DNA of 64,000 nucleotides from a bacterium (GCA_030646955.1 JAUSKM010000015.1:285-64284); one strand, 5' to 3'; positions 1 to 64,000 are shown, numbered from the stretch's first letter. Numbers and translations are program-made. The notes: generated by a model not told the origin, from the sequence alone.

Positions 1-483
1 ACACGTCCCGCCGGCGCTTGACGGCGTTGCCTGCTCGCACGAGAGCGCGATCCAACCATCATTGCCCAGCGCCAATACCTTTGCCCAACCCGCCGCCTGC
101 CCGGTAATCGCATTGAACCGCGCTGCCCACCCACCGGGCGGGGTTGCGCCACCGTACGCGCTACACGTCGCACCAAAGCATAGCCATCCTGCGTTACGCG
201 ACCATGCGAATCCGGAGACGTAGCCACGCGCATCAACGGTGACGCCGTACGATATATCGGCGTATGCGCCACCAAGTTCGCACGGATCATTGGTGCCAAA
301 CCGCTCACAGTTCGTCCCGTTCATCGAGATCCACCCCGCTTGCTCGTTCCACGCCCACCCCGCCACGTTGTCCGTCCCCGATGCGTCCGCCGCACGCGGC
401 GCGGCAAATACAACCACGGCCGCGACAACAGCCACGACCGACCACCAGCCGCCCCCAACATGCTTGCGGCGGTTCTCCACCAT
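1..483 (-). CDS. Secreted/anchored repeat protein, N-terminal part (3' end runs off the window start)
   Basis: Absent from the ORF track because there is no stop in the window. The reverse strand from ATG 483-481 reads MVENRRKHVGGGWWSVVAVVAAVVVFAAPRAADASGTDNVAGWAWNEQAGWISMNG...GFAWSRNAGWLCFG...GWAKVLALGNDGWIALSC and stays open for 161 codons to base 1. It has a hydrophobic signal/anchor followed by recurring GWAW..GW motifs. Third codon positions are GC-rich. Confidence 0.55.
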   Translation of the reverse strand, partial: MVENRRKHVGGGWWSVVAVVAAVVVFAAPRAADASGTDNVAGWAWNEQAGWISMNGTNCERFGTNDPCELGGAYADISYGVTVDARGYVSGFAWSRNAGWLCFGATCSAYGGATPPGGWAARFNAITGQAAGWAKVLALGNDGWIALSCEQATPSSAGGTC

Positions 484-544
484 AGTCATCCAGTGTACCA
501 CGATGTTGCACTCACCCTTTTCCCGCAACTCCCACCCCCTCTAT

Positions 545-571
545 CTCCCTCCTCCCAACGGGAGGGGGAGG
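545..571. repeat. Short G/C-tract hairpin element (family G), intergenic
   Basis: ctccctcctcccaacgggagggggagg: a C-tract arm and a G-tract arm form an inverted repeat. Same style as the elements at 14805, 21676, 44254 and 56235. Confidence 0.6.
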
Positions 572-608
572 ACCGGACTTCTGATCCCTCCCCTCCTGTG
601 CCCCACCC

Positions 609-1031
609 TCACACCGCATCCACGCGCCCCCGCGCGTCGATCGCCGCATTGACCATCCGGTCTGCATCGCAATTCTGCTCACGTCGCACATGGGTGAATG
701 TACACCGCCGAAACCGCTGCGCCAAACCGACGATGCGGACGAAGAGCGGTGCCAGGCCGGCATTCTTCACGCGGTACTGCCGATTGAGCTGCTTCACGAG
801 CAACTCGGAATCCGCAAACGCCTCCACTTCCGTCGCCCCAAGCACGTGCGCACGCTCCAACGCGGCCACCATCGCGCGGTACTCTGCCTGGTTGTTCGTC
901 ATCTCGCCCAGGTACTCACCAAACGCCGCGAGCGTCTTTCCGTCGGCATCCGTGATGAACACGCCCGTCCCCGCCGGACCCGGGTTCCCCCGCGCACCAC
1001 CATCAGTAAAAATACGAACAAGCATATCCAT
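609..1031 (-). CDS. rnhA: Ribonuclease HI
   Basis: MDMLVRIFTDGGARGNPGPAG...NNQAEYRAMVAAL...ADSELLVKQL...NCDADRM carries the RNase H DEDD residues in canonical order. The track ORF extends to 1118 through repeat-derived sequence, so the start was trimmed to the ATG at 1031. Confidence 0.85.
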   Translation of the reverse strand: MDMLVRIFTDGGARGNPGPAGTGVFITDADGKTLAAFGEYLGEMTNNQAEYRAMVAALERAHVLGATEVEAFADSELLVKQLNRQYRVKNAGLAPLFVRIVGLAQRFRRCTFTHVRREQNCDADRMVNAAIDARGRVDAV

Positions 1032-1068
1032 GAGACCGTAGAAAAAGTGGATAACACAACCCTCCTTT

Positions 1069-1266
1069 GTCATTTCGACAAGTCCGCGAGGAGAAATCTC
1101 ACCCATCCTTCCCGTCATTTCGACCGACGGAGTCCTCGAGGGAGTGGAGAAATCTCACCCATGCGTCGAACGGGCTCGAAATGACGGGGAGGAGAGCGGC
1201 GCGAGATTCCTCGGTCCCTCTTCGCGCGCGGAGCGCTTCGGAAGGACAAGCAGACCTCGGAATGAC
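1069..1266. repeat. Cluster of about 4 GTCATT..AATC repeat units (family T)
   Basis: Units: gtcatttcgacaagtccgcgaggagaaatctcac (1069-1102); gtcatttcgaccgacgg...ggagaaatctcac (1114-1158); an inverted half ctcgaaatgac (1175-1185); and an inverted long unit gcgagattcctcgg...cctcggaatgac (1201-1266). The cluster fills the rnhA-recJ spacer. Confidence 0.8.
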
Positions 1267-1300
1267 ATGCAACTTGATATCTCGATCGGATAGAAACACA

Positions 1301-3055
1301 TCACTTCGTCTCTCGCACGTCCACCACCTTCACTTGCGCATCGCGGCGGCCGTTCCACTCATTGATGTCCAGCTCGTACACGACATCAATGCGATTGCCT
1401 ATCGCGATGTTCGGGCAGATGTCCGCGTAGCGAAAGCAGACGAGCGTGTACTTTTTTCGATCCTCCTGCACGCCAATTCGGCAATGTGCGCCGGTTGCGC
1501 CCATGGTGCGCACGTCGGCAACGGTGAGCCCGCGCGCGAGAAACCGCGGCTGCGGATTGCCAATGCCAAAGGGCTCTAGCTGCTCCAACTGCTCCGCGAG
1601 CGCCAGCGTCGCATGCGCAAGTGGCAGCTCGGCATCTACCGCAATGGTCGGAACGAGGTCTGCGTCCGTCAGCGTCGCACGGGCGTACGCCTCGATGCCA
1701 TCGCGGAACGCGGGGATGGCATCCACTCCCGTCAGCGTCAGTCCGCACGCTTGCGGGTGGCCGCCGTATGCCGCCAGCGTCCCACGCACCGCGTCCAGCG
1801 CGCGGACAATGTGGAATCCGGCAATGCTGCGTCCGGATCCCGTCACGCGCCCGCCAGCGGTGGTGAGCGCGATGGCCGGCCGATGGTGTCGCTCTTTGAG
1901 CGCGCTCGCCACAAGCCCCACGATGCCCGGCGGCCACCACTCGCCTACCACCACCAGCGTCCGGCGATCGCCCAGCTCCCCCACTTGCGCAAACGCCTCC
2001 TCGTTGGCGCGCAGCACCAGCTGCTGGCGCTCGCCGTTCGTCGCGTTGATCTGGTCCGCAAGCTGCGCGGCCTCTGCTGCGTCCGTAGTGCGCAGAAGAC
2101 GCAGTGCAACCGATGCGTGGTCAATACGCCCGGATGCATTGATGCGCGGCGCGATTTGGAATCCGATGGTGCCCGGCGTGATGCGCTCCGGCACAATCTT
2201 TGCAATCTCGTAGAGCTTCTGGAGGCCGAGGCGCCGCGTTTTGGCCAACACCAGAAGCCCATAGCGCACGATGACGCGGTTCTCGCCCGTGAGCGGCCCA
2301 AAATCCGCCACGGTGGAGATCGCCGCGCAGTCGAGGAGCCATTTCGCAAATCCCTCTGGCAAACGCCGATCGCTCCGCTGCGCATCGTGCTGCACAATCG
2401 CCTCGCAGAACTTCAGTGCCACGCCGCCACCCGTCAGCTCCTGGTACGGGTACTGCTCGCCGCGCGCCTTCGGGTGCAGGATCGCAAACGCCGGCGGCAG
2501 TGCCTCGGCACCAGATGCATCTGTCGGAATAAGATGGTGATCGGTGATGACGACATCAATGCCGACCTCGCGCGCCGCTGCAACAGTTGCCGCGTTCGCA
2601 ATGCCGCAGTCGCACGTGATAATGACCGTCGCGCCCAGTGCTCGCGCGCGCGCAAGGCCGGGCTCTTTGAACCCGTACCCGTCCTCCTCGCGGTGCGGGA
2701 TGAACGCATCCGCGCTGCACCCGAATGCGGTCAGCGTCTCCGTGAGCACCGCCGCGCCCGACACGCCATCCGCGTCGTAATCGCCATGCACCAAAATGCG
2801 CTCGCCGCGCTCGCGCGCGAGAACAATTCGCTCCACGGCCTTGGCCATGTCCCGAAACAAACATGGATCGTGCCGGTGTGTATCGTAGTCCGGGTGCAAG
2901 AATGCCGCAATCGCAGCAGGAGAACGCATCCCCCGCTGGTACAACAGCTGTGCCACCGCTGGCGGCAGATCCGCATGCGCCGCCAGAAACTCCCCCGGAA
3001 CCTGCTCCGCCACCCGCCACTCCCGCGCCACGCGCTGCATCGCTGTGTACGACAT
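1301..3055 (-). CDS. recJ: Single-stranded-DNA-specific exonuclease RecJ
   Basis: 584 aa. DHH-family motifs are present: ILVHGDYDADGVSG, ITCDCG, VITDHH. A DHHA1-like region (GGHPQACG) and a C-terminal OB-like tail follow. Confidence 0.9.
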   Translation of the reverse strand: MSYTAMQRVAREWRVAEQVPGEFLAAHADLPPAVAQLLYQRGMRSPAAIAAFLHPDYDTHRHDPCLFRDMAKAVERIVLARERGERILVHGDYDADGVSGAAVLTETLTAFGCSADAFIPHREEDGYGFKEPGLARARALGATVIITCDCGIANAATVAAAREVGIDVVITDHHLIPTDASGAEALPPAFAILHPKARGEQYPYQELTGGGVALKFCEAIVQHDAQRSDRRLPEGFAKWLLDCAAISTVADFGPLTGENRVIVRYGLLVLAKTRRLGLQKLYEIAKIVPERITPGTIGFQIAPRINASGRIDHASVALRLLRTTDAAEAAQLADQINATNGERQQLVLRANEEAFAQVGELGDRRTLVVVGEWWPPGIVGLVASALKERHHRPAIALTTAGGRVTGSGRSIAGFHIVRALDAVRGTLAAYGGHPQACGLTLTGVDAIPAFRDGIEAYARATLTDADLVPTIAVDAELPLAHATLALAEQLEQLEPFGIGNPQPRFLARGLTVADVRTMGATGAHCRIGVQEDRKKYTLVCFRYADICPNIAIGNRIDVVYELDINEWNGRRDAQVKVVDVRETK

Positions 3056-3088
3056 AATGCCCGCAACCTACGCGCTCCCCGCCACCCG

Positions 3089-3187
3089 CTAAAAACTCAA
3101 CCCCACCCCCACGGTGAACGCGAGCATGCTCACAATAACGAGCACGCTGATGACGGCCCAAATGCGCTTGATGGTGTTATGGGACAT
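3089..3187 (-). CDS. Possible 32-aa single-pass membrane peptide
   Basis: Below the track's size cut-off. ATG at 3187, TAG at 3091-3089. Translation: MSHNTIKRIWAVISVLVIVSMLAFTVGVGLSF. It sits in the lepA-recJ spacer on the same strand. No homology evidence is available. Confidence 0.25.
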   Translation of the reverse strand: MSHNTIKRIWAVISVLVIVSMLAFTVGVGLSF

Positions 3188-3225
3188 ACCGTGCAACAAA
3201 AATACTACAATCCATCGTACCACGC

Positions 3226-5157
3226 TCACCGCTTGAGCACGGCGATGTAGGCCTCCGGGGGGAGGTCAACACGGCCGGTGGCGCGCATGGCTTTCTTGCC
3301 TTTCTTCTGCTTCTCCAGGAGCTTCTTCTTGCGCGTAACGTCGCCGCCGTAGAGACCGGCAGTGACGTCCTTGCGGAGCGGCGAGATGCGGGCGCTGGCG
3401 ACAATCTTGCCACCGATCGCCGCCTGAATGCGCACCTCAAACTGGTGGCGCGGGATCACGTCCTTGAGCCGCTCGACGATCCGCCGCCCCACCTGCTGCG
3501 CTTCGTCCTCGTACACAATTGTCGCGAGCGATTCCTCTGGTTCGTCCACAACAAAAATGTCGAGGCGCCGCACGTTCGCCTCGCGGTGCTCGGAAATTTC
3601 GTAATTCATGGACGCGTACCCCTGGGAAACACTCTTGAGCCGATCATAAAAATCCACCAGCACCTTCGCAAGCGGCAGCTCGTACTTCAGGAGCGCGCGC
3701 CGTTGCCCCTCGATGCCGCCGGCAAGGTACTCCGTGGTGCGGTAGGTGCCGCGGTACTCCTGGCAGAGCTGCATGAGCCCGCCCACGTACTGCTCTGGCG
3801 TCACGATGTCCATGCGCACCCACGGCTCCTCAATTGCCGCGATGGACGACGGGTCCGGCAGCTCCTGCGGCGAACGGATGACTTCTCGCGCGCTGCTGTC
3901 CGCTTGGTGTTGCCGGCGCACCCAGTATGCAACACTCGGCACCGTCACCACCACGTCCATGTTGTGCTCGCGGATAAGCCGCTCCCGGAACACGTCCAGG
4001 TGGAGGAGGCCCAAGAATCCGCAGCGGAACCCCACGCCCAGTGCCTGCGAATGCTCCGGCTCCGCGACAAGCGCAGCATCGTTGAGGCGTAGCTGATCAA
4101 TGGCATCACGGAGCTGTTCCGTTTCATCCGAGTTCTTGGGGAACACGCCAGCGAACACCATGGGCCGCACGTCCTTGTACCCGGGGAGCGGCGCGGTTGC
4201 CGCGTACTTCGCGCCCGTCATAGTATCGCCAACGCGCACGCTTCGGATGTCCTTGAGGCCCGTCACGATGTATCCGATCTCCCCCGGCCCCACCTCGTCC
4301 GTCGCATAGAGCTTGGGGTTAAACGATCCCACCTCGCTGGCCTCTACCACCGTACCGGTGGTGAAGAATTTGAGTTTATCACCGCGCGCAACCGATCCGT
4401 CCACCACGCGCACATACGCGATGACGCCCCGAAAATCGTCGTACACAGAATCAAAAATGAGTGCGCGCAATCTCCGATCCCCCACCTCATCTTGAGGGGG
4501 GGGCGTCCGCACGGGTGCCGGTACCCGCTCCACCACCGCGTCGAGCAACATCGCAACGCCCTCGCCCGTCTTTCCGGAGACGGCAAGAATCTCCTCACGC
4601 GCGCATCCCAACAGCTCCATGATTTCCTGCGCCGTGCGCTCAACGTCCGCCGCCGGCAGATCAATTTTGTTGATCGCCGGAATAATGACGAGGTCCTGCT
4701 CCATCGCCAAGTACAGGTTCGCAATCGTCTGCGCCTGCACACCCTGCGTCGCATCTACGAGCAGGATTGCTCCCTCCACTGCCGCAAGCGAACGCGAGAC
4801 CTCGTACGTGAAGTCCACATGCCCGGGCGTGTCGATGAGGTGGAATATGTACTCCTCCTGATGATCCCCCACCTCCCGCTCGTCTGCGTCCGCCGGAGCG
4901 CGGAGGGAGGAGGGGCGAGGGGGGGTGGGCGTCCGCATCGTTCCGCCATGCGCGCCCAGCGTCCATCGCATGCGGACTGGCGCCAGCTTGATCGTAATCC
5001 CCCGCTCCTGCTCCAGGTCCATCTGGTCCAGCGTTTGCTGCTTCATGTCCCGGCTACTCACCGTTCCCGTGAGCTCCAACATCCGGTCCGCCAGCGTGGA
5101 TTTGCCGTGGTCAATGTGGGCGATGATGCAAAAATTGCGAATGGATGATGATTCCAT
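3226..5157 (-). CDS. lepA: Elongation factor 4 (LepA)
   Basis: MESSSIRNFCIIAHIDHGKSTLADRML, DTPGHVDF and NKIDLP GTPase motifs, with full-length LepA-like order to the C-terminus. Start trimmed from 5394 to the ATG at 5157. It contains an extra segment of about 30 aa before DTPGH (see findings). Confidence 0.95.
   Translation of the reverse strand: MESSSIRNFCIIAHIDHGKSTLADRMLELTGTVSSRDMKQQTLDQMDLEQERGITIKLAPVRMRWTLGAHGGTMRTPTPPRPSSLRAPADADEREVGDHQEEYIFHLIDTPGHVDFTYEVSRSLAAVEGAILLVDATQGVQAQTIANLYLAMEQDLVIIPAINKIDLPAADVERTAQEIMELLGCAREEILAVSGKTGEGVAMLLDAVVERVPAPVRTPPPQDEVGDRRLRALIFDSVYDDFRGVIAYVRVVDGSVARGDKLKFFTTGTVVEASEVGSFNPKLYATDEVGPGEIGYIVTGLKDIRSVRVGDTMTGAKYAATAPLPGYKDVRPMVFAGVFPKNSDETEQLRDAIDQLRLNDAALVAEPEHSQALGVGFRCGFLGLLHLDVFRERLIREHNMDVVVTVPSVAYWVRRQHQADSSAREVIRSPQELPDPSSIAAIEEPWVRMDIVTPEQYVGGLMQLCQEYRGTYRTTEYLAGGIEGQRRALLKYELPLAKVLVDFYDRLKSVSQGYASMNYEISEHREANVRRLDIFVVDEPEESLATIVYEDEAQQVGRRIVERLKDVIPRHQFEVRIQAAIGGKIVASARISPLRKDVTAGLYGGDVTRKKKLLEKQKKGKKAMRATGRVDLPPEAYIAVLKR
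4866..4930. repeat. G/C-tract element inside lepA
   Basis: cccccacctcccgc...gcggagggaggaggggcgagggggggtgggc. Translated in the lepA frame as RTPTPPRPSSLRAPADADEREVGD. Confidence 0.6.
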
Positions 5158-5200
5158 ATATCGGGATGGTAGCAGCAACAATAGGAACCCGAAAATGGGA

Positions 5201-6802
5201 TCACCCTCGCGCCTCGTCTGCGCCACCAAAGGCACGGGGGACGGCGCGGAGGGCGTGACGACGGAGCGCGAGCGCAAGCGCGGTAATTTCATCGGATTTG
5301 AGGAGGATACCAACGGCAAGGTACGCCCCGAAGCCCAGGCCCCCTGCCAGGAAACCCTGCAACGCGATGCCGATGAATGTCTGTGTCCCCACAAGCGCGG
5401 CGATGCTGGGCTTCACCACCTGGATGACCACGCCCATGACGAGTGCAGCGATGAGGAATTTCCCGATGGCGATACCCGTACGCCGTCCATCCAGCCCGCC
5501 GGCGCGGCGACGCAATGCGACGAGGAGCGCGAGCGCCTGGACGATACCCGCGAGCGCCAACGCCAACGCGAGGCCCTGCGGACCAAATGTGCGACCCAGG
5601 AACCACGCAGCCGCGATGCCGAGCACATCCGCCGCCACGCTGATGACGAACGGCGTGCGCGTGTCCTCGAAGGCGTAAAACGCACGCGTCAAAAGCGGGA
5701 TGAGCATCGCAAAAAAGAGTCCAACGCCAAACGCCTCCACCGTTTCCAATGTTCGAACCGTATCCTCCCATCCAAACGCGCCAGCACCCAGGAGCACGCG
5801 GACGATCTGCGCTTTGAGTGCCAAGAGCATCACGACAGCAGGCAGCGCGAGGAGCGCGATCTGTCGAAACGTCGCAGAGAAATACTGCCGGAACTGTTCG
5901 ATGTCACCAGCAGCAACTGCGCTCGACAAGCGCGGGAATGCGGCGATGGCGAACGCGATGCCAATGAGCGCGATCGGCACATGTTGGATGTTCGCCGCAA
6001 ACGTAAACACCGCGAGCGATCCCGCGGCGAGCGTGGACGCAATGCCGGCGACGATGAGCAGCTGCACCTGCTGCGCGCCAAGCGATGCGACACGCGGGAG
6101 AAGGTTCACAAACAACAATCGCACCTCGCGATCGCGCCACGTTGGCGCCCACTGTACCCGCAGCCCCGTACGCGCCGCAGCCACCCATTGCATCGCAAGG
6201 TGCGCGGCAGCACCCAGCACCACGCCCCACGCGATTCCTACCGGGCCGAGCATCGGCGCCAGCGCGAGGACGCCGCCGATGATGCCAAGATTGTAGAGGA
6301 GCGGTGCCGCCGCAAACGCGAAGAAGCGCTCCTCTGCCTGCAATACGCTACCAATGACAGATGAGAGGCCTAGGAGTGCCGTCGCGATGAACAGGATGCG
6401 GCCAACCTGCACGGTGAGCGCAAGCTGCTCCGACGAAAACCCAGGCGCAATAGCCGCAAAGAGCGGCGTCGCCGCAAGTGCGCCAATGCTCCCACACAGC
6501 AGGAGGAGAAACGCGGCATTGGTGAACACCTGCGAGGCGAAACGATGTGCGCGGTCACGCCCACCCGCGCGCAGCCGAATAAAAATCGGCACGAACGCCG
6601 CGGAGAGCGCGGCGAGGCCAAGGAGGTTGAAGGCAAAATCCGGGATGCGGAATGCCGCGTAGTACGCGTCGAGTACCGACCCCGCACCAAACGTGGTGGC
6701 GAGGATGCGATCGCGCACGAGTCCCAGGATGCGGCTCGCAAGCGAGAGCGCTGCAATGAGCAGCGCGGAAGCGACGGTGGTTTGTCCCAAGCGCATAGGC
6801 AA
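5201..6802 (-). CDS. murJ: Lipid II flippase MurJ (MviN family)
   Basis: 533 aa polytopic membrane protein. The N-terminus SRILGLVRDRILATTFGAGSVLDAYYAAFRIPDF is typical of MurJ/MviN. Confidence 0.9.
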   Translation of the reverse strand: MPMRLGQTTVASALLIAALSLASRILGLVRDRILATTFGAGSVLDAYYAAFRIPDFAFNLLGLAALSAAFVPIFIRLRAGGRDRAHRFASQVFTNAAFLLLLCGSIGALAATPLFAAIAPGFSSEQLALTVQVGRILFIATALLGLSSVIGSVLQAEERFFAFAAAPLLYNLGIIGGVLALAPMLGPVGIAWGVVLGAAAHLAMQWVAAARTGLRVQWAPTWRDREVRLLFVNLLPRVASLGAQQVQLLIVAGIASTLAAGSLAVFTFAANIQHVPIALIGIAFAIAAFPRLSSAVAAGDIEQFRQYFSATFRQIALLALPAVVMLLALKAQIVRVLLGAGAFGWEDTVRTLETVEAFGVGLFFAMLIPLLTRAFYAFEDTRTPFVISVAADVLGIAAAWFLGRTFGPQGLALALALAGIVQALALLVALRRRAGGLDGRRTGIAIGKFLIAALVMGVVIQVVKPSIAALVGTQTFIGIALQGFLAGGLGFGAYLAVGILLKSDEITALALALRRHALRAVPRAFGGADEARG

Positions 6803-6820
6803 CTCCCATTGTACCGCACA

Positions 6821-6850
6821 ACACGCATCCGGCCGAAGCCGGATGCGTGT
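6821..6850. terminator. Intergenic 13-bp GC-rich hairpin between hpf and murJ
   Basis: acacgcatccggc cgaa gccggatgcgtgt, a perfect stem. The T-run is weak, so this is either a terminator or an attenuator. Confidence 0.5.
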
Positions 6851-6885
6851 TTGATGTATTGAGCCAGAAGCTAGCAGCTCGCAGC

Positions 6886-7260
6886 TTATGACGCTACTGC
6901 TTCCTCCGAAACACGCCGCGCGCTTGCTCCCGCGTGCATCCCCTGCATCGTACCGGCCACTCGGTGACGCTTGCGCATCTGAAGCACCAGTTTGTCCTTC
7001 GCGAGGTCAATCGCTTCGCGGAGCGTATGATCGTCCTCCTCCGCAAGCCACTTGTATGTATCAACCGTCAGCGTCAGGGATACCTTAAACGCCTTCTTCT
7101 TGGCAAAGCGCTCCGCCCGGAACGTCAGCAACGGCTCTTCTGTTCCTGCAGGGAGACGCAGCAACGCCCGCTCAATCGTCTTTGCCTTCACGACGAAATA
7201 CTGCCGGCAGAAATGCTGGTCAAACTCACCCACCTTCTTGTAGCTGTAGGAAACCTTCAT
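6886..7260 (-). CDS. hpf: Ribosome hibernation factor (HPF/RaiA family)
   Basis: MKVSYSYKK...FKVSLTLTVDTYKWLAEEDDHTLREAIDLAKDKLVLQMRKRH matches the HPF pattern (beta-alpha-beta core, then AIDxxxDKLxxQxxK). An alternative upstream ATG lies at 7275. Confidence 0.7.
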   Translation of the reverse strand: MKVSYSYKKVGEFDQHFCRQYFVVKAKTIERALLRLPAGTEEPLLTFRAERFAKKKAFKVSLTLTVDTYKWLAEEDDHTLREAIDLAKDKLVLQMRKRHRVAGTMQGMHAGASARRVSEEAVAS

Positions 7261-7422
7261 AGGATAGGCACTCATTACTACAGCGCGGGCCAGCCGTTTC
7301 TTTCATTTCCGCCGCCCGCGTCGCATGGACAACATACCCCGCCTGTGGAAAAACTGCAAGGAGGCCCCAAGATGCCAAAAATGGGGCGGTTCTGCGATGC
7401 CGATGATGCGGGAGGTACTTGC

Positions 7423-7815
7423 TCAATCATCAACGCGCGTATTGTTTCGTGTATCGCCGAGTACTCCGAGCGCCGCTGCTGCCATGAACAAACCAAAATC
7501 GCGCACGGCGAGATCCCCGCGTGCCACGGCAGCGAGAATGGTCAAAAGGTGAAGCGCGACAACCGCGGCAACGATACGCACTCGCCACCCCACCACCAGC
7601 AACACGCCGAGGAGCACCTCCGCCACACCCACCACGCGCAGGAACTGCACGGGATCCATCGGCAACAATCCGATCATCCACGGCGGAACAAATCCCAGCC
7701 ACGACACGGTATCTGCAATCTTGCCATATCCAAAGATGAGCAGCACTGCACCCAACCCCAAACGCAACAGCAATGCCGCAGCGCTGGGGCCCGTAAAACG
7801 AGAAAGCATCCTCAT
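7423..7815 (-). CDS. DoxX-family membrane protein
   Basis: MRMLSRFTGPSAAALLLRLGLGAVLLIFGYGKI...VAEVLLGVLLVVGWRVR: about 4 TM segments with DoxX-like composition. The track start at 7980 runs through a repeat unit, so the start was trimmed to the ATG at 7815. Confidence 0.7.
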   Translation of the reverse strand: MRMLSRFTGPSAAALLLRLGLGAVLLIFGYGKIADTVSWLGFVPPWMIGLLPMDPVQFLRVVGVAEVLLGVLLVVGWRVRIVAAVVALHLLTILAAVARGDLAVRDFGLFMAAAALGVLGDTRNNTRVDD

Positions 7816-7837
7816 ACTTTGACAATAAAATTGGTGC

Positions 7838-7868
7838 GTGTGAGATTGCTTCGCATGCTCGCAATGAC
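7838..7868. repeat. Single family-T repeat unit (TTGC/GCAA type)
   Basis: gtgtgagattgcttcgcatgctcgcaatgac. Its reverse complement is gtcattgcgagcatgcgaagcaatctcacac. Confidence 0.8.
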
Positions 7869-7924
7869 AATACTTAGGAATAAGTGGACTTAACATTTTC
7901 GACACCGTTTTCAAACACGGTCTC

Positions 7925-9187
7925 CTACGGCTTGTATAATTCATCGATGGCCGGCTCCCACACCGTGCAATGACTTGCACCGCCTATCGCGAACAGTTTT
8001 TTGTCGGGGTAGCGCTTTTTCAGCTCGCGAAACACATCGATTGCATGTTCGTCGCGAACAATATTCATGTCCCGCAAGACATCGCTGGTGACCCTTCGTT
8101 CACCGACCAACTGCGGCTCGGTCATTTCGATAATCCTGGCCCTATCTTCTTTCCTTAACTCCGGATCATCGAACCGTTTCACAAGCTCCGCCAAGGAGAA
8201 GCCCATATGCCTCTGCAGCGAGGCATCGATATTTTCATTCGTGAGTTCGATGCCTAAAGAAACTGCCTCTTCAACGCCGCCCCCCGACAAAGCAACACCA
8301 CTACGTCTGCGTATCTCGTCGGCGGAGGGCCTCACATTGGATTCATGGGGTTTATTTTCGTCATAGGATGCATGGGCCCTGCGTGCGGCATAGGTGACCA
8401 TCCAGTCGGTCACATCTTGTGGTCCGTATTTGTGCTCACCGGTGGTTTCATCTTTCAACTTAAGGACCTCGCGAATCTGCTCGATTGTACGCGTATCCCA
8501 AGTCCGGACCTCTTTCCCTTCCCGCATCGCCAATAAAGCAATGTACGGCTCCTCCCCTTTTTCCGCGATAACCCGCGCGGGATCTTTTTTCAGGATTTCG
8601 CTCAACGACTCCCCCGGGTAGAAGTCCTCAAGCGAAAGTCCGCCTTCGATCAGCACGATGTCCGGATCTTCTTGCATCAACGCATCGACCGTGGGTTGCA
8701 TCGGCTCAACTGTATTTGCGTGCGCAAAACCACGTCCAATGAACTCCGCACCGTTTTCGGAACGTTTCTTGATCTCGTTGATTTCCTTACCGCTTTCGCG
8801 GGCCGCCTTCTCTTCCTCCGGCGTCAAAAGAAGGAGATGCAATTTCTCGATCTCAAGTGCATCCAAGCGCGCGCCACGATTACGCTCCACACGCACTTGA
8901 TCGTCGACCATATGCCCGTGTATTGCCTGCTTGGATTCTTTACTAATAATTCCTAGTGCCGCCTCCAATCCATCCACTTCTCCCTGATAATCCTCTTCTA
9001 GTGTTGCGCGCATTTCAGATTCGTCTTTCGAGGAATCCGCAGCATGAGACAGAAGACGAATATCTTGATCGATTTTCGTGATCCGCTCCTTGCGCACCTG
9101 GGCAATGGTCTCCGGGGTTTTCGCTGCAACTTTTTCCGGAACAGCCCCCATCGAATCCATTTTCGGCAGTTCTTTTCCCGAGGACAT
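7925..9187 (-). CDS. Hypothetical protein, possible TraB/Tiki/ChaN-superfamily domain with an N-terminal coiled-coil extension
   Basis: 420-aa ORF in a visibly lower-GC stretch. Candidate superfamily motifs occur in order: RGFAH (GxxH), IVLIEGG (E), NIVRDEHAI (RD), FAIGGASH (GxxH). Motif-level inference only. Confidence 0.6.
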   Translation of the reverse strand: MSSGKELPKMDSMGAVPEKVAAKTPETIAQVRKERITKIDQDIRLLSHAADSSKDESEMRATLEEDYQGEVDGLEAALGIISKESKQAIHGHMVDDQVRVERNRGARLDALEIEKLHLLLLTPEEEKAARESGKEINEIKKRSENGAEFIGRGFAHANTVEPMQPTVDALMQEDPDIVLIEGGLSLEDFYPGESLSEILKKDPARVIAEKGEEPYIALLAMREGKEVRTWDTRTIEQIREVLKLKDETTGEHKYGPQDVTDWMVTYAARRAHASYDENKPHESNVRPSADEIRRRSGVALSGGGVEEAVSLGIELTNENIDASLQRHMGFSLAELVKRFDDPELRKEDRARIIEMTEPQLVGERRVTSDVLRDMNIVRDEHAIDVFRELKKRYPDKKLFAIGGASHCTVWEPAIDELYKP

Positions 9188-9205
9188 AAAAATACAACAA
9201 CCGCA

Positions 9206-9286
9206 TCAAGTCCGTTTTTCTCTCGTGCACAAACGCAACAGAAACGCCGCGATCTCGGAGCCCGTAAAGCGAAAAAACATCCTCAT
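9206..9286 (-). pseudogene. Duplicated, truncated doxX 5' end
   Basis: ATG at 9286 reads MRMFFRFTGSEIAAFLLRLCTREKRT*, compared with the doxX N-terminus MRMLSRFTGPSAAALLLRLG. Roughly 70 nt (9230-9300) matches 7761-7830 at an estimated 80 percent by eye, including the upstream leader. Confidence 0.55.
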
Positions 9287-9414
9287 ACTCTGACAATCAT
9301 CTTCGTCACCGCGTCCTGAAATACGCGAAACGCCTTCCGCCACTCTTTCTTGTGCGTGTATTGATCGTCATTGCTGACACGTACGCAGTACTGACACCCA
9401 CACCAATGATACCA

Positions 9415-9852
9415 TCAGTGTGCCTTCGGGTACGCGCAGTTTACCATCCACTGCACCCCGAACCGATCCCGAACACTCCCGTAGTAGTCACCCCATGGCT
9501 GGTCTGCAATATCCATCTCCACCGTGCCGCCGTCTGCAAGCGCATGGAAGATGCGATCCGCCTCCTCCTTGCTGTCGGGATGAATGGAAATGTACGCGTT
9601 ATTTCCCTGCACCAACTTCTGCCCAAGCGACGGCAGCGTGTCCGAAGCCATGAGCTTATCGTCGCCAACTGGAAGGCAAATGTGCATCATCCCGTTCTCC
9701 TCCTCTTTGGGAATGTGTACGCCTTCCATCGGCATGTCCTTGAACCGCACCCTGGAGCTGAACTCCCCGCCAAAGATGGAACGGTAAAACGTGAACGCCT
9801 CCTCTGCATTCCCGGCAAAGTTGAGATACGTGTTGAGTTTTATATTCTCCAT
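9415..9852 (-). CDS. VOC/glyoxalase-fold protein (PhnB-like)
   Basis: MENIKLNTYLNFAGNAEEAFTFYRSIFGG...MHICLPVGDDKLMASD...IADQPWGDYYGSVRDRFGVQWMV is the typical PhnB/VOC pattern. Start trimmed from 9981 (which runs through repeats) to the ATG at 9852. Confidence 0.8.
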   Translation of the reverse strand: MENIKLNTYLNFAGNAEEAFTFYRSIFGGEFSSRVRFKDMPMEGVHIPKEEENGMMHICLPVGDDKLMASDTLPSLGQKLVQGNNAYISIHPDSKEEADRIFHALADGGTVEMDIADQPWGDYYGSVRDRFGVQWMVNCAYPKAH

Positions 9853-9862
9853 TTTTCCATCT

Positions 9863-9942
9863 GTCATTTCGAACGCAGCGAGAAATCTCACACGATCCAA
9901 TAACTGCCGACACGCGAGATTGCTTCGCGGACTCGCAATGAC
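9863..9942. repeat. Inverted pair of family-T units (TTTC type + TTGC type)
   Basis: gtcatttcgaacgcagcgagaaatctcacacg (9863-9894) and cacgcgagattgcttcgcggactcgcaatgac (9911-9942). Confidence 0.8.
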
Positions 9943-9977
9943 AGTACGTATGTGATGCCGTGAAATTGCAATCGTTA

Positions 9978-11294
9978 TCATCCTTCGTACGCCCGCTGCA
10001 GCTGCTCCACATCAAACTTCTTCATCGCGAGAAATGCCTTCGTCACACGCGCACGACGTTCTGGATCCTCATCGCGCATCATCGCGTCCATTGCCGTGGG
10101 CACGATCTGCCAGGAAACGCCGTACGTGTCCTTGAGCCATCCGCATTGCTCTGCTTCCGGCACGGCAGAGAGCCGCTCCCAAAAATAATCGATCTCCGCC
10201 TGCGTATCGCACCGTATCAGGAACGAGAATGCCTCATTGAACGTAAACGCATGCTTATGCGCGCTGTCCATCGCTATAAACTGCTGCCCTACCAACGCAA
10301 ACTCTCCGTACATCACCGTCCCCTCCTTATCCGGCGCAGCATTCGCACCGTACCTACTCATATCGCCCACCTTCGCATCGCGAAATACTGACGCATAGAA
10401 CCGCATCGCTTCCTCTGCTTTCCCGCACCGCTCTCCAACGAACAGAAGCGATGGGGTGATGCGCTGGATACTCTTGCGACCGTCCATGCATATGAGCTGC
10501 CACGAGAGGCCATACCGGTCTTGCACCCATCCGTACCGCGTACTGAACGGATATGCACCAAGCTCCATCAGTACTTTCCCGCCATCCGCAAGCTGCTCCC
10601 AGAGCGCGTCCACCTCCGCAGGCGTTGCGCACGCGACCATGAATGAGATTGCCGGAGTAAATTGGAAGTACGGCCCTGCGCTGATGCACATGAACTCCTG
10701 CCCCGAGAGCACAAAGGACACAACATCTACCGCGCCAGAAGGCGTCCCCTGCAACGTAGTTACATACTCCACGCGCGAATCCGGAAAAAGCGACGTGTAA
10801 AATTCCGCCGCCTCTCGCGCCTCCTTGTCGTACCAAAGGTGAGGCACAATTTTTTGCATAGTGGCAACCTCCACCGTGCCGCGCTCGACGTACCGCTTGA
10901 AATTGGTGAGGATCGCCTGCCAACCATCCCGCTGCATCTGCTCCGGATTCAGCGACTCCGGATCAAACGTCTCGGTCACGTATACGTGCTCCAGCATCTG
11001 CGTGAACGTCACGCGCACATGCCGACCGTCATCCATGTCGTACTCGATCAATGCATACTTGCGAACGGCAGCATGCGTTCCCGAAAAATCAAACCTTGCG
11101 CTGCCATCCTTTGCAGCCATCACCGTCGTAAATCGTCCACCCACACGTACATCATTCTCCGCCGACGGCGCCTCCTACTCATCCGACGCAAACGCCCAGC
11201 CGACAATGTGCTCCGACTGCGTAAAACACTCCCACACCCTCGCCATGGGAGCGCGCACATCCACGTCCACTGTGATTGGCTGTTGTTTGTTCAT
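9978..11294 (-). pseudogene. SRPBCC(AHSA1-like) + 2x VOC (PF06983-like) fusion gene interrupted by an in-frame TAG
   Basis: From the ATG at 11294: MNKQQPITVDVDVRAPMARVWECFTQSEHIVGWAFASDE-TAG(11177-11175)[25 protein letters not shown]. The frame then continues through two VOC repeats ([17 protein letters not shown]...; [22 protein letters not shown]...). The same frame is used on both sides of the stop. Confidence 0.7.
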
Positions 11295-11479
11295 GTGATT
11301 CTTCACTGTAGCAGCGCCATGATGACCTTTTCGTGAATTGAATTCATCCGACCATGTCAGCGTACCACAACGCAAAACGCCCCTGCTTTCGCTCATAATA
11401 CTCTTCCCTCGCAGAGCAACGAAAAACCTACCGCCATCAATGCATACGCAGGAACACCACGTGCACTGTACTGCATGTA

Positions 11480-11517
11480 TACAAGGAAAGACCGCCCCAC
11501 GAAGGGCGGCCTTGTAC
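11480..11517 (-). terminator. Rho-independent terminator after the Asp/Cys-rich lipoprotein gene
   Basis: The minus strand reads ggtacaaggccgcccttcgtggggcggtctttccttgta: a GC stem followed by a T-rich tail. Confidence 0.55.
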
Positions 11518-11541
11518 CAACAACGGAGCACCGTACGTCGC

Positions 11542-12378
11542 TCAATCACCTGAGAGAAACTCGGCCCATGCCGCACACTCCTCGAGGTCGTCGGTATCGA
11601 TGAGGCGGTCGCAATCGTTGTCGACGTGATCATTGCACACCTCTTCATTGCACGCGGGATCGCAGGTGAGCAACGCTACAGGAGCATCACACTCCCAAAA
11701 CCCCTCCTGCAACAATCCGTCGTTCTCCCATATGCAGATCACGCCGATCCAATCACCGTCGTCCGTCACCCCGTCGCAGTCGTTGTCGACGCCATCGCAG
11801 ATTTCCATGGGACATGCTGCGGTCGAATCGAACACACAATCGCCATCATCCCAATCCACCATGCCATCGCAGTCGTTGTCGGCACGATCATGACACAACT
11901 CGACATTCTCCTCACAGGACGGACCTCCAGCGATAGGGAGCCCGCATGAGAGCGTTGTGTGTGGCACGCCCTCTGTACCGGGAGCCCCGCACGTACGCAG
12001 GCCTGCATTCACTGCATCCCAGTACTCCATGTAACACGCCTGCTCTTCCCAAGGACCATTGTCCGTGATACCGTCGCAGTCGTTATCGATACTATCGCAG
12101 CGCTCCTCAGAGCACTCGGTCGCGTCATCGCCGGAATCATCATCCGCGCTGACGGCATCATCGTCGGATGTGTCGCCGTCGTCGTTTGCGGTTGCTTGGG
12201 AGTCATCGTCGGTGATGACTCCATCGTCGTCCGCTGCCATCGTATCGTCATCGACGGAAGTTGCGACGCTATCATCGTCTCCAACCGGAAAACTTCCTTC
12301 CGGCATATCGCTCCCGCACGCCTGCACTGCCGTTATGAGCGCCGTGATCATGGAAAGAACCAACCATACGGTACGCAT
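11542..12378 (-). CDS. Asp/Cys-rich lipoprotein with four DNDCDG-type putative metal-binding repeats
   Basis: MRTVWLVLSMITALITAVQACG has a signal peptide plus lipobox. An acidic low-complexity region follows, then CDSIDNDCDGITD, CHDRADNDCDGMVD, CDGVDNDCDGVTD and CNDHVDNDCDRLID. There is a strong SD (aaggaggtgcgg) upstream of the ATG at 12378. Confidence 0.75.
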   Translation of the reverse strand: MRTVWLVLSMITALITAVQACGSDMPEGSFPVGDDDSVATSVDDDTMAADDDGVITDDDSQATANDDGDTSDDDAVSADDDSGDDATECSEERCDSIDNDCDGITDNGPWEEQACYMEYWDAVNAGLRTCGAPGTEGVPHTTLSCGLPIAGGPSCEENVELCHDRADNDCDGMVDWDDGDCVFDSTAACPMEICDGVDNDCDGVTDDGDWIGVICIWENDGLLQEGFWECDAPVALLTCDPACNEEVCNDHVDNDCDRLIDTDDLEECAAWAEFLSGD

Positions 12379-12404
12379 CCGCACCTCCTTCTTTGTTCCC
12401 CGCA

Positions 12405-12433
12405 AATATACATCCAAGCAGCCTCTCCGTCAA
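12405..12433 (-). promoter_or_regulatory. Sigma-70-like promoter for the lipoprotein gene
   Basis: Minus strand: TTGACG (12433-12428), a 17-nt spacer, then TATATT (12410-12405). This is about 27 nt upstream of the start codon. Confidence 0.5.
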
Positions 12434-12591
12434 GTTCCCCAAAATATATTCACCAAAAAGCTAATCGTTCGACGTGTTTCCACGGATGTCAAAAACCCCA
12501 CCGAAGCAGCGAGGCCATTGACATCTCCGCATCGTGAACAATGCTAGAGCCGCGGTACAGGAACATCGATAATACATCCGACTCCCCACAA

Positions 12592-13260
12592 CTAAAACTT
12601 CCTGACCTTCATGATGCAAGCATCGTCCACGCCTCCCTTTGCGCTCGCATACATCGCGTAGAGAAAGGCATCTCGGTCGATTGCATGTTGGCCGCCGAAT
12701 TCCTCACCCCAATCGGGGTCGTTGACGTAGACATTCTCTTGATCGATGCCGGTCACGACATTGAAATGAATGCTGAATCTTGGCGGGAGGTCAGTATTGT
12801 GAAGAAACCAATGTGTGAGAGGAATAAATACGGGCCGCTCTTCGTTTACTTCCACTTCGATATCACTCATGAGCGGAACCCGCGGCGTGATAGTGCCGCC
12901 TGCATCCACAAATTGAAGAAAGTGATCGAGAGCGATCGGATCACATTCTCCTTTCATGAGCGGTTTGAGCGACCAGAGATACCTCTTGAGCTCATCCGTA
13001 TTCTTGAACGATGAAAAGAGCGAAAAAAGGGATGGGTGCATCGTAATAATCTCGACCGAAAAACCTCGCTTAAGCAAGTACGTTCCGACTTGCGGGGTAA
13101 CTGTCCCCCACGAGTACGTTCCGAGTTCCTTTTTCATCTCATCAAAGGAAAACGACACCTTGTAGTACGCAAGCAACATCGCAAGACATGCGGGACCACA
13201 ATCGCTGGATCCTTCAGCTTGTCGAACAAGAGGAACAGATAGTTTCGTCATACTACCCAC
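12592..13260 (-). CDS. Stand-alone C39-like (papain-fold) cysteine peptidase
   Basis: VPLVRQAEGSSDCGPACLAMLLAYY gives the Q...C nucleophile motif, with HFNVVTGID...VYVNDP providing downstream His/Asp. The stretch is lower in GC. The track start is GTG at 13260; the first ATG is at 13251. Confidence 0.75.
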   Translation of the reverse strand: MGSMTKLSVPLVRQAEGSSDCGPACLAMLLAYYKVSFSFDEMKKELGTYSWGTVTPQVGTYLLKRGFSVEIITMHPSLFSLFSSFKNTDELKRYLWSLKPLMKGECDPIALDHFLQFVDAGGTITPRVPLMSDIEVEVNEERPVFIPLTHWFLHNTDLPPRFSIHFNVVTGIDQENVYVNDPDWGEEFGGQHAIDRDAFLYAMYASAKGGVDDACIMKVRKF

Positions 13261-13291
13261 AGTCTACCAGTTCGAATCCCATCACGGGAGC

Positions 13292-13319
13292 AAACAAAAC
13301 CCCAGCATTGCTGCTGAGG
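13292..13319 (-). terminator. Rho-independent terminator after the 225-aa membrane protein gene
   Basis: Minus strand: cctcagca gcaa tgctgggg followed by ttttgttt. Confidence 0.6.
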
Positions 13320-13417
13320 ATTTGTTGGCTCGGGCTCGTGGACCTTGATCGTCTTAACGGGTCAATTGCTCATTGGATTTCGAGAGGGCACGACTGACCA
13401 GAAATAATTAGGAAATC

Positions 13418-14095
13418 TCAAGGCAGATTGGACTCCCCCACTGCGACCAGCTTTCCATCCCGAAGATACACATGCAATGTCCAGTCTCGATGATCTTCCC
13501 AGGGGGCATAGGTTAGCACGGTGTAGCCATCGGACGCACTCGTTTTCACTGGTTCACCAAACGCTCGAAAAACAGTCACCGTATCGATTCCGACAACCTC
13601 CCCATGCGAACGCGGATCGGTAAACTTAATGAGTCGGGCACTCTTTTCATGCTGATTAGCCCGCTCTCGAAGATACTCCTTGGCATGGGAGCCACTCATC
13701 CAATACGCACGCTCCCAAAATGGAACCTGAATATGCTTTGTGACCTGTTCCCCACCTCGTCGAAGCGGATTGTCATCAATCTGTAAACGAAACTCTCGCA
13801 ACCATGGCGTCCAAACGACCATCCAAATAGTGAGCACGAACACAACGAATGCGGACGGGAGATACACAATCGCGACCGTTTTCGGCACCCGCTTCTTCAC
13901 CGTGAAAACCATGACCATGGTGAAGATGGCAACCGCGAGAATAACAGACAGCACAAGCATACCAACCTCAAACCCCACACCTCGACCCTCGAGTGCAGAA
14001 CTCCACCCCGCAAGAAAAGCACACGCGACCATGAAACCCGAGAATGCCGCCAGGAAAACCATGCAAACGCTCAACAAGTTTGGTTTTTTCATCAT
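13418..14095 (-). CDS. Hypothetical membrane protein (3 TM + soluble C-terminal domain)
   Basis: MMKKPNLLSVCMVFLAAFSGFMVACAFLAG..., followed by two more hydrophobic helices and then a domain of about 110 aa. Lower GC. No recognisable motif. Confidence 0.6.
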   Translation of the reverse strand: MMKKPNLLSVCMVFLAAFSGFMVACAFLAGWSSALEGRGVGFEVGMLVLSVILAVAIFTMVMVFTVKKRVPKTVAIVYLPSAFVVFVLTIWMVVWTPWLREFRLQIDDNPLRRGGEQVTKHIQVPFWERAYWMSGSHAKEYLRERANQHEKSARLIKFTDPRSHGEVVGIDTVTVFRAFGEPVKTSASDGYTVLTYAPWEDHRDWTLHVYLRDGKLVAVGESNLP

Positions 14096-14180
14096 AGCTT
14101 CGTGATACCTACCAAGAGGACGAAATGCTCAAGAATCGCAACGCTTCATCTTGACCGTTGTGCTCCCAAGTGTACCAAAA

Positions 14181-14212
14181 GTAATCGGACCACCCAAGGG
14201 TGATCCGATTAC
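14181..14212 (-). terminator. Terminator hairpin immediately 3' of tRNA-Gln
   Basis: gtaatcgga c caccc aa gggtg a tccgattac, followed on the minus strand by TTTTGG. Confidence 0.7.
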
Positions 14213-14214
14213 TT

Positions 14215-14285
14215 CTCGGGGACCTGGATTCGAACCAAGATAAACGGATTCAGAGTCCGTTGTCCTACCATTAGACGATCCCCGA
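14215..14285 (-). tRNA. tRNA-Gln (anticodon CUG)
   Basis: Minus strand: TCGGGGA TC GTCT AATGGTA GGAC A ACGGA CTCTGAA TCCGT TTAT CTTGG TTCGAAT CCAGG TCCCCGA G. The cloverleaf was folded by hand. The acceptor pairs 7/7. Confidence 0.9.
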
Positions 14286-14368
14286 CTACGCAGCAGCATA
14301 CACCACATCTTCAAGCAAAACCGTACCACGACCAGTTTCTTCTGACAAGCAACCCCATCAGACGCGCA

Positions 14369-16171
14369 CTACTCCATAATGGGCGCGGCTGCGGTGCCTC
14401 GTGCCGGTTCGCTCGCTGCGATGACGCGGGAAGAAGCGAACACCTCCAGGGCGGCGTCAACGGTGGTGTCGCCGGTGGCGGGGCGGCAGGCGCGGTCGAG
14501 CTCTTCAAAGTGCTCCACCGCAATCGCGACGGGATCCAGGTGGAGGGGCGTGCCGACGATGCGTGCGATGGCGCTGGTGAGCGGCTCTATGATGCCGGGC
14601 TGCCGCACTTTCTCCGCGTGGAGCTTGTAGCGGAAGCCGATGGTGAGCGTCCCGTCTGCAATGCGTTGCGGGCGACCGCCTTCCAGGAGGTACGGGATGG
14701 AGCGGTTGACGTCCGCGAGATCGCGGATGATGTGGTGCCATTGTTGCTGGACTTTCGAGAGCGCCTCGGTGGCGCTCTGGATGACGGTGGATGTTGGAAG
14801 TTGCTCCCTCCTCCCGGCGGAAGGGGGAGGAATAAAACGCACCCCCTCTGACTCCCCCTCTTGAAGAGGGGGAGGAACCGGATCGGATGTATCTGTTACC
14901 GTCGTTGGGAGTTTGATGCTTGCAGGGGTACGAGCGCGCGAGGCGTGTTGGGGGGTACGGGCTGCACCGCCGGTGGTGGCGGGTGGAGCATCGTCGTCAT
15001 TGCTCCGCGATGCGTCTCGCTGAGACGAGGCGAGCTGCGCGGGATTCATTTTGCCTGGTGATGCGCTCGCTGCGGGCGCTGCGGGAACGAATGGGGAGCG
15101 CGCGAGGAGCGTAAGGACGGCAACCTCGAGGAGGAAGAACGGACGGTCTGCACGACCGATGCGATCCAGGAGTTCCGTGAACATGCGAAGCGCGAACACC
15201 TGTGCCGTCGCAACGGCACCTTGCTGGGCGGCAGCGCGTGCGGCGCTGCGCAGCTCGTTGATGATGTCGCGACAAAACGCATCCGCATCGCATCCCTCGG
15301 CTGATGCAGCATCGAGCGTGGCCAGGGCCAATGCGGTGTCGCCGGCACCAACCGCGCGAAGCAGCGTCTGGACATGCACCATGTTTGATTGCGGGAGCAC
15401 GAGCGCGGCAACATCGGCCGTCACTCGCTTCCCGCCCACCGCCATGAGCTGCCCCAACAGGGATTCTGCGTCACGCACGGAGCCGTCTGCCGCGCGGACT
15501 ACCTGCGCGAGCACCTCGTCATCCACGGCAACATCCTCTACCCCTGCAAGCATCCGGAGCCGCTCCGTGAGCGTCCCATCCCCCACGCGCCGGAACGTAA
15601 AATGCTGGCACCGTGACGTGATCGTCTCCGGCACCTTCTGCATTTCCGTTGTCGCAAGGATGAAGTGGACGTGCTCTGGCGGCTCCTCCAGCGTCTTGAG
15701 GAGCGCATTAAAGGACGCCGTCGAGAGCATGTGCACCTCGTCAATGATGTACACCTTCTTTGCTGCAACTGCGGGGGCGATACGCACCGCCTCGATGATG
15801 TACTCACGCACCTTCTCCACCTGCGTGTTGGATGCCGCATCAATCTCCACGACATCCATGCAACGTCCTGCGGTAATTTCCTCGCACCGGATGCAGGCGT
15901 TACAAGGCACGGGAAGTGTTTGCTTCGACCGGTGCTTCGCGCGAGTTTCTTCGTCGCTCCGCTCCTCGGAATGACGAGGAGCGAGGCAATTCACCGCCTT
16001 CGCCAGGAGCCGCGCGGTGGTGGTCTTTCCAACGCCGCGCGGACCGGAGAAAAGGTACGCATGCGCAACACGACCCGCCGCGATAGCCGCGACGAGCGTG
16101 CGCGTGACATGCTCCTGCCCCACGACGTCCTCAAACGTCTGCGGGCGATGCTTACGATACAGTACGGGCAT
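14369..16171 (-). CDS. dnaX: DNA polymerase III subunit gamma/tau
   Basis: MPVLYRKHRPQTFEDVVGQEHV, Walker A GPRGVGKTT, DEVHML, TSRCQ. Start trimmed to the ATG at 16171. It carries two repeat-derived segments (features at 14805 and 15941). Confidence 0.9.
   Translation of the reverse strand: MPVLYRKHRPQTFEDVVGQEHVTRTLVAAIAAGRVAHAYLFSGPRGVGKTTTARLLAKAVNCLAPRHSEERSDEETRAKHRSKQTLPVPCNACIRCEEITAGRCMDVVEIDAASNTQVEKVREYIIEAVRIAPAVAAKKVYIIDEVHMLSTASFNALLKTLEEPPEHVHFILATTEMQKVPETITSRCQHFTFRRVGDGTLTERLRMLAGVEDVAVDDEVLAQVVRAADGSVRDAESLLGQLMAVGGKRVTADVAALVLPQSNMVHVQTLLRAVGAGDTALALATLDAASAEGCDADAFCRDIINELRSAARAAAQQGAVATAQVFALRMFTELLDRIGRADRPFFLLEVAVLTLLARSPFVPAAPAASASPGKMNPAQLASSQRDASRSNDDDAPPATTGGAARTPQHASRARTPASIKLPTTVTDTSDPVPPPLQEGESEGVRFIPPPSAGRREQLPTSTVIQSATEALSKVQQQWHHIIRDLADVNRSIPYLLEGGRPQRIADGTLTIGFRYKLHAEKVRQPGIIEPLTSAIARIVGTPLHLDPVAIAVEHFEELDRACRPATGDTTVDAALEVFASSRVIAASEPARGTAAAPIME
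14805..14874. repeat. Two adjacent G/C-tract hairpins inside the dnaX 3' half
   Basis: ctccctcctcccggcggaagggggagga and ctccccctcttgaagagggggag. Translated as PPLQEGESEGVRFIPPPSAGRRE. Confidence 0.65.
15941..15975. repeat. Family-T repeat unit inside the dnaX zinc-module region
   Basis: The reverse complement gtcattccgaggagcggagcgacgaagaaactcgcg is near-identical to the intergenic unit gtcattgcgaggagcgaagcgacgaagcaatcccgg at 24924-24961. Translated as RHSEERSDEETRA. Confidence 0.75.
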
Positions 16172-16198
16172 ACGCTGCCGGAAGCGAACAACCACCAA

Positions 16199-16969
16199 CT
16201 ATCCCCTGATGATGTTCTCCACTGCCGCCCAGGTGGAGGGAGCGTCTTTGGGGACGAGGACGACAACTTCGTCGCCGGGCTCGCCGTGGTAGTAGGTCAC
16301 CGACGCGCGAAGGATGCGGAAGCGCTTGTACTCCGTGGTGGGGAGATCACTCCCCTCTGCGATCGCGCGCGCAATACCGCTGCGCTCGCCGTCCGCATCC
16401 GGCACAATCACGACGTACTCTCCACTCACGTCATCGCGCTCCAGCACGCCGACGCGACGATCGCGCGCGATCGGGCCGATCTGCTTGTACACGAACGCGC
16501 CGCGCTGGGTGATGCGGAGCTTCAAGATGTCGCCTTCCACGAGCTTGGACTTTGATGCGTAGTTCGACGGAACGCTGTATTGCTTTCCGTCCGGACCCAC
16601 CATGTGCTGCCCATCGAACACACCTTCAATGACGCGCGCCGCATCGGTGTCGGGATTCGCGCCGCTGCTCAGCATGGGATCAAGCGGTCGAACATGCGCC
16701 ATAGTTTTTGGCATTGCTGCCCCTCCTCCAGCAGTCGCCATTGCCATCACGGGAACATTGGCAACCTCACGATCCATGAGCATGAGGAGCTGACGGATGT
16801 GCGTATCCAGCTCCCGAAGTTTTTCGCGAATCACCTCCATGGAATCTGATGTCGCGACTCCCGACGGAACCTGGAGCGCCGGGAACAGCTCTGACGGATC
16901 AAACTCCGCACCCTCGAATGACGCATCCATGGAATCGAACGGAAACGATGGCATGTTTTGGTTTTCCAT
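16199..16969 (-). CDS. Conserved-looking hypothetical protein (acidic N-terminus, beta-rich C-terminus)
   Basis: Only the last 256 codons of the 627-aa track ORF look coding: MENQNMPSFPFDSMD...VIEGVFDGQHMVGPDGKQYSVPSNYASKSKLVEGDILKL...VLVPKDAPSTWAAVENIIRG. The upstream part is Arg/Ser/Trp-rich and antisense to a better plus-strand ORF. Confidence 0.65.
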   Translation of the reverse strand: MENQNMPSFPFDSMDASFEGAEFDPSELFPALQVPSGVATSDSMEVIREKLRELDTHIRQLLMLMDREVANVPVMAMATAGGGAAMPKTMAHVRPLDPMLSSGANPDTDAARVIEGVFDGQHMVGPDGKQYSVPSNYASKSKLVEGDILKLRITQRGAFVYKQIGPIARDRRVGVLERDDVSGEYVVIVPDADGERSGIARAIAEGSDLPTTEYKRFRILRASVTYYHGEPGDEVVVLVPKDAPSTWAAVENIIRG

Positions 16970-17141
16970 GCAGAAATATTTATGAACGCATACACCCAGC
17001 ATACGTCGCACGGAGCGCGTGCGCAATGGTGGAAAAACGGTGGAGGAAACGGGCGTAGGATGAACATTCCATGAGCACGCCGAGGGGGCCTTGACAGCAT
17101 GCAGTAGCCCATGGTACGGTGCGGGCACGCTCTTTGGCAAC

Positions 17142-17858
17142 ATGCCGGTGAGTGATCGGGAGGAAATGGACATGCAAGAAGGACATGAACGGGGGGGTGA
17201 TGACACGATCGTCGAGCGGGCGTACGCGATGCGACGAGATGGGCAGCTCCTGCAGGCGCAACGGCTCCTGGAGGATGCGGCGAAACGGTATCCGCGCTCG
17301 CCACGCGTCGCGCTTGCACAATCGGACACAGCGATCCAGCTCAACCAGTTCGCCGTCGCCCTCCGCGCAGCACGGCGCGGCATCGCGACGAATCGCGATG
17401 CCGAGCGCGCGGAATGGCACCTCGCGCTCCTCATCAATGCAGGCACCGCCGCACGCGTCCTCCAACGGTTCGACGAGGCGCAGGAGTTCTTGGATACCGC
17501 ATTCCGGATCGAGGAGCACCACCCGCTGGTCAACCTCCAGCTTGCGAGCATCGCGGAGCAGACGCGACGCCCAGAGGAGGCCGCGCGATTTGCGCTCCGA
17601 GCAATCGCAAACGCGAGGAAGCTCCCCGACAGCGAACGACGCATCCTGCTTGGCGCATCCGCCATCCTCAACGCGGAGACGGTCGCGCCACGTGCGACAC
17701 GCACGCAACGCGCCGTCGCCGCCGCCGTCCGCATCATCTGCGGCGATGCCGCACTCATTGTGCGACGCCAACGTCTGCTCCGCCTCTTCGACCTGCAGCT
17801 CACGCCGATAGAGCGGCGTGCGGCAGGAACGCTCACGCACCTCCTCGGCAGTGCGTGA
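17142..17858 (+). CDS. TPR-like helical repeat protein
   Basis: ...AYAMRRDGQLLQAQRLLEDAAKRYPRSPRVALAQSDTAIQLNQFAVALRAARRGIA... shows helical-repeat periodicity with GC-rich third positions in this frame. The track start at 17091 is TTG; the first ATG is at 17142. It is convergent with the ATPase gene. Confidence 0.5.
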   Translation: MPVSDREEMDMQEGHERGGDDTIVERAYAMRRDGQLLQAQRLLEDAAKRYPRSPRVALAQSDTAIQLNQFAVALRAARRGIATNRDAERAEWHLALLINAGTAARVLQRFDEAQEFLDTAFRIEEHHPLVNLQLASIAEQTRRPEEAARFALRAIANARKLPDSERRILLGASAILNAETVAPRATRTQRAVAAAVRIICGDAALIVRRQRLLRLFDLQLTPIERRAAGTLTHLLGSA

Positions 17859-17878
17859 CGCGCACATCGGAACGACAA

Positions 17879-17901
17879 GCCCCGCACCAATGGTGCGGGG
17901 C
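17879..17901. terminator. Bidirectional hairpin between convergent genes
   Basis: gccccgcacc aat ggtgcggggc, a perfect 10-bp stem. Confidence 0.6.
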
Positions 17902-17921
17902 GATTCCATTGCCGATGCGTG

Positions 17922-20342
17922 CTACCCCAGCTGTGACCGCTCCATGATCTCCTGCTCCACGAGCATGCGATCGCGTCCGTAGGTGAGGCGCGAGAGCTGC
18001 CGAATGGCATCCGCCACCTTGGGATCGCCGTGCGGCGGCGGACGCGTGTAGAAATTGAACGGCCGCTGCGCGGTGTTGTCAATCATGAGTCGGATGTACG
18101 CATTGCGCGCCTCGATGTTCATGACATCGTGCTGCGTCACGGGCGGGCCAAGCTGTGTCGCGATGGTCTCCGCATCGTCCACACCCACGCGGAAGCTCAC
18201 AACGGAGCCCACGTTCCCAAAAATCGCATCACGCACAGCCGTGTCGTTGTTCTGCACGAGCTGGCCAATGTACTGATGCGCCATGATAAGGTTCAACCGG
18301 TACTTGCGCGCCTCGGCAAGAATGGTCGCAATGGAATCGGTTACGAAGTTCTGAAACTCGTCAATGTAGAGGTAGAAGTCCTTGCGATCCGCCTCTGGCA
18401 TGTCCGCACGCGCGAGCGCGGCGATCTGCAATTTCGTCACACAGATGAGACCCAGGAGCTTCGCGTTCATCTCGCCCACTTTGCCCTTTGAGAGGTTCAC
18501 GAGCAGAATCTTTTGCTTGTCCATTATTTCACGGAAATCAATGCCGGAATGTTGCTGACCGATGATGTTGCGCACCATCGTATTCTCAATAAACCTGCCG
18601 ATCTTTGAAACGAGGTACGGAAGCATCTCGCCCTTGGTCTGACTGCTCGTCTGGGGCAGCTCTTTCTCCCAGAAGGCGCGCACGATAGGATCCGTCACCT
18701 GCTGAAGTTTGAGCTTCTGGTACCCCTCGTCCGTAAGGATGCGTGGGATTTCCACGAGCGTCCCCGGGTTCTGCATGTCCGCCATGAGCGTAATCATCGC
18801 GTTGCGCATGTAATGCTCAAACATCGGCCCGATCATCTGCGGATCGGAGACGAGCTTGTAGAAGATTGCGATCATCTCCTGCGTCGCAAAATCAATCGCC
18901 TCCGGCGTTTTTGCTTCCAGCATGTTGAGGCCTACCGGCCGCTCAACATCGGACGGGTCAAAAACAACAACATCACCCGCGCGCTCCTTGGGGATGTTCG
19001 GAAGCACGTCCTCCACGAACGAGCCGTGCGGATCAATGACGCACACACCCTTTCCGGCGCGAATGTCCTGGATCACCATGTTCAACATGATGTTGGTCTT
19101 TCCGACGCCCGTGCTCCCGATGAGGTACATGTGCCGCTGGCGATCCTGCTGCTTCATGCGTACCGTCACGTTACGGCCGCGGTATGACGCATCGCCCAAA
19201 ATGACGCCCTCCGTGGGGAGTGATACTGGCGGTGCTGCACGCCGTGCGCCGAGCCATTCAATGTTCGGCGTCTGCGCGGACGGCAGCGGGAGATGCCACA
19301 CACTCGCCATCTCCTCTGTATTGAGCACCACACGCTGCCGCTCATCAAACTGGCGGTACACAAAGCGGCGGATGCGTGCATCATCCGCGCTGGCCTTCCC
19401 CACCACGAACATGTTGCCGTACTCGGGCATCCCGTACTGCGCAAACGCCTGCGTGATGGAATTGAGGACGAGATCTGTACGCTCTGCCGTTGCTGCAGAT
19501 GCAACGATACGGACGTTCGCATCGAGTCCAAACTTTGATGCCTTCTCCTCCAATCCCTTCACGATCTCCTGCTCCATGGGTGAGAGCTGGTGCTGCTCTT
19601 TTTCTTTCGTACCGCCACCGATACCCGCGATTGCTCTCCACGATGTGCCACCTGCGGCATCCTTCCCCTGCTGCATGTCGCGCGCTTTCTGCACCCCGCC
19701 CGAACGCCACGAGCGGCGTGCAGACCGGACGACGAACTGCATCGCCGCACCCTCCTGCTCGCCAATCTTGCTCATCGCATTCGTGAGCGCATCGAGCGGA
19801 TCGGATTCCATCTTGCGGTAGGACTTGATGGGGTAGTATCCCGCGCGCTTGAATGTCACCGTCGCACCGCGAATAACGCCGTGCGGCTGGAAAATATTGT
19901 AGTCACTCGCCTCACTCATCGAGGCATCGGGCTCCTGCGCATGGAGCTGCTCCTCAATATACCCCTGGTGCCGGCGCGGTATTGCAATGTAAAACTGTAC
20001 CTTGCCGGCGGACGCAACAATTTCGAACGCGAACGTATCATCGCGCCCAAAGAGCCAGGCCTTCAGTCCGCGCTGGGCGTGCAGTCCCGCAATCGCGGTA
20101 AAAAACGCCTCGGTCTGCGCGATGGATTCCTGAATTTGCTGCGAGTTTGCCACGCCCTGCTCCTCCTCACGACCGCGCTCGCGCGGGACAAGCACCTTGA
20201 GCACCACCAAATCAAATGTCCGCACGACGGAGACGTGGTGCCGGGCAATCGCTCGCACGATGAACAGCGCCACTATGAACGCACTGCCGGCGCCGAGAAA
20301 CACCGCGAGCGCGATGAGAATCTGGAAAATAGACAGCGTCAT
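17922..20342 (-). CDS. VirD4/TraD/TraG-like membrane-anchored AAA ATPase (type IV coupling-protein-like)
   Basis: N-terminal TM segment (ILIALAVFLGAGSAFIVALFIV), Walker A HMYLIGSTGVGKTN, Walker B DFYLYIDEFQNF, and a C-terminal AHQYIGQL...FRVG region. Start trimmed to the ATG at 20342. Confidence 0.8.
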   Translation of the reverse strand: MTLSIFQILIALAVFLGAGSAFIVALFIVRAIARHHVSVVRTFDLVVLKVLVPRERGREEEQGVANSQQIQESIAQTEAFFTAIAGLHAQRGLKAWLFGRDDTFAFEIVASAGKVQFYIAIPRRHQGYIEEQLHAQEPDASMSEASDYNIFQPHGVIRGATVTFKRAGYYPIKSYRKMESDPLDALTNAMSKIGEQEGAAMQFVVRSARRSWRSGGVQKARDMQQGKDAAGGTSWRAIAGIGGGTKEKEQHQLSPMEQEIVKGLEEKASKFGLDANVRIVASAATAERTDLVLNSITQAFAQYGMPEYGNMFVVGKASADDARIRRFVYRQFDERQRVVLNTEEMASVWHLPLPSAQTPNIEWLGARRAAPPVSLPTEGVILGDASYRGRNVTVRMKQQDRQRHMYLIGSTGVGKTNIMLNMVIQDIRAGKGVCVIDPHGSFVEDVLPNIPKERAGDVVVFDPSDVERPVGLNMLEAKTPEAIDFATQEMIAIFYKLVSDPQMIGPMFEHYMRNAMITLMADMQNPGTLVEIPRILTDEGYQKLKLQQVTDPIVRAFWEKELPQTSSQTKGEMLPYLVSKIGRFIENTMVRNIIGQQHSGIDFREIMDKQKILLVNLSKGKVGEMNAKLLGLICVTKLQIAALARADMPEADRKDFYLYIDEFQNFVTDSIATILAEARKYRLNLIMAHQYIGQLVQNNDTAVRDAIFGNVGSVVSFRVGVDDAETIATQLGPPVTQHDVMNIEARNAYIRLMIDNTAQRPFNFYTRPPPHGDPKVADAIRQLSRLTYGRDRMLVEQEIMERSQLG

Positions 20343-20359
20343 GCGTACGAGCGCGATGC

Positions 20360-20809
20360 TTACTTCTGCTTCCGGGCGAGCGCGAGGATTGCGTCGGTCT
20401 TCACCTTTGCTTCTTGCGTAAGAAACCACCGGTTGAGCCGCGGGATGACGTGCAGCCATCGAACGATGTCTCCGTGCGCTTCCCGCACATCCACCGGACC
20501 ACGCACGAACATGGCTTCAAGGCGTTCTGCAAGACGGCTGGCAGCGCCACGGAATGCTTGCTGCACCTGCGGGTCCAAACCCATGTAGAGCGCCTTGAGC
20601 TGCTCATCTGCCAATGCAATCTCAATGTCTTCACGCAATGGTGATTTCTGCACGCGCGGCGCCGCCGAGGATTGCGGAATCGACGCGCGCGCTGCAGGCG
20701 ACGCGCTGGCACGCTCCGGCGCTGCCGGGCGTTGCTCGAGCTGTTCCGTGATGCGCGCGAGGGTGCGCGGCTGCTCGACAATCGGTTGTTCCGGTGATCC
20801 GAGCGGCAT
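20360..20809 (-). CDS. Hypothetical protein (disordered N-terminus, helical C-terminus), 18 nt upstream of the ATPase gene
   Basis: 149-aa ORF on the same strand, tightly spaced with the ATPase gene. The C-terminal half is LKALYMGLDPQVQQAFRGAASRLAERLEAMF.... No motif recognised. Confidence 0.55.
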   Translation of the reverse strand: MPLGSPEQPIVEQPRTLARITEQLEQRPAAPERASASPAARASIPQSSAAPRVQKSPLREDIEIALADEQLKALYMGLDPQVQQAFRGAASRLAERLEAMFVRGPVDVREAHGDIVRWLHVIPRLNRWFLTQEAKVKTDAILALARKQK

Positions 20810-20866
20810 AGCGACGATATTCGTGCTTCCAGTATACCACTTTGGTATGCATCCCGACGACCCCGC

Positions 20867-22306
20867 CTATGCCCCCCCTCGAACCTTCGGCCCGTCTTGC
20901 GTATCTTCAACGGTGTACCCCAGCGCGGCAATCTGCGCGCGGAGACGATCAGCGCGTGCCCAATCCTTCTCGGTGCGTGCGTGCTCTCGCGCACGCACGA
21001 GCTCCAGCACCTCCGGCGGAACGACGAATGGTTTACCCAAAACGTCGCGCAGCCCTAGTGCAAATACCTCATCCGCATACGCAACGAACGCGCTCTGCTC
21101 CACGGTTCGCTCGCTCTTCTTGAGGCATTCCCAGAGCAACGCGAGCGCTTTTGGCGTGTCGAGATCGTCGTTCATGGCATCCAAGAACCGCTCGGTGGTC
21201 TTGTGCACCTTCACCTTCAGCTGCGCGCTCACGCGTACCGGCGGCTTGGGGAATTCGCGGCACTGTGTTCGCAGATGCTCCAGCGCATGCTGCGCAGCGG
21301 TGAGGGATTCCCAGGTAAAGTTGAGCGGCGAACGGTAGTGCGCGCCCAGCACCAAATACCGATATGCAAGCGGATCAATCCCCCGCTCAATCAACTGCGT
21401 GATGGTAATGAGGTTCCCCTCGGACTTCCCCATGCGCTTGCCGTCCACGGTCAGGAATGCGCCATGGAGCCAATACGCTGCGAGCGGCTTCCCGTACGCC
21501 GCTTCGGACTGCGCAATCTCGTTCGTGTGATGGACGGGAATGTGATCAATCCCGCCCGTGTGGATATCAAACGGCTGCCCCAACAGCTCACGGCTCATGA
21601 CGGAGCACTCCAAATGCCACCCGGGGAACCCTGTCCCCCACGGCGATTCCCACTCCTGCTGACGTTTCCTCTGTTCCCCCCCCTCCCGCTGGAAGGGGGG
21701 GCTGGGGGGGGTAGGGTTTGAAAGTTTCCACAGCGCGAAATCGTGCGGCAATCGCTTCTCGCCCACCGCAACGCGCATACCGCCCGCCTTCTCCTCCAGC
21801 TTCTGACCGCGGAACGCCGTGCCGTAGGACGCGAGCTTCGCGGTGTCAAAATACACACCGTCCGATGTCGTATAGGTGTACCCCTGCTTCTCCAAACGCT
21901 CTACCAGCGCAATCTGCTGCGCGATGTACTCCGTTGCCTTGGGCATCGCGTCTGGTGTGAGGATGTGCAGCCGCTCAAGGTCCTGCAGGAATGCCTGCGT
22001 GTAAAAATCCGCCAGTTCCCGCGCAGACTGCTTGCGCTGCGCAGCTGCGCGTTCCAATTTATCCTCGCCGGTATCCGCGTCGCCCACGAGATGTCCTACG
22101 TCCGTAATGTTCATGACGTGCTTCACCCGCAACCCATTGAGCAGGAGCGTCCGCCGAAGCACATCCGCAAACACGTACGACCGCAAATTCCCAACGTGCG
22201 CAAAATCGTACACCGTCGGCCCGCACGTGTACACGCGAACGCTCCGACCGCGCAGCGGCCGGAACGGTTCGATCGTCTTGGTGAGGGAGTTATGGAGCGC
22301 GAGCAT
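20867..22306 (-). CDS. cysS: Cysteine--tRNA ligase
   Basis: VYTCGPTVYDFAHVGNLRSY gives the HIGH-type motif, GWHLECS the zinc site and KRMGKS the KMSKS-type motif. Start trimmed to the ATG at 22306. It contains a repeat-derived insert (feature at 21676). Confidence 0.92.
   Translation of the reverse strand: MLALHNSLTKTIEPFRPLRGRSVRVYTCGPTVYDFAHVGNLRSYVFADVLRRTLLLNGLRVKHVMNITDVGHLVGDADTGEDKLERAAAQRKQSARELADFYTQAFLQDLERLHILTPDAMPKATEYIAQQIALVERLEKQGYTYTTSDGVYFDTAKLASYGTAFRGQKLEEKAGGMRVAVGEKRLPHDFALWKLSNPTPPSPPFQREGGEQRKRQQEWESPWGTGFPGWHLECSVMSRELLGQPFDIHTGGIDHIPVHHTNEIAQSEAAYGKPLAAYWLHGAFLTVDGKRMGKSEGNLITITQLIERGIDPLAYRYLVLGAHYRSPLNFTWESLTAAQHALEHLRTQCREFPKPPVRVSAQLKVKVHKTTERFLDAMNDDLDTPKALALLWECLKKSERTVEQSAFVAYADEVFALGLRDVLGKPFVVPPEVLELVRAREHARTEKDWARADRLRAQIAALGYTVEDTQDGPKVRGGA
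21676..21716. repeat. G/C-tract element inside cysS
   Basis: ccccccccctcccgctggaagggggggctggggggggtaggg. Translated as NPTPPSPPFQREGGEQ. Near-identical to the element in rfbD at 56235. Confidence 0.75.
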
Positions 22307-22307
22307 G

Positions 22308-23927
22308 CTAAGGTGCGAGGCGGGCGCAAATGGCGTACGATGTTGCTGTTCTGTTGAAAGCGGTGCCATTTCGATACCCGCATCCCCAGCTCTGACCTGT
22401 GGTAACTGGATACGAATGCAGTAGTTGCATCGCTCCGGACCCGTCATCTTTACATCCGCCACCGATCCTTTGGCCGGCGGCACAAGTCACGACCCCAGAC
22501 GCAGTTACTGCATTTGCTGGAACACTGAAAGAGCTTTCAATGATTGTGAGACCGATGGATAGATTTCCATCGATCGTTGTATTTCCGTACACGTGCAGCT
22601 TTGCTGTATCGGTTCCCAAGAATCCACCAATGCCCAACCGATCATCGATGCGCTCGTCTCCATACACACGCAACTTCACCCCGGAAGGCGCTGCACCACC
22701 AATACCAACACCCAACGCACCACCCCCGACATGGAGTCGGTTGATCGTACCCAACGCATTCGAGAGCTTCAATTCACCCTCTTCGCTCACTTCCAATATC
22801 GGATCCGCCTGTAGGGGGGTGTAGCTATTGTGCTGCCCCAACACCCTAAACCAACTCGCTCCAACGTCATTCCCATCCGCATCAATCTGCACCTCCGCAT
22901 TTGCGGTGCTGGACATCACAAGAGGCGCGGTAACGTTGAGGGTAGATGCATGCACAAATCCCAATTGCGCACTCTTGTCATCGCGCAGCCGTAACGTAGA
23001 TGTTCCATCAGACGTCGCCACCGTCAATGCGCTCCCAGGATTCGCGTTTGTTGCATTCACCTTGAATTGAATATTTCCACTCGCATCAACATAGAAATTT
23101 CCGGCCGTTACATCAAGATTGGCCTGTGTCCCATTCCCCGCGATTTCCACTTTTCCCGCACGCGCAGTTCCCGCAATCCAGAGGTCACTCCCGCTGGTGC
23201 TCGTCTGCCCCGCTGGTGCGATGACGAGATCCGTAAGGGATACAAAATCGCCCGTTGCACCCGCTGCCGGCCACGCGCCGCGGCAGTCGCCCTGGAGACA
23301 GAGCTGGCCGGTGGTGGCGATGTCGCCCGCGACCCACAGCTTCCTGCTCGCATCCGGCGTAGCGCCGATGCCAACGTTACCCGTGACACCACTCACGTGC
23401 ATGCGCACCGCGGCACTCGTTCCAGAAACGGTACTCAACGTGAGATCTGCTGGAGGTGCCGATGACGACGCTGGCATGGCGACAATCGAGCCCCCCTGAA
23501 CGTAGAGTGCTGGTCCGACAAGTACCCCTTTCCCCGCCTGTCCGTACGCGTAGAGAAATCCGTTAGCGCTCGAAACGTACGCATCACCCGCGGCGTTCTG
23601 CACGCTGAAGTCGGACGAGCCCCGCATGATGAATCTCTCATTTTCCCCGTACAGATACCCGGATCCTTCGCTGCCCTGCAGGATGATGTTCCCACTCGCA
23701 AGGACGTTTGCCGCTTGCAATGCACCGCTGATGACAATGTTGCCCGTTTGCGTCTCTGGGGTCCCTGCGCCCCCCTGCAACCATACAAACCCCGGCGGAT
23801 TACCGGACGGAGGCGCTTGCCCTGGCTCCTGCCACTGCGCGTACGCGGACGATGCAAGTCCCGCAACCCCGAGGAAGAGGGCGACCACAAACATTGCGTA
23901 TGGGTGGTGACGGTTGGATGATTGCAT
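22308..23927 (-). CDS. Secreted tail-fibre-like repeat surface protein
   Basis: Signal peptide MFVVALFLGVAGLASSAYA. Recurring GNVGIGATPDASRKLWVAGD and KLHVYGNTTIDGNLSIG type repeats. An LCLQGDCRGAWP motif and a Cys-containing C-terminal domain. The stop TAG (22310-22308) abuts the cysS ATG (22306). Confidence 0.65.
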   Translation of the reverse strand: MQSSNRHHPYAMFVVALFLGVAGLASSAYAQWQEPGQAPPSGNPPGFVWLQGGAGTPETQTGNIVISGALQAANVLASGNIILQGSEGSGYLYGENERFIMRGSSDFSVQNAAGDAYVSSANGFLYAYGQAGKGVLVGPALYVQGGSIVAMPASSSAPPADLTLSTVSGTSAAVRMHVSGVTGNVGIGATPDASRKLWVAGDIATTGQLCLQGDCRGAWPAAGATGDFVSLTDLVIAPAGQTSTSGSDLWIAGTARAGKVEIAGNGTQANLDVTAGNFYVDASGNIQFKVNATNANPGSALTVATSDGTSTLRLRDDKSAQLGFVHASTLNVTAPLVMSSTANAEVQIDADGNDVGASWFRVLGQHNSYTPLQADPILEVSEEGELKLSNALGTINRLHVGGGALGVGIGGAAPSGVKLRVYGDERIDDRLGIGGFLGTDTAKLHVYGNTTIDGNLSIGLTIIESSFSVPANAVTASGVVTCAAGQRIGGGCKDDGSGAMQLLHSYPVTTGQSWGCGYRNGTAFNRTATSYAICARLAP

Positions 23928-24176
23928 TCCTAGCTGCTCCACGCGAGATCCCTGGACGATCCTCGGAATGACGAGGAAAGGAAACTCTGTATGACGGGAG
24001 ATTAAAAGGGGGACCTCTGCAAAAGTTGTGTTATTGCGAGCCGAACCCGTGAAGCGTGGCAATCCCGGCGTTAGGTTGACCGAGATTGCGGAGCCTGTCC
24101 CGAGTACGCGATGGATCCGCGTGTGTGACTCCTCACCATGACACCGTAGGGTTTTTTGGAGGTCTCAAGGGACAAT

Positions 24177-24704
24177 CTACATCCGCTCCTCCCGTGGCCG
24201 ACGCGCGAGCACCATCGTGAGAATGGGGAGCACGATCCAAAGTGAACGCGCGGTATCCGTGAGGAACGCAGCGCGGGTCACCGGCGCGAACTGCTGCGTG
24301 ATGGTGGCGGGGAGGAACGAGAGCGTCACGGACACGAGCAATCCAACGTGGAGGATACTGAATACGAACACCTGCCAGAACGGCCCATCGTACCCGCCAA
24401 TCGCCCACGACATCGCGCTGCGGGAGAGCAGGAAAAAAATGAAGAGCAGCACGCCGAGGAATACCGTCACACGGAACACGAACGATGGCCCCACCGCTAC
24501 CTGCACCATTGTTCCGCTCACCTCATGGAACCACGGCACGGTGTGTACAACCGCGAGCGCCATGTAAATGGCCACGATGATCGCCAAAATCCGGTCACGT
24601 CCCAACGAGACGCCGTAGAGCAAAGAAAAAACGACAAAGAACAGGATGATGAAGAGATCCCACGTTGGCGAAGCAAAATTGAACTGAGGAAGCCAAGAAG
24701 ACAT
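24177..24704 (-). CDS. Hypothetical polytopic membrane protein
   Basis: 175 aa with about 5 hydrophobic helices (WDLFIILFFVVFSLLYGV..., ILAIIVAIYMALAVV...). No motif recognised. Confidence 0.55.
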   Translation of the reverse strand: MSSWLPQFNFASPTWDLFIILFFVVFSLLYGVSLGRDRILAIIVAIYMALAVVHTVPWFHEVSGTMVQVAVGPSFVFRVTVFLGVLLFIFFLLSRSAMSWAIGGYDGPFWQVFVFSILHVGLLVSVTLSFLPATITQQFAPVTRAAFLTDTARSLWIVLPILTMVLARRPREERM

Positions 24705-24803
24705 ACTACTGCGCAGTCATCCACAGTATAGCACGCTGGGCAGAGTACGCACCGTAGAAATAATTTCTGAACGGGATAGAGGACGTTGTGGGTACCCTTG
24801 ATA

Positions 24804-24961
24804 GCCGGAATTGCCACGTCGAGGACTCCTCGCAATGACAATACCGGTGTCATTGCGAGTCCGCGAAGCAATCCCGGCCATGTGCAGCACTGTGCTGCGT
24901 CGCCATCGCAAGAGTCCTGCTATGGCCGGGATTGCTTCGTCGCTTCGCTCCTCGCAATGAC
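24804..24961. repeat. Three family-T units, two of which form a long hairpin
   Basis: gccggaattgccacgtcgaggactcctcgcaatgac (24804-24839) faces gtcattgcgagtccgcgaagcaatcccggcc (24849-24879). A third, inverted unit ggccgggattgcttcgtcgcttcgctcctcgcaatgac lies at 24924-24961. Confidence 0.85.
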
Positions 24962-24998
24962 AACGTGGGCGTGACGAGGGGAATGACGGCTTCACGTA

Positions 24999-26090
24999 TT
25001 ACTCCGCGCTCCGTAGATCCTCCCACAGTTGCTTTGCTTTCCGCGAGAGCTTCTCGGGGATCTTCACGTCTACGGTGACGATGTGATCGCCGCGGCTGCC
25101 ACTGCGCCTTGGCACGCCCTTATGTTTCAATCGAAGCTGATCACCGGGCTGCGTGCCCGTAGGGATTTTGAGCGCGACATCGCCGTCCACCGTGGGAACA
25201 TCCACGGTGTCCCCAAGTGCCGCTTGCGGCGCGCTGACTGCCACCTGCGACCGAATCGTCTCGCCGTCGCGCGTGAACCGTGCATCGGGACGCACGCGAA
25301 GACGTACGTAGAGGCTCCCCGCCGCGCCGCCACGCCCTGCTGCTTCCCCGCCGCCACGCATCTCCAGCACGGTGCCGTCGTCCACGCCCGGAGGAACCTC
25401 AATCGCGAGGTCATCCGAGCGCACCTGCGTCCCGCTCCCACGGCACGTCGCGCACTTCGTTTTTGGTACCTTGCCCGCACCCTCGCACGCCGGACACGCA
25501 CGCACCTGCTGGAATGCGCCAAAGATGGTCTGCTGGACCTGTCGCACACGACCTGCGCCGCCGCATTGGCTGCACGATTGCACGTCCGTCCCCTTCTCCG
25601 CGCCGGTCCCGTGGCACTCTCGACACTCCACCCGCCGCTCCAACGTGAGTGTTTTGCGCACGCCAAAAATCGCCTCCGCAAAATGAATCTCCATCGCAAC
25701 TTCCAAATCCCGCCCGCGCCGCTGTCGAGCGCCGCCGCGCTGCCCCATCCCAAAGATGTCGCCGAGGCCGCCGCTAAAAGCCCCCGAGAAGAGGTCCTCA
25801 AAGTTCACGCCGGTCGCCTCCGCCCAATTGGAAAAATCGCCGAAGCCCTCAAAGCCCCGGAACCCGCCCTGCGCGCGCGCCTGCTCAAACGTGTGGCCGT
25901 ACTGATCGTACTGCTGGCGCTTCTCCACGTTTGAGAGAATCTGGTACGCCTCGCTGATTTCCTTGAATTTTTCCGGATCCCCACCCTTGTCCGGATGATG
26001 CTGCTGCGCGAGCTTCCGAAATGCGCGCTTCACCTCATCCGCCGATGCGGATTTAGCAACGCCGAGTGTATTGTAGTAGTCCTTGGCCAT
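24999..26090 (-). CDS. dnaJ: Chaperone DnaJ
   Basis: J domain (YYNTLGV...HHPDKGGD), a G/F region, four CxxCxGxG zinc motifs and a C-terminal substrate-binding domain. Confidence 0.95.
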   Translation of the reverse strand: MAKDYYNTLGVAKSASADEVKRAFRKLAQQHHPDKGGDPEKFKEISEAYQILSNVEKRQQYDQYGHTFEQARAQGGFRGFEGFGDFSNWAEATGVNFEDLFSGAFSGGLGDIFGMGQRGGARQRRGRDLEVAMEIHFAEAIFGVRKTLTLERRVECRECHGTGAEKGTDVQSCSQCGGAGRVRQVQQTIFGAFQQVRACPACEGAGKVPKTKCATCRGSGTQVRSDDLAIEVPPGVDDGTVLEMRGGGEAAGRGGAAGSLYVRLRVRPDARFTRDGETIRSQVAVSAPQAALGDTVDVPTVDGDVALKIPTGTQPGDQLRLKHKGVPRRSGSRGDHIVTVDVKIPEKLSRKAKQLWEDLRSAE

Positions 26091-26099
26091 AGGGAAGAT

Positions 26100-26141
26100 G
26101 CTAGCTGCTGGCTGCTAGCAGCTAGCAGCTAGATACTAGCA
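26100..26141. repeat. Six heptamer-periodic GCTAGCW-like units directly upstream of dnaJ
   Basis: gctagct gctggct gctagca gctagca gctagat actagca. The tract starts 10 nt from the dnaJ start codon and is also self-complementary (gctagctgc / gcagctagc). Confidence 0.7.
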
Positions 26142-26239
26142 CCATCGCTCATCACCGTAGCATGCTGCTGCGCGATGGACAATCATTTCCCCTCCCTCTC
26201 CGCTTCCAGGGGAGCGGTGGTGCGATACCGCGCCACCGC

Positions 26240-26310
26240 ACAGTCATACATGGCCACCTCTCCCCCTCTAGCTCCCCCTCCCCCCATGAGTACGTGCGGG
26301 GAGGGGGAGG
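26240..26310 (+). repeat. About 72-bp G/C-tract element, long form, copy A
   Basis: acagtcatacatggccacctctccccctctagctccccctccccccatgagtacgtgcggggagggggagg aligns along its length with 45806-45878 and with the reverse complement of 60164-60235. Confidence 0.85.
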
Positions 26311-26417
26311 ACAAGAACATCGGAGTCGCTGGAGACACTTTTCGCATCCGCCACAAATGGAAGCGCCAGCGCGATACCAAGCATCGCGAGGATCAACACC
26401 TTCGTACGACGTTGCAT
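26268..26417 (-). CDS. Possible 49-aa secreted peptide in the dnaK-dnaJ spacer
   Basis: MQRRTKVLILAMLGIALALPFVADAKSVSSDSDVLVLPLPARTHGGRGS has a signal-peptide-like N-terminus, but the last third is encoded by the repeat element. Speculative. Confidence 0.2.
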   Translation of the reverse strand: MQRRTKVLILAMLGIALALPFVADAKSVSSDSDVLVLPLPARTHGGRGS

Positions 26418-26527
26418 ACAAAACTGCGGAAAATAAAAAAGCCGTCCGGCACAACGGCACAGGCGCGGCGTGCCTATACACTGTTGATGGTATACCCCCC
26501 CACAACACTGTAAAGGGTACGTCACGC

Positions 26528-26561
26528 ACACCAGCGGAGCCGTTTCCGGCTCCGCTGGTGT
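26528..26561 (-). terminator. 15-bp perfect hairpin just downstream of dnaK
   Basis: acaccagcggagccg tttc cggctccgctggtgt. No strong T tract, so this may be a partial terminator or a processing site. Confidence 0.55.
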
Positions 26562-26579
26562 CGCGTTATGCACTGCGCG

Positions 26580-28427
26580 TTATTCTTTCTCCTTGAAATC
26601 CGCATCCTTCGCCGCATCTTCTCCATCCGGCTTCTTCTCGGGTTCCTTGTCCCCCGTTCCTTGTTCCTTGTTCTCCTTGTACATCGCCTCGCCGATCTTG
26701 GAGAGTGCCGGTTGCAGCTCGTCCAATGCGCGCGTGATCGCGGCAATATCCTGACCATCTTTCACCTCGCGCAGCGCGCGCACTTTTGTCTCCACCTCGG
26801 TCTTCACCGTAGCATCCACCTTGTCGCCAAGATCGCGCAACGATTTCTCGGCGGTGTGGATGATCGTCTCCGCCTGATTGCGCAGCTCGATCAGTTCCTT
26901 GAGCTTCTTGTCCTCCTCGGCGTGCGCATCGGCGTCCTTCTTCATACGCCCCACTTCCGCATCGGAGAGCTTTGCGGAACCGGAGATGGTAATCTTCTGC
27001 TCCTTGCTGGTTGCCTTGTCCTTCGCGGACACCGTGAGGATGCCGTTCGCATCAATGTCGAACGTCACCTCCACCTGCGGGATGCCGCGCGGTGCGGGCG
27101 GGATGCCGTCGAGCATGAACCGACCGAGCGATTTATTATCCTTCGCCATGGGCCGCTCACCCTGCAGCACATGCACCTCCACGCCCGTCTGGTTGTCCGC
27201 AGCGGTGGAGAACACCTGCGATTTGCTGGTGGGGATCGTTGCGTTGCGCTCGATGAGCGGCGTTGCAACGCCGCCGAGCGTTTCAATGGAGAGCGTGAGC
27301 GGCGTGACATCCAGGAGCAGGATATCCTTCGCGCTGGAGTCCTCGCCAGAGAGCACGCTCGCCTGAATCGCCGCGCCCTTCGCGACGCACTCCATGGGAT
27401 CCACGCCGTGCTCAATCTTCTTGCCCACAATGCTCTCCACAAGCTGCTGAACGACGGGCATGCGCGTGGGACCGCCGACCAGGATGACGCGCTCGACGGT
27501 CTGCGGCGTAATGCCTGCGTCTTTCAGCGCCCGCTCCACCGGCGCGCGGCACCGATCCACCGTGGGACGCACCAGCTCTTCCAACGTCGCGCGCGTCACC
27601 TTCACCAACAGATGTTTGGGACCATCCGCCGTCGCGGAGATAAACGGGAGGTTCACCTCCGTCTCCATGGTGGTGGAGAGTTCGATCTTTGCCTTCTCCG
27701 CCGCCTCGTGGAGGCGCTGGAGCGCCATCGCGTCCTTGCGCAAATCCACGCCGTTCGTACGATGGAACTCATCCGCAATATAGTTGAGGAGCACCTCGTC
27801 CATGTCGCGGCCACCCAGTTGCGTATCGCCAGAGGTCGAACGCACCTCAAAGACACCCTGGCTGAAATTCATGACGGTCACGTCCAGTGTGCCGCCGCCC
27901 AAATCGAACACCACCACTTGTTGCTCCTTATCCGTCACCTTATCCAGACCGTACGCGAGCGCTGCCGCGGTTGGCTCGTTGATGATACGCACCACCTCCA
28001 ACCCCGCAATGCGCCCCGCGTCCTTCGTCGCCTGGCGCTGATCGTCATCAAAGTACGCCGGCACGGTAATGACGGCTTTCTCTACTGGCTCACCAAGATA
28101 CTTCTCGGCATCCTGCTTGATCTTCTGCAACACGAACGCGGAGAGCTGCTGCGGCGTGTAGTCCTTGTCCCCCGTCTTTGCCTTCCAATCCGTCCCCATC
28201 CGACGCTTGAACCCGTGGAACGTACGATCCGGGTTGGACACCGCCTGCCGCCGCGCCGGCTCCCCCACCAACCGCTGTCCGTCCTTGGTGAACGCAACGT
28301 ACGACGGAAACGCCTTCCCGCCGATCGTGGACCCTTCCGCCGCCGGAATGATGTTCACGCTCCCCCCCTGCATCACCGCCGCGGCGGAGTTGGACGTCCC
28401 CAGGTCAATACCGATGATCTTTGGCAT
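26580..28427 (-). CDS. dnaK: Chaperone DnaK (Hsp70)
   Basis: [37 protein letters not shown], plus the substrate-binding and lid regions. Start trimmed to the ATG at 28427. Confidence 0.97.
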
Positions 28428-28495
28428 AGTTTTCTTGTGTGACTTCACCTACCCCGTCTTATCATTGCACGTGAAAATCTGAAGGCCTCCATCGT

Positions 28496-28981
28496 TCATG
28501 CGGTATCGCTCACGGGGATCGATTCTGCTGCCACAATGACCTTCGCCGGGCGCAGGCAGCGATCGTGCAATGCGTATCCCTGCTGGGCGACGCGGACGAT
28601 GGCCCCGGGTGCTGTATCTGGATACGACTCCTGGCCCACAATCTCGTGCAGCAGGTAGTCCACCGTCACGCCCTCCTGCGCGGTTGGCGTGACGCGGTGC
28701 TCGGCGAGGAACCGCTCCAATTGACTGGCAATGGCCTCGCACTCGTGGAGGTGCGCTGCGGCCGCCTGCACCGAGTCCACAATAGGCAGGAGCGCTCGAA
28801 GCACGTCCGCGGCCGCAAACTTCGCGTGCTCCTGGCGCGCGCGCTCGTGCTGCTTCTCCGCGTTCACGAGATCCGCAAGCGCGCGTTTCCACTTTTGCTC
28901 CAGCTCCGCAATACGCGCCTGGCACGCGGTGTGGTCTGGCACTTCCGCTTGTGGCGCATCTGCTGGTTGGGTGTCACTCAT
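28496..28981 (-). CDS. grpE: Nucleotide exchange factor GrpE
   Basis: Coiled-coil N-terminus (IAELEQKWKRALADLVNAEKQHER), then LLPIVDS...HEIVGQE...VRVAQQGYALHDRCLRPAKV. Its ATG overlaps the hrcA stop (ATGA at 28981-28978). Confidence 0.9.
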   Translation of the reverse strand: MSDTQPADAPQAEVPDHTACQARIAELEQKWKRALADLVNAEKQHERARQEHAKFAAADVLRALLPIVDSVQAAAAHLHECEAIASQLERFLAEHRVTPTAQEGVTVDYLLHEIVGQESYPDTAPGAIVRVAQQGYALHDRCLRPAKVIVAAESIPVSDTA

Positions 28982-29688
28982 ACGATTCCCATTGCCGCAT
29001 ATCGAATATCTCGAAGCAACTCGAACTGCCGATCGTACGCCATGCGCATGGGCCCCGCAATGCCGATGGTCAATCGATGTCCTTCAGGGAGTGCGAGGTG
29101 CCCCGCAACCGTGCCACACTGGCCGCCGAACGGGTTCCCGTCCCCCAGGATGGCCGCCGCATCTCCCGTGAGCTGCGCATCAATAACTGCAATGGTATTG
29201 TCGAGATCATCGAAGCCCGCCGTGAATGCGTAGAGCGTCTCGCGATCATGGAACTCCGGCTGCACGACGACGTACGAAAGTCCTGTCGCGTACGCGTCGC
29301 CGTGTGCGATCCCCACCACCACTGCCTGCCGCGCCTCGCTGGCGAGCGCGCGCGCAATCGCGTGGCCGGCAAGCCGCACGTCCGCCGCAACCTCCGCGAT
29401 GAGCCGCGCAAACCGCTCCACGCGCTCCGCCGCAATGCGCGCTGCTTGCTGTTGGATGTGCTCCACGTACAGCTCGTACGCCGCGGGCGTTGGCGCACGG
29501 CCGGCAGACGTGTGCGGCTGTACCAGATACCCCTGCGCCTCCAGCGCGGCAAGCTCTGCGCGGATGGTCGCCGGACTCGCGTCAACCCCACGCCGGGCAA
29601 TTTCGCCCGACGACACCGGCTCCGCCGCCTCGACGTATGCCGAGATGACCTCAAAGAGAATGGTTACTTGACGATTGGTGAGCGACAT
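28978..29688 (-). CDS. hrcA: Heat-inducible repressor HrcA (short form, 236 aa)
   Basis: The N-terminal winged helix LTNRQVTILFEVISAYVEAAEPVSSGEIAR...SPATIRAELAALEAQGYLVQPHTSAGRAPT is typical of HrcA. Supported by operon context and an upstream CIRCE. Confidence 0.8.
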   Translation of the reverse strand: MSLTNRQVTILFEVISAYVEAAEPVSSGEIARRGVDASPATIRAELAALEAQGYLVQPHTSAGRAPTPAAYELYVEHIQQQAARIAAERVERFARLIAEVAADVRLAGHAIARALASEARQAVVVGIAHGDAYATGLSYVVVQPEFHDRETLYAFTAGFDDLDNTIAVIDAQLTGDAAAILGDGNPFGGQCGTVAGHLALPEGHRLTIGIAGPMRMAYDRQFELLRDIRYAAMGIV

Positions 29689-29701
29689 ATCCTCTCCCTA
29701 C

Positions 29702-29731
29702 AGCATAAAAAAGTATTGGCACTCTCGTCAA
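29702..29731 (-). promoter_or_regulatory. Candidate sigma-70-like promoter of the hrcA operon, overlapping CIRCE
   Basis: Minus strand: TTGACG (29731-29726), an 18-nt spacer, then TATGCT (29707-29702). A GGGAGAGGA SD follows, then the ATG at 29688. Confidence 0.45.
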
Positions 29732-29742
29732 GAGAGTGCCAA
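29716..29742. promoter_or_regulatory. CIRCE operator (HrcA binding site), variant
   Basis: TTGGCACTC-tcgtcaaga-GAGTGCCAA is a perfect 9-bp inverted repeat with a 9-nt spacer. The canonical form is TTAGCACTC-N9-GAGTGCTAA. Confidence 0.85.
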
Positions 29743-29776
29743 TACTCTCGGCGATTCGCTCGGTTTCCCCGGTGTA

Positions 29777-29857
29777 TCCTTTGCGAGTCCGTGAGGGCGC
29801 AGCAATCTCTCTGCCTGATTGGCCGGGATTACCACGTCGCGGACTCCTCGCAATGAC
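29777..29857. repeat. Two family-T units (one degenerate, one inverted)
   Basis: cctttgcgagtccgtgagggcgcagcaatctctc and ggccgggattaccacgtcgcggactcctcgcaatgac. Confidence 0.7.
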
Positions 29858-29943
29858 ACAAACATACGAAATTCTACCTCTCAAAAAGAACGAGACCCGC
29901 ACTTTCGTACGGGTCTCAGGTAATACTCCTCGAAGTTTGCGGC

Positions 29944-31782
29944 TTACATCATCGACATGTCCAGGATGATCTGCACGGCATCGACGAGGCTCTTGCACGG
30001 CTTCATGTTCGGCTTCTGACGTAGGCTCCTGGTGGAGAGCACGTAGGCCGGAACCGGACCGTAGCCCTCGATCAGAACGGTCGGCTTCCCGGCCTCCAGC
30101 GCGAGAAGCACTTCGCGGAGCGTGCCTTCCTCACCGCCGAGGGTCAGAACGACGTTGCTGTCGGCGATCATCTGCTGACGCATGTCGTCCTTCTCACCCA
30201 CAAACATGACGGGCACCCCGCCGAACGAGTCTTCCGCCCTGCCCTGCATGTAGCTGGGCTGGTAGAGACGCACTTCCGGCTGGGCAACCTTGTCGCTCGC
30301 GAGAGCCGCCCTGAGGACCGCACCCGGATTTCCGCCCGGCGTTCCGGCGAAGAACGAGCAGTGGGAACTGAGGTTGTCGGCCACGAACTGCGCCGCGCCC
30401 TGCGGAAGATCGGGCTGCTTCCCGGATCCGACCACGAGCACGTTGTGACGCGCGTGATTTGCTCCGTTCGGCACGGTCGCCGGCAACGGTTCCTCGGGCA
30501 GGGCGATGAAGTCGGCGACGAGCTTCTTCCACCGCTTGCTGGACGTGATTTTCTTGAGCTTGCGCTCTATCTTCTCGCGCTTGCGCCGCTCGGTGTCCTC
30601 GGCCTTGGCCTGCTTCTGCTGCTCCTTGAACTCGGCCACTTCCTTCTCGTGTTCGGCCCTTCCCTCGGCGACCTGCTGAACGTGTTCCGCGCGCCGATTC
30701 TTCTGACGCTCAGCCCACTTCTTGTGCTGCTCTTCGATCTGGTTGTCGATGTCGGCGGCCACGTAGATGTAGCCATCGGGGACTGCAAGCAGACACCTGC
30801 GGATCGTCTCGGACGCTTTCGTGGGACGCTCCACGACCTTGGCGTAGGTACCGGGGGCGTAGTCGATGCCCATCAGTTCGGGTTTGTCCTCGAAGGTGTT
30901 GTCCGGATCGACGCCCCAGTTGACGTTGCGGTGGTGGTCGAGATCCTGGCCGTACTCGTTCGAGCCGACGATGCTCCAGCTCGAGTGACCGATCCGGTTG
31001 CGCCACGCGTCTGCATCGAAGTATTTGACCAGCACCCGGATCTGACGACCGGAATCGACCGTCGAATCCACGAAGAGGACGTGCTTGCCCCGGAGCGTTC
31101 CCTTCTTGGCGAACTCCTCGAGCTTGTCCTCGTCGAGCTGACCACCGCCCTGATCCACCTTGATGCTGAACATCTCGGTGAGACCGAGAGCGCGCCGCAG
31201 GATGATGCAGGGAAGACGACCACCGCGGTCGATGGACACGAGCACGGTCTGCTCGATGCTCACCTTATGGGAACGACGCAGATGTTTGACGACCGTCTGA
31301 TGCAGGCCGTAGTACGGAATCGCACGGGCGATGCGCTCCATCTCGCCGACCGACTCGAGCATAGCGATTGCCCGCTCGTACTCGGCGCGGCTGATGCGCT
31401 TCTTGATCTTGTCGATCCCATCGTCGGCGTCCATGATGTTGCGGTCGCGCAGGAGGGGGATCTTGAAATAGCCCTTCTTCTTGTCGTCGTCCTCGTCGAT
31501 GCCGCGCGTGTAGGCGAAGCGAAAGACCTCGTTAGCATCGTCCACGAGGCGCATGCGCTCGACGTGGCTCAAGGACTCGAAATCCTCGATCCTACTCTGC
31601 TCGAGCTTGAGGCGCGGAGTGAAGTCCTCCTTCTCGAACGTCGGCTCGACGTAGGGCGGGAGCCCGATGATCCCGTTCCGATACGCCTGCAGGAGGCTCC
31701 ACTGGATCTCCGGCATGGCCACGACGAGACGCTGAGCGAGAGACTGACGACATCCGAGAGACATGTGCATGCCGAATGACAT
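29944..31782 (-). CDS. Multidomain protein: unknown N-domain + type I phosphoribosyltransferase core + Lys/Glu-rich coiled coil + LOG/SLOG Rossmann domain
   Basis: 612 aa. PRT motifs: VSIDRGGRLPCIIL and GKHVLFVDSTVDSGRQ (aa 233-247). Coiled coil roughly aa 345-420 (EEQHKKWAERQKNRRAEH...KREKIERKLKK). LOG-type motifs: NVLVVGSGK, TPGGNPGAVL, LTLGGEEGTLRE (aa 546-557), KPTVLIEG. The stop codon is TAA. Confidence 0.75.
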   Translation of the reverse strand: MSFGMHMSLGCRQSLAQRLVVAMPEIQWSLLQAYRNGIIGLPPYVEPTFEKEDFTPRLKLEQSRIEDFESLSHVERMRLVDDANEVFRFAYTRGIDEDDDKKKGYFKIPLLRDRNIMDADDGIDKIKKRISRAEYERAIAMLESVGEMERIARAIPYYGLHQTVVKHLRRSHKVSIEQTVLVSIDRGGRLPCIILRRALGLTEMFSIKVDQGGGQLDEDKLEEFAKKGTLRGKHVLFVDSTVDSGRQIRVLVKYFDADAWRNRIGHSSWSIVGSNEYGQDLDHHRNVNWGVDPDNTFEDKPELMGIDYAPGTYAKVVERPTKASETIRRCLLAVPDGYIYVAADIDNQIEEQHKKWAERQKNRRAEHVQQVAEGRAEHEKEVAEFKEQQKQAKAEDTERRKREKIERKLKKITSSKRWKKLVADFIALPEEPLPATVPNGANHARHNVLVVGSGKQPDLPQGAAQFVADNLSSHCSFFAGTPGGNPGAVLRAALASDKVAQPEVRLYQPSYMQGRAEDSFGGVPVMFVGEKDDMRQQMIADSNVVLTLGGEEGTLREVLLALEAGKPTVLIEGYGPVPAYVLSTRSLRQKPNMKPCKSLVDAVQIILDMSMM

Positions 31783-31863
31783 GGATCACCTCTTGTGGGA
31801 CGCGTGGTTGGAATGAAAAGAACCGTACAGCCACCATGACTGTACGGGACAACGTGCTTTTTG

Positions 31864-33195
31864 TCAAGCAGGGACGCCACGCACGTTCCGGACGATTGCC
31901 AACGGCGTCTGCTCGCTGCTCTGACCCAGTGGATTGTCTCGAAATACTGCACGAATACGCGCACGATCCACGCCCTCGGACACGCCCAACACCTCGACGC
32001 CAAGATCATTAGCATCGATAATCGCAATGCCAACACCAATACGTCGCGCGAGGCGCTCCGCAACGGCATCGGGGTCCTTGGGCCCCAGGACGGCATACGC
32101 GTTGTACGGCGGGAGCGTGTACGAGCACGGCCCATCAATCGCATTCACGCTGTGCCCTGCCAAACGGTAGAAAAGCCCGGAGATACCAAATGGTTTTGTG
32201 ACGGCCGCGACGGCTGCGGCGAGCAGGATGCGCAACGTGCCGGCTTCGCGCAGCGCAAGTTCCATCGTCTCCGGCCGCGCAAGCCCGATGCCGGCAGGAT
32301 TCTTGGTGACGAACCGCACGAGCTGTGTTGCCAGCCACCGCGGACGAATCTCGTCCACGCGGTATGCACGCCCCTGTGTGATCGCCACCACGCGCTCGGA
32401 AATCGCCAGCACGTCATCCGGCCGCAGGTACTCCGTGGTGTGCTTCGTCACCAGCTCCAAGAGATCATCGTGCGGCAGCACGACGTTTGTCCTCACCGGA
32501 TAGCGCGCAAGACGCTCCTCCTGATCCCGCACGTAGCTCACCACAAGCTCCTTGCCCGCGTTTGGCACGAACGGAGGATCTGCGTCACCCGCAAAATGCG
32601 TGCGACGAACCGCGTCCAATGCCGCATCCAACAGCCGCTCGGCATCGCTGCCAAGCGAAGCAATGATGGTGCGTCCCCAGCGGCTGTACCCATAGAGCGC
32701 GCGCAGGGCGATGCGACGCCCCACCGATGGCGTCGCAGCATGATCGCGCGCGTTATCAATGATGTCCGCTGCCTTCACCATTCGAACGGCCCGCGGCGCA
32801 TCCAAAAACGCGCGTGCTTGCGACCACTTGGCATCGCGCCCTGGCGTCCAGGTGAGCCAACGCACCGCACCTGCAACCGCGTCGCCGAATGCGGTAGCGA
32901 TATCGTCTACCCGAACGCCGCAATCCTCCACCACGTCATGGAGCAGCGCGGCAGCAATCGCATCAGCATCGCGCACGCGGAATTCCTCCAACAACGATAC
33001 CGCGACCCGCATGGGATGAATGATGTACGGAATCGCCGGATTCCCTTTCCGCGTCTGTCCCGCATGCGCATCACGAGCAAAGGACAACGCCGTGCGAATA
33101 CGGTGTTGCTCTGCTTCGTTGCATGACGCAAGCGCCCGATCAAATCGAGCTTCCTGGGCAGCACAATCAACAAATTCCTTCCACGACACGGGCAT
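31864..33195 (-). CDS. Fusion of a RelA/SpoT-type HD hydrolase domain and a CofE (F420-0:gamma-glutamyl ligase)-like domain
   Basis: HD domain: AHAGQTRKGNPAIPYIIHPMRVAVSLL...AALLHDVVEDCGV...FGDAVAGAV. C-terminal half: DDVLAISERVVAITQGRAY...VGIAIIDANDLG...NPLGQSSEQTPLAIV. The track start at 33219 is GTG; the first ATG is at 33195. Confidence 0.7.
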   Translation of the reverse strand: MPVSWKEFVDCAAQEARFDRALASCNEAEQHRIRTALSFARDAHAGQTRKGNPAIPYIIHPMRVAVSLLEEFRVRDADAIAAALLHDVVEDCGVRVDDIATAFGDAVAGAVRWLTWTPGRDAKWSQARAFLDAPRAVRMVKAADIIDNARDHAATPSVGRRIALRALYGYSRWGRTIIASLGSDAERLLDAALDAVRRTHFAGDADPPFVPNAGKELVVSYVRDQEERLARYPVRTNVVLPHDDLLELVTKHTTEYLRPDDVLAISERVVAITQGRAYRVDEIRPRWLATQLVRFVTKNPAGIGLARPETMELALREAGTLRILLAAAVAAVTKPFGISGLFYRLAGHSVNAIDGPCSYTLPPYNAYAVLGPKDPDAVAERLARRIGVGIAIIDANDLGVEVLGVSEGVDRARIRAVFRDNPLGQSSEQTPLAIVRNVRGVPA

Positions 33196-33272
33196 ACATA
33201 TTCTAGTGTAGCACGACACTGCACTTGACGAACTCCCAGAAGTCGCTACGCTGGTAATGCATACACACTGCT

Positions 33273-33344
33273 GGCCCCATCGTCTAGCGGCTAGGACGGT
33301 GCCCTCTCACGGCACAAACCCGGGTTCGATTCCCGGTGGGGTCA
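33273..33344 (+). tRNA. tRNA-Glu (anticodon CUC)
   Basis: GGCCCCA TC GTCT AGCGGCTA GGAC G GTGCC CTCTCAC GGCAC AAAC CCGGG TTCGATT CCCGG TGGGGTC A. Folded by hand. Confidence 0.9.
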
Positions 33345-33347
33345 TAT

Positions 33348-33381
33348 GAAAACCGCCCTCCGATTTCGGAGGGCGGTTTTC
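33348..33381. terminator. Bidirectional rho-independent terminator (tRNA-Glu / murF)
   Basis: gaaaaccgccctccga tt tcggagggcggttttc is a perfect 16-bp stem flanked by A and T runs. It abuts the murF stop at 33383. Confidence 0.85.
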
Positions 33382-33382
33382 A

Positions 33383-34708
33383 TTATGCGGTCCACGCGCG
33401 GTCCTGGCGGCAGAGGAGTGCTGGTGCGCGGAGGGGATCGGCCATGAGCTCACGGACGATGCGCTCGAGACGGACGCCTTGGGAACCCTTGATGAGTACC
33501 ACGTCGCCGGGTGCCAGAAGATCCTGCACAAAGCGGCCCGCCTCCTGGGCGCGGGAAAATTCTAGGATGCGATCCGCGGGCATGCCCGCTGCGCGCGCGG
33601 CAGCGGCGGTCTGGCGGCTGGCGGCGCCCACACAGATCAGGTACGCAAGCGACTGCGCCGCGGCCAACCGCCCGATCCGCTCGTGCTCCTGAATCGTGAG
33701 CGTCCCCAGTTCCAACATGTCCCCAAGCACCGCGATGGCACGGCCCGGCACCGTACGCTGCTCCAGCGCGTGCAGGGCAACGGCAACCGCGAGCGGCGAT
33801 GCATTGTAGCTGTCATCCAAAAGCGCCGTCTCCTTGATGCCGGGGATGATACGCATGCGACCCGGCGCCGGTTGGTACTGCCGCAGCGCGTGCGAAATCT
33901 CCACGAGGTGCATGCCCAGTCCCAAACCCACCGCCGCCGCGGCAAGCGCCGCGTGCATGTGCCCTGCCCCCAGACACCCCGGGAGATGCACCGGCACCGT
34001 TGCGCCCCCTGCAACAATTTTGAACGTCATCCCGCCCGGAAGCACAAATCCTCCTGTCGTTCCTTGTTCCTTGTCCCTTACCCCTTGTGCTCCAGAGGTA
34101 ACTCGGTACTCGATCCCGCGTACGTCCGCATCCTCGTGCGTGCCGTACGAAATGACGCGCGCCTTCGTGCGCTCCGTCATCGCCCACACATGGATATCAT
34201 CACGGTTGAGTACTGCGATGTCATCGCGGCTGAGCACGCTGACGAGCTTGCGTTTCTCGCTCGCCACGCGGTCCACGGACTTAAAGAATTCCGTGTGCGC
34301 TGCGCCAACCGCCGTGACGACAGCAACGTGCGGACGCGCAATGCGTAGGAGGTAGCTCAAATCGCCTGGATGGTCCGCGCCATACTCCAGCACGAGCGCC
34401 TCCGGGTACCGCAACCCACGCACGGCTGCGTACCACTTCCCCCGCGCAAGCAACGCAACCCAGCGCCACGGCGACCGGCCGGGCGCCCGCCCTCCGATGA
34501 TCGCCACCGGCAACCCAATCTCGTTGTTGTAGTTCTTCGGCGCAGCGCGAACGTCCCAATCGGCGTCCAACACCGCACGGATTGCCTCACGCGCCGACGT
34601 TTTCCCCACACTGCCCGTGATACCCACGATCAGCGGTTGCTGCCGCCGCACCACTGCACGGGCGAGGAAGGCGAGGAGTGATTCCAAGAATGTACGCATA
34701 GCGATCAA
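33383..34708 (-). CDS. murF: UDP-MurNAc-tripeptide--D-Ala-D-Ala ligase
   Basis: GITGSVGKTSAREAI P-loop, the Mur ligase middle and C-terminal domains, and dcw context after ftsI. Confidence 0.9.
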   Translation of the reverse strand: MIAMRTFLESLLAFLARAVVRRQQPLIVGITGSVGKTSAREAIRAVLDADWDVRAAPKNYNNEIGLPVAIIGGRAPGRSPWRWVALLARGKWYAAVRGLRYPEALVLEYGADHPGDLSYLLRIARPHVAVVTAVGAAHTEFFKSVDRVASEKRKLVSVLSRDDIAVLNRDDIHVWAMTERTKARVISYGTHEDADVRGIEYRVTSGAQGVRDKEQGTTGGFVLPGGMTFKIVAGGATVPVHLPGCLGAGHMHAALAAAAVGLGLGMHLVEISHALRQYQPAPGRMRIIPGIKETALLDDSYNASPLAVAVALHALEQRTVPGRAIAVLGDMLELGTLTIQEHERIGRLAAAQSLAYLICVGAASRQTAAAARAAGMPADRILEFSRAQEAGRFVQDLLAPGDVVLIKGSQGVRLERIVRELMADPLRAPALLCRQDRAWTA

Positions 34709-34714
34709 CGCACG

Positions 34715-36496
34715 TTACTCCACCCGCGGCGGAACGCCGTCATACTGGACGATATACGCTGCGAGGTCGCCGAACAAGGGGGCGGCAGTGGAATCCGCAA
34801 AGAGCCGCTGTGCACGGTCAATGCGAACAACCATGGAAAAGGTTGGCCGATCCACCGGTCCGATTCCTACGAACGTATGGATCGTGTCATCTGAATAGCC
34901 CGGTCGATCACGGTACGGAATCTGCGCCGTGCCGGTTTTCCCGCCAATGAGGTACCCGCGCACCCCCGCGCTCTTGGCGTACCCGTCTCGCACCACGCTC
35001 ACCAGCATGCCCTGGAGTATCACCGCTGCGCGTTGACTCACCGCGCGATGCACAATGCGCGGCGCAAAGGTTTTGCGTGTGCCATCCGGCGCCACAACCG
35101 CCTCCACGATGCGCGGCTCCATGAGGTTCCCGCCGTTTGCGATTGCTGCGTACGCTACGGCAAGCTGAAGCTGCGTGGCGGTAATGCCCTGCCCAAACGA
35201 CGCGGTGGCGAGATAGATGTCGCCGCGCTGCACGAGGTTCGCAATGTTCCCGGGCGACTCCGCATCGAGCGCGATCCCCGTCCGCGCACCAAACCCAAAC
35301 CGCTCGATGGCCTCGCGGAACCGATCACGCCCCAGCTGCATCGCCGCGTACACGGTTCCCGTATTAATCGAAAATCGAAGCACGTCCGTCATCGTCGAAC
35401 GCCCGTAGACCTTATGGAGCGAGTTTGTGATGGTGTGATTATTCAACGTGACGCTGCCGGTGTCCGTAAACTCTGTATTTGGCCCTACCGCATCCGCTTC
35501 GATTGCCGCAGCCATGGTGACGGCCTTGAACACCGAGCCGGGCTCGTATGCGTCCGATACGGCTGGGGTCTGGTACACGCCGATATCCTCCACATCGCCA
35601 TACCGATTGGGATCGAACGCCGGCACGGCGCACATTGCACGCACGGCACCGGTCACGGGATGGAGGATGACAATAGATCCGCTGGCCGCGCCGTGTTTTG
35701 TAACCGCATCCTCCAGCCGGCGGCACACTTCCAGTTGGAGCTCCCGTTCAATAGTAAGGTACACGTCCGACCCATGTTCCGCCTGGCGGCCATCGCGTTT
35801 CCCAAACACGATGAGGCGACCGGCGGCATCGCGCTCCCCCTCCAGGAATCCCGAGGTGCCGGCGAGCACGTCTTCGAACGCGCCCTCGACGCCGTACCGT
35901 CCCGCGATGCGCGAATCCTCGTCTGCGCCAACGAAACCCGTAAGGTGCGCCATGCGCGTCCCATCGGGATAGAAGCGCGCGATCGTGGGCTGCGTATGGA
36001 TGCCGGGCAGCGCGAGCGCGAGCACCGAATCGCGCAGCTCCGCAGATGCATCGCGCGTGACGGGCTCGTAGGGGTCATTGGGTTTGCTCAGACGCTCCGC
36101 AAGCGCAACCTCTGCCGCCTCGTCCAACTGCAGCAGTGGCGCCAGGAGCCCTGCGGCGCGCTTGGGCTGTGCGATCTCCGTCGGCACCGCGTAGACGGTG
36201 TACGTTCGCTGATTCGTCGCCACCGGGAAGTACCCGTCACTCGCCTGCCGATCGTGTACAAAAATTTCACCACGCTCCGCCGTGAGCTGCCGGAACACCT
36301 CGTGCTGCCCGGCCGCAAGCCCCGTGTACCACTCGTGGTCGCGCACCTGCACAATCCAGAGCCGCACGACCACCACCGCCCACAGCAACACGAACACGCC
36401 CGCGACCACCACGAGGCGCGGATCCCGGCCGCCGCGCGGACGCGCCGCAGCCCGCCCCGCCCCCCATCCATTCCGCATCATGCGCGCGGCTGCCAT
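34715..36496 (-). CDS. ftsI: Class B penicillin-binding protein / transpeptidase (FtsI-like)
   Basis: TM anchor (LVVVAGVFVLLWAVVVV), SxxK (GSVFKAV), SxN (FSINTG), KTG (GGKTGTA). Start placed at the ATG at 36496, just after the upstream stop. Confidence 0.85.
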   Translation of the reverse strand: MAAARMMRNGWGAGRAAARPRGGRDPRLVVVAGVFVLLWAVVVVRLWIVQVRDHEWYTGLAAGQHEVFRQLTAERGEIFVHDRQASDGYFPVATNQRTYTVYAVPTEIAQPKRAAGLLAPLLQLDEAAEVALAERLSKPNDPYEPVTRDASAELRDSVLALALPGIHTQPTIARFYPDGTRMAHLTGFVGADEDSRIAGRYGVEGAFEDVLAGTSGFLEGERDAAGRLIVFGKRDGRQAEHGSDVYLTIERELQLEVCRRLEDAVTKHGAASGSIVILHPVTGAVRAMCAVPAFDPNRYGDVEDIGVYQTPAVSDAYEPGSVFKAVTMAAAIEADAVGPNTEFTDTGSVTLNNHTITNSLHKVYGRSTMTDVLRFSINTGTVYAAMQLGRDRFREAIERFGFGARTGIALDAESPGNIANLVQRGDIYLATASFGQGITATQLQLAVAYAAIANGGNLMEPRIVEAVVAPDGTRKTFAPRIVHRAVSQRAAVILQGMLVSVVRDGYAKSAGVRGYLIGGKTGTAQIPYRDRPGYSDDTIHTFVGIGPVDRPTFSMVVRIDRAQRLFADSTAAPLFGDLAAYIVQYDGVPPRVE

Positions 36497-36503
36497 AGGT
36501 TCT

Positions 36504-37664
36504 TCACAATCTCCCCTCTCCCACCGGGCTGTAGCCATTGCGAACCTCCTCGCCATCGGTGTAGCCGTCGCCGTCACTGTCCCGGCTGTTCAGGTCACTG
36601 CCGTACAACGCCTCGCGAACGTCGGAAAGACCGTCGGCATCGGCATCGGAACCTGCGGGCAATGCGTGCGACGGCTGCGGTTGCACGCCGAAGAGCTGCT
36701 CGATGACATCGTCGAGCGGGAGCGCGCTCGGAGGCGGCGCCATGGTCACGGGAACGTTCCAATCTGACCACTGGATGTCTGCGGTGCCGGTGAGGCGGAT
36801 GTTCGTTGCGTCCTCGCGCACCGCGAACGGGAACTGCGCGCGCACGAACGCACCCGCGCCCGTGAGCCACACATCGATCGTAATGTCCCGCACCCGCGGA
36901 ACGACTGCGGTCTGGAGCAATGCGGCCAGCGTCTCCCCACTCTCGCTTCCTGCGAGGAGCGCGATGAGCGCAGCGAGCGCTTGCTCGTTGATCGTCGTGC
37001 GGAGGTGCCGCGCGCGGACGCCGTCTACGCGCTCGCGCCCGAGATCCTCCTGGAACATGAGCAGTGGGTGCGTCCGCGCTTGTTCACGCAGCGCCGCGGC
37101 GCGACTCGCGTCGTACGGTGCGCTGGGTGCTGCCGCGCCTCCTATGCGCTGCTGGAGCCGCGCAAAGGTTGCACTATCCGCCACTACCCACCGCTCGCCG
37201 AGCATGCCCTGGACGATGCCCGCGCCGAGCGCCACGGCAGGCGCCGATGTCCCGCCGAGGAACGAAAAATCCCGCAGTCGGAGGTACTGCATCTCGCCAA
37301 TCGCTCGCGTGTCGAGCAGGAAGCCCAGCGTCGCATCACCGATCGCGCCCGCTGCCGTGATCGTCCCATCGCTTGCACGCGCGCCATCGTGCTCGCCGCG
37401 CCGTCCGTCATACGTCAGATGGAGCGACGCGGATTGCTCGTCCTGCTCCCACGCGATGCGCACGTCCGCGCGTGTGCGCACGGACACCGCCTCGACGGCC
37501 TGCACCCACGCACGATCGAGCGCCACCTGCGGATGCCGCGCCACCGCGCTCCACGGCCCCGCGCCCATCACCGCCGCGACCGTGCCAGCGGCTGCCGCGA
37601 CAATAATCGCAACAACTGCGGGCACGATGCCTCTTGGTTCCGTACCGTGTCGAAGCATAGTCAT
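36504..37664 (-). CDS. Membrane-anchored hypothetical protein with a C-terminal TSP3-like calcium-binding repeat
   Basis: N-terminal anchor VPAVVAIIVAAAAGTVAAV. The C-terminus is GSDADADGLSDVREALYGSDLNSRDSDGDGYTDGEE (a DxDxDG pattern). Confidence 0.6.
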   Translation of the reverse strand: MTMLRHGTEPRGIVPAVVAIIVAAAAGTVAAVMGAGPWSAVARHPQVALDRAWVQAVEAVSVRTRADVRIAWEQDEQSASLHLTYDGRRGEHDGARASDGTITAAGAIGDATLGFLLDTRAIGEMQYLRLRDFSFLGGTSAPAVALGAGIVQGMLGERWVVADSATFARLQQRIGGAAAPSAPYDASRAAALREQARTHPLLMFQEDLGRERVDGVRARHLRTTINEQALAALIALLAGSESGETLAALLQTAVVPRVRDITIDVWLTGAGAFVRAQFPFAVREDATNIRLTGTADIQWSDWNVPVTMAPPPSALPLDDVIEQLFGVQPQPSHALPAGSDADADGLSDVREALYGSDLNSRDSDGDGYTDGEEVRNGYSPVGEGRL

Positions 37665-37990
37665 GATGTCAATGCATTCGCTTCAATCGTGCACCATTCG
37701 CCCTGCTCCGCATCCCATCGAAATGCGCGAAGGAACGACACGAGATCATTGGTATCGTACATTTTTTGCACTGCCGTTTCTCCACCGATGCGCCGCGATC
37801 CCAACGCATGCTCACCGATGGTGCGCGGCTTGGTGACGTATTCCAACCGCACTCGTCCCATCGGCGCCTCAAATTCTACGAACGCCACCGTGCTCAATGG
37901 CACGCCCTCCAGTTCGGTTCTGCCTTCCTCTGCAATCACGAACCGCTCGGCAATGCGATCCAGGAGATCCGCCCATTGGGATGGTTGCAT
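37661..37990 (-). CDS. Small hypothetical cytoplasmic protein
   Basis: MQPSQWADLLDRIAERFVIAEEGRTELEGVPLSTVAFVEFEAPMGRVRLEYV.... Its stop overlaps the next gene's start by 4 nt. No motif recognised. Confidence 0.45.
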   Translation of the reverse strand: MQPSQWADLLDRIAERFVIAEEGRTELEGVPLSTVAFVEFEAPMGRVRLEYVTKPRTIGEHALGSRRIGGETAVQKMYDTNDLVSFLRAFRWDAEQGEWCTIEANALTS

Positions 37991-38009
37991 ACAAAAACAA
38001 TGCGATGCC

Positions 38010-41000
38010 TTACGGTTCCTCGCGTGATACTGCCGCTGCCGGCGCCTCGGCAATACCGGGTGATACCGTCATATCCTGCGGAGCCGTCGTCCCCGCATCG
38101 CGGAGTGCCCCGGTGTGCACACTCGGGTGCAGCGCGAGATCCACGCCAACAATGCCCTCGCGTTTGCGCATGTCCAGCGTACTCGAGCGCGCCGGGTCAT
38201 ACCCCCCCTTCTGCGCCGTCACATAGTAGACGCTCTTGCCCGCAAGGAACTGGTAACGGCCGTATCGGTCGGTCGCCGCGGTCTCCAGAAGTTTTCCAAA
38301 CTCAATATCGAACAGACGGACAACCGCGAGGTGGAGCGGGTGCTTAGAAACCACATCCCGAATCGCACCCCAGGATTTCACGGCGCGCGCGCGGATAGCA
38401 AGTCGCCGGAAGAGCACGTAGAAGAGGAGGTTGATGCCCAGCACGGCACCGATGAGCGGACGCGGCGAAATGGCGAAGGATGCGATGGAGAGCACGAGGC
38501 CGACATCCGAAACCGCGCCACTGATGATGCGCCCGTAGTGGTTGCGCAGGACATGCTTGTCGAGCGTCATCGTCCGCTCCGCTTTCGCGTCCAGCGGGAT
38601 ACTCTTGATGACGAACCCGCCACCCTCCGGCACCGCGAACGGCTCGCCGTAGGTGCAATCGAGGAAGTCGCCATCCTCGCGGCGCCCCGCAAGGCGCGTG
38701 GAGGGGTATGCGTACTGCGGATGGCGCACGTCCAATCGGTACGATCCTGCTTGCTTCACCGCAAAGTTGTACCGCCCCAGGTGGTCCGTCACCTCGGTGG
38801 CAACCACGCGACCCGTCGCAACATCCAGAAGCCGGACGGTAGCGAGATCCACCGGCCGCTTCGAGAGCGCGCCATACACCGTCCCCCACGCGGTACGCTT
38901 GCGTCGCGAAAAGAGGCGGCTTGGCGAGAGAAGGAAGCCAACGAGGTACTGCGCGTACGCGAGGAGCTGAAACCCGTGCACGGCGGTCGCGGTGTTCGTC
39001 GCGACGGCAACCACCACCGCTGGCGCAACGACACGCTCCGTCGTTGTCTCAACGGCAGGGTTGTCCAGCACGCGTTCCTGCACCGCCACGGCGGTCTTCT
39101 CCGCGGCCTTCGCCGTTGCCTTCGCGGTGGTCTGCGTTGCACTGACGACGGCCTTCGCGGTCGCGGTGGTTGCCTCGGCAACCACCGTCGCGGTACGCGC
39201 CGCGATGCCTTCCGTTTCCTCGGTGCGATCAAACGCGCTCGCGCAGTCAGGATCCGCTGGGTAGTCCAGGAGCGCGTCGCCATCGTTATCCATACCATCT
39301 GCGCATGCGGCTGGCGCGATCGCAAACGGGAGCACCTGCGGGAGCGGCGAGACGTTCCCTGCGGAATCGCGCGCGGCGACGCGGATGGTGGAGCCGCCTG
39401 GTGGGAGTGCGAGCGTTGTACGGAACTCCCATGCGACACTCGTCACGCGGTGCGTAAAGGTTGCCGATTCTCCGCCGATGGTAATGAGGATCGCATCAAC
39501 ATCTCCTGCCGATGCCGCAGGGATGATACCGGCGAGCTGAATCAGCACGTCGAACGCGTCCGCGCGCGATGCCGCAATCCCCTGCTTCGTTGTCCGAACC
39601 TCGCGAACCTCCGGCGTTCCTGGCGGCGTGCGATCCACCACAAACGGAGCAGCCGCCGTCAGCGTCAGCCCTCCAGCGACAACCGCATCGCCGCGCACCT
39701 CATGTGCTCCTTCTGCCACGATGCCGGGGAGGAGTGCCGTGAAACCGCCGAGCGCGTCCGTCTCCACGGAAGCAATGGGGGTACCGTCGAGCGCAATACG
39801 TACCATGGTCTCCGATGGTCCGCGCCCACTCACCACAACGGTTTGCGCATTGGTTGCAGAGCCCGCGATGGGTGCCGTGAGCGTGAGATCGCGCAAGGGC
39901 GGCGATACCATACGCACCTGCGCAGCAGTAGATTGCCCGCTCGTTGTCACACTGATGCGATGCGATCCCTCGCTCACATTGCGAATGGTCAACGAGAAGC
40001 TCTGATCCGCAGCCGCAGTGAGATTCCAATGCGTCCGATCGTCAAGCGAGACCGTCACCGATGCATCGGATGATGCCGCACCACGAATGACGAGATCACC
40101 CGCAGGCAACACCGCGCCATCAACAGGCGCGAGGAGCGCGAACATCGTCGCCGCGTTTGCGCGCGTGACGCCGGGCGCGGGGGACGCCGTGCCCGGCGCT
40201 GCTGACGTGCCCGGCGCAGCAACGTCTGGAATCGGGACCACCGGCGGTGCTCCCGGTTGCTGCGGAGGCGGCGTTGGCTGCGGCGTAACAGTAAGCGGTG
40301 CGCCAACGGGCTCCGCCGGAGGCGCCTCCTGCGGCGGCACTGGTTGTTGCGGCGGCGCTGTGTCCGGCGGAGGAGCAAGCGGCCCAATGACGCTGAACGT
40401 GAGCGGCGCGAGTGCAACCGTACGCGGCGCCACATCCGCAAGGGGCACATATGCCATAGTCGGCGCAACCGTGAGGGATGCGCCCGCAGCTGCCGTTGTC
40501 CGGAAATCAATGCCGAACACCGCCGTTGCACCGATGCCGAGCGTGGCAAGTCGGAATGTCGCAACACCCGGCGCAGTGGCGCCAACATCCGCAGCATCCG
40601 CGTCGCCTGCATCCGATGCACGGACGCCGTTGACTACGAGCGTGCCCGGCATTGGCACGGCACCTGCCGGGATAGGGATAGAAACAACAAGATTGCGCAC
40701 GATGCCGGTCCCCGCATGCGCAACACGCACCACGACGGGAATGCGATCATCCGTACGAACATCCGGAGATGCGAGCGTGGTCTGCACCTGCGCGGACGCA
40801 TCGCCGCGATCGCTGCCGACGGTGGTACTCACAATGGTCGTCGCGGAGCACGCTGATGGCACGCCAACGTGATTGCGCGCCTCGGCACAAAACGCGTAGG
40901 TATGATCCGGCTCAAGGCCAATGACAAGCACGCGGCCGCGCTCCCACTCTGCGAACGTCCGCCATACGGCATCAGGCGTACCAAAAAGCCCGTCTGCAGC

Positions 41001-42851
41001 AACGTACCGGCCAGATTGTTTATCCTTGATCGCATACCGAATGTCGTCCGCGTTCCCGCTGCCAGCACCAAACGCAATGACCGCGCTCGATCGCGTCACA
41101 TCTGATGCGGTCGCTGCTCCCGGCACGACGGCAAGCGTCACCGCACAGGGATACGAATCGGAAACTGGCGAGATCTTCGTGCCGCTCAACGCGACAACGC
41201 GCCGGCCGCAGTACTCGGTGTCCGGCGCGAGCGCACGTTCCTCCACGAATGTTGCCGCGGGATCGTCCGTCCGCGCCAGCTCCTTCCCATCCGCGTCACG
41301 AATCGCAAACCCCGATGCCGCACCCCCGCTATTCGCAAATGGCCATCGGATGCTCGTGGCGGCGGGCACCGGCGTTGCAATCGTTGGCGCCCCGATGGTG
41401 TCATCTACCGTGTACGCAATACGCAACGCGGTGAGGCGCGGATCCGCCTCGCCGTTCGTTGAAATGAGCGTTGCGCGCCACCGCAGCGATGAACCCGTTA
41501 CCGTGAACGTCCATACCGTCCCGGGCGTGACCGGACCCTCCCACCGTGCGGCACCATCCGCTGCGCTCACCTCGTAGGTGATTGCCGCGCCTGCCGGCAC
41601 GGTCGCCGTGGGCGTGAGCGTCGCGGTAAGGATGCGATGCGGAGTGTCATCAACGGGGTTCGCGGTCAACGCGATACCAGGGGATGCGAGGCCGGACATC
41701 AGGACGTTCGCGCCGTCCGCCCGTCCCGCAATGACGCTCCCGTGCGCGGGGTATGTTGGCGCAATGCCAAACGCGGACGGCGCACTGCCAACCCATCCGA
41801 GGGCAAGCGCGGTGGCAGTCCCGCCCTCCACGCGGGCAACGCCGCCACTCCTCCCAACCAGGAGCTGCCCGCCGGGGCCGTATGCAATCGCGCTGGCGTC
41901 CTCGCTGCGATACGCGATACTCCACCCAGCGCCGCCGTCCGTTGTCTCGTACACGCCATCAAGGAACAGTGCGGCAACGCGCCCCGTACTGCTCGCGGCA
42001 AGCGCGGTCGCATACGGCACGGAGATGCCAGCCGGATTGCGCAGCGTCCACGTGGTACCAGCGTCCACGGAACGGTACAGGCCATCGCGCAATGTCGAAA
42101 GGAAGACCGTATGGTTCGTCTGGTACGCAGGATCCACCGCAACGGCGCGGATGTCACCGTTCACGCGCACTGCATCAGACACGCCGGAGGAAATATCGAA
42201 CCATGATACGCCGCTATCTTGGCTTCGCAGCACGCGATCGAACGCCGCGACAAATACCGTGCGGTCTGTCGCGTACGCCGGCGAGAATGCGATACCAAAT
42301 CCATTCACGCTCCCGTCTACCTGCAGCCACGTCACACCGCCATCAATCGTACGCCAAAGGCCGCTCCCGTTTGTCATGGCAAACGCGATCCCATCGCCGG
42401 AGAATGTTGGGGAAACCGCAACCGCAACCGCCTCGCTGCCCGTCGCAAGCATGCGCAGCCACGTTGATCCTCCGTCCGTGGTGCGATACACGCCGTCGCT
42501 TGCAGCGATGAATGCCGTACGACTTGCGGCGTACTCTGGCGTATACGCGACACCGCTGACGCGGCGGCCATCAAACGCGGCGGCGGTCACCCAGACATTC
42601 CCGTTGTCAACCGCGCGACGCAGACGTACGTCCCCTGCTGCACTGTCCCAAGACGCACTCCAACCCGAAGCGAGCGCAGCGGGCACCGAGGAAAATTCCT
42701 CGACGTACACGCGCTCTGTTGCCGCATCAATTTTGGTGACGACGGCACCCGCAAGAACGAGAAGGAGCGCGGCGACTCCAAAGCCAAGCGCATGGTGACG
42801 CGGGAACAATGCAGCCATAGGAACAACAAACAGCCGAGCACGCAGCTCCAT
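38010..42851 (-). CDS. Giant multidomain surface protein (BNR/Asp-box propeller, FN3/Ig-like domains, Pro-rich linker, DNDGD motif, TM segments, 2x carboxypeptidase-regulatory-like domains)
   Basis: About 1613 aa from the ATG at 42851. Five Asp-box repeats: TTDGGSTW, TIDGGVTW, SQDSGVSW, SVDAGTTW, TTDGGAGW. Pro-rich stretch PPPDTAPPQQPVPPQEAPP. CADGMDNDGDALLDYPADPDC. Two segments like VRLLDVATGRVVATEVTDHLGRYNF, separated by TM helices. Confidence 0.8.
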   Translation of the reverse strand: MELRARLFVVPMAALFPRHHALGFGVAALLLVLAGAVVTKIDAATERVYVEEFSSVPAALASGWSASWDSAAGDVRLRRAVDNGNVWVTAAAFDGRRVSGVAYTPEYAASRTAFIAASDGVYRTTDGGSTWLRMLATGSEAVAVAVSPTFSGDGIAFAMTNGSGLWRTIDGGVTWLQVDGSVNGFGIAFSPAYATDRTVFVAAFDRVLRSQDSGVSWFDISSGVSDAVRVNGDIRAVAVDPAYQTNHTVFLSTLRDGLYRSVDAGTTWTLRNPAGISVPYATALAASSTGRVAALFLDGVYETTDGGAGWSIAYRSEDASAIAYGPGGQLLVGRSGGVARVEGGTATALALGWVGSAPSAFGIAPTYPAHGSVIAGRADGANVLMSGLASPGIALTANPVDDTPHRILTATLTPTATVPAGAAITYEVSAADGAARWEGPVTPGTVWTFTVTGSSLRWRATLISTNGEADPRLTALRIAYTVDDTIGAPTIATPVPAATSIRWPFANSGGAASGFAIRDADGKELARTDDPAATFVEERALAPDTEYCGRRVVALSGTKISPVSDSYPCAVTLAVVPGAATASDVTRSSAVIAFGAGSGNADDIRYAIKDKQSGRYVAADGLFGTPDAVWRTFAEWERGRVLVIGLEPDHTYAFCAEARNHVGVPSACSATTIVSTTVGSDRGDASAQVQTTLASPDVRTDDRIPVVVRVAHAGTGIVRNLVVSIPIPAGAVPMPGTLVVNGVRASDAGDADAADVGATAPGVATFRLATLGIGATAVFGIDFRTTAAAGASLTVAPTMAYVPLADVAPRTVALAPLTFSVIGPLAPPPDTAPPQQPVPPQEAPPAEPVGAPLTVTPQPTPPPQQPGAPPVVPIPDVAAPGTSAAPGTASPAPGVTRANAATMFALLAPVDGAVLPAGDLVIRGAASSDASVTVSLDDRTHWNLTAAADQSFSLTIRNVSEGSHRISVTTSGQSTAAQVRMVSPPLRDLTLTAPIAGSATNAQTVVVSGRGPSETMVRIALDGTPIASVETDALGGFTALLPGIVAEGAHEVRGDAVVAGGLTLTAAAPFVVDRTPPGTPEVREVRTTKQGIAASRADAFDVLIQLAGIIPAASAGDVDAILITIGGESATFTHRVTSVAWEFRTTLALPPGGSTIRVAARDSAGNVSPLPQVLPFAIAPAACADGMDNDGDALLDYPADPDCASAFDRTEETEGIAARTATVVAEATTATAKAVVSATQTTAKATAKAAEKTAVAVQERVLDNPAVETTTERVVAPAVVVAVATNTATAVHGFQLLAYAQYLVGFLLSPSRLFSRRKRTAWGTVYGALSKRPVDLATVRLLDVATGRVVATEVTDHLGRYNFAVKQAGSYRLDVRHPQYAYPSTRLAGRREDGDFLDCTYGEPFAVPEGGGFVIKSIPLDAKAERTMTLDKHVLRNHYGRIISGAVSDVGLVLSIASFAISPRPLIGAVLGINLLFYVLFRRLAIRARAVKSWGAIRDVVSKHPLHLAVVRLFDIEFGKLLETAATDRYGRYQFLAGKSVYYVTAQKGGYDPARSSTLDMRKREGIVGVDLALHPSVHTGALRDAGTTAPQDMTVSPGIAEAPAAAVSREEP

Positions 42852-43002
42852 TGCCGATGCGTGCGCGAACGGCTCACGGAACAATCTTTTGTTAGTATAC
42901 CACGCAAATTTCTCTTGCGCCCACAGGGTACTGGGCGGTACAATGGCAATGTGCATGCGTGACACTGCACGGGGCACGCTCCCGCGCACCACGACTCCAT
43001 CC

Positions 43003-43758
43003 ATGTTCAATCATCAGGATTTTTTCACACTCGAGCGCCGTGCAAAGCAGCAACGCGTTGCCGCGATTGCAGGCAGCGCGCTCGCCGCGATCCTGCTCGT
43101 GACCTTCGCAACCGCGACCGACGCGTCCCGGGCTGTGGATAGCGCATCGCTCGCGCTGGTGTCCGCGGATTGCGCGCCGGTCGTACGCGGCCGCACCATC
43201 CACGTCGCCTGGGAGACCACCGTCGCAGCGGATGAAAATTCCGTCATGGTTGGATCGGACGACATGTTCGGCACCACCGTCGCCGCAACGCCGGGGACGC
43301 GCCACGCAGCAGTCATCGCAGACCTCCCCAGCGGCGCGACCGTCCACTATCGCGTCACATCGCGACGTACTGCCACGGAGGAGACCGCCGCATCCGGTAC
43401 CTGCGTGGTCACGGTGGATGGCCTCGACACCGCCGCGCCACGCTTCACCGATGTCATTGTGGACAGTGTTGTCACCGATGCGGCCGCGGTCCACTTCGCA
43501 ACCAACGAACCCGCCGCGCTCCTCGTTACCGTGACATCCTTTGATGCAGACGGCGCCATCGTCACCGCATCGGAGACCACCGCCACCCAGGATATCGTGT
43601 CGCCTCCCGCCCACCGCATCGTCCTCTCCGGCCTCACCCCCGGCACGCGCTACACCGTCCGCGCAGACGCCATCGACAACGCTGGCAACTCCACCACCTT
43701 GACACCCCCCATCGAATTCCGTACGCTGCATGTGCCCGCCCCCGTAGCTCAGTGGTAG
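43003..43758 (+). CDS. Membrane-anchored protein with two FN3-like domains
   Basis: MFNHQDFFTLERRAKQQRVAAIAGSALAAILLVTFA provides the anchor. Two beta-sandwich-like repeats end in GATVHYRVTS and GTRYTVRADAIDNAGNS. The ORF has no stop until 43758, which is 21 nt inside tRNA-Lys. Confidence 0.6.
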   Translation: MFNHQDFFTLERRAKQQRVAAIAGSALAAILLVTFATATDASRAVDSASLALVSADCAPVVRGRTIHVAWETTVAADENSVMVGSDDMFGTTVAATPGTRHAAVIADLPSGATVHYRVTSRRTATEETAASGTCVVTVDGLDTAAPRFTDVIVDSVVTDAAAVHFATNEPAALLVTVTSFDADGAIVTASETTATQDIVSPPAHRIVLSGLTPGTRYTVRADAIDNAGNSTTLTPPIEFRTLHVPAPVAQW

Positions 43759-43809
43759 AGCAGCGGCCTTTTAAGCCGAATGTCGCAGGTCCGATCCCTG
43801 CCGGGGGCA
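43738..43809 (+). tRNA. tRNA-Lys (anticodon UUU)
   Basis: GCCCCCG TA GCTC AGTGGTA GAGC A GCGGC CTTTTAA GCCGA ATGTC GCAGG TCCGATC CCTGC CGGGGGC A. Folded by hand. There is one G-A mismatch at the top of the anticodon stem. Confidence 0.88.
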
Positions 43810-43830
43810 TAGATACAACCACGCGCAGCA

Positions 43831-43872
43831 CAACAAAACACCCACCCCAGCAATGGGGTGGGTGTTTTGTTG
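43831..43872. terminator. Bidirectional rho-independent terminator (tRNA-Lys / murG)
   Basis: caacaaaacacccacccc agcaat ggggtgggtgttttgttg is an 18-bp perfect stem, followed by gttttt. Confidence 0.85.
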
Positions 43873-43884
43873 GTTTTTCGCCCG

Positions 43885-44952
43885 TCACTGCGCTGCTTGC
43901 ATGACCACGCGCGCAAGCGTGGCGGCGGCGTTGTCGGGAAACATGGTGGCGATGGAACGACCGAGTTTGGCGCGACGGTTGGCATCCTCGAGAAGCGCAT
44001 GGATGCGTTGTGTGAAGACGCCGGGCGCGACGAGGGCCCGCGAATTCCAAACCTCCGCAGCACCGCGCTCGTTGAGTTGCTGCGCGTTGTCTTCCTGGTG
44101 AGTGGATGGCATGGGCACCAGCACCGTCGGTTTACCCAGGCACCCCAGCTCCGCGATCGTCCCCATGCCCGCACGACTCACCACAAGATCCGCAGCAGCG
44201 AGCGCGGGAATCATATCGTCGGCGAGAAACTCAAATTGTCGATAGGATCCGGCCCACTCCCCCTTCCCAGCGGGAGTGGGGGGAACATTGCCCTGCTTCC
44301 CTTTCCCCGTCACATGAATCACGTCGGCAATCGCCGTCAGCTCGGGCAATGCGGCCCAGACAAGGTGGTTGAGCGCCATTGCGCCGGTGCCACCGCCAAG
44401 AATGAGGAGTACGTGTCGATTTCCGGAGAATCCAAAATGCCGCTGTGCTTCGCGCACATCCGCCACGCACGCATCGCGCACGGCGGCACGCACCGGCACG
44501 CCGATGCCCTCAGCGCCAAATGTCGCCGTCCGCGCGGACGAAAACCGCGCCACAAGCGTGTTGGCCAATGATGGACGCGCGTCCAGTTGGTGGATGACGA
44601 TCGGGATGCGCAGCACGCGCGCCGCAAGCATCACCGGCACCTGCACGTATGACCCCGCGCCCACCACCGTATCTGGCCGCTCCCGACGCAGAAACGCAAG
44701 TGCGCGCACGAACGCCCATGCAATTGCAAACGCATCCACGATATTCCGCCCATCCAGGTACCGTCGCAGCTTGCCTGCCGGAAACGCGATGAACCGGATC
44801 CCGTCGCGCTCCACCAACACCCGCTCCGGCCCCCGCCGCGTCCCAATCCACATCATCACCGCCCGCGGCCGCACATGCCGAATCTCCTCCGCGACAGCCA
44901 AGAGCGGGGTCACCGATCCCAATGTTCCGCCGCCGGTGAAGAGGATGGTCAT
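43885..44952 (-). CDS. murG: UDP-GlcNAc--lipid I GlcNAc transferase MurG
   Basis: MTILFTGGGTLGSVTPLLAVAEE glycine-rich loop, a GT28 two-domain layout, and C-terminal RAGMGTIAEL. Confidence 0.9.
   Translation of the reverse strand: MTILFTGGGTLGSVTPLLAVAEEIRHVRPRAVMMWIGTRRGPERVLVERDGIRFIAFPAGKLRRYLDGRNIVDAFAIAWAFVRALAFLRRERPDTVVGAGSYVQVPVMLAARVLRIPIVIHQLDARPSLANTLVARFSSARTATFGAEGIGVPVRAAVRDACVADVREAQRHFGFSGNRHVLLILGGGTGAMALNHLVWAALPELTAIADVIHVTGKGKQGNVPPTPAGKGEWAGSYRQFEFLADDMIPALAAADLVVSRAGMGTIAELGCLGKPTVLVPMPSTHQEDNAQQLNERGAAEVWNSRALVAPGVFTQRIHALLEDANRRAKLGRSIATMFPDNAAATLARVVMQAAQ
44254..44284. repeat. G/C-tract hairpin inside murG
   Basis: cccactccc ccttcccagc gggagtggg has a 9-bp perfect stem. 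Translated as PPTPAGKGEWAG. Confidence 0.6.
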
Positions 44953-45656
44953 GCGTGGGCGTGAAGATACATACTCCGAGCATCGCTCGGCAGCCGCTCG
45001 ATGGCGGAGCGAAGCATGGTGCGGGGCATCGCTGCGGCGTGCAGACGGAGGAATGTTTCGAGGGCGGCCGTGGAACGCTTCCCGGCCTCACGCAGCATCC
45101 AACCGGTTGCTTTGTGGATGAGGTCATGCGGATCGCGTAGGAGGATCTGCGCGATGCGAAACGTGTCCGTCAACTGGCCATGCCGAATGAACGCGTACGT
45201 CGCGACGATGGCGATGCGCCGCTCCCAGAGCTGCGGCGAGCGTGCGAGACGGGCCAGCACACCGCGCGGACGACGCAGGAGGTATGCGCCGACGATGTGG
45301 TACGCAGAAGTGTCCACGAGATCCCAGTTGTTCACGCGCACGGTATTGTGGAGGTAACACTGGTACACCGCGCGCTGCTCCCGCGCATCGCCGCCGTTGA
45401 ACCGCGCGATGAGCAGCAGGAGCGCCACGAAACGATCCTCATGGGAGCGCGATTGCAGCAACTGCTCCGCGTGCGTGAACGAGCATGCGTGGTACTGCTT
45501 CGCAATCGTGCGCATCGTTGGGACAGTAACGCCAAGAAATTGATCCCCCTGTGCGTATTCCCCTGCTCCGGTCTTAAAAAACCGCGCACACGCTGCCGCA
45601 CGCGACGGATCCGCCGCACTCCGTATCGCGCGTTTGATCGTGGGAAGAGAGGCCAT
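44949..45656 (-). CDS. DNA alkylation repair protein (AlkD-like HEAT-repeat family)
   Basis: RAAACARFFKTGAGEYAQGDQFLGVTVPTMRTIAKQY...NNWDLVDTSAYHIVG...WERRIAIVATYAFI matches the AlkD/PF08713 pattern. Its stop overlaps the murG ATG (ATGA). Confidence 0.8.
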   Translation of the reverse strand: MASLPTIKRAIRSAADPSRAAACARFFKTGAGEYAQGDQFLGVTVPTMRTIAKQYHACSFTHAEQLLQSRSHEDRFVALLLLIARFNGGDAREQRAVYQCYLHNTVRVNNWDLVDTSAYHIVGAYLLRRPRGVLARLARSPQLWERRIAIVATYAFIRHGQLTDTFRIAQILLRDPHDLIHKATGWMLREAGKRSTAALETFLRLHAAAMPRTMLRSAIERLPSDARSMYLHAHA

Positions 45657-45729
45657 AGTGCGCTCCTTGATGCTCGGTGCTCGGAATCTGGGCTCTTCGC
45701 CCTTTTCTGTCGCTCATGCTCTGTTTGAT

Positions 45730-45878
45730 CCCCTCCCTCCCCGCGCGTACTCGCGGGGGGAGGGAGGGTTAGGGAGGGAGAGGTGGGACGGAATGGCAAC
45801 ATGGTACAGCCCATCCATAGCCACCTCTCCCCCTCCTGCTCCCCCTCTCCCCACGAGTACGTGCGGGGAGGGGGAGGG
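45730..45878. repeat. Inverted pair of long G/C-tract elements (about 150-bp composite palindrome)
   Basis: 45730-45803 (cccctccctccccgcgcgtactcgcggggggagggaggg...) is in the same orientation as 60164-60235. 45806-45878 (acagcccatccatagccacctctccccctcctgctccccctctccccacgagtacgtgcggggagggggaggg) is in the opposite orientation. Confidence 0.85.
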
Positions 45879-45885
45879 TAAGGAG

Positions 45886-47022
45886 CTAGCGCCGATGCCG
45901 TGCCGCCGTGCCGCGCGTCCGGCTAAGGTTGAGCACGATACCAGCCGCACCCAGCGAGACCGCCAACGCGGTGCCGCCAGAGGAGACGAACGGCAGCGGC
46001 AAGCCCGTGAGCGGGAGCATGCCGACCATCGCGCCAATGTTCACGACGGACTGCACGCCCCACCACGCAGCGATGCCGACAAGCACGAGGCGGTCAAACT
46101 CATCTGTCGCATCCATGGCATTGCGCAGCACGCGCGCAATGACGTACGCAATCAGCGCGAGAAACGCGAGCGAGAAGATGAAACCGATTTCCTCGGCGAC
46201 AATCGCGAAGATGGAGTCCGAGATGACCTCCGGGAGGAACGCAAACTTCTGCCGCGAGTGCCCCAGGCCAACGCCAAACCATCCGCCCGATCCTACAGCG
46301 AGGAGCGCCTGGTTTACCTGATACCCGATGCCCTGGGGATCTAGCTCCGGGTGCAGGAACGCGGTGAGCCGCGCGACGCGGTACGGCGCGGCCGCGATGA
46401 GCGCAGTGAGCGCCGCGATGCCGCCCAACGCGAGGAGGCCGAGGTGGCGCAACTGCATCCCCCCCACGAACGCCATCGCCACGCCAATCGCCGCGATAAT
46501 CAGCATCGTACCGAGGTCTGGTTGGAGCCCGATGATGCCCAGTACGCCACCAAGAACGCCGAGGAACGGCAGGAATCCCCTCGCCCACGCCTTCGGATGG
46601 AACCACAACGGACGCCGCACCGTTGCCCACGACGCGAGCGCGAGGATGAGTCCAACTTTTGCAAGCTCTGCGGGCTGGAACGTCACGAAACCGATATCGA
46701 GCCAGCTCTGCGCCCCACCGCGCGTCACGCCGAGGCCCGGAATGAGCACCGCAATGAGGAGCACCACACTCCCTGCGAGCGCCCAGAGCCCGCACCGCTC
46801 CAGAACAGGCCGCCGCAGCCGCGCGGCGAGCACGAGGAGGACCGCGCCCGGGAGCACGCCGGACCAGAGCTGATGGACCAAGTAGTACGACCGCGAGCCG
46901 TACCGTTCGTACGCGAGCGGCGCAGAGACGGACGAGAGAAAAATGAGCCCCAGTGCCACGAGCAGCGCGACCGCAGCAAAGAACCGCGTGTCCGTCTCCT
47001 GGAGGAATCGCGGCATGCGCAT
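45886..47022 (-). CDS. ftsW: SEDS-family peptidoglycan polymerase FtsW/RodA
   Basis: 378 aa with about 10 TM segments. Motifs FQPAELAK, LQPDLGT and LPLTGLPLPFVSSGGT. Confidence 0.9.
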   Translation of the reverse strand: MRMPRFLQETDTRFFAAVALLVALGLIFLSSVSAPLAYERYGSRSYYLVHQLWSGVLPGAVLLVLAARLRRPVLERCGLWALAGSVVLLIAVLIPGLGVTRGGAQSWLDIGFVTFQPAELAKVGLILALASWATVRRPLWFHPKAWARGFLPFLGVLGGVLGIIGLQPDLGTMLIIAAIGVAMAFVGGMQLRHLGLLALGGIAALTALIAAAPYRVARLTAFLHPELDPQGIGYQVNQALLAVGSGGWFGVGLGHSRQKFAFLPEVISDSIFAIVAEEIGFIFSLAFLALIAYVIARVLRNAMDATDEFDRLVLVGIAAWWGVQSVVNIGAMVGMLPLTGLPLPFVSSGGTALAVSLGAAGIVLNLSRTRGTAARHRR

Positions 47023-47024
47023 AG

Positions 47025-48074
47025 CTACAACCCGTGATCAAGGAGGTAGAGGATAAGCCCGAGGACGGCAGTGACGCCGGCGATGACCCAGAAGCGCATG
47101 ACGATCTTCGCCTCTGGCCACCCGATGGCCTCCAGATGGTGATGGAACGGCGTCGAGCGGAAGAGCTTTCTCCCTACGAAGCGCTTCGCGGTCATCTGCA
47201 CAACGACGGACGCGGACTCTGCCACGAACGGGAGGCCGATGACGAGGAGCAGAAACGGCTCGTTCGTGAGCAGCGCGATGATGCCGAGTGTTGTCCCCAG
47301 CGCCATGGCACCGGTATCGCCCATGAAGAACCGCGCGGGCGGAATGTTGAACCAAAGAAACGCGAGGAGCGCGCCGACGATCACACCCACGAACGCCGCG
47401 AGATCGTATCGCTCCAGAAGAAACGCAATCGCGCCGTATGCGCCAAACGCGGTGAGGAGCGTCCCGCCAGCCAGACCATCCAAACCATCCGTAATGTTCA
47501 CGGAGTGCATGGTCGCAATGAGCACGAGCGCCGCGAAGAGAAAGTAGAGTATGGGCCCAAGATCAGCAATGCCGATGAACGGCACAGAGAGCGTGGTCCA
47601 CTCCAGCTTCACAACGAACCACCACGCGATTCCAGCGGCGACGAGCGCGTACAGAAAGAGCCGGTGGCGCATGGTGAGGCCGCCGCCCTTGGGGCCAACG
47701 CCAAGGACATTGAGCAGGTCGTCGCCAAACCCGATGAGTGCCGCAGCAACGAGCGCGCCCAGCGGGAGGAGCGTCTCCGCACGGGAAAGGAAATTCAACT
47801 GTGCGAGGAACGGAACATCAAACGCGTACGCGGCACCAAACAACACCGCGAGCGCGAGCGTGGTCCCCCACACGAGCACCCCGCCCATGGTGGGCGTCCC
47901 CTGTTTGTGCGCGTGCATCCTCGCGTACACCGGCGCCTCGGACGCAAGGCGGATGTTCTTACCCAACTTATACTTATACAACATCCGCGTGAGCGCCGGC
48001 GTCCAGAGCATCGTCACGACGAACGCGAGTGTGGTGAGGACAAATATTTTGACAATGGGATCCATGAGGTTCAA
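47025..48074 (-). CDS. mraY: Phospho-N-acetylmuramoyl-pentapeptide transferase
   Basis: HSVNITDGLDGLAGG, FMGDTGAMALG and PFHHHLE motifs. Confidence 0.95.
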   Translation of the reverse strand: MNLMDPIVKIFVLTTLAFVVTMLWTPALTRMLYKYKLGKNIRLASEAPVYARMHAHKQGTPTMGGVLVWGTTLALAVLFGAAYAFDVPFLAQLNFLSRAETLLPLGALVAAALIGFGDDLLNVLGVGPKGGGLTMRHRLFLYALVAAGIAWWFVVKLEWTTLSVPFIGIADLGPILYFLFAALVLIATMHSVNITDGLDGLAGGTLLTAFGAYGAIAFLLERYDLAAFVGVIVGALLAFLWFNIPPARFFMGDTGAMALGTTLGIIALLTNEPFLLLVIGLPFVAESASVVVQMTAKRFVGRKLFRSTPFHHHLEAIGWPEAKIVMRFWVIAGVTAVLGLILYLLDHGL

Positions 48075-48084
48075 TAGATGTTTC

Positions 48085-48242
48085 CGTCACCTTCGAGCGA
48101 TACTTCACTTCCGTCATTTCGAGCGCAGCGAGAAATCTCACACGCAATACTCTATCGAACACGATACGGTTGACATGTACTGCTTACGAATGTTTCTCAA
48201 CCCCCACATCATGTGAGATTCCTCGGCCGACCTCGGAATGAC
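48085..48242. repeat. Family-T units upstream of mraY (one degenerate, one TTTC type, one inverted TTCC type)
   Basis: gtcatttcgagcgcagcgagaaatctcacacg (48113-48144) and tgtgagattcctcggccgacctcggaatgac (48212-48242). Confidence 0.8.
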
Positions 48243-48720
48243 GAGCAGAAGCATACCCCACCCCATTCATATTCCAGAGCAGCACGGTACCCACAAGCGC
48301 GGCGAATGCGAGGAGTACTGCGGCAGCGAGGAGGAACACAGATGCCGTGGCGGGCGCAGGCGCGTTGCGGGGCGTGAGACCAAATGCGAGCGCAATGTTG
48401 AATGCGATGAACGCCGAGCCCGTGCGAGCGATGCGCGCGAGATCATGCCATGAACCAAAGGCATCGATCCCAAACGTGGTAGTGTAATGCGTCACGAGCG
48501 ATGCCGCGTCCGGCACATTTGGCACCGCGAGCGCCGCAATCCATGCACCCGCGAGCAGTGCACCGGCCGCGACGGCCATCCAGCGCGTTTGCGAATTCGC
48601 GAGCAGTGGATGCGAAAACGCGCACACGCGCCGCACGCATGCACGCTGCACCCGCCCAACTGCCGTCCATAGCTCCCCCTCGCTCCGGGATGGAGCATCC
48701 GGGGAGATGCGGTCATCCAT
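48184..48720 (-). CDS. Hypothetical membrane protein (3 TM); C-terminal 20 aa encoded by a repeat unit
   Basis: MDDRISPD...[20 protein letters not shown]...[23 protein letters not shown]...[20 protein letters not shown]. Start uncertain. The tail is family-T sequence. Confidence 0.45.
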
Positions 48721-48774
48721 ATGCCTCATCCTATGCCCATCCGCTCTCTCCAGCGTAGCATTGTCCCACCGTTC

Positions 48775-48803
48775 TTGACATCTCCGGAGCCGTGTGATGG
48801 AAT
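48775..48803 (+). promoter_or_regulatory. Candidate promoter for rpmA
   Basis: TTGACA (48775-48780), a 17-nt spacer, then TGGAAT (48798-48803). About 100 nt upstream of rpmA. The -10 is weak. Confidence 0.3.
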
Positions 48804-48900
48804 ATATCCAGGAGATGCATACGATAGCATCGCTTTTTTGTTGCAGCCGCCCGCCCCGCGAAACATTCGCGAAGCATGGCCGGCTTGCAGCTCGTTTTTT

Positions 48901-49185
48901 ATGGCACATAAAAAGGCAGGTGGCTCAACACGGTTGGGCCGCGATTCCCAGGGGCAGCGGCTTGGCGTGAAGCGCTCTGACGGGCAAGTTGTCCGTTCGG
49001 GCAACATCATCGTCCGGCAGCGCGGAACATCGTTCCGCCCGGGCACCAACGTCCAGCGCGGCAAGGATGACACACTCTTCGCGGTCGCCGATGGCGTCGT
49101 GAAGTTCGTCAAACGCACCCGCTTGACGTTCGCCGGAAAGAAGGTGGTGCGGAATGTCGTCTCGGTGGAGCAGCCGCGCGGCTAA
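48901..49185 (+). CDS. rpmA: 50S ribosomal protein L27
   Basis: [61 protein letters not shown] is a near-canonical L27. Start trimmed to the ATG at 48901. Confidence 0.95.
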
Positions 49186-49209
49186 CGCACGGATCCGCAA
49201 ACAAGAAGC

Positions 49210-49235
49210 AGCGCCCGCTCGAAAGAGCGGGCGCT
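49210..49235 (+). terminator. Terminator after rpmA
   Basis: a gcgcccgctc gaaa gagcgggcgc t, followed by tgcgtgttg. Confidence 0.6.
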
Positions 49236-49255
49236 TGCGTGTTGCAGCCAAACGA

Positions 49256-49525
49256 TCACGAACCGTCGAGGTCCTCCGTTGCCTGCGGTGCTCGGTGGTG
49301 CTCGTCTTTTACTATTTGGATGAATGTGTCCAAGATCGTCGCGCTGGCGGTGATGCAGCACACACCTCCAACAAGGAACCAGGCAGAGAGGAGTACCCTC
49401 GGTGTTGGGAAAAGCATGTGAATGACATACGCGACAGCGCAATACACCACCCACAAAAGTACGAACGACAAAAGCATCAGTGCAGCTGCGCTGCTCGGGC
49501 GCTGCTCGGGCGAATGTTCCATCAC
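49256..49525 (-). CDS. Small hypothetical 2-TM membrane protein
   Basis: 89 aa with helices ALMLLSFVLLWVVYCAVAYVIHMLF and LLSAWFLVGGVCCITASATIL. No homology evidence. Confidence 0.4.
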   Translation of the reverse strand: MMEHSPEQRPSSAAALMLLSFVLLWVVYCAVAYVIHMLFPTPRVLLSAWFLVGGVCCITASATILDTFIQIVKDEHHRAPQATEDLDGS

Positions 49526-49564
49526 GCACCTCCTGCGAATACCCTACACGAGCCCATACCGCTG

Positions 49565-51232
49565 TCAAGCACCACGCTTCTCGGCGGCCTTGATGAGACC
49601 CAGGAAGAGCGGCTGGGGGTCGAGGGGGCGGCTCTTGAATTCGGGGTGGAATTGAGCGGCAACGAAGTACGGGTGCGTCTGTTTGGGCAGCTCTATTATT
49701 TCCGCGAGATCGCGCTCGGGGTTGACGCCGGAGAAGACCATGCCCGCGGCCTCGCACCGCTCACGGTACGCGTTATTAAATTCGTAGCGGTGCCGATGAC
49801 GCTCCGAGATGCGTAGGTCGCCATTGGCGTACCGCTTGCTCACCCATGACGTATCCGCATAGGCGCGCGCTGCGTGTGTTCCCGCGCGCACGCGACAATC
49901 ATACGCGCCCAGGCGCATGGTGCCGCCGTACGCATCCTTCGCCAGCCGCGCCTTCTGCTCTTCCATGACATCAATGATGGGGTCTGCCGTGTCCGGCACA
50001 ATCTCGGTGGTATGCGCGCCGGGCAGTCCCAATACGTTGCGCGCGAACTCGACGCACGCGAGTTGCATGCCGTAGCAGATACCAAGGAACGGAATGCCGT
50101 GCTCGCGGAGGTACTGGATTGTGCGAATCTTCCCCTCAACGCCGCGCGACCCAAATCCCCCAGGAATGACAACACCATCACATTGTCCGAGTTGCTTCAG
50201 CTTCTTGTTGTCCTGCTCGTACTCCTCCGTATTCACCCACTCCAGCACCGGCGTGCGCTTCCGCGCCCACGCAGCATGCTTCACCGCCTCAATGACGGAG
50301 AGGTACACGTCCGAGAGCACAAAATCGCCTGTTGAAAAATACTTCCCCACGATCGCAATGCGAACCGGTGCATACTGCCGCTCCGAGGTGCGCACCATCG
50401 CGCGCCACTGCCGCAAATCTTTCCCGCGCGGCGCAAGACCCAACTTTTCCAATACGCGCTCCGCAACGTGCTCGCGCTCAAAATTGACCGGCACATGATA
50501 GATGGATGCCACATCCGGCGCCGCAATCACATCGTCCGCCTGGACGTTACAGAACACCGCCAGCTTCTTGCGTCGCACAGCGTCCAACGCTTGCGATCCG
50601 CGCGCAACGATGAAATCCGGCTGAATGCCCGCAGCTTGCAGCTGTCTGGTCGCATGTTGCGTGGGCTTCGTTTTCATCTCGCCGATATGACCCGGGATTG
50701 GAAGGTACGACACGAGCAGCGTAATGACATCGTCCGGCCGCTGCTGTTTGAGCAATCGCGCGGCTTCCAAGAAGAGCACGTTCTGGTACTCACCGACGGT
50801 TCCACCGATCTCAATGAGCACGATCTCCGCACGCCGCGCCTCTACGCACGCATGAATGCGATGGAGTACCTCCTCGGGAAGATGCGGCACCACCTCCACG
50901 CACTTGCCCTTGTACCCCAAATTCCGCTCGCGCTCAATGACCGAGAGGTACACCCGCCCGGTGGTCATGTAATTGATTTTCCCCAGATCCTGACCCAGGA
51001 ACCGTTCGTAGCTTCCGATGTCCAGGTCCGTCTCGTCACCATCATCCGTCACAAATACTTCGCCATGCTCCGTGGGGTTCATGGTGCCCGCGTCTACGTT
51101 CACATAGGGATCAATCTTCATCGCGGTGACGCGAAATCCCTTCGCCTGCAGCAGTACACCCAGCGATGCCGTAACCGTCCCCTTCCCAACGCCAGACAAC
51201 ACCCCGCCGGCAACGAAAATATATTTGGGCAT
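49565..51232 (-). CDS. pyrG: CTP synthase
   Basis: MPKYIFVAGGVLSGVGKG starts the synthetase domain, and the GATase domain carries GICYGMQL and HRHRYE. Start trimmed to the ATG at 51232, with an AGGAG SD 8 nt upstream. Confidence 0.95.
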   Translation of the reverse strand: MPKYIFVAGGVLSGVGKGTVTASLGVLLQAKGFRVTAMKIDPYVNVDAGTMNPTEHGEVFVTDDGDETDLDIGSYERFLGQDLGKINYMTTGRVYLSVIERERNLGYKGKCVEVVPHLPEEVLHRIHACVEARRAEIVLIEIGGTVGEYQNVLFLEAARLLKQQRPDDVITLLVSYLPIPGHIGEMKTKPTQHATRQLQAAGIQPDFIVARGSQALDAVRRKKLAVFCNVQADDVIAAPDVASIYHVPVNFEREHVAERVLEKLGLAPRGKDLRQWRAMVRTSERQYAPVRIAIVGKYFSTGDFVLSDVYLSVIEAVKHAAWARKRTPVLEWVNTEEYEQDNKKLKQLGQCDGVVIPGGFGSRGVEGKIRTIQYLREHGIPFLGICYGMQLACVEFARNVLGLPGAHTTEIVPDTADPIIDVMEEQKARLAKDAYGGTMRLGAYDCRVRAGTHAARAYADTSWVSKRYANGDLRISERHRHRYEFNNAYRERCEAAGMVFSGVNPERDLAEIIELPKQTHPYFVAAQFHPEFKSRPLDPQPLFLGLIKAAEKRGA

Positions 51233-51270
51233 ACCGTACGCTCCTAGCTGCTGGCTCAGAAAACGATTCA

Positions 51271-51717
51271 TCACGAAACTTCTTCCACGATAACGCGTCC
51301 TTCCGCCTCAATGCCGTGCGGCATGCTAAAACGGATATCGTACTCTCCTGGTTCTTCGATTGGCGCATCGAGACGCACCCACGCAGCATCGATGTGCGTG
51401 CCATCAGCAGCGAGCTGCGCGGCGATGCGTGCGGCATCGATAACGCTGGAGAGCGTCCCGTTTGCGTTCACCTTCACCGATACGATGAGTTCGCACCCAT
51501 CAAGCACTTCGGCAATCCGCTGGAGCTCGGTAAGCTCATGCTCGGCTGCCTGCCGCTGCTCCTCTGCGCGCGCCGCGACCTCCGCGAGCGCGGTCTCCGT
51601 TGCCGGAACCGCGAGGTGCTGCGGGAAGAGGATGGTACGCGCGTGCCCATCGGACACTTCGACGATATCGCCCTCGTCGCCAACGTTAGCAACGTCGGCA
51701 AGAAGCATGACTTTCAT
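51271..51717 (-). CDS. rplI: 50S ribosomal protein L9
   Basis: MKVMLLADVANVGDEGDIVEVSDGHARTILFPQHLAVPAT, then a long connecting helix and a C-terminal domain. Start trimmed to the ATG at 51717. Confidence 0.85.
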   Translation of the reverse strand: MKVMLLADVANVGDEGDIVEVSDGHARTILFPQHLAVPATETALAEVAARAEEQRQAAEHELTELQRIAEVLDGCELIVSVKVNANGTLSSVIDAARIAAQLAADGTHIDAAWVRLDAPIEEPGEYDIRFSMPHGIEAEGRVIVEEVS

Positions 51718-51724
51718 ATATTCC

Positions 51725-52984
51725 TTATGGTGCGCGCTCCACCATCGTCGCCAGCTCTGCCATCGCGCGCGCATGCTGCGGATCGCGCTCGGCCTTGCTG
51801 TCATCTTCGGTGAGCGCAACTGCCATATCGGGCGTGATGCCATTCCCCTCAATAGATCGGCCTGCGGGCGTGAGCCATTCGGCAATCGTCAATTTGAGCG
51901 CGGATCCATCGCGCAGATTCGCGAGGTGTTGCACGGTCCCTTTCCCAAATGTCTGCGCTCCGATGACGCGCGCACGCCCGGTGTCTTGCAACGCGCCCGC
52001 GACGATCTCTGATGCAGATGCACTCCCCTCGTTGACGAGCACCACCGTCGGAAGGTGCTGGAGCCGCGCGAGCCCACTGGACCGATGCTCCTGCACGCGG
52101 CCATCATTCGTACGCTCCTGGACGATAACATCGCGCTCGATCCACTCCCCCGCAATCGCGATGGCTGCTTCCAAGAAGCCCCCGGGGTTATTCCGCAAAT
52201 CGAGCACGACCGCACGATCGCCCCGCGCGAGAAGCGTACGCACCGCAGCATCAAATCGTTCCACCGTGTCGCCGTTGAAATGTGAGATGTGCACCACCGC
52301 AACCGCCTTGCCGGTACTGGTCCGCTGCTGCTCCACGGTCACACTCTCGATTGCAATGACATCGCGCACGATGGAGACCTCACGCGGCGTCGCTTCTTTC
52401 CCGGACTGCACGAGGAGCTTTACCGCGGTACCGCGCTCACCACGAATACGCGCAACCGCTTCCTCCAACGAGAGATCCAGCGTCGGTTCTTCATCCACCG
52501 CGAGGATGCTATCCCCAGACCGCAGCCCCGCGCGCGCGGCGGGCGTACCGGGGAGCGGCGCGATGACCGTAAGCACGTCGCCACGAATGCCGATCTCCGC
52601 CCCGATACCCTGAAGCGATCCGGAGAGATCCTCACGAAACAACTCCGCGCGCTCCGGATCGAAGAACGCGGAATAGGGATCTTCGAGCGCATCCACCATG
52701 CCCGCAATGGATCCGTAGAAGCGGTCGCGCGTATCCACGGGCTGCCGGAGGAAATCGCGCTCGAGGAGCGACCACACCTCCCAGTACAAACCAAAATCAA
52801 GGTCACGAGCTGCCTCGGGCGCCCCCACATCGCGGTTGACAACACGCGCTGGCGCTCCTCCACCGGCAGATGGATCCGCGTATCGGCCAGCGAAATACCC
52901 AACCCAATAGCTCGCCGCGAGCACGGCAATGCCGACGAGCATCTGGAGGTGTCTGCGGGTAATCGTCACCATAGTACTCCCCAT
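51725..52984 (-). CDS. ctpA: Carboxy-terminal processing (S41) protease with PDZ domain
   Basis: TM anchor, PDZ domain (GIGAEIG...APLPGTPAARAGLRSGDSILAVD), catalytic GSASASEI (Ser) and TFGKGTVQ (Lys). An alternative ATG lies at 52972. Confidence 0.85.
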   Translation of the reverse strand: MGSTMVTITRRHLQMLVGIAVLAASYWVGYFAGRYADPSAGGGAPARVVNRDVGAPEAARDLDFGLYWEVWSLLERDFLRQPVDTRDRFYGSIAGMVDALEDPYSAFFDPERAELFREDLSGSLQGIGAEIGIRGDVLTVIAPLPGTPAARAGLRSGDSILAVDEEPTLDLSLEEAVARIRGERGTAVKLLVQSGKEATPREVSIVRDVIAIESVTVEQQRTSTGKAVAVVHISHFNGDTVERFDAAVRTLLARGDRAVVLDLRNNPGGFLEAAIAIAGEWIERDVIVQERTNDGRVQEHRSSGLARLQHLPTVVLVNEGSASASEIVAGALQDTGRARVIGAQTFGKGTVQHLANLRDGSALKLTIAEWLTPAGRSIEGNGITPDMAVALTEDDSKAERDPQHARAMAELATMVERAP

Positions 52985-53060
52985 GCGTACGTTACTCCTC
53001 CACGCTACCACATTCCGCAACGGTGTGAACGTCTGGGTATCTCCGACCCCACAACGCTGC

Positions 53061-54332
53061 TCATGTTTCCGTACGACGAATATCCACACCAATAGCACGC
53101 AGTCGTTGCTCAATCTGCTCAAAGCCGCGATCGATCTGGGAGACGTTGTGGATGGTGCTCACGCCCTGGGCCGCGGCAGCTGCAATGACCAGCGCAATGC
53201 CGGCGCGGATATCCGGCGAACCCAGCGTTGCAGCGGCGAGTGGCCGCGGCCCCTCCACAACGCACCGATGCGGATCGCACAGGATGATGTTGGCCCCCAT
53301 CTTGTTCAGACGGTCAATGTAGAAGAGCCGCCCCTCATAGATGGTCTCGTGAACCAGCGCAACGCCGTGCGCCTGCGTCAGCGCCACCGTGAGCGGCGGC
53401 TGGAAGTCCGTCGCCATTCCTGGATACTCGTGCGTCCGCAACGGCATCGCGCGCAACGGGCCGTCTACGCGGATGTGCATGCTCCCGGTAGCCGCGTCCG
53501 CATCAATCGCCGCTCCCATGGAGCGCAGGAATGCAATGGGCACCTGGAGGTGCGCGGGATCGCAGCCGGTAATGGTCAACGATCCGCCACAGCTCGCGGT
53601 GAGGGCGGCGAATGTGACCGCCTCGACGCGATCCGGAATGCAGGCCACCTCGCCCCCCGAGAGCCGATCCACACCCACGACGCGCATCGTGGGTGTCCCC
53701 AGGCCAGTGATACGCGCACCACATGCATTGAGGAACTCACCCAACGCGACCACCTCGGGCTCCATCGCGACGTTCTCAAGGATCGTCGTACCGGGGACGC
53801 GCACAGCGAAGAGCATGAGCGCCTCGGTGCCGGTGACGCTCACGAAAGGAAAGACGAAGTGCGCGGGCGCGAGGGCGCGGGCAGTGAATCGAACTGCGTC
53901 CGCCTCCTCCTCCACCTGGACGCCGAACGCGCGGAATCCCTGTATGAAAAAATCGATTGGCCGACGCCCAATAGCGTCGCCGCCGGGAAGCGGCAGCGTG
54001 AGCGTGCCGAAACGATGGAGGAGCGGACCGATCATCACGAGGCCGGCACGAAGCTTCCCCATGCGTTCTGCGGGAAGCTCCGCATTCCGCAGCGTTGCTG
54101 CGTCAATGGTATACTCGTGAGGACCAGCCGTCACCGTTGCGCCAAGCGCACGAACGATCTCCGCCATATGGCGGACGTCCTCAATATCCGGCACGCGACG
54201 GATCGTGACGGGGCCATCCGAAAGCAGCGCTGCTGCAAAAAGCTTCAGCGCCTCATTTTTTGCCCCACCCACTGCCACCGTGCCGTGGATCGCAGATGGG
54301 CCGGTCACGATGAACGATGCATCAGCTCCCAT
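53061..54332 (-). CDS. murA: UDP-N-acetylglucosamine 1-carboxyvinyltransferase
   Basis: 423 aa with N-terminal GTVAVGGAKNEALKLFAAALL. Full-length MurA-like two-domain order. Confidence 0.95.
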   Translation of the reverse strand: MGADASFIVTGPSAIHGTVAVGGAKNEALKLFAAALLSDGPVTIRRVPDIEDVRHMAEIVRALGATVTAGPHEYTIDAATLRNAELPAERMGKLRAGLVMIGPLLHRFGTLTLPLPGGDAIGRRPIDFFIQGFRAFGVQVEEEADAVRFTARALAPAHFVFPFVSVTGTEALMLFAVRVPGTTILENVAMEPEVVALGEFLNACGARITGLGTPTMRVVGVDRLSGGEVACIPDRVEAVTFAALTASCGGSLTITGCDPAHLQVPIAFLRSMGAAIDADAATGSMHIRVDGPLRAMPLRTHEYPGMATDFQPPLTVALTQAHGVALVHETIYEGRLFYIDRLNKMGANIILCDPHRCVVEGPRPLAAATLGSPDIRAGIALVIAAAAAQGVSTIHNVSQIDRGFEQIEQRLRAIGVDIRRTET

Positions 54333-54341
54333 ATCGATTCT

Positions 54342-55679
54342 ATGCCGCTCGCATTACGACGATTACTCTACAGCGCGTTCATCGCAGTATTCCTCGCGGT
54401 GGCGCCACTCTTGGTAGTATACAGCATGGGCTATCGCTACCATCCCGAGAAGCACCGATTTGAGCGGACGGGGCTTATCGTGCTCGATGGAACGCCGGAG
54501 CAGGCGACGGTGCTCGTGGACGGCACCGTGCGGGCGACGCGGCTCCCTGCTCGCATCGGAGGCCTGGGCGAAAACGTCTACACCTTGCGCGTCGAACAAT
54601 CAGGGTTCCACCCGTGGGAGCAGCGCGTGAGCGTGACGAGCGGCCACACGACGTTCGCAACCGCATTACGCCTCTTCCGCATCGCAGATCCCGTTCGCAT
54701 CGCCACAGGAACAACCGCACGACTTGCAACCAGCGCCGACGGTCACTGGGCGGCATGGGTACGCACGGAGCAAGGATTTGAGGAACTCTGGTTACACGAT
54801 CTCGTCCGCGATACGCGCACGCTCGTCTACCGCGCGCCGCCGCAGGGCATCACCATCACTTGGTCGCCGCAAGATGCCATGCTCCTCCTGCACACCGCGG
54901 CCGACACGCTTGTGGTGGACCCCGATGCGCCGCGCGTGCTCCTGTCACTCCGCACGCTCCTGTCACATGTGCCGAACGCCGTTCAGTGGGAACTCGAATC
55001 CAGCAGCGCCGTCATTGCCGTCGCGGAAGGCCGCCTCTCCCGCGTGCACCTGGCGACTGCGCGTGCCGTGACGCTGCCCGTGCCGGTTCCGGAAACGCCG
55101 TTTGCCGTTGCACGAGCCACACTGTACGTCGTCCGCCAACTCGCGAATCCGCACGACCGGGATTCGGAGATCGTCGCGGTCCCGCTTGACGGAAGTGCAC
55201 CGCACACGATCACGACGTTCCCGGGATCCATCGCACGCTTCGTGGGCATGCGCGATACCACGCTCATCGCGGAGCAGGACACGCCGCTCGGCGTTGCAAC
55301 CATGGATATCGACACGACCGACGGCACCATCGTCATACAAAACGGATACGCACGGGATGCGCGTGGAGATGCGGTGCTCTGGCGGACCAACGCGAACGAA
55401 CTCTGGATGGAGCGCGGGAAGCCACCAACCGCCACCCTCCTGGTCCGCCGCGACGCCCCGCTCGTGGACACACGCTGGCTCCCTGATGCCCCGTACGCGA
55501 TGCTCGCAACCGATCGGGACATCCACGCGGTCGCCCTTGACCACCCAACGCCAAATCGCACGACGCTCCTCGCCACATTTGACCACATCATCGGCGCAAC
55601 GGTCCTTGCCGATTCCAGTACCCTCCTCATTGCTGGCACCCACAATGACGAAGACGGCCTCTGGCGCCTCCCCCTCTAG
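54342..55679 (+). CDS. Membrane-anchored PEGA-domain protein with a beta-propeller-like C-terminus
   Basis: Only the last 445 codons of the 916-aa track ORF are credible. MPLALRRLLYSAFIAVFLAVAPLLVVY provides the anchor, and LIVLDGTPEQATVLVDGT...YTLRVEQSGFHPWEQRVSV the PEGA domain. The upstream part is antisense to murA. Confidence 0.65.
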   Translation: MPLALRRLLYSAFIAVFLAVAPLLVVYSMGYRYHPEKHRFERTGLIVLDGTPEQATVLVDGTVRATRLPARIGGLGENVYTLRVEQSGFHPWEQRVSVTSGHTTFATALRLFRIADPVRIATGTTARLATSADGHWAAWVRTEQGFEELWLHDLVRDTRTLVYRAPPQGITITWSPQDAMLLLHTAADTLVVDPDAPRVLLSLRTLLSHVPNAVQWELESSSAVIAVAEGRLSRVHLATARAVTLPVPVPETPFAVARATLYVVRQLANPHDRDSEIVAVPLDGSAPHTITTFPGSIARFVGMRDTTLIAEQDTPLGVATMDIDTTDGTIVIQNGYARDARGDAVLWRTNANELWMERGKPPTATLLVRRDAPLVDTRWLPDAPYAMLATDRDIHAVALDHPTPNRTTLLATFDHIIGATVLADSSTLLIAGTHNDEDGLWRLPL

Positions 55680-55697
55680 CGATACGCGCTGCGCACC

Positions 55698-56600
55698 TCA
55701 CCGATGACCGAGGTACTCCGCAAGCGCCTGCTCCCATCCGCGCAAGGGTGGGAGCTTTGTCGTGCGGAGTACCGAGTGCGTGGGGCGTCTGGCAGCGCGC
55801 GGAAACTGCGACGCGGAGACGGGAACTAGCGTCCCACGCCACCCAGCGCACGTGAGCGCCTCCTGCGCAAAACGGTACCAGGTACACGCCCCGTCGTTCG
55901 TGCGATGATAGATGCCGCTCTCCGTAGTGCGCGCCACCAGATCCCGGGTTGCTTGCGCGAGGTCTGGCGCATACGTTGGCGATGCCCGCTCATCATCCAC
56001 CACTTCCAACCGATCGCTCGCCGCCGCTCGCTCGATAATCACGTCCACGAACGAACGCTTTCCGCCTGCCGACTGCGCCGCTGTACCAAAGAGCCGCGAG
56101 AGCCGGATGATGTGCCACTGCCATCCTGGATGCGCAGCCGCAACACGCTGCACCTCCTGCTCGCCCAGGAACTTTGACCGTCCATAGGCGGAGCAAGGAT
56201 CCGGTATCGCATCCTCGGCATATCCCGCTCCTATCCCCCCTCCCGCTGGGAGGGGGGGAAGGGGGGGGAGGTCCTGCAGCGCTCCAAACACATAATCCGT
56301 CGAATAGTGCACGAACGCCGCTCCAACAGCAGCGGCTGCATCTGCCAAATGCCCAACCGCGTATCCGTTCACCGCATCGGCAACGGCTTGCTCCTCCTCT
56401 GCGCGGTCCACCGCATTATACGCCGCCGCGTTGATGAGGATCTCCGGTGCAGCCGCCGCGATACGCGCCCGCACCTGCACCGCATTGGTGATGTCGAGAT
56501 TACTGCGATCCCACGCGATCACCTCGCAATCAGAAAACGCTCGGACGAGTGCGTGTCCGAGCATCCCCCTTGCACCCACAATGCAGACGCGCATACTCAT
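55698..56600 (-). CDS. rfbD: dTDP-4-dehydrorhamnose reductase
   Basis: VCIVGARGMLG Rossmann motif, STDYVF, YGRSKFLGE. It contains a repeat-derived insert (feature at 56235). Confidence 0.85.
   Translation of the reverse strand: MSMRVCIVGARGMLGHALVRAFSDCEVIAWDRSNLDITNAVQVRARIAAAAPEILINAAAYNAVDRAEEEQAVADAVNGYAVGHLADAAAAVGAAFVHYSTDYVFGALQDLPPLPPLPAGGGIGAGYAEDAIPDPCSAYGRSKFLGEQEVQRVAAAHPGWQWHIIRLSRLFGTAAQSAGGKRSFVDVIIERAAASDRLEVVDDERASPTYAPDLAQATRDLVARTTESGIYHRTNDGACTWYRFAQEALTCAGWRGTLVPVSASQFPRAARRPTHSVLRTTKLPPLRGWEQALAEYLGHR
56235..56271. repeat. G/C-tract element inside rfbD
   Basis: cccccctcccgctgggagggggggaaggggggggagg. Translated as DLPPLPPLPAGGGIG. It matches the cysS copy at 21676. Confidence 0.75.
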
Positions 56601-57355
56601 CGCTGCACTGGCGCACTTACGCCGAACGCGCCGGCGGCATGAAGCTCCGCCACGCGCTGATTTGCGCGTAGGAGCTCATCATGCGAAGTGCCCGCATCAA
56701 TCCAGAACCCCGGAAGTTCCACGGCCTCCAGGATCCCCTGCTGGACGTACCACATATTGAGATCGGTCACCTCTAATTCGCCGCGGCCCGACGGCACCAG
56801 CGAGTGGATGGCCTGGAACACCTGCGGATCGTAACAGTAGATACCCGTCTGCGCGAAGTGTGACTTCGGGTGCTGCGGTTTCTCCTCGATCGAACGGACG
56901 TTGCCGCGTTCATCAAACTCCACGACGCCGCACTGACGCGGATCCTCCACGCGCGTCACGAAGATCAACGCGCCACGCTCGCGCGCCATGAATCGCTGGA
57001 GATACGGTCGGAGATCTGCAGTAAAAATATTGTCGCCGAGGAGCATCATGATGTGCTCGCCCCCCGCGAATCGCTCCGCGAGCGCCATCGCCTGCGCAAT
57101 TCCGCCGGCCTCTTCCTGGATCTCGTACTGTAACCGTAACCCAAACTGCGCGCCCGACCGCAGGAGGTTGAGGAAGCTCCCCGCGTGCTCTGGCCCCGTG
57201 ATGAGCAGCACGTCCTCAATCCCCGCAGTCGCCATGGCCTGCAGCGGATAGTAAATCATGGGCCGATCGTAAATCGGCAGGAGGTGCTTATTGGTGACGT
57301 ACGTCAACGGCCGCAGCCGCGTCGCCCGCCCACCGGCAAGGATGACACCACGCAT
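56597..57355 (-). CDS. rfbA: Glucose-1-phosphate thymidylyltransferase
   Basis: MRGVILAGGRATRLRPLTYVTNKHLLPIYDRPMIYYPL. Start trimmed to the ATG at 57355. Its stop overlaps the rfbD start. Confidence 0.9.
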   Translation of the reverse strand: MRGVILAGGRATRLRPLTYVTNKHLLPIYDRPMIYYPLQAMATAGIEDVLLITGPEHAGSFLNLLRSGAQFGLRLQYEIQEEAGGIAQAMALAERFAGGEHIMMLLGDNIFTADLRPYLQRFMARERGALIFVTRVEDPRQCGVVEFDERGNVRSIEEKPQHPKSHFAQTGIYCYDPQVFQAIHSLVPSGRGELEVTDLNMWYVQQGILEAVELPGFWIDAGTSHDELLRANQRVAELHAAGAFGVSAPVQR

Positions 57356-57392
57356 AGAAAGATACCGTAGCACGCCCGGGCGCGCGACCCAA

Positions 57393-58220
57393 TCATCGCC
57401 GCAGTGCCCACTTCACCTGGTACTGCACGAGGGACTTCAGGTGCGTGCGGGTGAGCGGATTCTGCACGAGGGATTTAAGACCGGGCACCTGTGCCGAAGA
57501 GCGCTCGTGACCATGCTCTACGATAATGTCGCCCTTGTAGTACACCGGCCACCCGCGCGCCCAGAATGTCCGGCAGAGGTCGCAGTCCTCAAAATACATG
57601 AAGTACCGCTCGTCAAATCCACCGATCTCGCGCAGGTAACTCCCGCGGATGAACTGGGCCGCAGACACTGCCCAATCAATCGGCCGCGTCTGCGCGTGAT
57701 CCATGTCATCCATGTGAATACGGTCCACACGCCGGCGCGCCCAACGGTACTTGCGGTGGAGATCCAGTCGGTGGATCGGCTGATCAAGGAACGCAGGGAA
57801 CCGCATGCACGAGGGCTGCGTTGCTCCGCTGGGCAGCTGCAGGCGCGGTGCTGCCATCCCTATCTCCGGATTCGTTTCCATGTAGGCATGGAGCCGCTGC
57901 ACGACTTGCGGATGATCAGGAAGAAACACGATATCCGGATTCACGAGGAAGTAGTACCGCGCAGCAATCTGCCGGAGCGCGATGTTATTGCCGGATCCAA
58001 ATCCACGGTTCGACGGCGCTGCAATGACGATCGGCTCCGGCTGATAGCCATGAAACTCCCGCGCGATCGCGTCCGCGATACCGTCGCCGGACGCATTGTC
58101 CACAATGACCGGCTGCACCGCAAGCCCGCTCCCCGCGACATCACGATAGAGCGATCGCAGCATCGCGAGCACTTTCTCCTTCATCTGGTAGTTTACGGTC
58201 ACGGTGACGATGTCGTTCAT
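57393..58220 (-). CDS. Family 2 glycosyltransferase
   Basis: VTVTVNYQ...VIVDNASGDG...NRGFGSGNN...DCDLC is a GT-A/GT2 pattern. Confidence 0.8.
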   Translation of the reverse strand: MNDIVTVTVNYQMKEKVLAMLRSLYRDVAGSGLAVQPVIVDNASGDGIADAIAREFHGYQPEPIVIAAPSNRGFGSGNNIALRQIAARYYFLVNPDIVFLPDHPQVVQRLHAYMETNPEIGMAAPRLQLPSGATQPSCMRFPAFLDQPIHRLDLHRKYRWARRRVDRIHMDDMDHAQTRPIDWAVSAAQFIRGSYLREIGGFDERYFMYFEDCDLCRTFWARGWPVYYKGDIIVEHGHERSSAQVPGLKSLVQNPLTRTHLKSLVQYQVKWALRR

Positions 58221-58233
58221 ATCTTGAGCACGC

Positions 58234-59232
58234 TCACGCTGCCGTCTTCACAAACCACTGCCGCACCTCCTCCGGTGGTACGCGATAGCGCGCCATGACC
58301 TCCTTGCGGCGCTGGACCATTGCGGGCGCAAGCCGCCAGAGATCCACGAGGCCGCGGAGCGTCCCCCACTCCGCGAGCAGAAGGTACGCGAGTTTTTTCC
58401 CCTCGTACCAGAGCAGGGGCGCACTATCCACCCGCAGCGTCTTCCCGTGCTCATTCTTCAGGAGCATGAGGAGATGATTACGGTACGAGCAGCGCCGCTC
58501 AAACGCGCTGCGGCTTCCCCGCCGCCGGTGCGCAGCGGCCGTCCGATCATGCCATGCGCGCGCCGCGGGAACGAGGTGCGCCTTCCATCCTGCGCTCCGC
58601 AGACGGTACGCAAGGTCCACGTCCTCCTTGTAGCTAAAAAACTGCTCATCAAAAATCTCATTGCCGTGTGCCACCGCACGCAGCGCCGCGCGACGGTACA
58701 TCGGCAACGCGCCGGACACGCCGAACACCTCGCTGAATGCGACGCTCCCGTACGCCTCGCCAACGCCAAGCTCCGTCACATTCCGCGACCGATCCACGCG
58801 CAACCCCATCGAATCTACCGTATCCGTGCGCACATCCCGCTGCACGTCCCACCGGCAGAGCGCACCCTGCACGGCAGCGGTGGTCGGATGCGTATCCAGG
58901 AATGCACGACACCGCGCAATGTAATCCGGTGCGAGTACCGTGTCCTGATTGAGAAGCTGTACGAATACGCTCTCGGACAACGCGAACGCCTGATTATGAC
59001 CGGCGGCAAACCCGCGATTTATTGCATTGCGCACCACACGCACCCGCTGTGATCCCGATGCACGAAACCGTGCGACGTCCTGCTCAAGTGCGGCGAACGC
59101 CTCATCCGTGGATCCATTATCCACGACAACAAAATCCCAATCCTTCGCGGTCTGCTTGCGCAGCGAGGCGAAGAGATGGGGGTAGTACATCGCGCCATTC
59201 CACGCTACGAGTTGGACGGTGAGCGTTGCCAT
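58234..59232 (-). CDS. Family 2 glycosyltransferase
   Basis: TVQLVAWNG...VVVDNGSTDE...NRGFAAGHN...EDVDLAYR. Confidence 0.8.
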   Translation of the reverse strand: MATLTVQLVAWNGAMYYPHLFASLRKQTAKDWDFVVVDNGSTDEAFAALEQDVARFRASGSQRVRVVRNAINRGFAAGHNQAFALSESVFVQLLNQDTVLAPDYIARCRAFLDTHPTTAAVQGALCRWDVQRDVRTDTVDSMGLRVDRSRNVTELGVGEAYGSVAFSEVFGVSGALPMYRRAALRAVAHGNEIFDEQFFSYKEDVDLAYRLRSAGWKAHLVPAARAWHDRTAAAHRRRGSRSAFERRCSYRNHLLMLLKNEHGKTLRVDSAPLLWYEGKKLAYLLLAEWGTLRGLVDLWRLAPAMVQRRKEVMARYRVPPEEVRQWFVKTAA

Positions 59233-60071
59233 AGATCAGCGATACGCGTTGTGCCGATCGCAAACGGCCGCACGAACGCAAGAACCGCACGCTTCCACGG
59301 CGCATGGTGCTTTCCAAAGTACCGCACCATGCTCTGCGTGAATATCCGCTGTTTCGCGCTGCGTCGCACCTGCGCAAAGGATCGCCCCACGGCGTCCACG
59401 CAGGAGACGCGCGGCGTGTACGCGATCTCCCACCCCGCATCATGCGCGCGCTTACAGAAATCCACTTCCTCAAACCACAAGAAAAAATGATCATCAAGCA
59501 ACCCGATGTCGTCTATGACACGACGCCGGATGCAGAAGAAGGAACCGCGAAGAGAATCCACACGCGCCTCGCGTGCATAATCAAAATCCCGCACGAGATA
59601 CCGATCGAGCACGCGCGGAAACACATGCGGGACCTTCATGAGCAACGCCAGCTGGTCCGCGAGCTCTGGAAACCGCCGCACATGCGGCAACACTGCACCG
59701 TGCTCATCGAGCAGTCGGCACCCCGCAACGCCAACGCGCGCATTGCGTTCCTCCTGCATGAACGCGACCATGTCCGGCAACGCCCCCGGCAACACGCGCA
59801 TGTCCGGATTCAGCAACAGGACGAATGCCGCATCATGTGCAGCTGCAATCCCTTGATTGCACGCTGCTGCAAACCCCCGATTCGTATCGTTGCCAATGCA
59901 CCGGACCCGCGGGAAGGCATCACGAACCATCTCCGCGCTGCCGTCCGATGATGCGTTATCAACCACGACAACCTCGTGCGTGAGGTTGCCAGCGTGCGCC
60001 GCGATGGACTCCAGACACGTCCGCAGCCGCTCCCGCACGTTCCACGAGACGATGACGATGCACAGGTCCAT
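59205..60071 (-). CDS. Family 2 glycosyltransferase
   Basis: MDLCIVIVSWNV...VVVDNASSDGS...NRGFAAACN...EEVDFCKR. Start trimmed to the ATG at 60071. Confidence 0.8.
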   Translation of the reverse strand: MDLCIVIVSWNVRERLRTCLESIAAHAGNLTHEVVVVDNASSDGSAEMVRDAFPRVRCIGNDTNRGFAAACNQGIAAAHDAAFVLLLNPDMRVLPGALPDMVAFMQEERNARVGVAGCRLLDEHGAVLPHVRRFPELADQLALLMKVPHVFPRVLDRYLVRDFDYAREARVDSLRGSFFCIRRRVIDDIGLLDDHFFLWFEEVDFCKRAHDAGWEIAYTPRVSCVDAVGRSFAQVRRSAKQRIFTQSMVRYFGKHHAPWKRAVLAFVRPFAIGTTRIADLWQRSPSNS

Positions 60072-60163
60072 ACCGTCTCCATTCTCGCACACGAACGGCG
60101 CCAAAGCAACTCCTCAAAAAAGTAGGTTCTTCCGGCTTTCGTGTCGCCGAGTACGCTTCTTAT

Positions 60164-60235
60164 CCTCCCCCTCCCCGCACGTACTCGTGGGGGGAGGGGG
60201 AGCGAGAGGGGGAGGGGTGGCTATGGATGGGCTGT
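60164..60235 (-). repeat. About 72-bp G/C-tract element, long form, copy C
   Basis: The reverse complement acagcccatccatagccacccctccccctctcgctccccctccccccacgagtacgtgcggggagggggagg is nearly identical to 45806-45878. Confidence 0.85.
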
Positions 60236-60311
60236 GTGATCGTGCGATGCAGATGGGGCGACAACCGACAGGAAAGCCGGAAGAACCAAAAAAGTACGAC
60301 ATCGCGCCGCA

Positions 60312-60881
60312 TCACGCGTGAATCCCGTACTGCGCAACGCGCTCCGCGCAACCATGGACGGTCTGCCATGGCGTGCGCACCACATCCTCCAATTCGTGCG
60401 AAACCGATGCAGCCGCCAGCACGGAAACCGGAGCTTCCGTGAGCGGCCAAAACACATGATAGACACCCGTCGGCACGATGGCGCGCACCATATCAATATC
60501 TGCCAACACGTACACGGGATCCGGCACTGCATCACGCGGCCGATCCGCTCCTAGCACGCACGCATACTGATGCCCACGCGTGGGTGAGTCCTCTCGGAGA
60601 TCAGAAAAATACCACAACGCGCAGCCCGAGAGCGTAAAAAACCGCTCAAGATTATTCGTGTGGTGGTGCCCCGCGCGCGCGATGTGCTTCCCCATTGCGA
60701 TGGAAACGTAGAGGTTCCCCAACCCCGCACCCAAGATCGGATTCGCGCTCCCGTTACGGATAAGCTCCGCCAACATCCCACGACTATCCCCCACCACCTT
60801 CGTATGGTGCAATTCCAATCCCGCAATGGTCGTCGTCTCGACGCGAGCGTCGGCAATCACATTCGTATCGCTGTGCGTCAT
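60312..60881 (-). CDS. rfbC: dTDP-4-dehydrorhamnose 3,5-epimerase-like cupin
   Basis: VGDSRGMLAEL, GHHHT, WYFSDLREDSPTRGHQYACVL and IVPTGVYHVF fit the RmlC-type cupin pattern but are divergent. The rfb context supports the call. Confidence 0.65.
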   Translation of the reverse strand: MTHSDTNVIADARVETTTIAGLELHHTKVVGDSRGMLAELIRNGSANPILGAGLGNLYVSIAMGKHIARAGHHHTNNLERFFTLSGCALWYFSDLREDSPTRGHQYACVLGADRPRDAVPDPVYVLADIDMVRAIVPTGVYHVFWPLTEAPVSVLAAASVSHELEDVVRTPWQTVHGCAERVAQYGIHA

Positions 60882-60902
60882 ACCCCACGTATTGCTAGCA
60901 GC

Positions 60903-61925
60903 TTACCGCGGCAGGTGTGCGTTAATCTCCTCACTGCGTGTGCGGAGCTGCTCCACCCAAGCACGGTGCTCTTGATACCAGCGCACGGTGCGCTCGAGTC
61001 CTTCATGGAACCGATCGCGCGTGTACACCGGCTTCCACCCCAGCGCCTCGATCTTCGTGGCATCAATTGCGTACCGGCGATCGTGCCCCGGACGATCCTC
61101 GACAAACTGCATGAGCGATCGCGGTTTCCCAAGAATCTCAAGAATTGCGCCCACGACATCAAGATTGTTCCGCTCATTGTCCACGCCAATATTGTACACC
61201 GCCCCCGGAATCCCCGTACGGAGGAGCGTATCGAGCGCCGCGCAGTGATCCTCCACATGAATCCAGTCGCGCACGTTCTTACCATCGCCATAGATCGGCA
61301 CTGGCTGGCCAGCCATGGCGCGGAAAATCACAAACGGAATCAGCTTCTCTGGGAATTGGTACGGGCCGTAGTTATTGGAGCAGTGCGTCACGATCACCGG
61401 TGCCTTATGCGTCACGACGTAGGAACGACAGAGCAAATCACCGCCCGCTTTTGCCGCGGCGTACGGAACATTGGGTGCAAACGCGGTGTCCTCCGTGAAC
61501 CGTAATCCGTCATCCAATGCGAGCGTCCCGTACACCTCATCCGTCGAGACCTGTACGAACCGCTCGATGCCCTCCTGGCGAACCACATCAAGCAGGGTGC
61601 AGACGCCGAGGACGTTCGTGGTGACGAATGCCCGTGCACCAAGGTGAATGGAGCGATCCACATGCGTCTCTGCTGCAAAGTTGATGATGGTATTGATGTG
61701 GTGTTCCCGCACCGTCTGCAGCACCTGCGTCGCATCGGTGACGTCACCCCGCACGAACGCGTAACGCGGACCAAACTGCGCCTCAACATCCGCGAGGTTT
61801 TCAGGATTCGCTGCGTACGTCAACGCATCGAAGTTCACGATCGTCACATCCGCGTGCGCGTTGAGCACAGAGCGGATGAAATTCGAGCCGATGAATCCGG
61901 CGCCGCCGGTGACGAGCAGTCGCAT
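60903..61925 (-). CDS. rfbB: dTDP-glucose 4,6-dehydratase
   Basis: MRLLVTGGAGFIGSNF, VSTDEVYG, PYAAAKAGGD. Start trimmed to the ATG at 61925. Confidence 0.92.
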   Translation of the reverse strand: MRLLVTGGAGFIGSNFIRSVLNAHADVTIVNFDALTYAANPENLADVEAQFGPRYAFVRGDVTDATQVLQTVREHHINTIINFAAETHVDRSIHLGARAFVTTNVLGVCTLLDVVRQEGIERFVQVSTDEVYGTLALDDGLRFTEDTAFAPNVPYAAAKAGGDLLCRSYVVTHKAPVIVTHCSNNYGPYQFPEKLIPFVIFRAMAGQPVPIYGDGKNVRDWIHVEDHCAALDTLLRTGIPGAVYNIGVDNERNNLDVVGAILEILGKPRSLMQFVEDRPGHDRRYAIDATKIEALGWKPVYTRDRFHEGLERTVRWYQEHRAWVEQLRTRSEEINAHLPR

Positions 61926-61944
61926 ACGGGAAAACAACGGACGG

Positions 61945-62331
61945 TCATGAAATATCGTGACGCAACGCAAGCGCCAGCGATGCCACCGCAACCGTGGTGA
62001 GCAGTGCCATCACCGCACCCAGCGTGCCAAAACCAAGTTGCCACCACACCCATGCGCCGGCAGCAAGCGCCGCAACGATACCCCAACACACAACCATCCG
62101 GGACGGCACGGACGGCTGCGCGGACTTTGGTGCCAGCATAGCTACCCCAATGAGCGCGAGCAAGAACGCGTGCGGATTGACGACGCTGCGGACGAATCCC
62201 GGTTCAAGATCGTCCAACAACAGAAGGAGCGGGTAGAGCACGAGCAACACCGGCAGCGCCTCGCCCGCGAGGAAGTGAACGAACTGCAGCGACGAGTGAC
62301 GCATACGGTGACGCATCATCATAGACACCAT
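61945..62331 (-). CDS. Hypothetical small membrane protein
   Basis: 128 aa with about 3-4 hydrophobic helices. Start uncertain. It overlaps the upstream gene's end by 13 nt. Confidence 0.4.
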   Translation of the reverse strand: MVSMMMRHRMRHSSLQFVHFLAGEALPVLLVLYPLLLLLDDLEPGFVRSVVNPHAFLLALIGVAMLAPKSAQPSVPSRMVVCWGIVAALAAGAWVWWQLGFGTLGAVMALLTTVAVASLALALRHDIS

Positions 62332-62918
62332 GGACCCAGACAGAAGGGGTCACGTTCGGCAGTCACCGAGAGAGCACGGATGCGAATCGGACGCGCCGGA
62401 GACACCCCCGGCGCGGAAAAAATGACCCGATACACGTTCCGCTCCACCTGCCAGGCACGCTGGAGCGTGAATGGAATCTGGACCACACCAACCTCGCCAG
62501 GCAACCCGGCGCGCACGACATCCGGATGCTGCACGAGTACGGCATCACCAACAACGCCCCCATCCACGGTCTTCACATCAAACTCCCACCGCTCCGGATG
62601 CGTCCGCACGCCCACGCGGAATGGCACCTGGTGCTCATTATCGTACCGTAGCGTCACCGTGATGCGACGGAACCACCGCGGGAGCCGTAGGTTCACATAC
62701 ACCGGCTCGCCCACCAGGAACACCTCGGACTGCTCCGGCTGTCGCGCAACGCGCGGCGGCGGTCCAAATGCGGTCAGGTACGGCGTTGTGCGATTACGCA
62801 CCACGTCCGCCTCCACCGTCACCGTTCGGTCCAGCTGCACATCACGCAACGCGAGCACGACAAGGAGCGCTGCAGCAGCAGCCCAGAGCACCGCTCGAAG
62901 TACGCGCTGCTTCGTCAT
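62319..62918 (-). CDS. Hypothetical anchored/exported protein
   Basis: MTKQRVLRAVLWAAAAALLVVLAL provides the anchor, followed by a beta-rich domain. Its start overlaps the GT39-like gene's stop by 4 nt (coupled). Confidence 0.5.
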   Translation of the reverse strand: MTKQRVLRAVLWAAAAALLVVLALRDVQLDRTVTVEADVVRNRTTPYLTAFGPPPRVARQPEQSEVFLVGEPVYVNLRLPRWFRRITVTLRYDNEHQVPFRVGVRTHPERWEFDVKTVDGGVVGDAVLVQHPDVVRAGLPGEVGVVQIPFTLQRAWQVERNVYRVIFSAPGVSPARPIRIRALSVTAERDPFCLGPWCL

Positions 62919-64000
62919 AGCAATCCCATGCGATAGAGCTGTTCGCCGAACGGCATCGTTCCAACGGACGTGAACGCAAATCCGACAACTGCGGGCCTGC
63001 TTGGAGCGTACCAGTAGACAGGCGCCGTTTCCACAAGGACAGCAAGATGTCGCAGGAAGTCCGCGTCGGGTTCCTCTGAAACAAAGACGACTGCGCGTTC
63101 CGGGAAGAACGTCTTGTCCATACGGTGCGAGACGATGATCGCATCGTCGGGCGTTTCCGCAATGACCGCGCGGGCGCGTGTGCGGTGCTCAACGATCCCC
63201 CGACGCTGCTGGGCAAGCCCTTCGGTTGTACCAGTGACGATCTGCTGACTGCTCACGAGCGCGATGCCGAGCACCAGGAGCATCGCAATGATCTGCCGGA
63301 GGCGCCCGACGCGCGACACGATCCGCAAAAACCCTGTCGCCGCCCATGGCGCAAGAAGGAACACCATCGGCAGCCAGTACCGTGCGTACGAAATCGTGAA
63401 CACATTTGTTGCTCGCACCAATGGATCCGCAAGCGTCCAGGATCCGTAGAACACCATAAGCCACGCTGACAATAGAACGGTGATCATTCCTTCCCGCTTG
63501 CAGCTTGCGGCTTGCAGCTTGCGGCTTGCAGTGAACAATCCAACAATCGCAAGCGCCATGAACCACCAATACGGCACCACCATGTACTGCCAGAAGCGCT
63601 GGAGCGACGCGACAATATCCACGCCGAACGGAAAGAGGAACGCACGAATCATGCCGCCCGATCCCGCAAACTCTGTCGGCGGCGCACCGCCTGCATGCAG
63701 GAGTGCATAGCCGGTGGTGAACGGGGATCCGTACAGTTGTGCATTGAGGATGAGAATCGGAATGAACGGCAGCACAAGGCCAACAACAGCGGCAACACCC
63801 TGCGCCACTGTTGCGCGCTGCCGCCATGCGATGGCGCCTGCGAGCGTCAAGACCCAGAGTGCCTCATGCGTGCGGAACGTCAGTGCAAAGCCGATCAGAA
63901 GTCCGCCGCACAACCACCACGCCACATGCCCCCGTTTGTGCAATACGGCAGCCAATCCCATGAGGAGCAGCGCCAGGAATGGAATATTCGGCAGGAACGC
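62915..64000 (-). CDS. GT39/ArnT-like polytopic glycosyltransferase, C-terminal part (5' end beyond the window)
   Basis: Multiple TM helices followed by a soluble C-terminal domain. The frame stays open upstream of the track's Met (63961) to base 64000 (..AFLPNIPFLALLL-MGLAAV..). Family assignment rests on architecture and context only. Confidence 0.6.
   Translation of the reverse strand, partial: AFLPNIPFLALLLMGLAAVLHKRGHVAWWLCGGLLIGFALTFRTHEALWVLTLAGAIAWRQRATVAQGVAAVVGLVLPFIPILILNAQLYGSPFTTGYALLHAGGAPPTEFAGSGGMIRAFLFPFGVDIVASLQRFWQYMVVPYWWFMALAIVGLFTASRKLQAASCKREGMITVLLSAWLMVFYGSWTLADPLVRATNVFTISYARYWLPMVFLLAPWAATGFLRIVSRVGRLRQIIAMLLVLGIALVSSQQIVTGTTEGLAQQRRGIVEHRTRARAVIAETPDDAIIVSHRMDKTFFPERAVVFVSEEPDADFLRHLAVLVETAPVYWYAPSRPAVVGFAFTSVGTMPFGEQLYRMGLL
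63496..63531. repeat. Heptanucleotide tandem repeat (5 copies) inside the GT39-like CDS
   Basis: The coding strand reads ctgcaag ccgcaag ctgcaag ccgcaag ctgcaag (equivalently a 14-mer x 2.5). Translated as TASRKLQAASCK. Confidence 0.85.

Follow-up and report, generated by a model that had tools for sequence, protein, structure and literature searches.

Does a short run of heptanucleotide repeats inside the coding region of a putative membrane glycosyltransferase gene work as a switch, or is it a by-product of the way in which its host DNA mutates? The question is raised by a locus near the end of a 64,000-nt stretch of bacterial DNA (the window), where the host lineage of the tract-bearing gene is an uncultured Uhrbacteria bacterium. 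The initial annotation treated the repeat as a possible slipped-strand phase-variation switch in the last gene of a surface-glycosylation cluster. We consider another reading fairly probable, namely that slippage produced a heptanucleotide SSR not long ago, which became fixed where a loop of a GT-C-like protein tolerates it, as one instance of a heptad bias of the lineage. The coordinates of the features are given in Table 1.

Table 1. Features of the locus and of the related intergenic array, in window coordinates.
Feature	Position	Strand	Remarks
Tandem repeat	63496..63531	-	Coding strand (CTGCAAG CCGCAAG)x2.57; residues 308-320 (TASRKLQAASCKR) of the 513-aa protein
Gene of the predicted GT-C-fold membrane protein, 3' 1086 nt	62915..64000	-	Residues 153-513 and stop; runs off the window
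Alternative-frame ORF, 212 aa	63189..63827	-	Spans the repeat; frame entered after a -14, +7 or +28 slip
Synonymous SNP, GGA to GGG (Gly)	63539	-	Only mismatch to contig L001 in 2112 nt of overlap; precedes the repeat by 8 nt
199-aa hypothetical gene	62319..62918	-	4-nt overlap of its start with the GT-C stop; syntenic in relatives
TGCTAGC x6 array	26099-26140		Intergenic; directly upstream of the dnaJ start

Anatomy of the Repeat Tract

On the plus strand the tract is a 36-nt alternation of the heptads GCTTGCA and GCTTGCG, which begins with GCTTGCA and closes with a further GCTTGCA and a single G. It comprises 5.1 heptads. Because A and G alternate at position 7 of the plus-strand unit GCTTGCR (T and C at position 2 of the coding-strand units CTGCAAG and CCGCAAG), no two neighbouring heptads are identical. 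TRF describes the tract either as period 7 with 5.1 copies and 86% matches or as period 14 with 2.6 copies and 100% matches. At lag 14 there are 22 consecutive self-matches, the longest run in the window for lags from 4 to 30, the other lags giving 14 at most. In 200 dinucleotide-preserving shuffles the run had a mean of 10.9 (sd 1.1) and a maximum of 15, so the tract is not a product of chance. The sequence, TRF and the shuffles bear out the coordinates and the 7-nt unit of the initial annotation. Some 60% of the gene precedes the tract, which opens at base 2 of a Thr codon and encodes the peptide TASRKLQAASCK, in exact agreement with the earlier translation. No special hairpin or slipped structure was found in the tract, the DNA fold z-score being +1.0.

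Consequences for the Reading Frame

Simulated in silico, changes of -28, -14, -7, +7, +14, and +28 nt each end the protein prematurely, between residues 314 and 431 of 513, and changes of 21 nt in either direction keep the frame. It is correct, then, that gain or loss of a 7-nt or 14-nt unit shifts the frame, as was claimed at the outset. Truncation removes a conserved external loop (YGSWxxADPLVR) and the C-terminal domain, and with them the conserved C-terminal 190 residues. A premature stop in this gene could also uncouple translation of the downstream 199-aa gene. The same-strand alternative-frame ORF across the repeat, likewise pointed out at the outset, does exist, though it is not a gene. 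Its GC by codon position (0.70/0.62/0.49) lacks the coding signature seen in the real frame (0.63/0.47/0.69), most clearly at the third position, and the ORF is a non-coding by-product of high GC.

The periodicity of the tract carries some information about its history. A perfect period of 14 nt implies that the last expansions were recent and that they proceeded by frame-changing steps (7 = 1 and 14 = 2 mod 3). The perfect lag-21 periodicity that would be expected from a single in-frame +21 event is absent. Taken together, these two observations imply that the present in-frame tract was reached either through out-of-frame alleles or by several units changing in concert. The first route is the one expected of a contingency locus. 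Concerted or quickly compensated changes evidently do take place in the lineage, since in-frame arrays occur in DnaK and Mur ligase, for which viable OFF intermediates are unlikely.

The Encoded Protein and Its Family

The window lacks the first 456 nt of the gene, which a Logan contig (L001, SRR13727527, 4096 nt) supplied. This contig overlaps positions 61889-64000 of the window (2112 nt) with one mismatch and yields a full protein of 513 aa (P0001). The NCBI MAG protein MDO8425179.1, with locus tag Q7T01_01545 and attributed to a "bacterium", has the same length as P0001 and differs from it in one residue; it is probably the product of the window's gene itself. Candidatus Uhrbacteria has homologues at 47-57% identity, annotated as hypothetical proteins, and distant ones at 27-31% identity come from Komeilibacteria and Parcubacteria. 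The matches, 22 homologues from 5.8 billion protein clusters, are confined to Patescibacteria.

Pfam contains no family that matches the full-length protein at E <= 10 or the partial protein at E <= 0.01, and a sequence-profile search of the PDB gave spurious pilin matches only. An AlphaFold2 model based on a 15-sequence alignment reached a pLDDT of 82 and a pTM of 0.84. Searched with Foldseek against the PDB, it matched STT3A (E 1.9e-6), ArnT 5ezm (8.4e-6), ALG9 (1.3e-5), AglB (5e-5), and PglB (1.9e-3), and the protein O-mannosyltransferases (PMT, GT39) appeared only at E 0.5-1.5. The model supports a GT-C fold, glycosyltransferase-like protein at the level of the fold. Of the original label "GT39/ArnT-like", the ArnT likeness holds at that level and the GT39 assignment is not supported, given the Pfam result and the PMT values; the wider description as a polytopic membrane glycosyltransferase-like protein is backed by the structure search at the level of the GT-C fold only. 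The residues W35-P36-D37-E38-T39, at least 90% conserved in 15 orthologues, sit in the first long loop, after TM1, and by analogy with the matching loop of GT-C enzymes their acidic members may be catalytic.

The AlphaFold2 model places the tract between helices 297-312 and 317-338, which are joined by a four-residue turn, and the pLDDT goes down to 60 at residues 311-320. The earlier statement that the repeat falls in a loop between TM helices agrees with this model. The alignment of 15 orthologues shows the tract as part of a hypervariable, K/R-rich stretch of about 8 to 45 residues, flanked by an invariant PYxW block at a helix start and by an invariant YGSWxxADxLVR block after the next helix. 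The positive-inside rule and the external C-terminal domain of other GT-C enzymes suggest that the loop is probably cytoplasmic; helix-count parity from the N-terminus conflicts with that from the C-terminal side, so counting does not settle the topology. The closest orthologue (L024, 57% identity) carries in the same loop an independent in-frame tandem duplication of 21 nt (1.9 copies), which marks the loop as a hot spot for tolerated repeat insertions.

The neighbouring genes in the window are all on the minus strand. Their order is GT-C, 199-aa protein, 128-aa membrane protein, RmlB-like dehydratase, RmlC-like protein, three GT2, RmlA, and RmlD, which puts the GT-C gene at the upstream end of the run and not, as initially described, in last place. 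Upstream of the gene, contig L001 has a gene for a CDP-alcohol phosphatidyltransferase and, on the opposite strand, one for a large membrane protein, an arrangement repeated in four relatives. In the GT-C family as a whole the CDP-alcohol phosphatidyltransferase gene always adjoins, and so does the gene of a 628-722-aa membrane protein where the contig is long enough. The family is uncharacterised, with a conserved synteny that is documented here. A search of the whole window with Rfam returned three tRNAs only.

Heptanucleotide Arrays in the Lineage and Their Stability

The tract is one of many arrays of its period. With a minimum of 3 copies, the window has 5 period-7 arrays, where shuffles lead one to expect 0.2. 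The window and six related loci, together 150 kb of Uhrbacteria-like DNA, contain 18 such arrays and at most 4 of any other period, including periods 6 and 9, which are those favoured by coding sequence. The heptad arrays have about 3.7 to 6 units, and most of them are found within ORFs whose frame is left intact. Their sites in the window include the C-terminal tail of DnaK at 26642-26673, a Mur ligase family protein at 34059-34079 and the intergenic array upstream of dnaJ, so they are not specific to surface-variation genes.

The related contig L025 contains seven heptad arrays in 18 kb. Three belong to the 628-aa membrane protein, one GT4 gene has two, and a second GT4 gene and the GT-C orthologue have one each; the second GT4 gene has an extra shorter array of 2.4 copies. 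Perfect arrays within ORFs lie at 5888-5913, 8926-8960, 9075-9106, and 10554-10579 of L025. One L025 array, GAATACT/GAATACC, has the same perfect-at-14-nt architecture as the tract. The tract's own unit family, AAGCTGY, recurs at 9075-9106 of L025 in a different gene and species, in the opposite orientation to transcription and with an unrelated peptide. Occurrence in both orientations points to a process at the DNA level rather than to selection on RNA or protein.

The initial annotation had allowed that the repeat might turn out to be a degenerate, invariant member of a GCTAGC-type motif. GCTAGC has just 6 occurrences, all of them at or barely outside gene boundaries, and a literal copy of this intergenic motif is ruled out for the tract, as the units differ. 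Both nevertheless belong to the broad xAGCxGC heptad family. The tract is part of a genome-wide class of heptad arrays, with related units such as GCTAGCA and AAGCTGT, which are unchanged in length elsewhere, and to this extent the refuting outcome named in the initial annotation has come about in part. Among repeats, heptanucleotide arrays predominate in several Uhrbacteria genomes, mostly genic yet in frame, which raises a small mechanistic question, the origin of in-frame multiples.

Comparison of relatives bears on how often such arrays change. A heptad insertion that encodes NSSLITRNSSL in the 628-722-aa membrane protein is of equal length in L025 and L002, whose genes for this protein share only about 76% DNA identity, and is missing from L024 and L027. 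TRF detects six period-7 arrays in L002, and the stretch shared by L002 and L028 also has an intergenic array of 8-nt units (3.5 copies). Over 12.6 kb with several heptad arrays, 8 SNPs and no indel separate L002 from L028. These data show that arrays of the tract's size persist rather than flicker, with the qualification that the length-conserved arrays of relatives are more degenerate than the tract and hence naturally stabler. A parallel comparison of L025 with L026 turned out to be uninformative, the two being 100% identical. A GT4 gene in L028, suspected to be broken and to represent an OFF allele, proved intact in one frame.

Variation at the Locus

Two haplotypes of the locus were compared, that of the window (P0023) and that of L001 (P0001). 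They are separated by the SNP at 63539, and a second difference, I12F, lies outside the window. Both have the identical 36-nt tract, which makes them two haplotypes of equal tract length; the comparison consists of these two haplotypes only, and consensus assemblies hide minority alleles. Among the 22 homologues from 5.8 billion protein clusters there was no length variant, no frameshifted fragment and no second ON or OFF allele, and look-ups of the clusters likewise gave neither length variants nor frameshifted fragments. Only P0001 exceeds 62% identity in this set, no member is nearly 100% identical over the N- or C-terminal part alone, and the species is sampled twice. A flank-anchored pattern (14 nt + N{20,50} + 14 nt) gave 0 matches in JGI metagenome contigs. 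Length variation, which the initial annotation had proposed as the sign of a switch, was therefore not seen among two haplotypes, 22 homologues and the JGI metagenome contigs.

A 28-nt portion of the repeat did match 11 metagenome contigs, which belong to unrelated organisms (GC 0.39-0.70) and have no GT-C homologue. They contain long satellite-like YGCAAGC arrays. The motif can evidently expand elsewhere, and these contigs are uninformative on the GT-C locus.

Origin of the Tract and Rival Explanations

In the reading that we favor, replication slippage at a local GCAAGC seed would have given rise to the tract. The tract, 12 codons long, would then have been fixed in frame in an inter-TM loop that is short, basic and probably cytoplasmic and that tolerates almost any sequence and length. 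It would be a product of lineage mutational bias and not a dedicated ON/OFF device. Slips of 7 or 14 nt would still inactivate the gene, as rare loss-of-function mutations rather than as a high-frequency reversible switch. Such slips are expected to be rare because the tract has just 2.57 perfect 14-nt copies and its heptads are interrupted. We infer both the slippage origin and the low switching rate.

A true contingency locus, in which slips of 7 or 14 nt, more frequent than usual during replication, reversibly turn the full-length GT-C protein of the present allele (ON) into a truncated form (OFF), is unlikely in our estimate. Translationally coupled downstream genes might be affected too, and the outcome would be surface-glycan heterogeneity, useful, for instance, against phage or in the host-cell contact of an episymbiotic CPR bacterium. 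The anatomy of the tract suits such a device, since the units are no multiple of 3 in length and gain or loss of 7, 14, or 28 nt always cuts the protein short; the perfect 14-nt period points to recent slippage, and an in-frame tract reached by frame-changing steps suggests earlier out-of-frame states. The setting among RmlABCD-like and GT2 genes of a glycan cluster also fits. Long YGCAAGC arrays do vary in copy number between the related metagenome contigs L016 and L021. The comparable arrays of relatives are length-stable across species and strains, the tract is identical in two haplotypes, and ON/OFF variants were not found in databases. Similar arrays occur moreover in DnaK and Mur ligase, where switching is implausible. 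Proven heptanucleotide switches usually have more than 10 units. The precedents neuO (3 to 53 units, PMC13001214) and the hmw promoters (13 to 38, PMC2651432) mostly have far more copies than the 2.57 perfect units seen here, and in hmw1a the in-ORF precedent is a tract of (AATTTTG)14 (PMC2651432). A survey of Haemophilus influenzae took as candidate heptad SSRs those with at least three uninterrupted units, and it relied on differences between strains (PMC2651432); in the present tract every heptad is interrupted, and what repeats perfectly is the 14-nt unit. Phase variation is mechanistically possible at this locus and has good precedent, but the data obtained do not support it and the comparative evidence weakens the case for a switch.

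A broader version of the same idea holds that Uhrbacteria (CPR) use heptad tracts generally as contingency loci, among them this tract and those like it in the GT4 genes nearby, in the 628-722-aa membrane protein and in the relatives' GT-C genes. We regard it as rather unlikely. Under it a clonal population would be a mosaic of surface-glycan states, and the perfect 14-nt period would be the footprint of a past OFF-to-ON cycle. CPR/Patescibacteria depend on contact between their cell surface and hosts and are exposed to phage. If the idea were true, phase variation would be described for the first time in an ultra-small episymbiotic lineage, CPR/Patescibacteria would be seen to diversify their envelope by the slipped-strand mechanism of host-adapted pathogens, and metagenomes would gain a read-level marker of envelope switching.

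It is quite improbable that the repeat has been kept for its protein product. On that account the three reading frames of the heptad together yield ASRKLQA/ASCKR, which brings R, K, K, and R into the cytoplasmic loop and would be under selection for membrane topology (positive-inside rule) or for an interaction, and the DNA periodicity would be only the footprint of the way in which the insertion arose. Orthologous loops are indeed K/R-rich too (FRTKLRK, SKSMRK, and RHRR are examples), and removal of 21 nt from the tract leaves TASCKRE or TASRKRE, which resemble the shortest of them. The tract sequence is, however, conserved in no orthologue, and the loop is free in both length and sequence. 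Perfect DNA periodicity with no synonymous decay speaks for youth rather than long-term selection, and elsewhere the same heptad family, in the other orientation, encodes unrelated peptides.

An assembly or sequencing artefact, that is, a collapsed or spuriously expanded low-complexity stretch, is conceivable insofar as short-read assemblers can misjudge repeat copy number, and it is most improbable for a 36-nt tract that is shorter than a read, identical in two separate assemblies that differ by SNPs (the NCBI MAG and the Logan contig of SRR13727527), and followed by an intact frame through the conserved C-terminal half.

Comparison with Known Systems

The nearest described counterpart is neuO of Escherichia coli K1, carried by the CUS-3 prophage, in which AAGACTC repeats within the ORF leave the gene ON only if the unit number is divisible by 3 (PMC13001214). 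It confirms the initial remark that non-triplet repeats underlie phase-variable surface-glycan genes, being a direct heptanucleotide precedent inside an ORF (PMC13001214). The present tract resembles it in having a 7-nt unit in the coding region of a putative surface-glycan-modifying enzyme, with the frame set by the number of units, and slipped-strand mispairing is the neuO mechanism (PMC13001214). In neuO, however, the perfect units number 3 to 53, with 20 the commonest count, and stand at the 5' end of the gene; 66% of the analysed genomes are OFF, and minority alleles are measurable within a culture (PMC13001214). Here, in contrast, five interrupted units stand about 60% into a gene of an uncultured environmental host, and no polymorphism was seen between two haplotypes.

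The contingency loci of H. influenzae include tetranucleotide loci of the lic/lgtC type, the hmw promoters with 13 to 38 heptanucleotide copies, and hmw1a, whose in-ORF (AATTTTG)14 repeat is linked to a frameshift (PMC2651432). As at the locus described here, the SSRs lie at genes for surface structures; they are recognised bioinformatically from the number of units and from polymorphism among strains (PMC2651432). The H. influenzae loci consist of enough uninterrupted units and differ between strains; the tract showed no difference between the two haplotypes compared, and it has 2.57 perfect copies of its 14-nt unit in place of the three or more uninterrupted heptads used there (PMC2651432).

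Another known class is that of the prokaryotic LSSRs, with units of 5-11 nt. In the work summarised in PMC4679880, and as far as that summary goes, heptanucleotides are the commonest long SSR in most of the surveyed prokaryotic genomes and polymerase slippage is blamed for them. With a unit in the range of 5-11 nt, a length greater than chance and a host DNA rich in such arrays, the tract qualifies as a heptanucleotide LSSR. It is like the LSSRs of that summary in unit length, modest copy number, genome-wide excess and attribution to slippage, and the distribution, scattered across lineages, is also alike. According to the same summary (PMC4679880), units divisible by three predominate within genes; here, in contrast, most heptad arrays are intragenic and nevertheless in frame.

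In Beggiatoaceae and cyanobacteria, direct arrays of the heptamer TAACTGA, 2 to 6 copies long, are scattered over the genome in intergenic positions (PMC4679880), and the intergenic TGCTAGC array of the window resembles them. Those genomes have one favoured unit, mostly in 5' UTRs, whereas in the DNA studied here each array has a separate unit and most arrays are genic.

With respect to the protein, ArnT (GT83), STT3/AglB/PglB (GT66), and ALG9 (GT22) share with the 513-aa protein a polytopic N-terminal membrane module, a small C-terminal alpha/beta domain and an acidic pair (D37 E38 here) in the first long loop. The Foldseek probability is 1.0, at an identity of just 10-14% and TM-scores of 0.37-0.51. 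In general, an SSR in a glycosyltransferase gene is of a known kind, and this one would be a further member, in an unusual lineage.

Heptanucleotide Arrays in Uhrbacteria

Among the tandem repeats of several Uhrbacteria contigs, the dominant class is that of heptanucleotide arrays, each made up of 3 to 5 units; 18 arrays were counted in 150 kb. Most of them lie within ORFs, the reading frame being nonetheless kept. No such arrays were present in contigs L003, L012, and L024.

Within the window, GTTCCTT arrays (coding strand AAGGAAC) occur in two unrelated genes, those for the C-terminal tail of DnaK and for a Mur ligase family protein, and the two arrays have an identical 17-mer in common. If slippage acted only locally, one and the same unit would not be expected to recur in both genes.

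Positions of repeats and associated features
Feature	Sequence	Position	Remarks
GTTCCTT array	window	26642-26673	DnaK C-terminal tail; encodes 13 residues
GTTCCTT array	window	34059-34079	Mur ligase family protein; encodes VRDKEQGT
TGCTAGC x6 array, intergenic	window	26099-26140	ends 9 nt upstream of dnaJ start codon
dnaJ	window	24999-26090	minus strand
GCTAGCAGCT motifs, intergenic	window	6870-6890, 60894-60906
Inverted-repeat element	window	26250-26310, 45730-45752, 45820-45877, 60160-60217
Heptanucleotide arrays	L025	3137-3173, 3190-3215, 5888-5913, 7643-7674, 8926-8960, 9075-9106, 10554-10579
Heptanucleotide arrays	L028	2054-2086, 2561-2593, 5729-5749, 9503-9531, 10945-10977
8-codon heptad-built insertion	L025; L002	7643-7674; 3299-3331	NSSRITHNSSL / NSSLITRNSSL
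Tandem duplication, in-frame, 21 nt x1.9	L024	11060-11099	encodes RNDTGEI/RNDRGE

The Module around the GT-C Gene

The GT-C gene belongs to a syntenic Uhrbacteria module kept at the related loci L024, L025, L027, and L028 and at L001 (871-3666), the contig overlapping the window end. The module comprises a polytopic protein of 628-722 aa on the divergent strand, a CDP-alcohol phosphatidyltransferase, and the GT-C-fold protein, with a protein of ~200 aa also included in four of the five loci; Pfam contains no family for either the large membrane protein or the GT-C protein. The large protein carries a heptad-built insertion of 8 codons that has the same length in two species (L025 and L002, ~76% DNA identity) and is missing in two other relatives (L024 and L027). 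In the closest GT-C orthologue (L024, 57% identity), a tandem duplication of independent origin occupies the same loop as the heptad repeat of the window.

Intergenic Elements of the Window

The TGCTAGC x6 array precedes dnaJ, and all GCTAGC sites of the window (6/6) are at gene boundaries or just outside. This array and the GCTAGC sites could be a 5′-UTR or regulatory element, or merely a further SSR. Shorter GCTAGCAGCT motifs are seen in a further two intergenic gaps; one of these gaps separates the stop of the RmlB-like gene from the start of the next gene.

A separate intergenic inverted repeat, CCTCCCCCTCCCC-(ca. 13 nt with ACGTAC)-GGGGAGGGGGAGG, is found in at least four copies in the window vs. 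none expected. One copy is located within the glycan cluster, flanked by a GT2 gene and the RmlC-like gene. The element matches no Rfam family and may be terminator-like or REP-like.

The Repeat in Other Metagenomes

A 28-nt stretch of the GT-C gene repeat has exact matches in 11 unrelated metagenome contigs (L013-L023, GC 0.39-0.70), probably derived from heptamer-rich organisms such as cyanobacteria. These contigs contain satellite-like YGCAAGC arrays of up to ~40 units together with many other heptads, and the number of units differs between two related contigs, L016 and L021.
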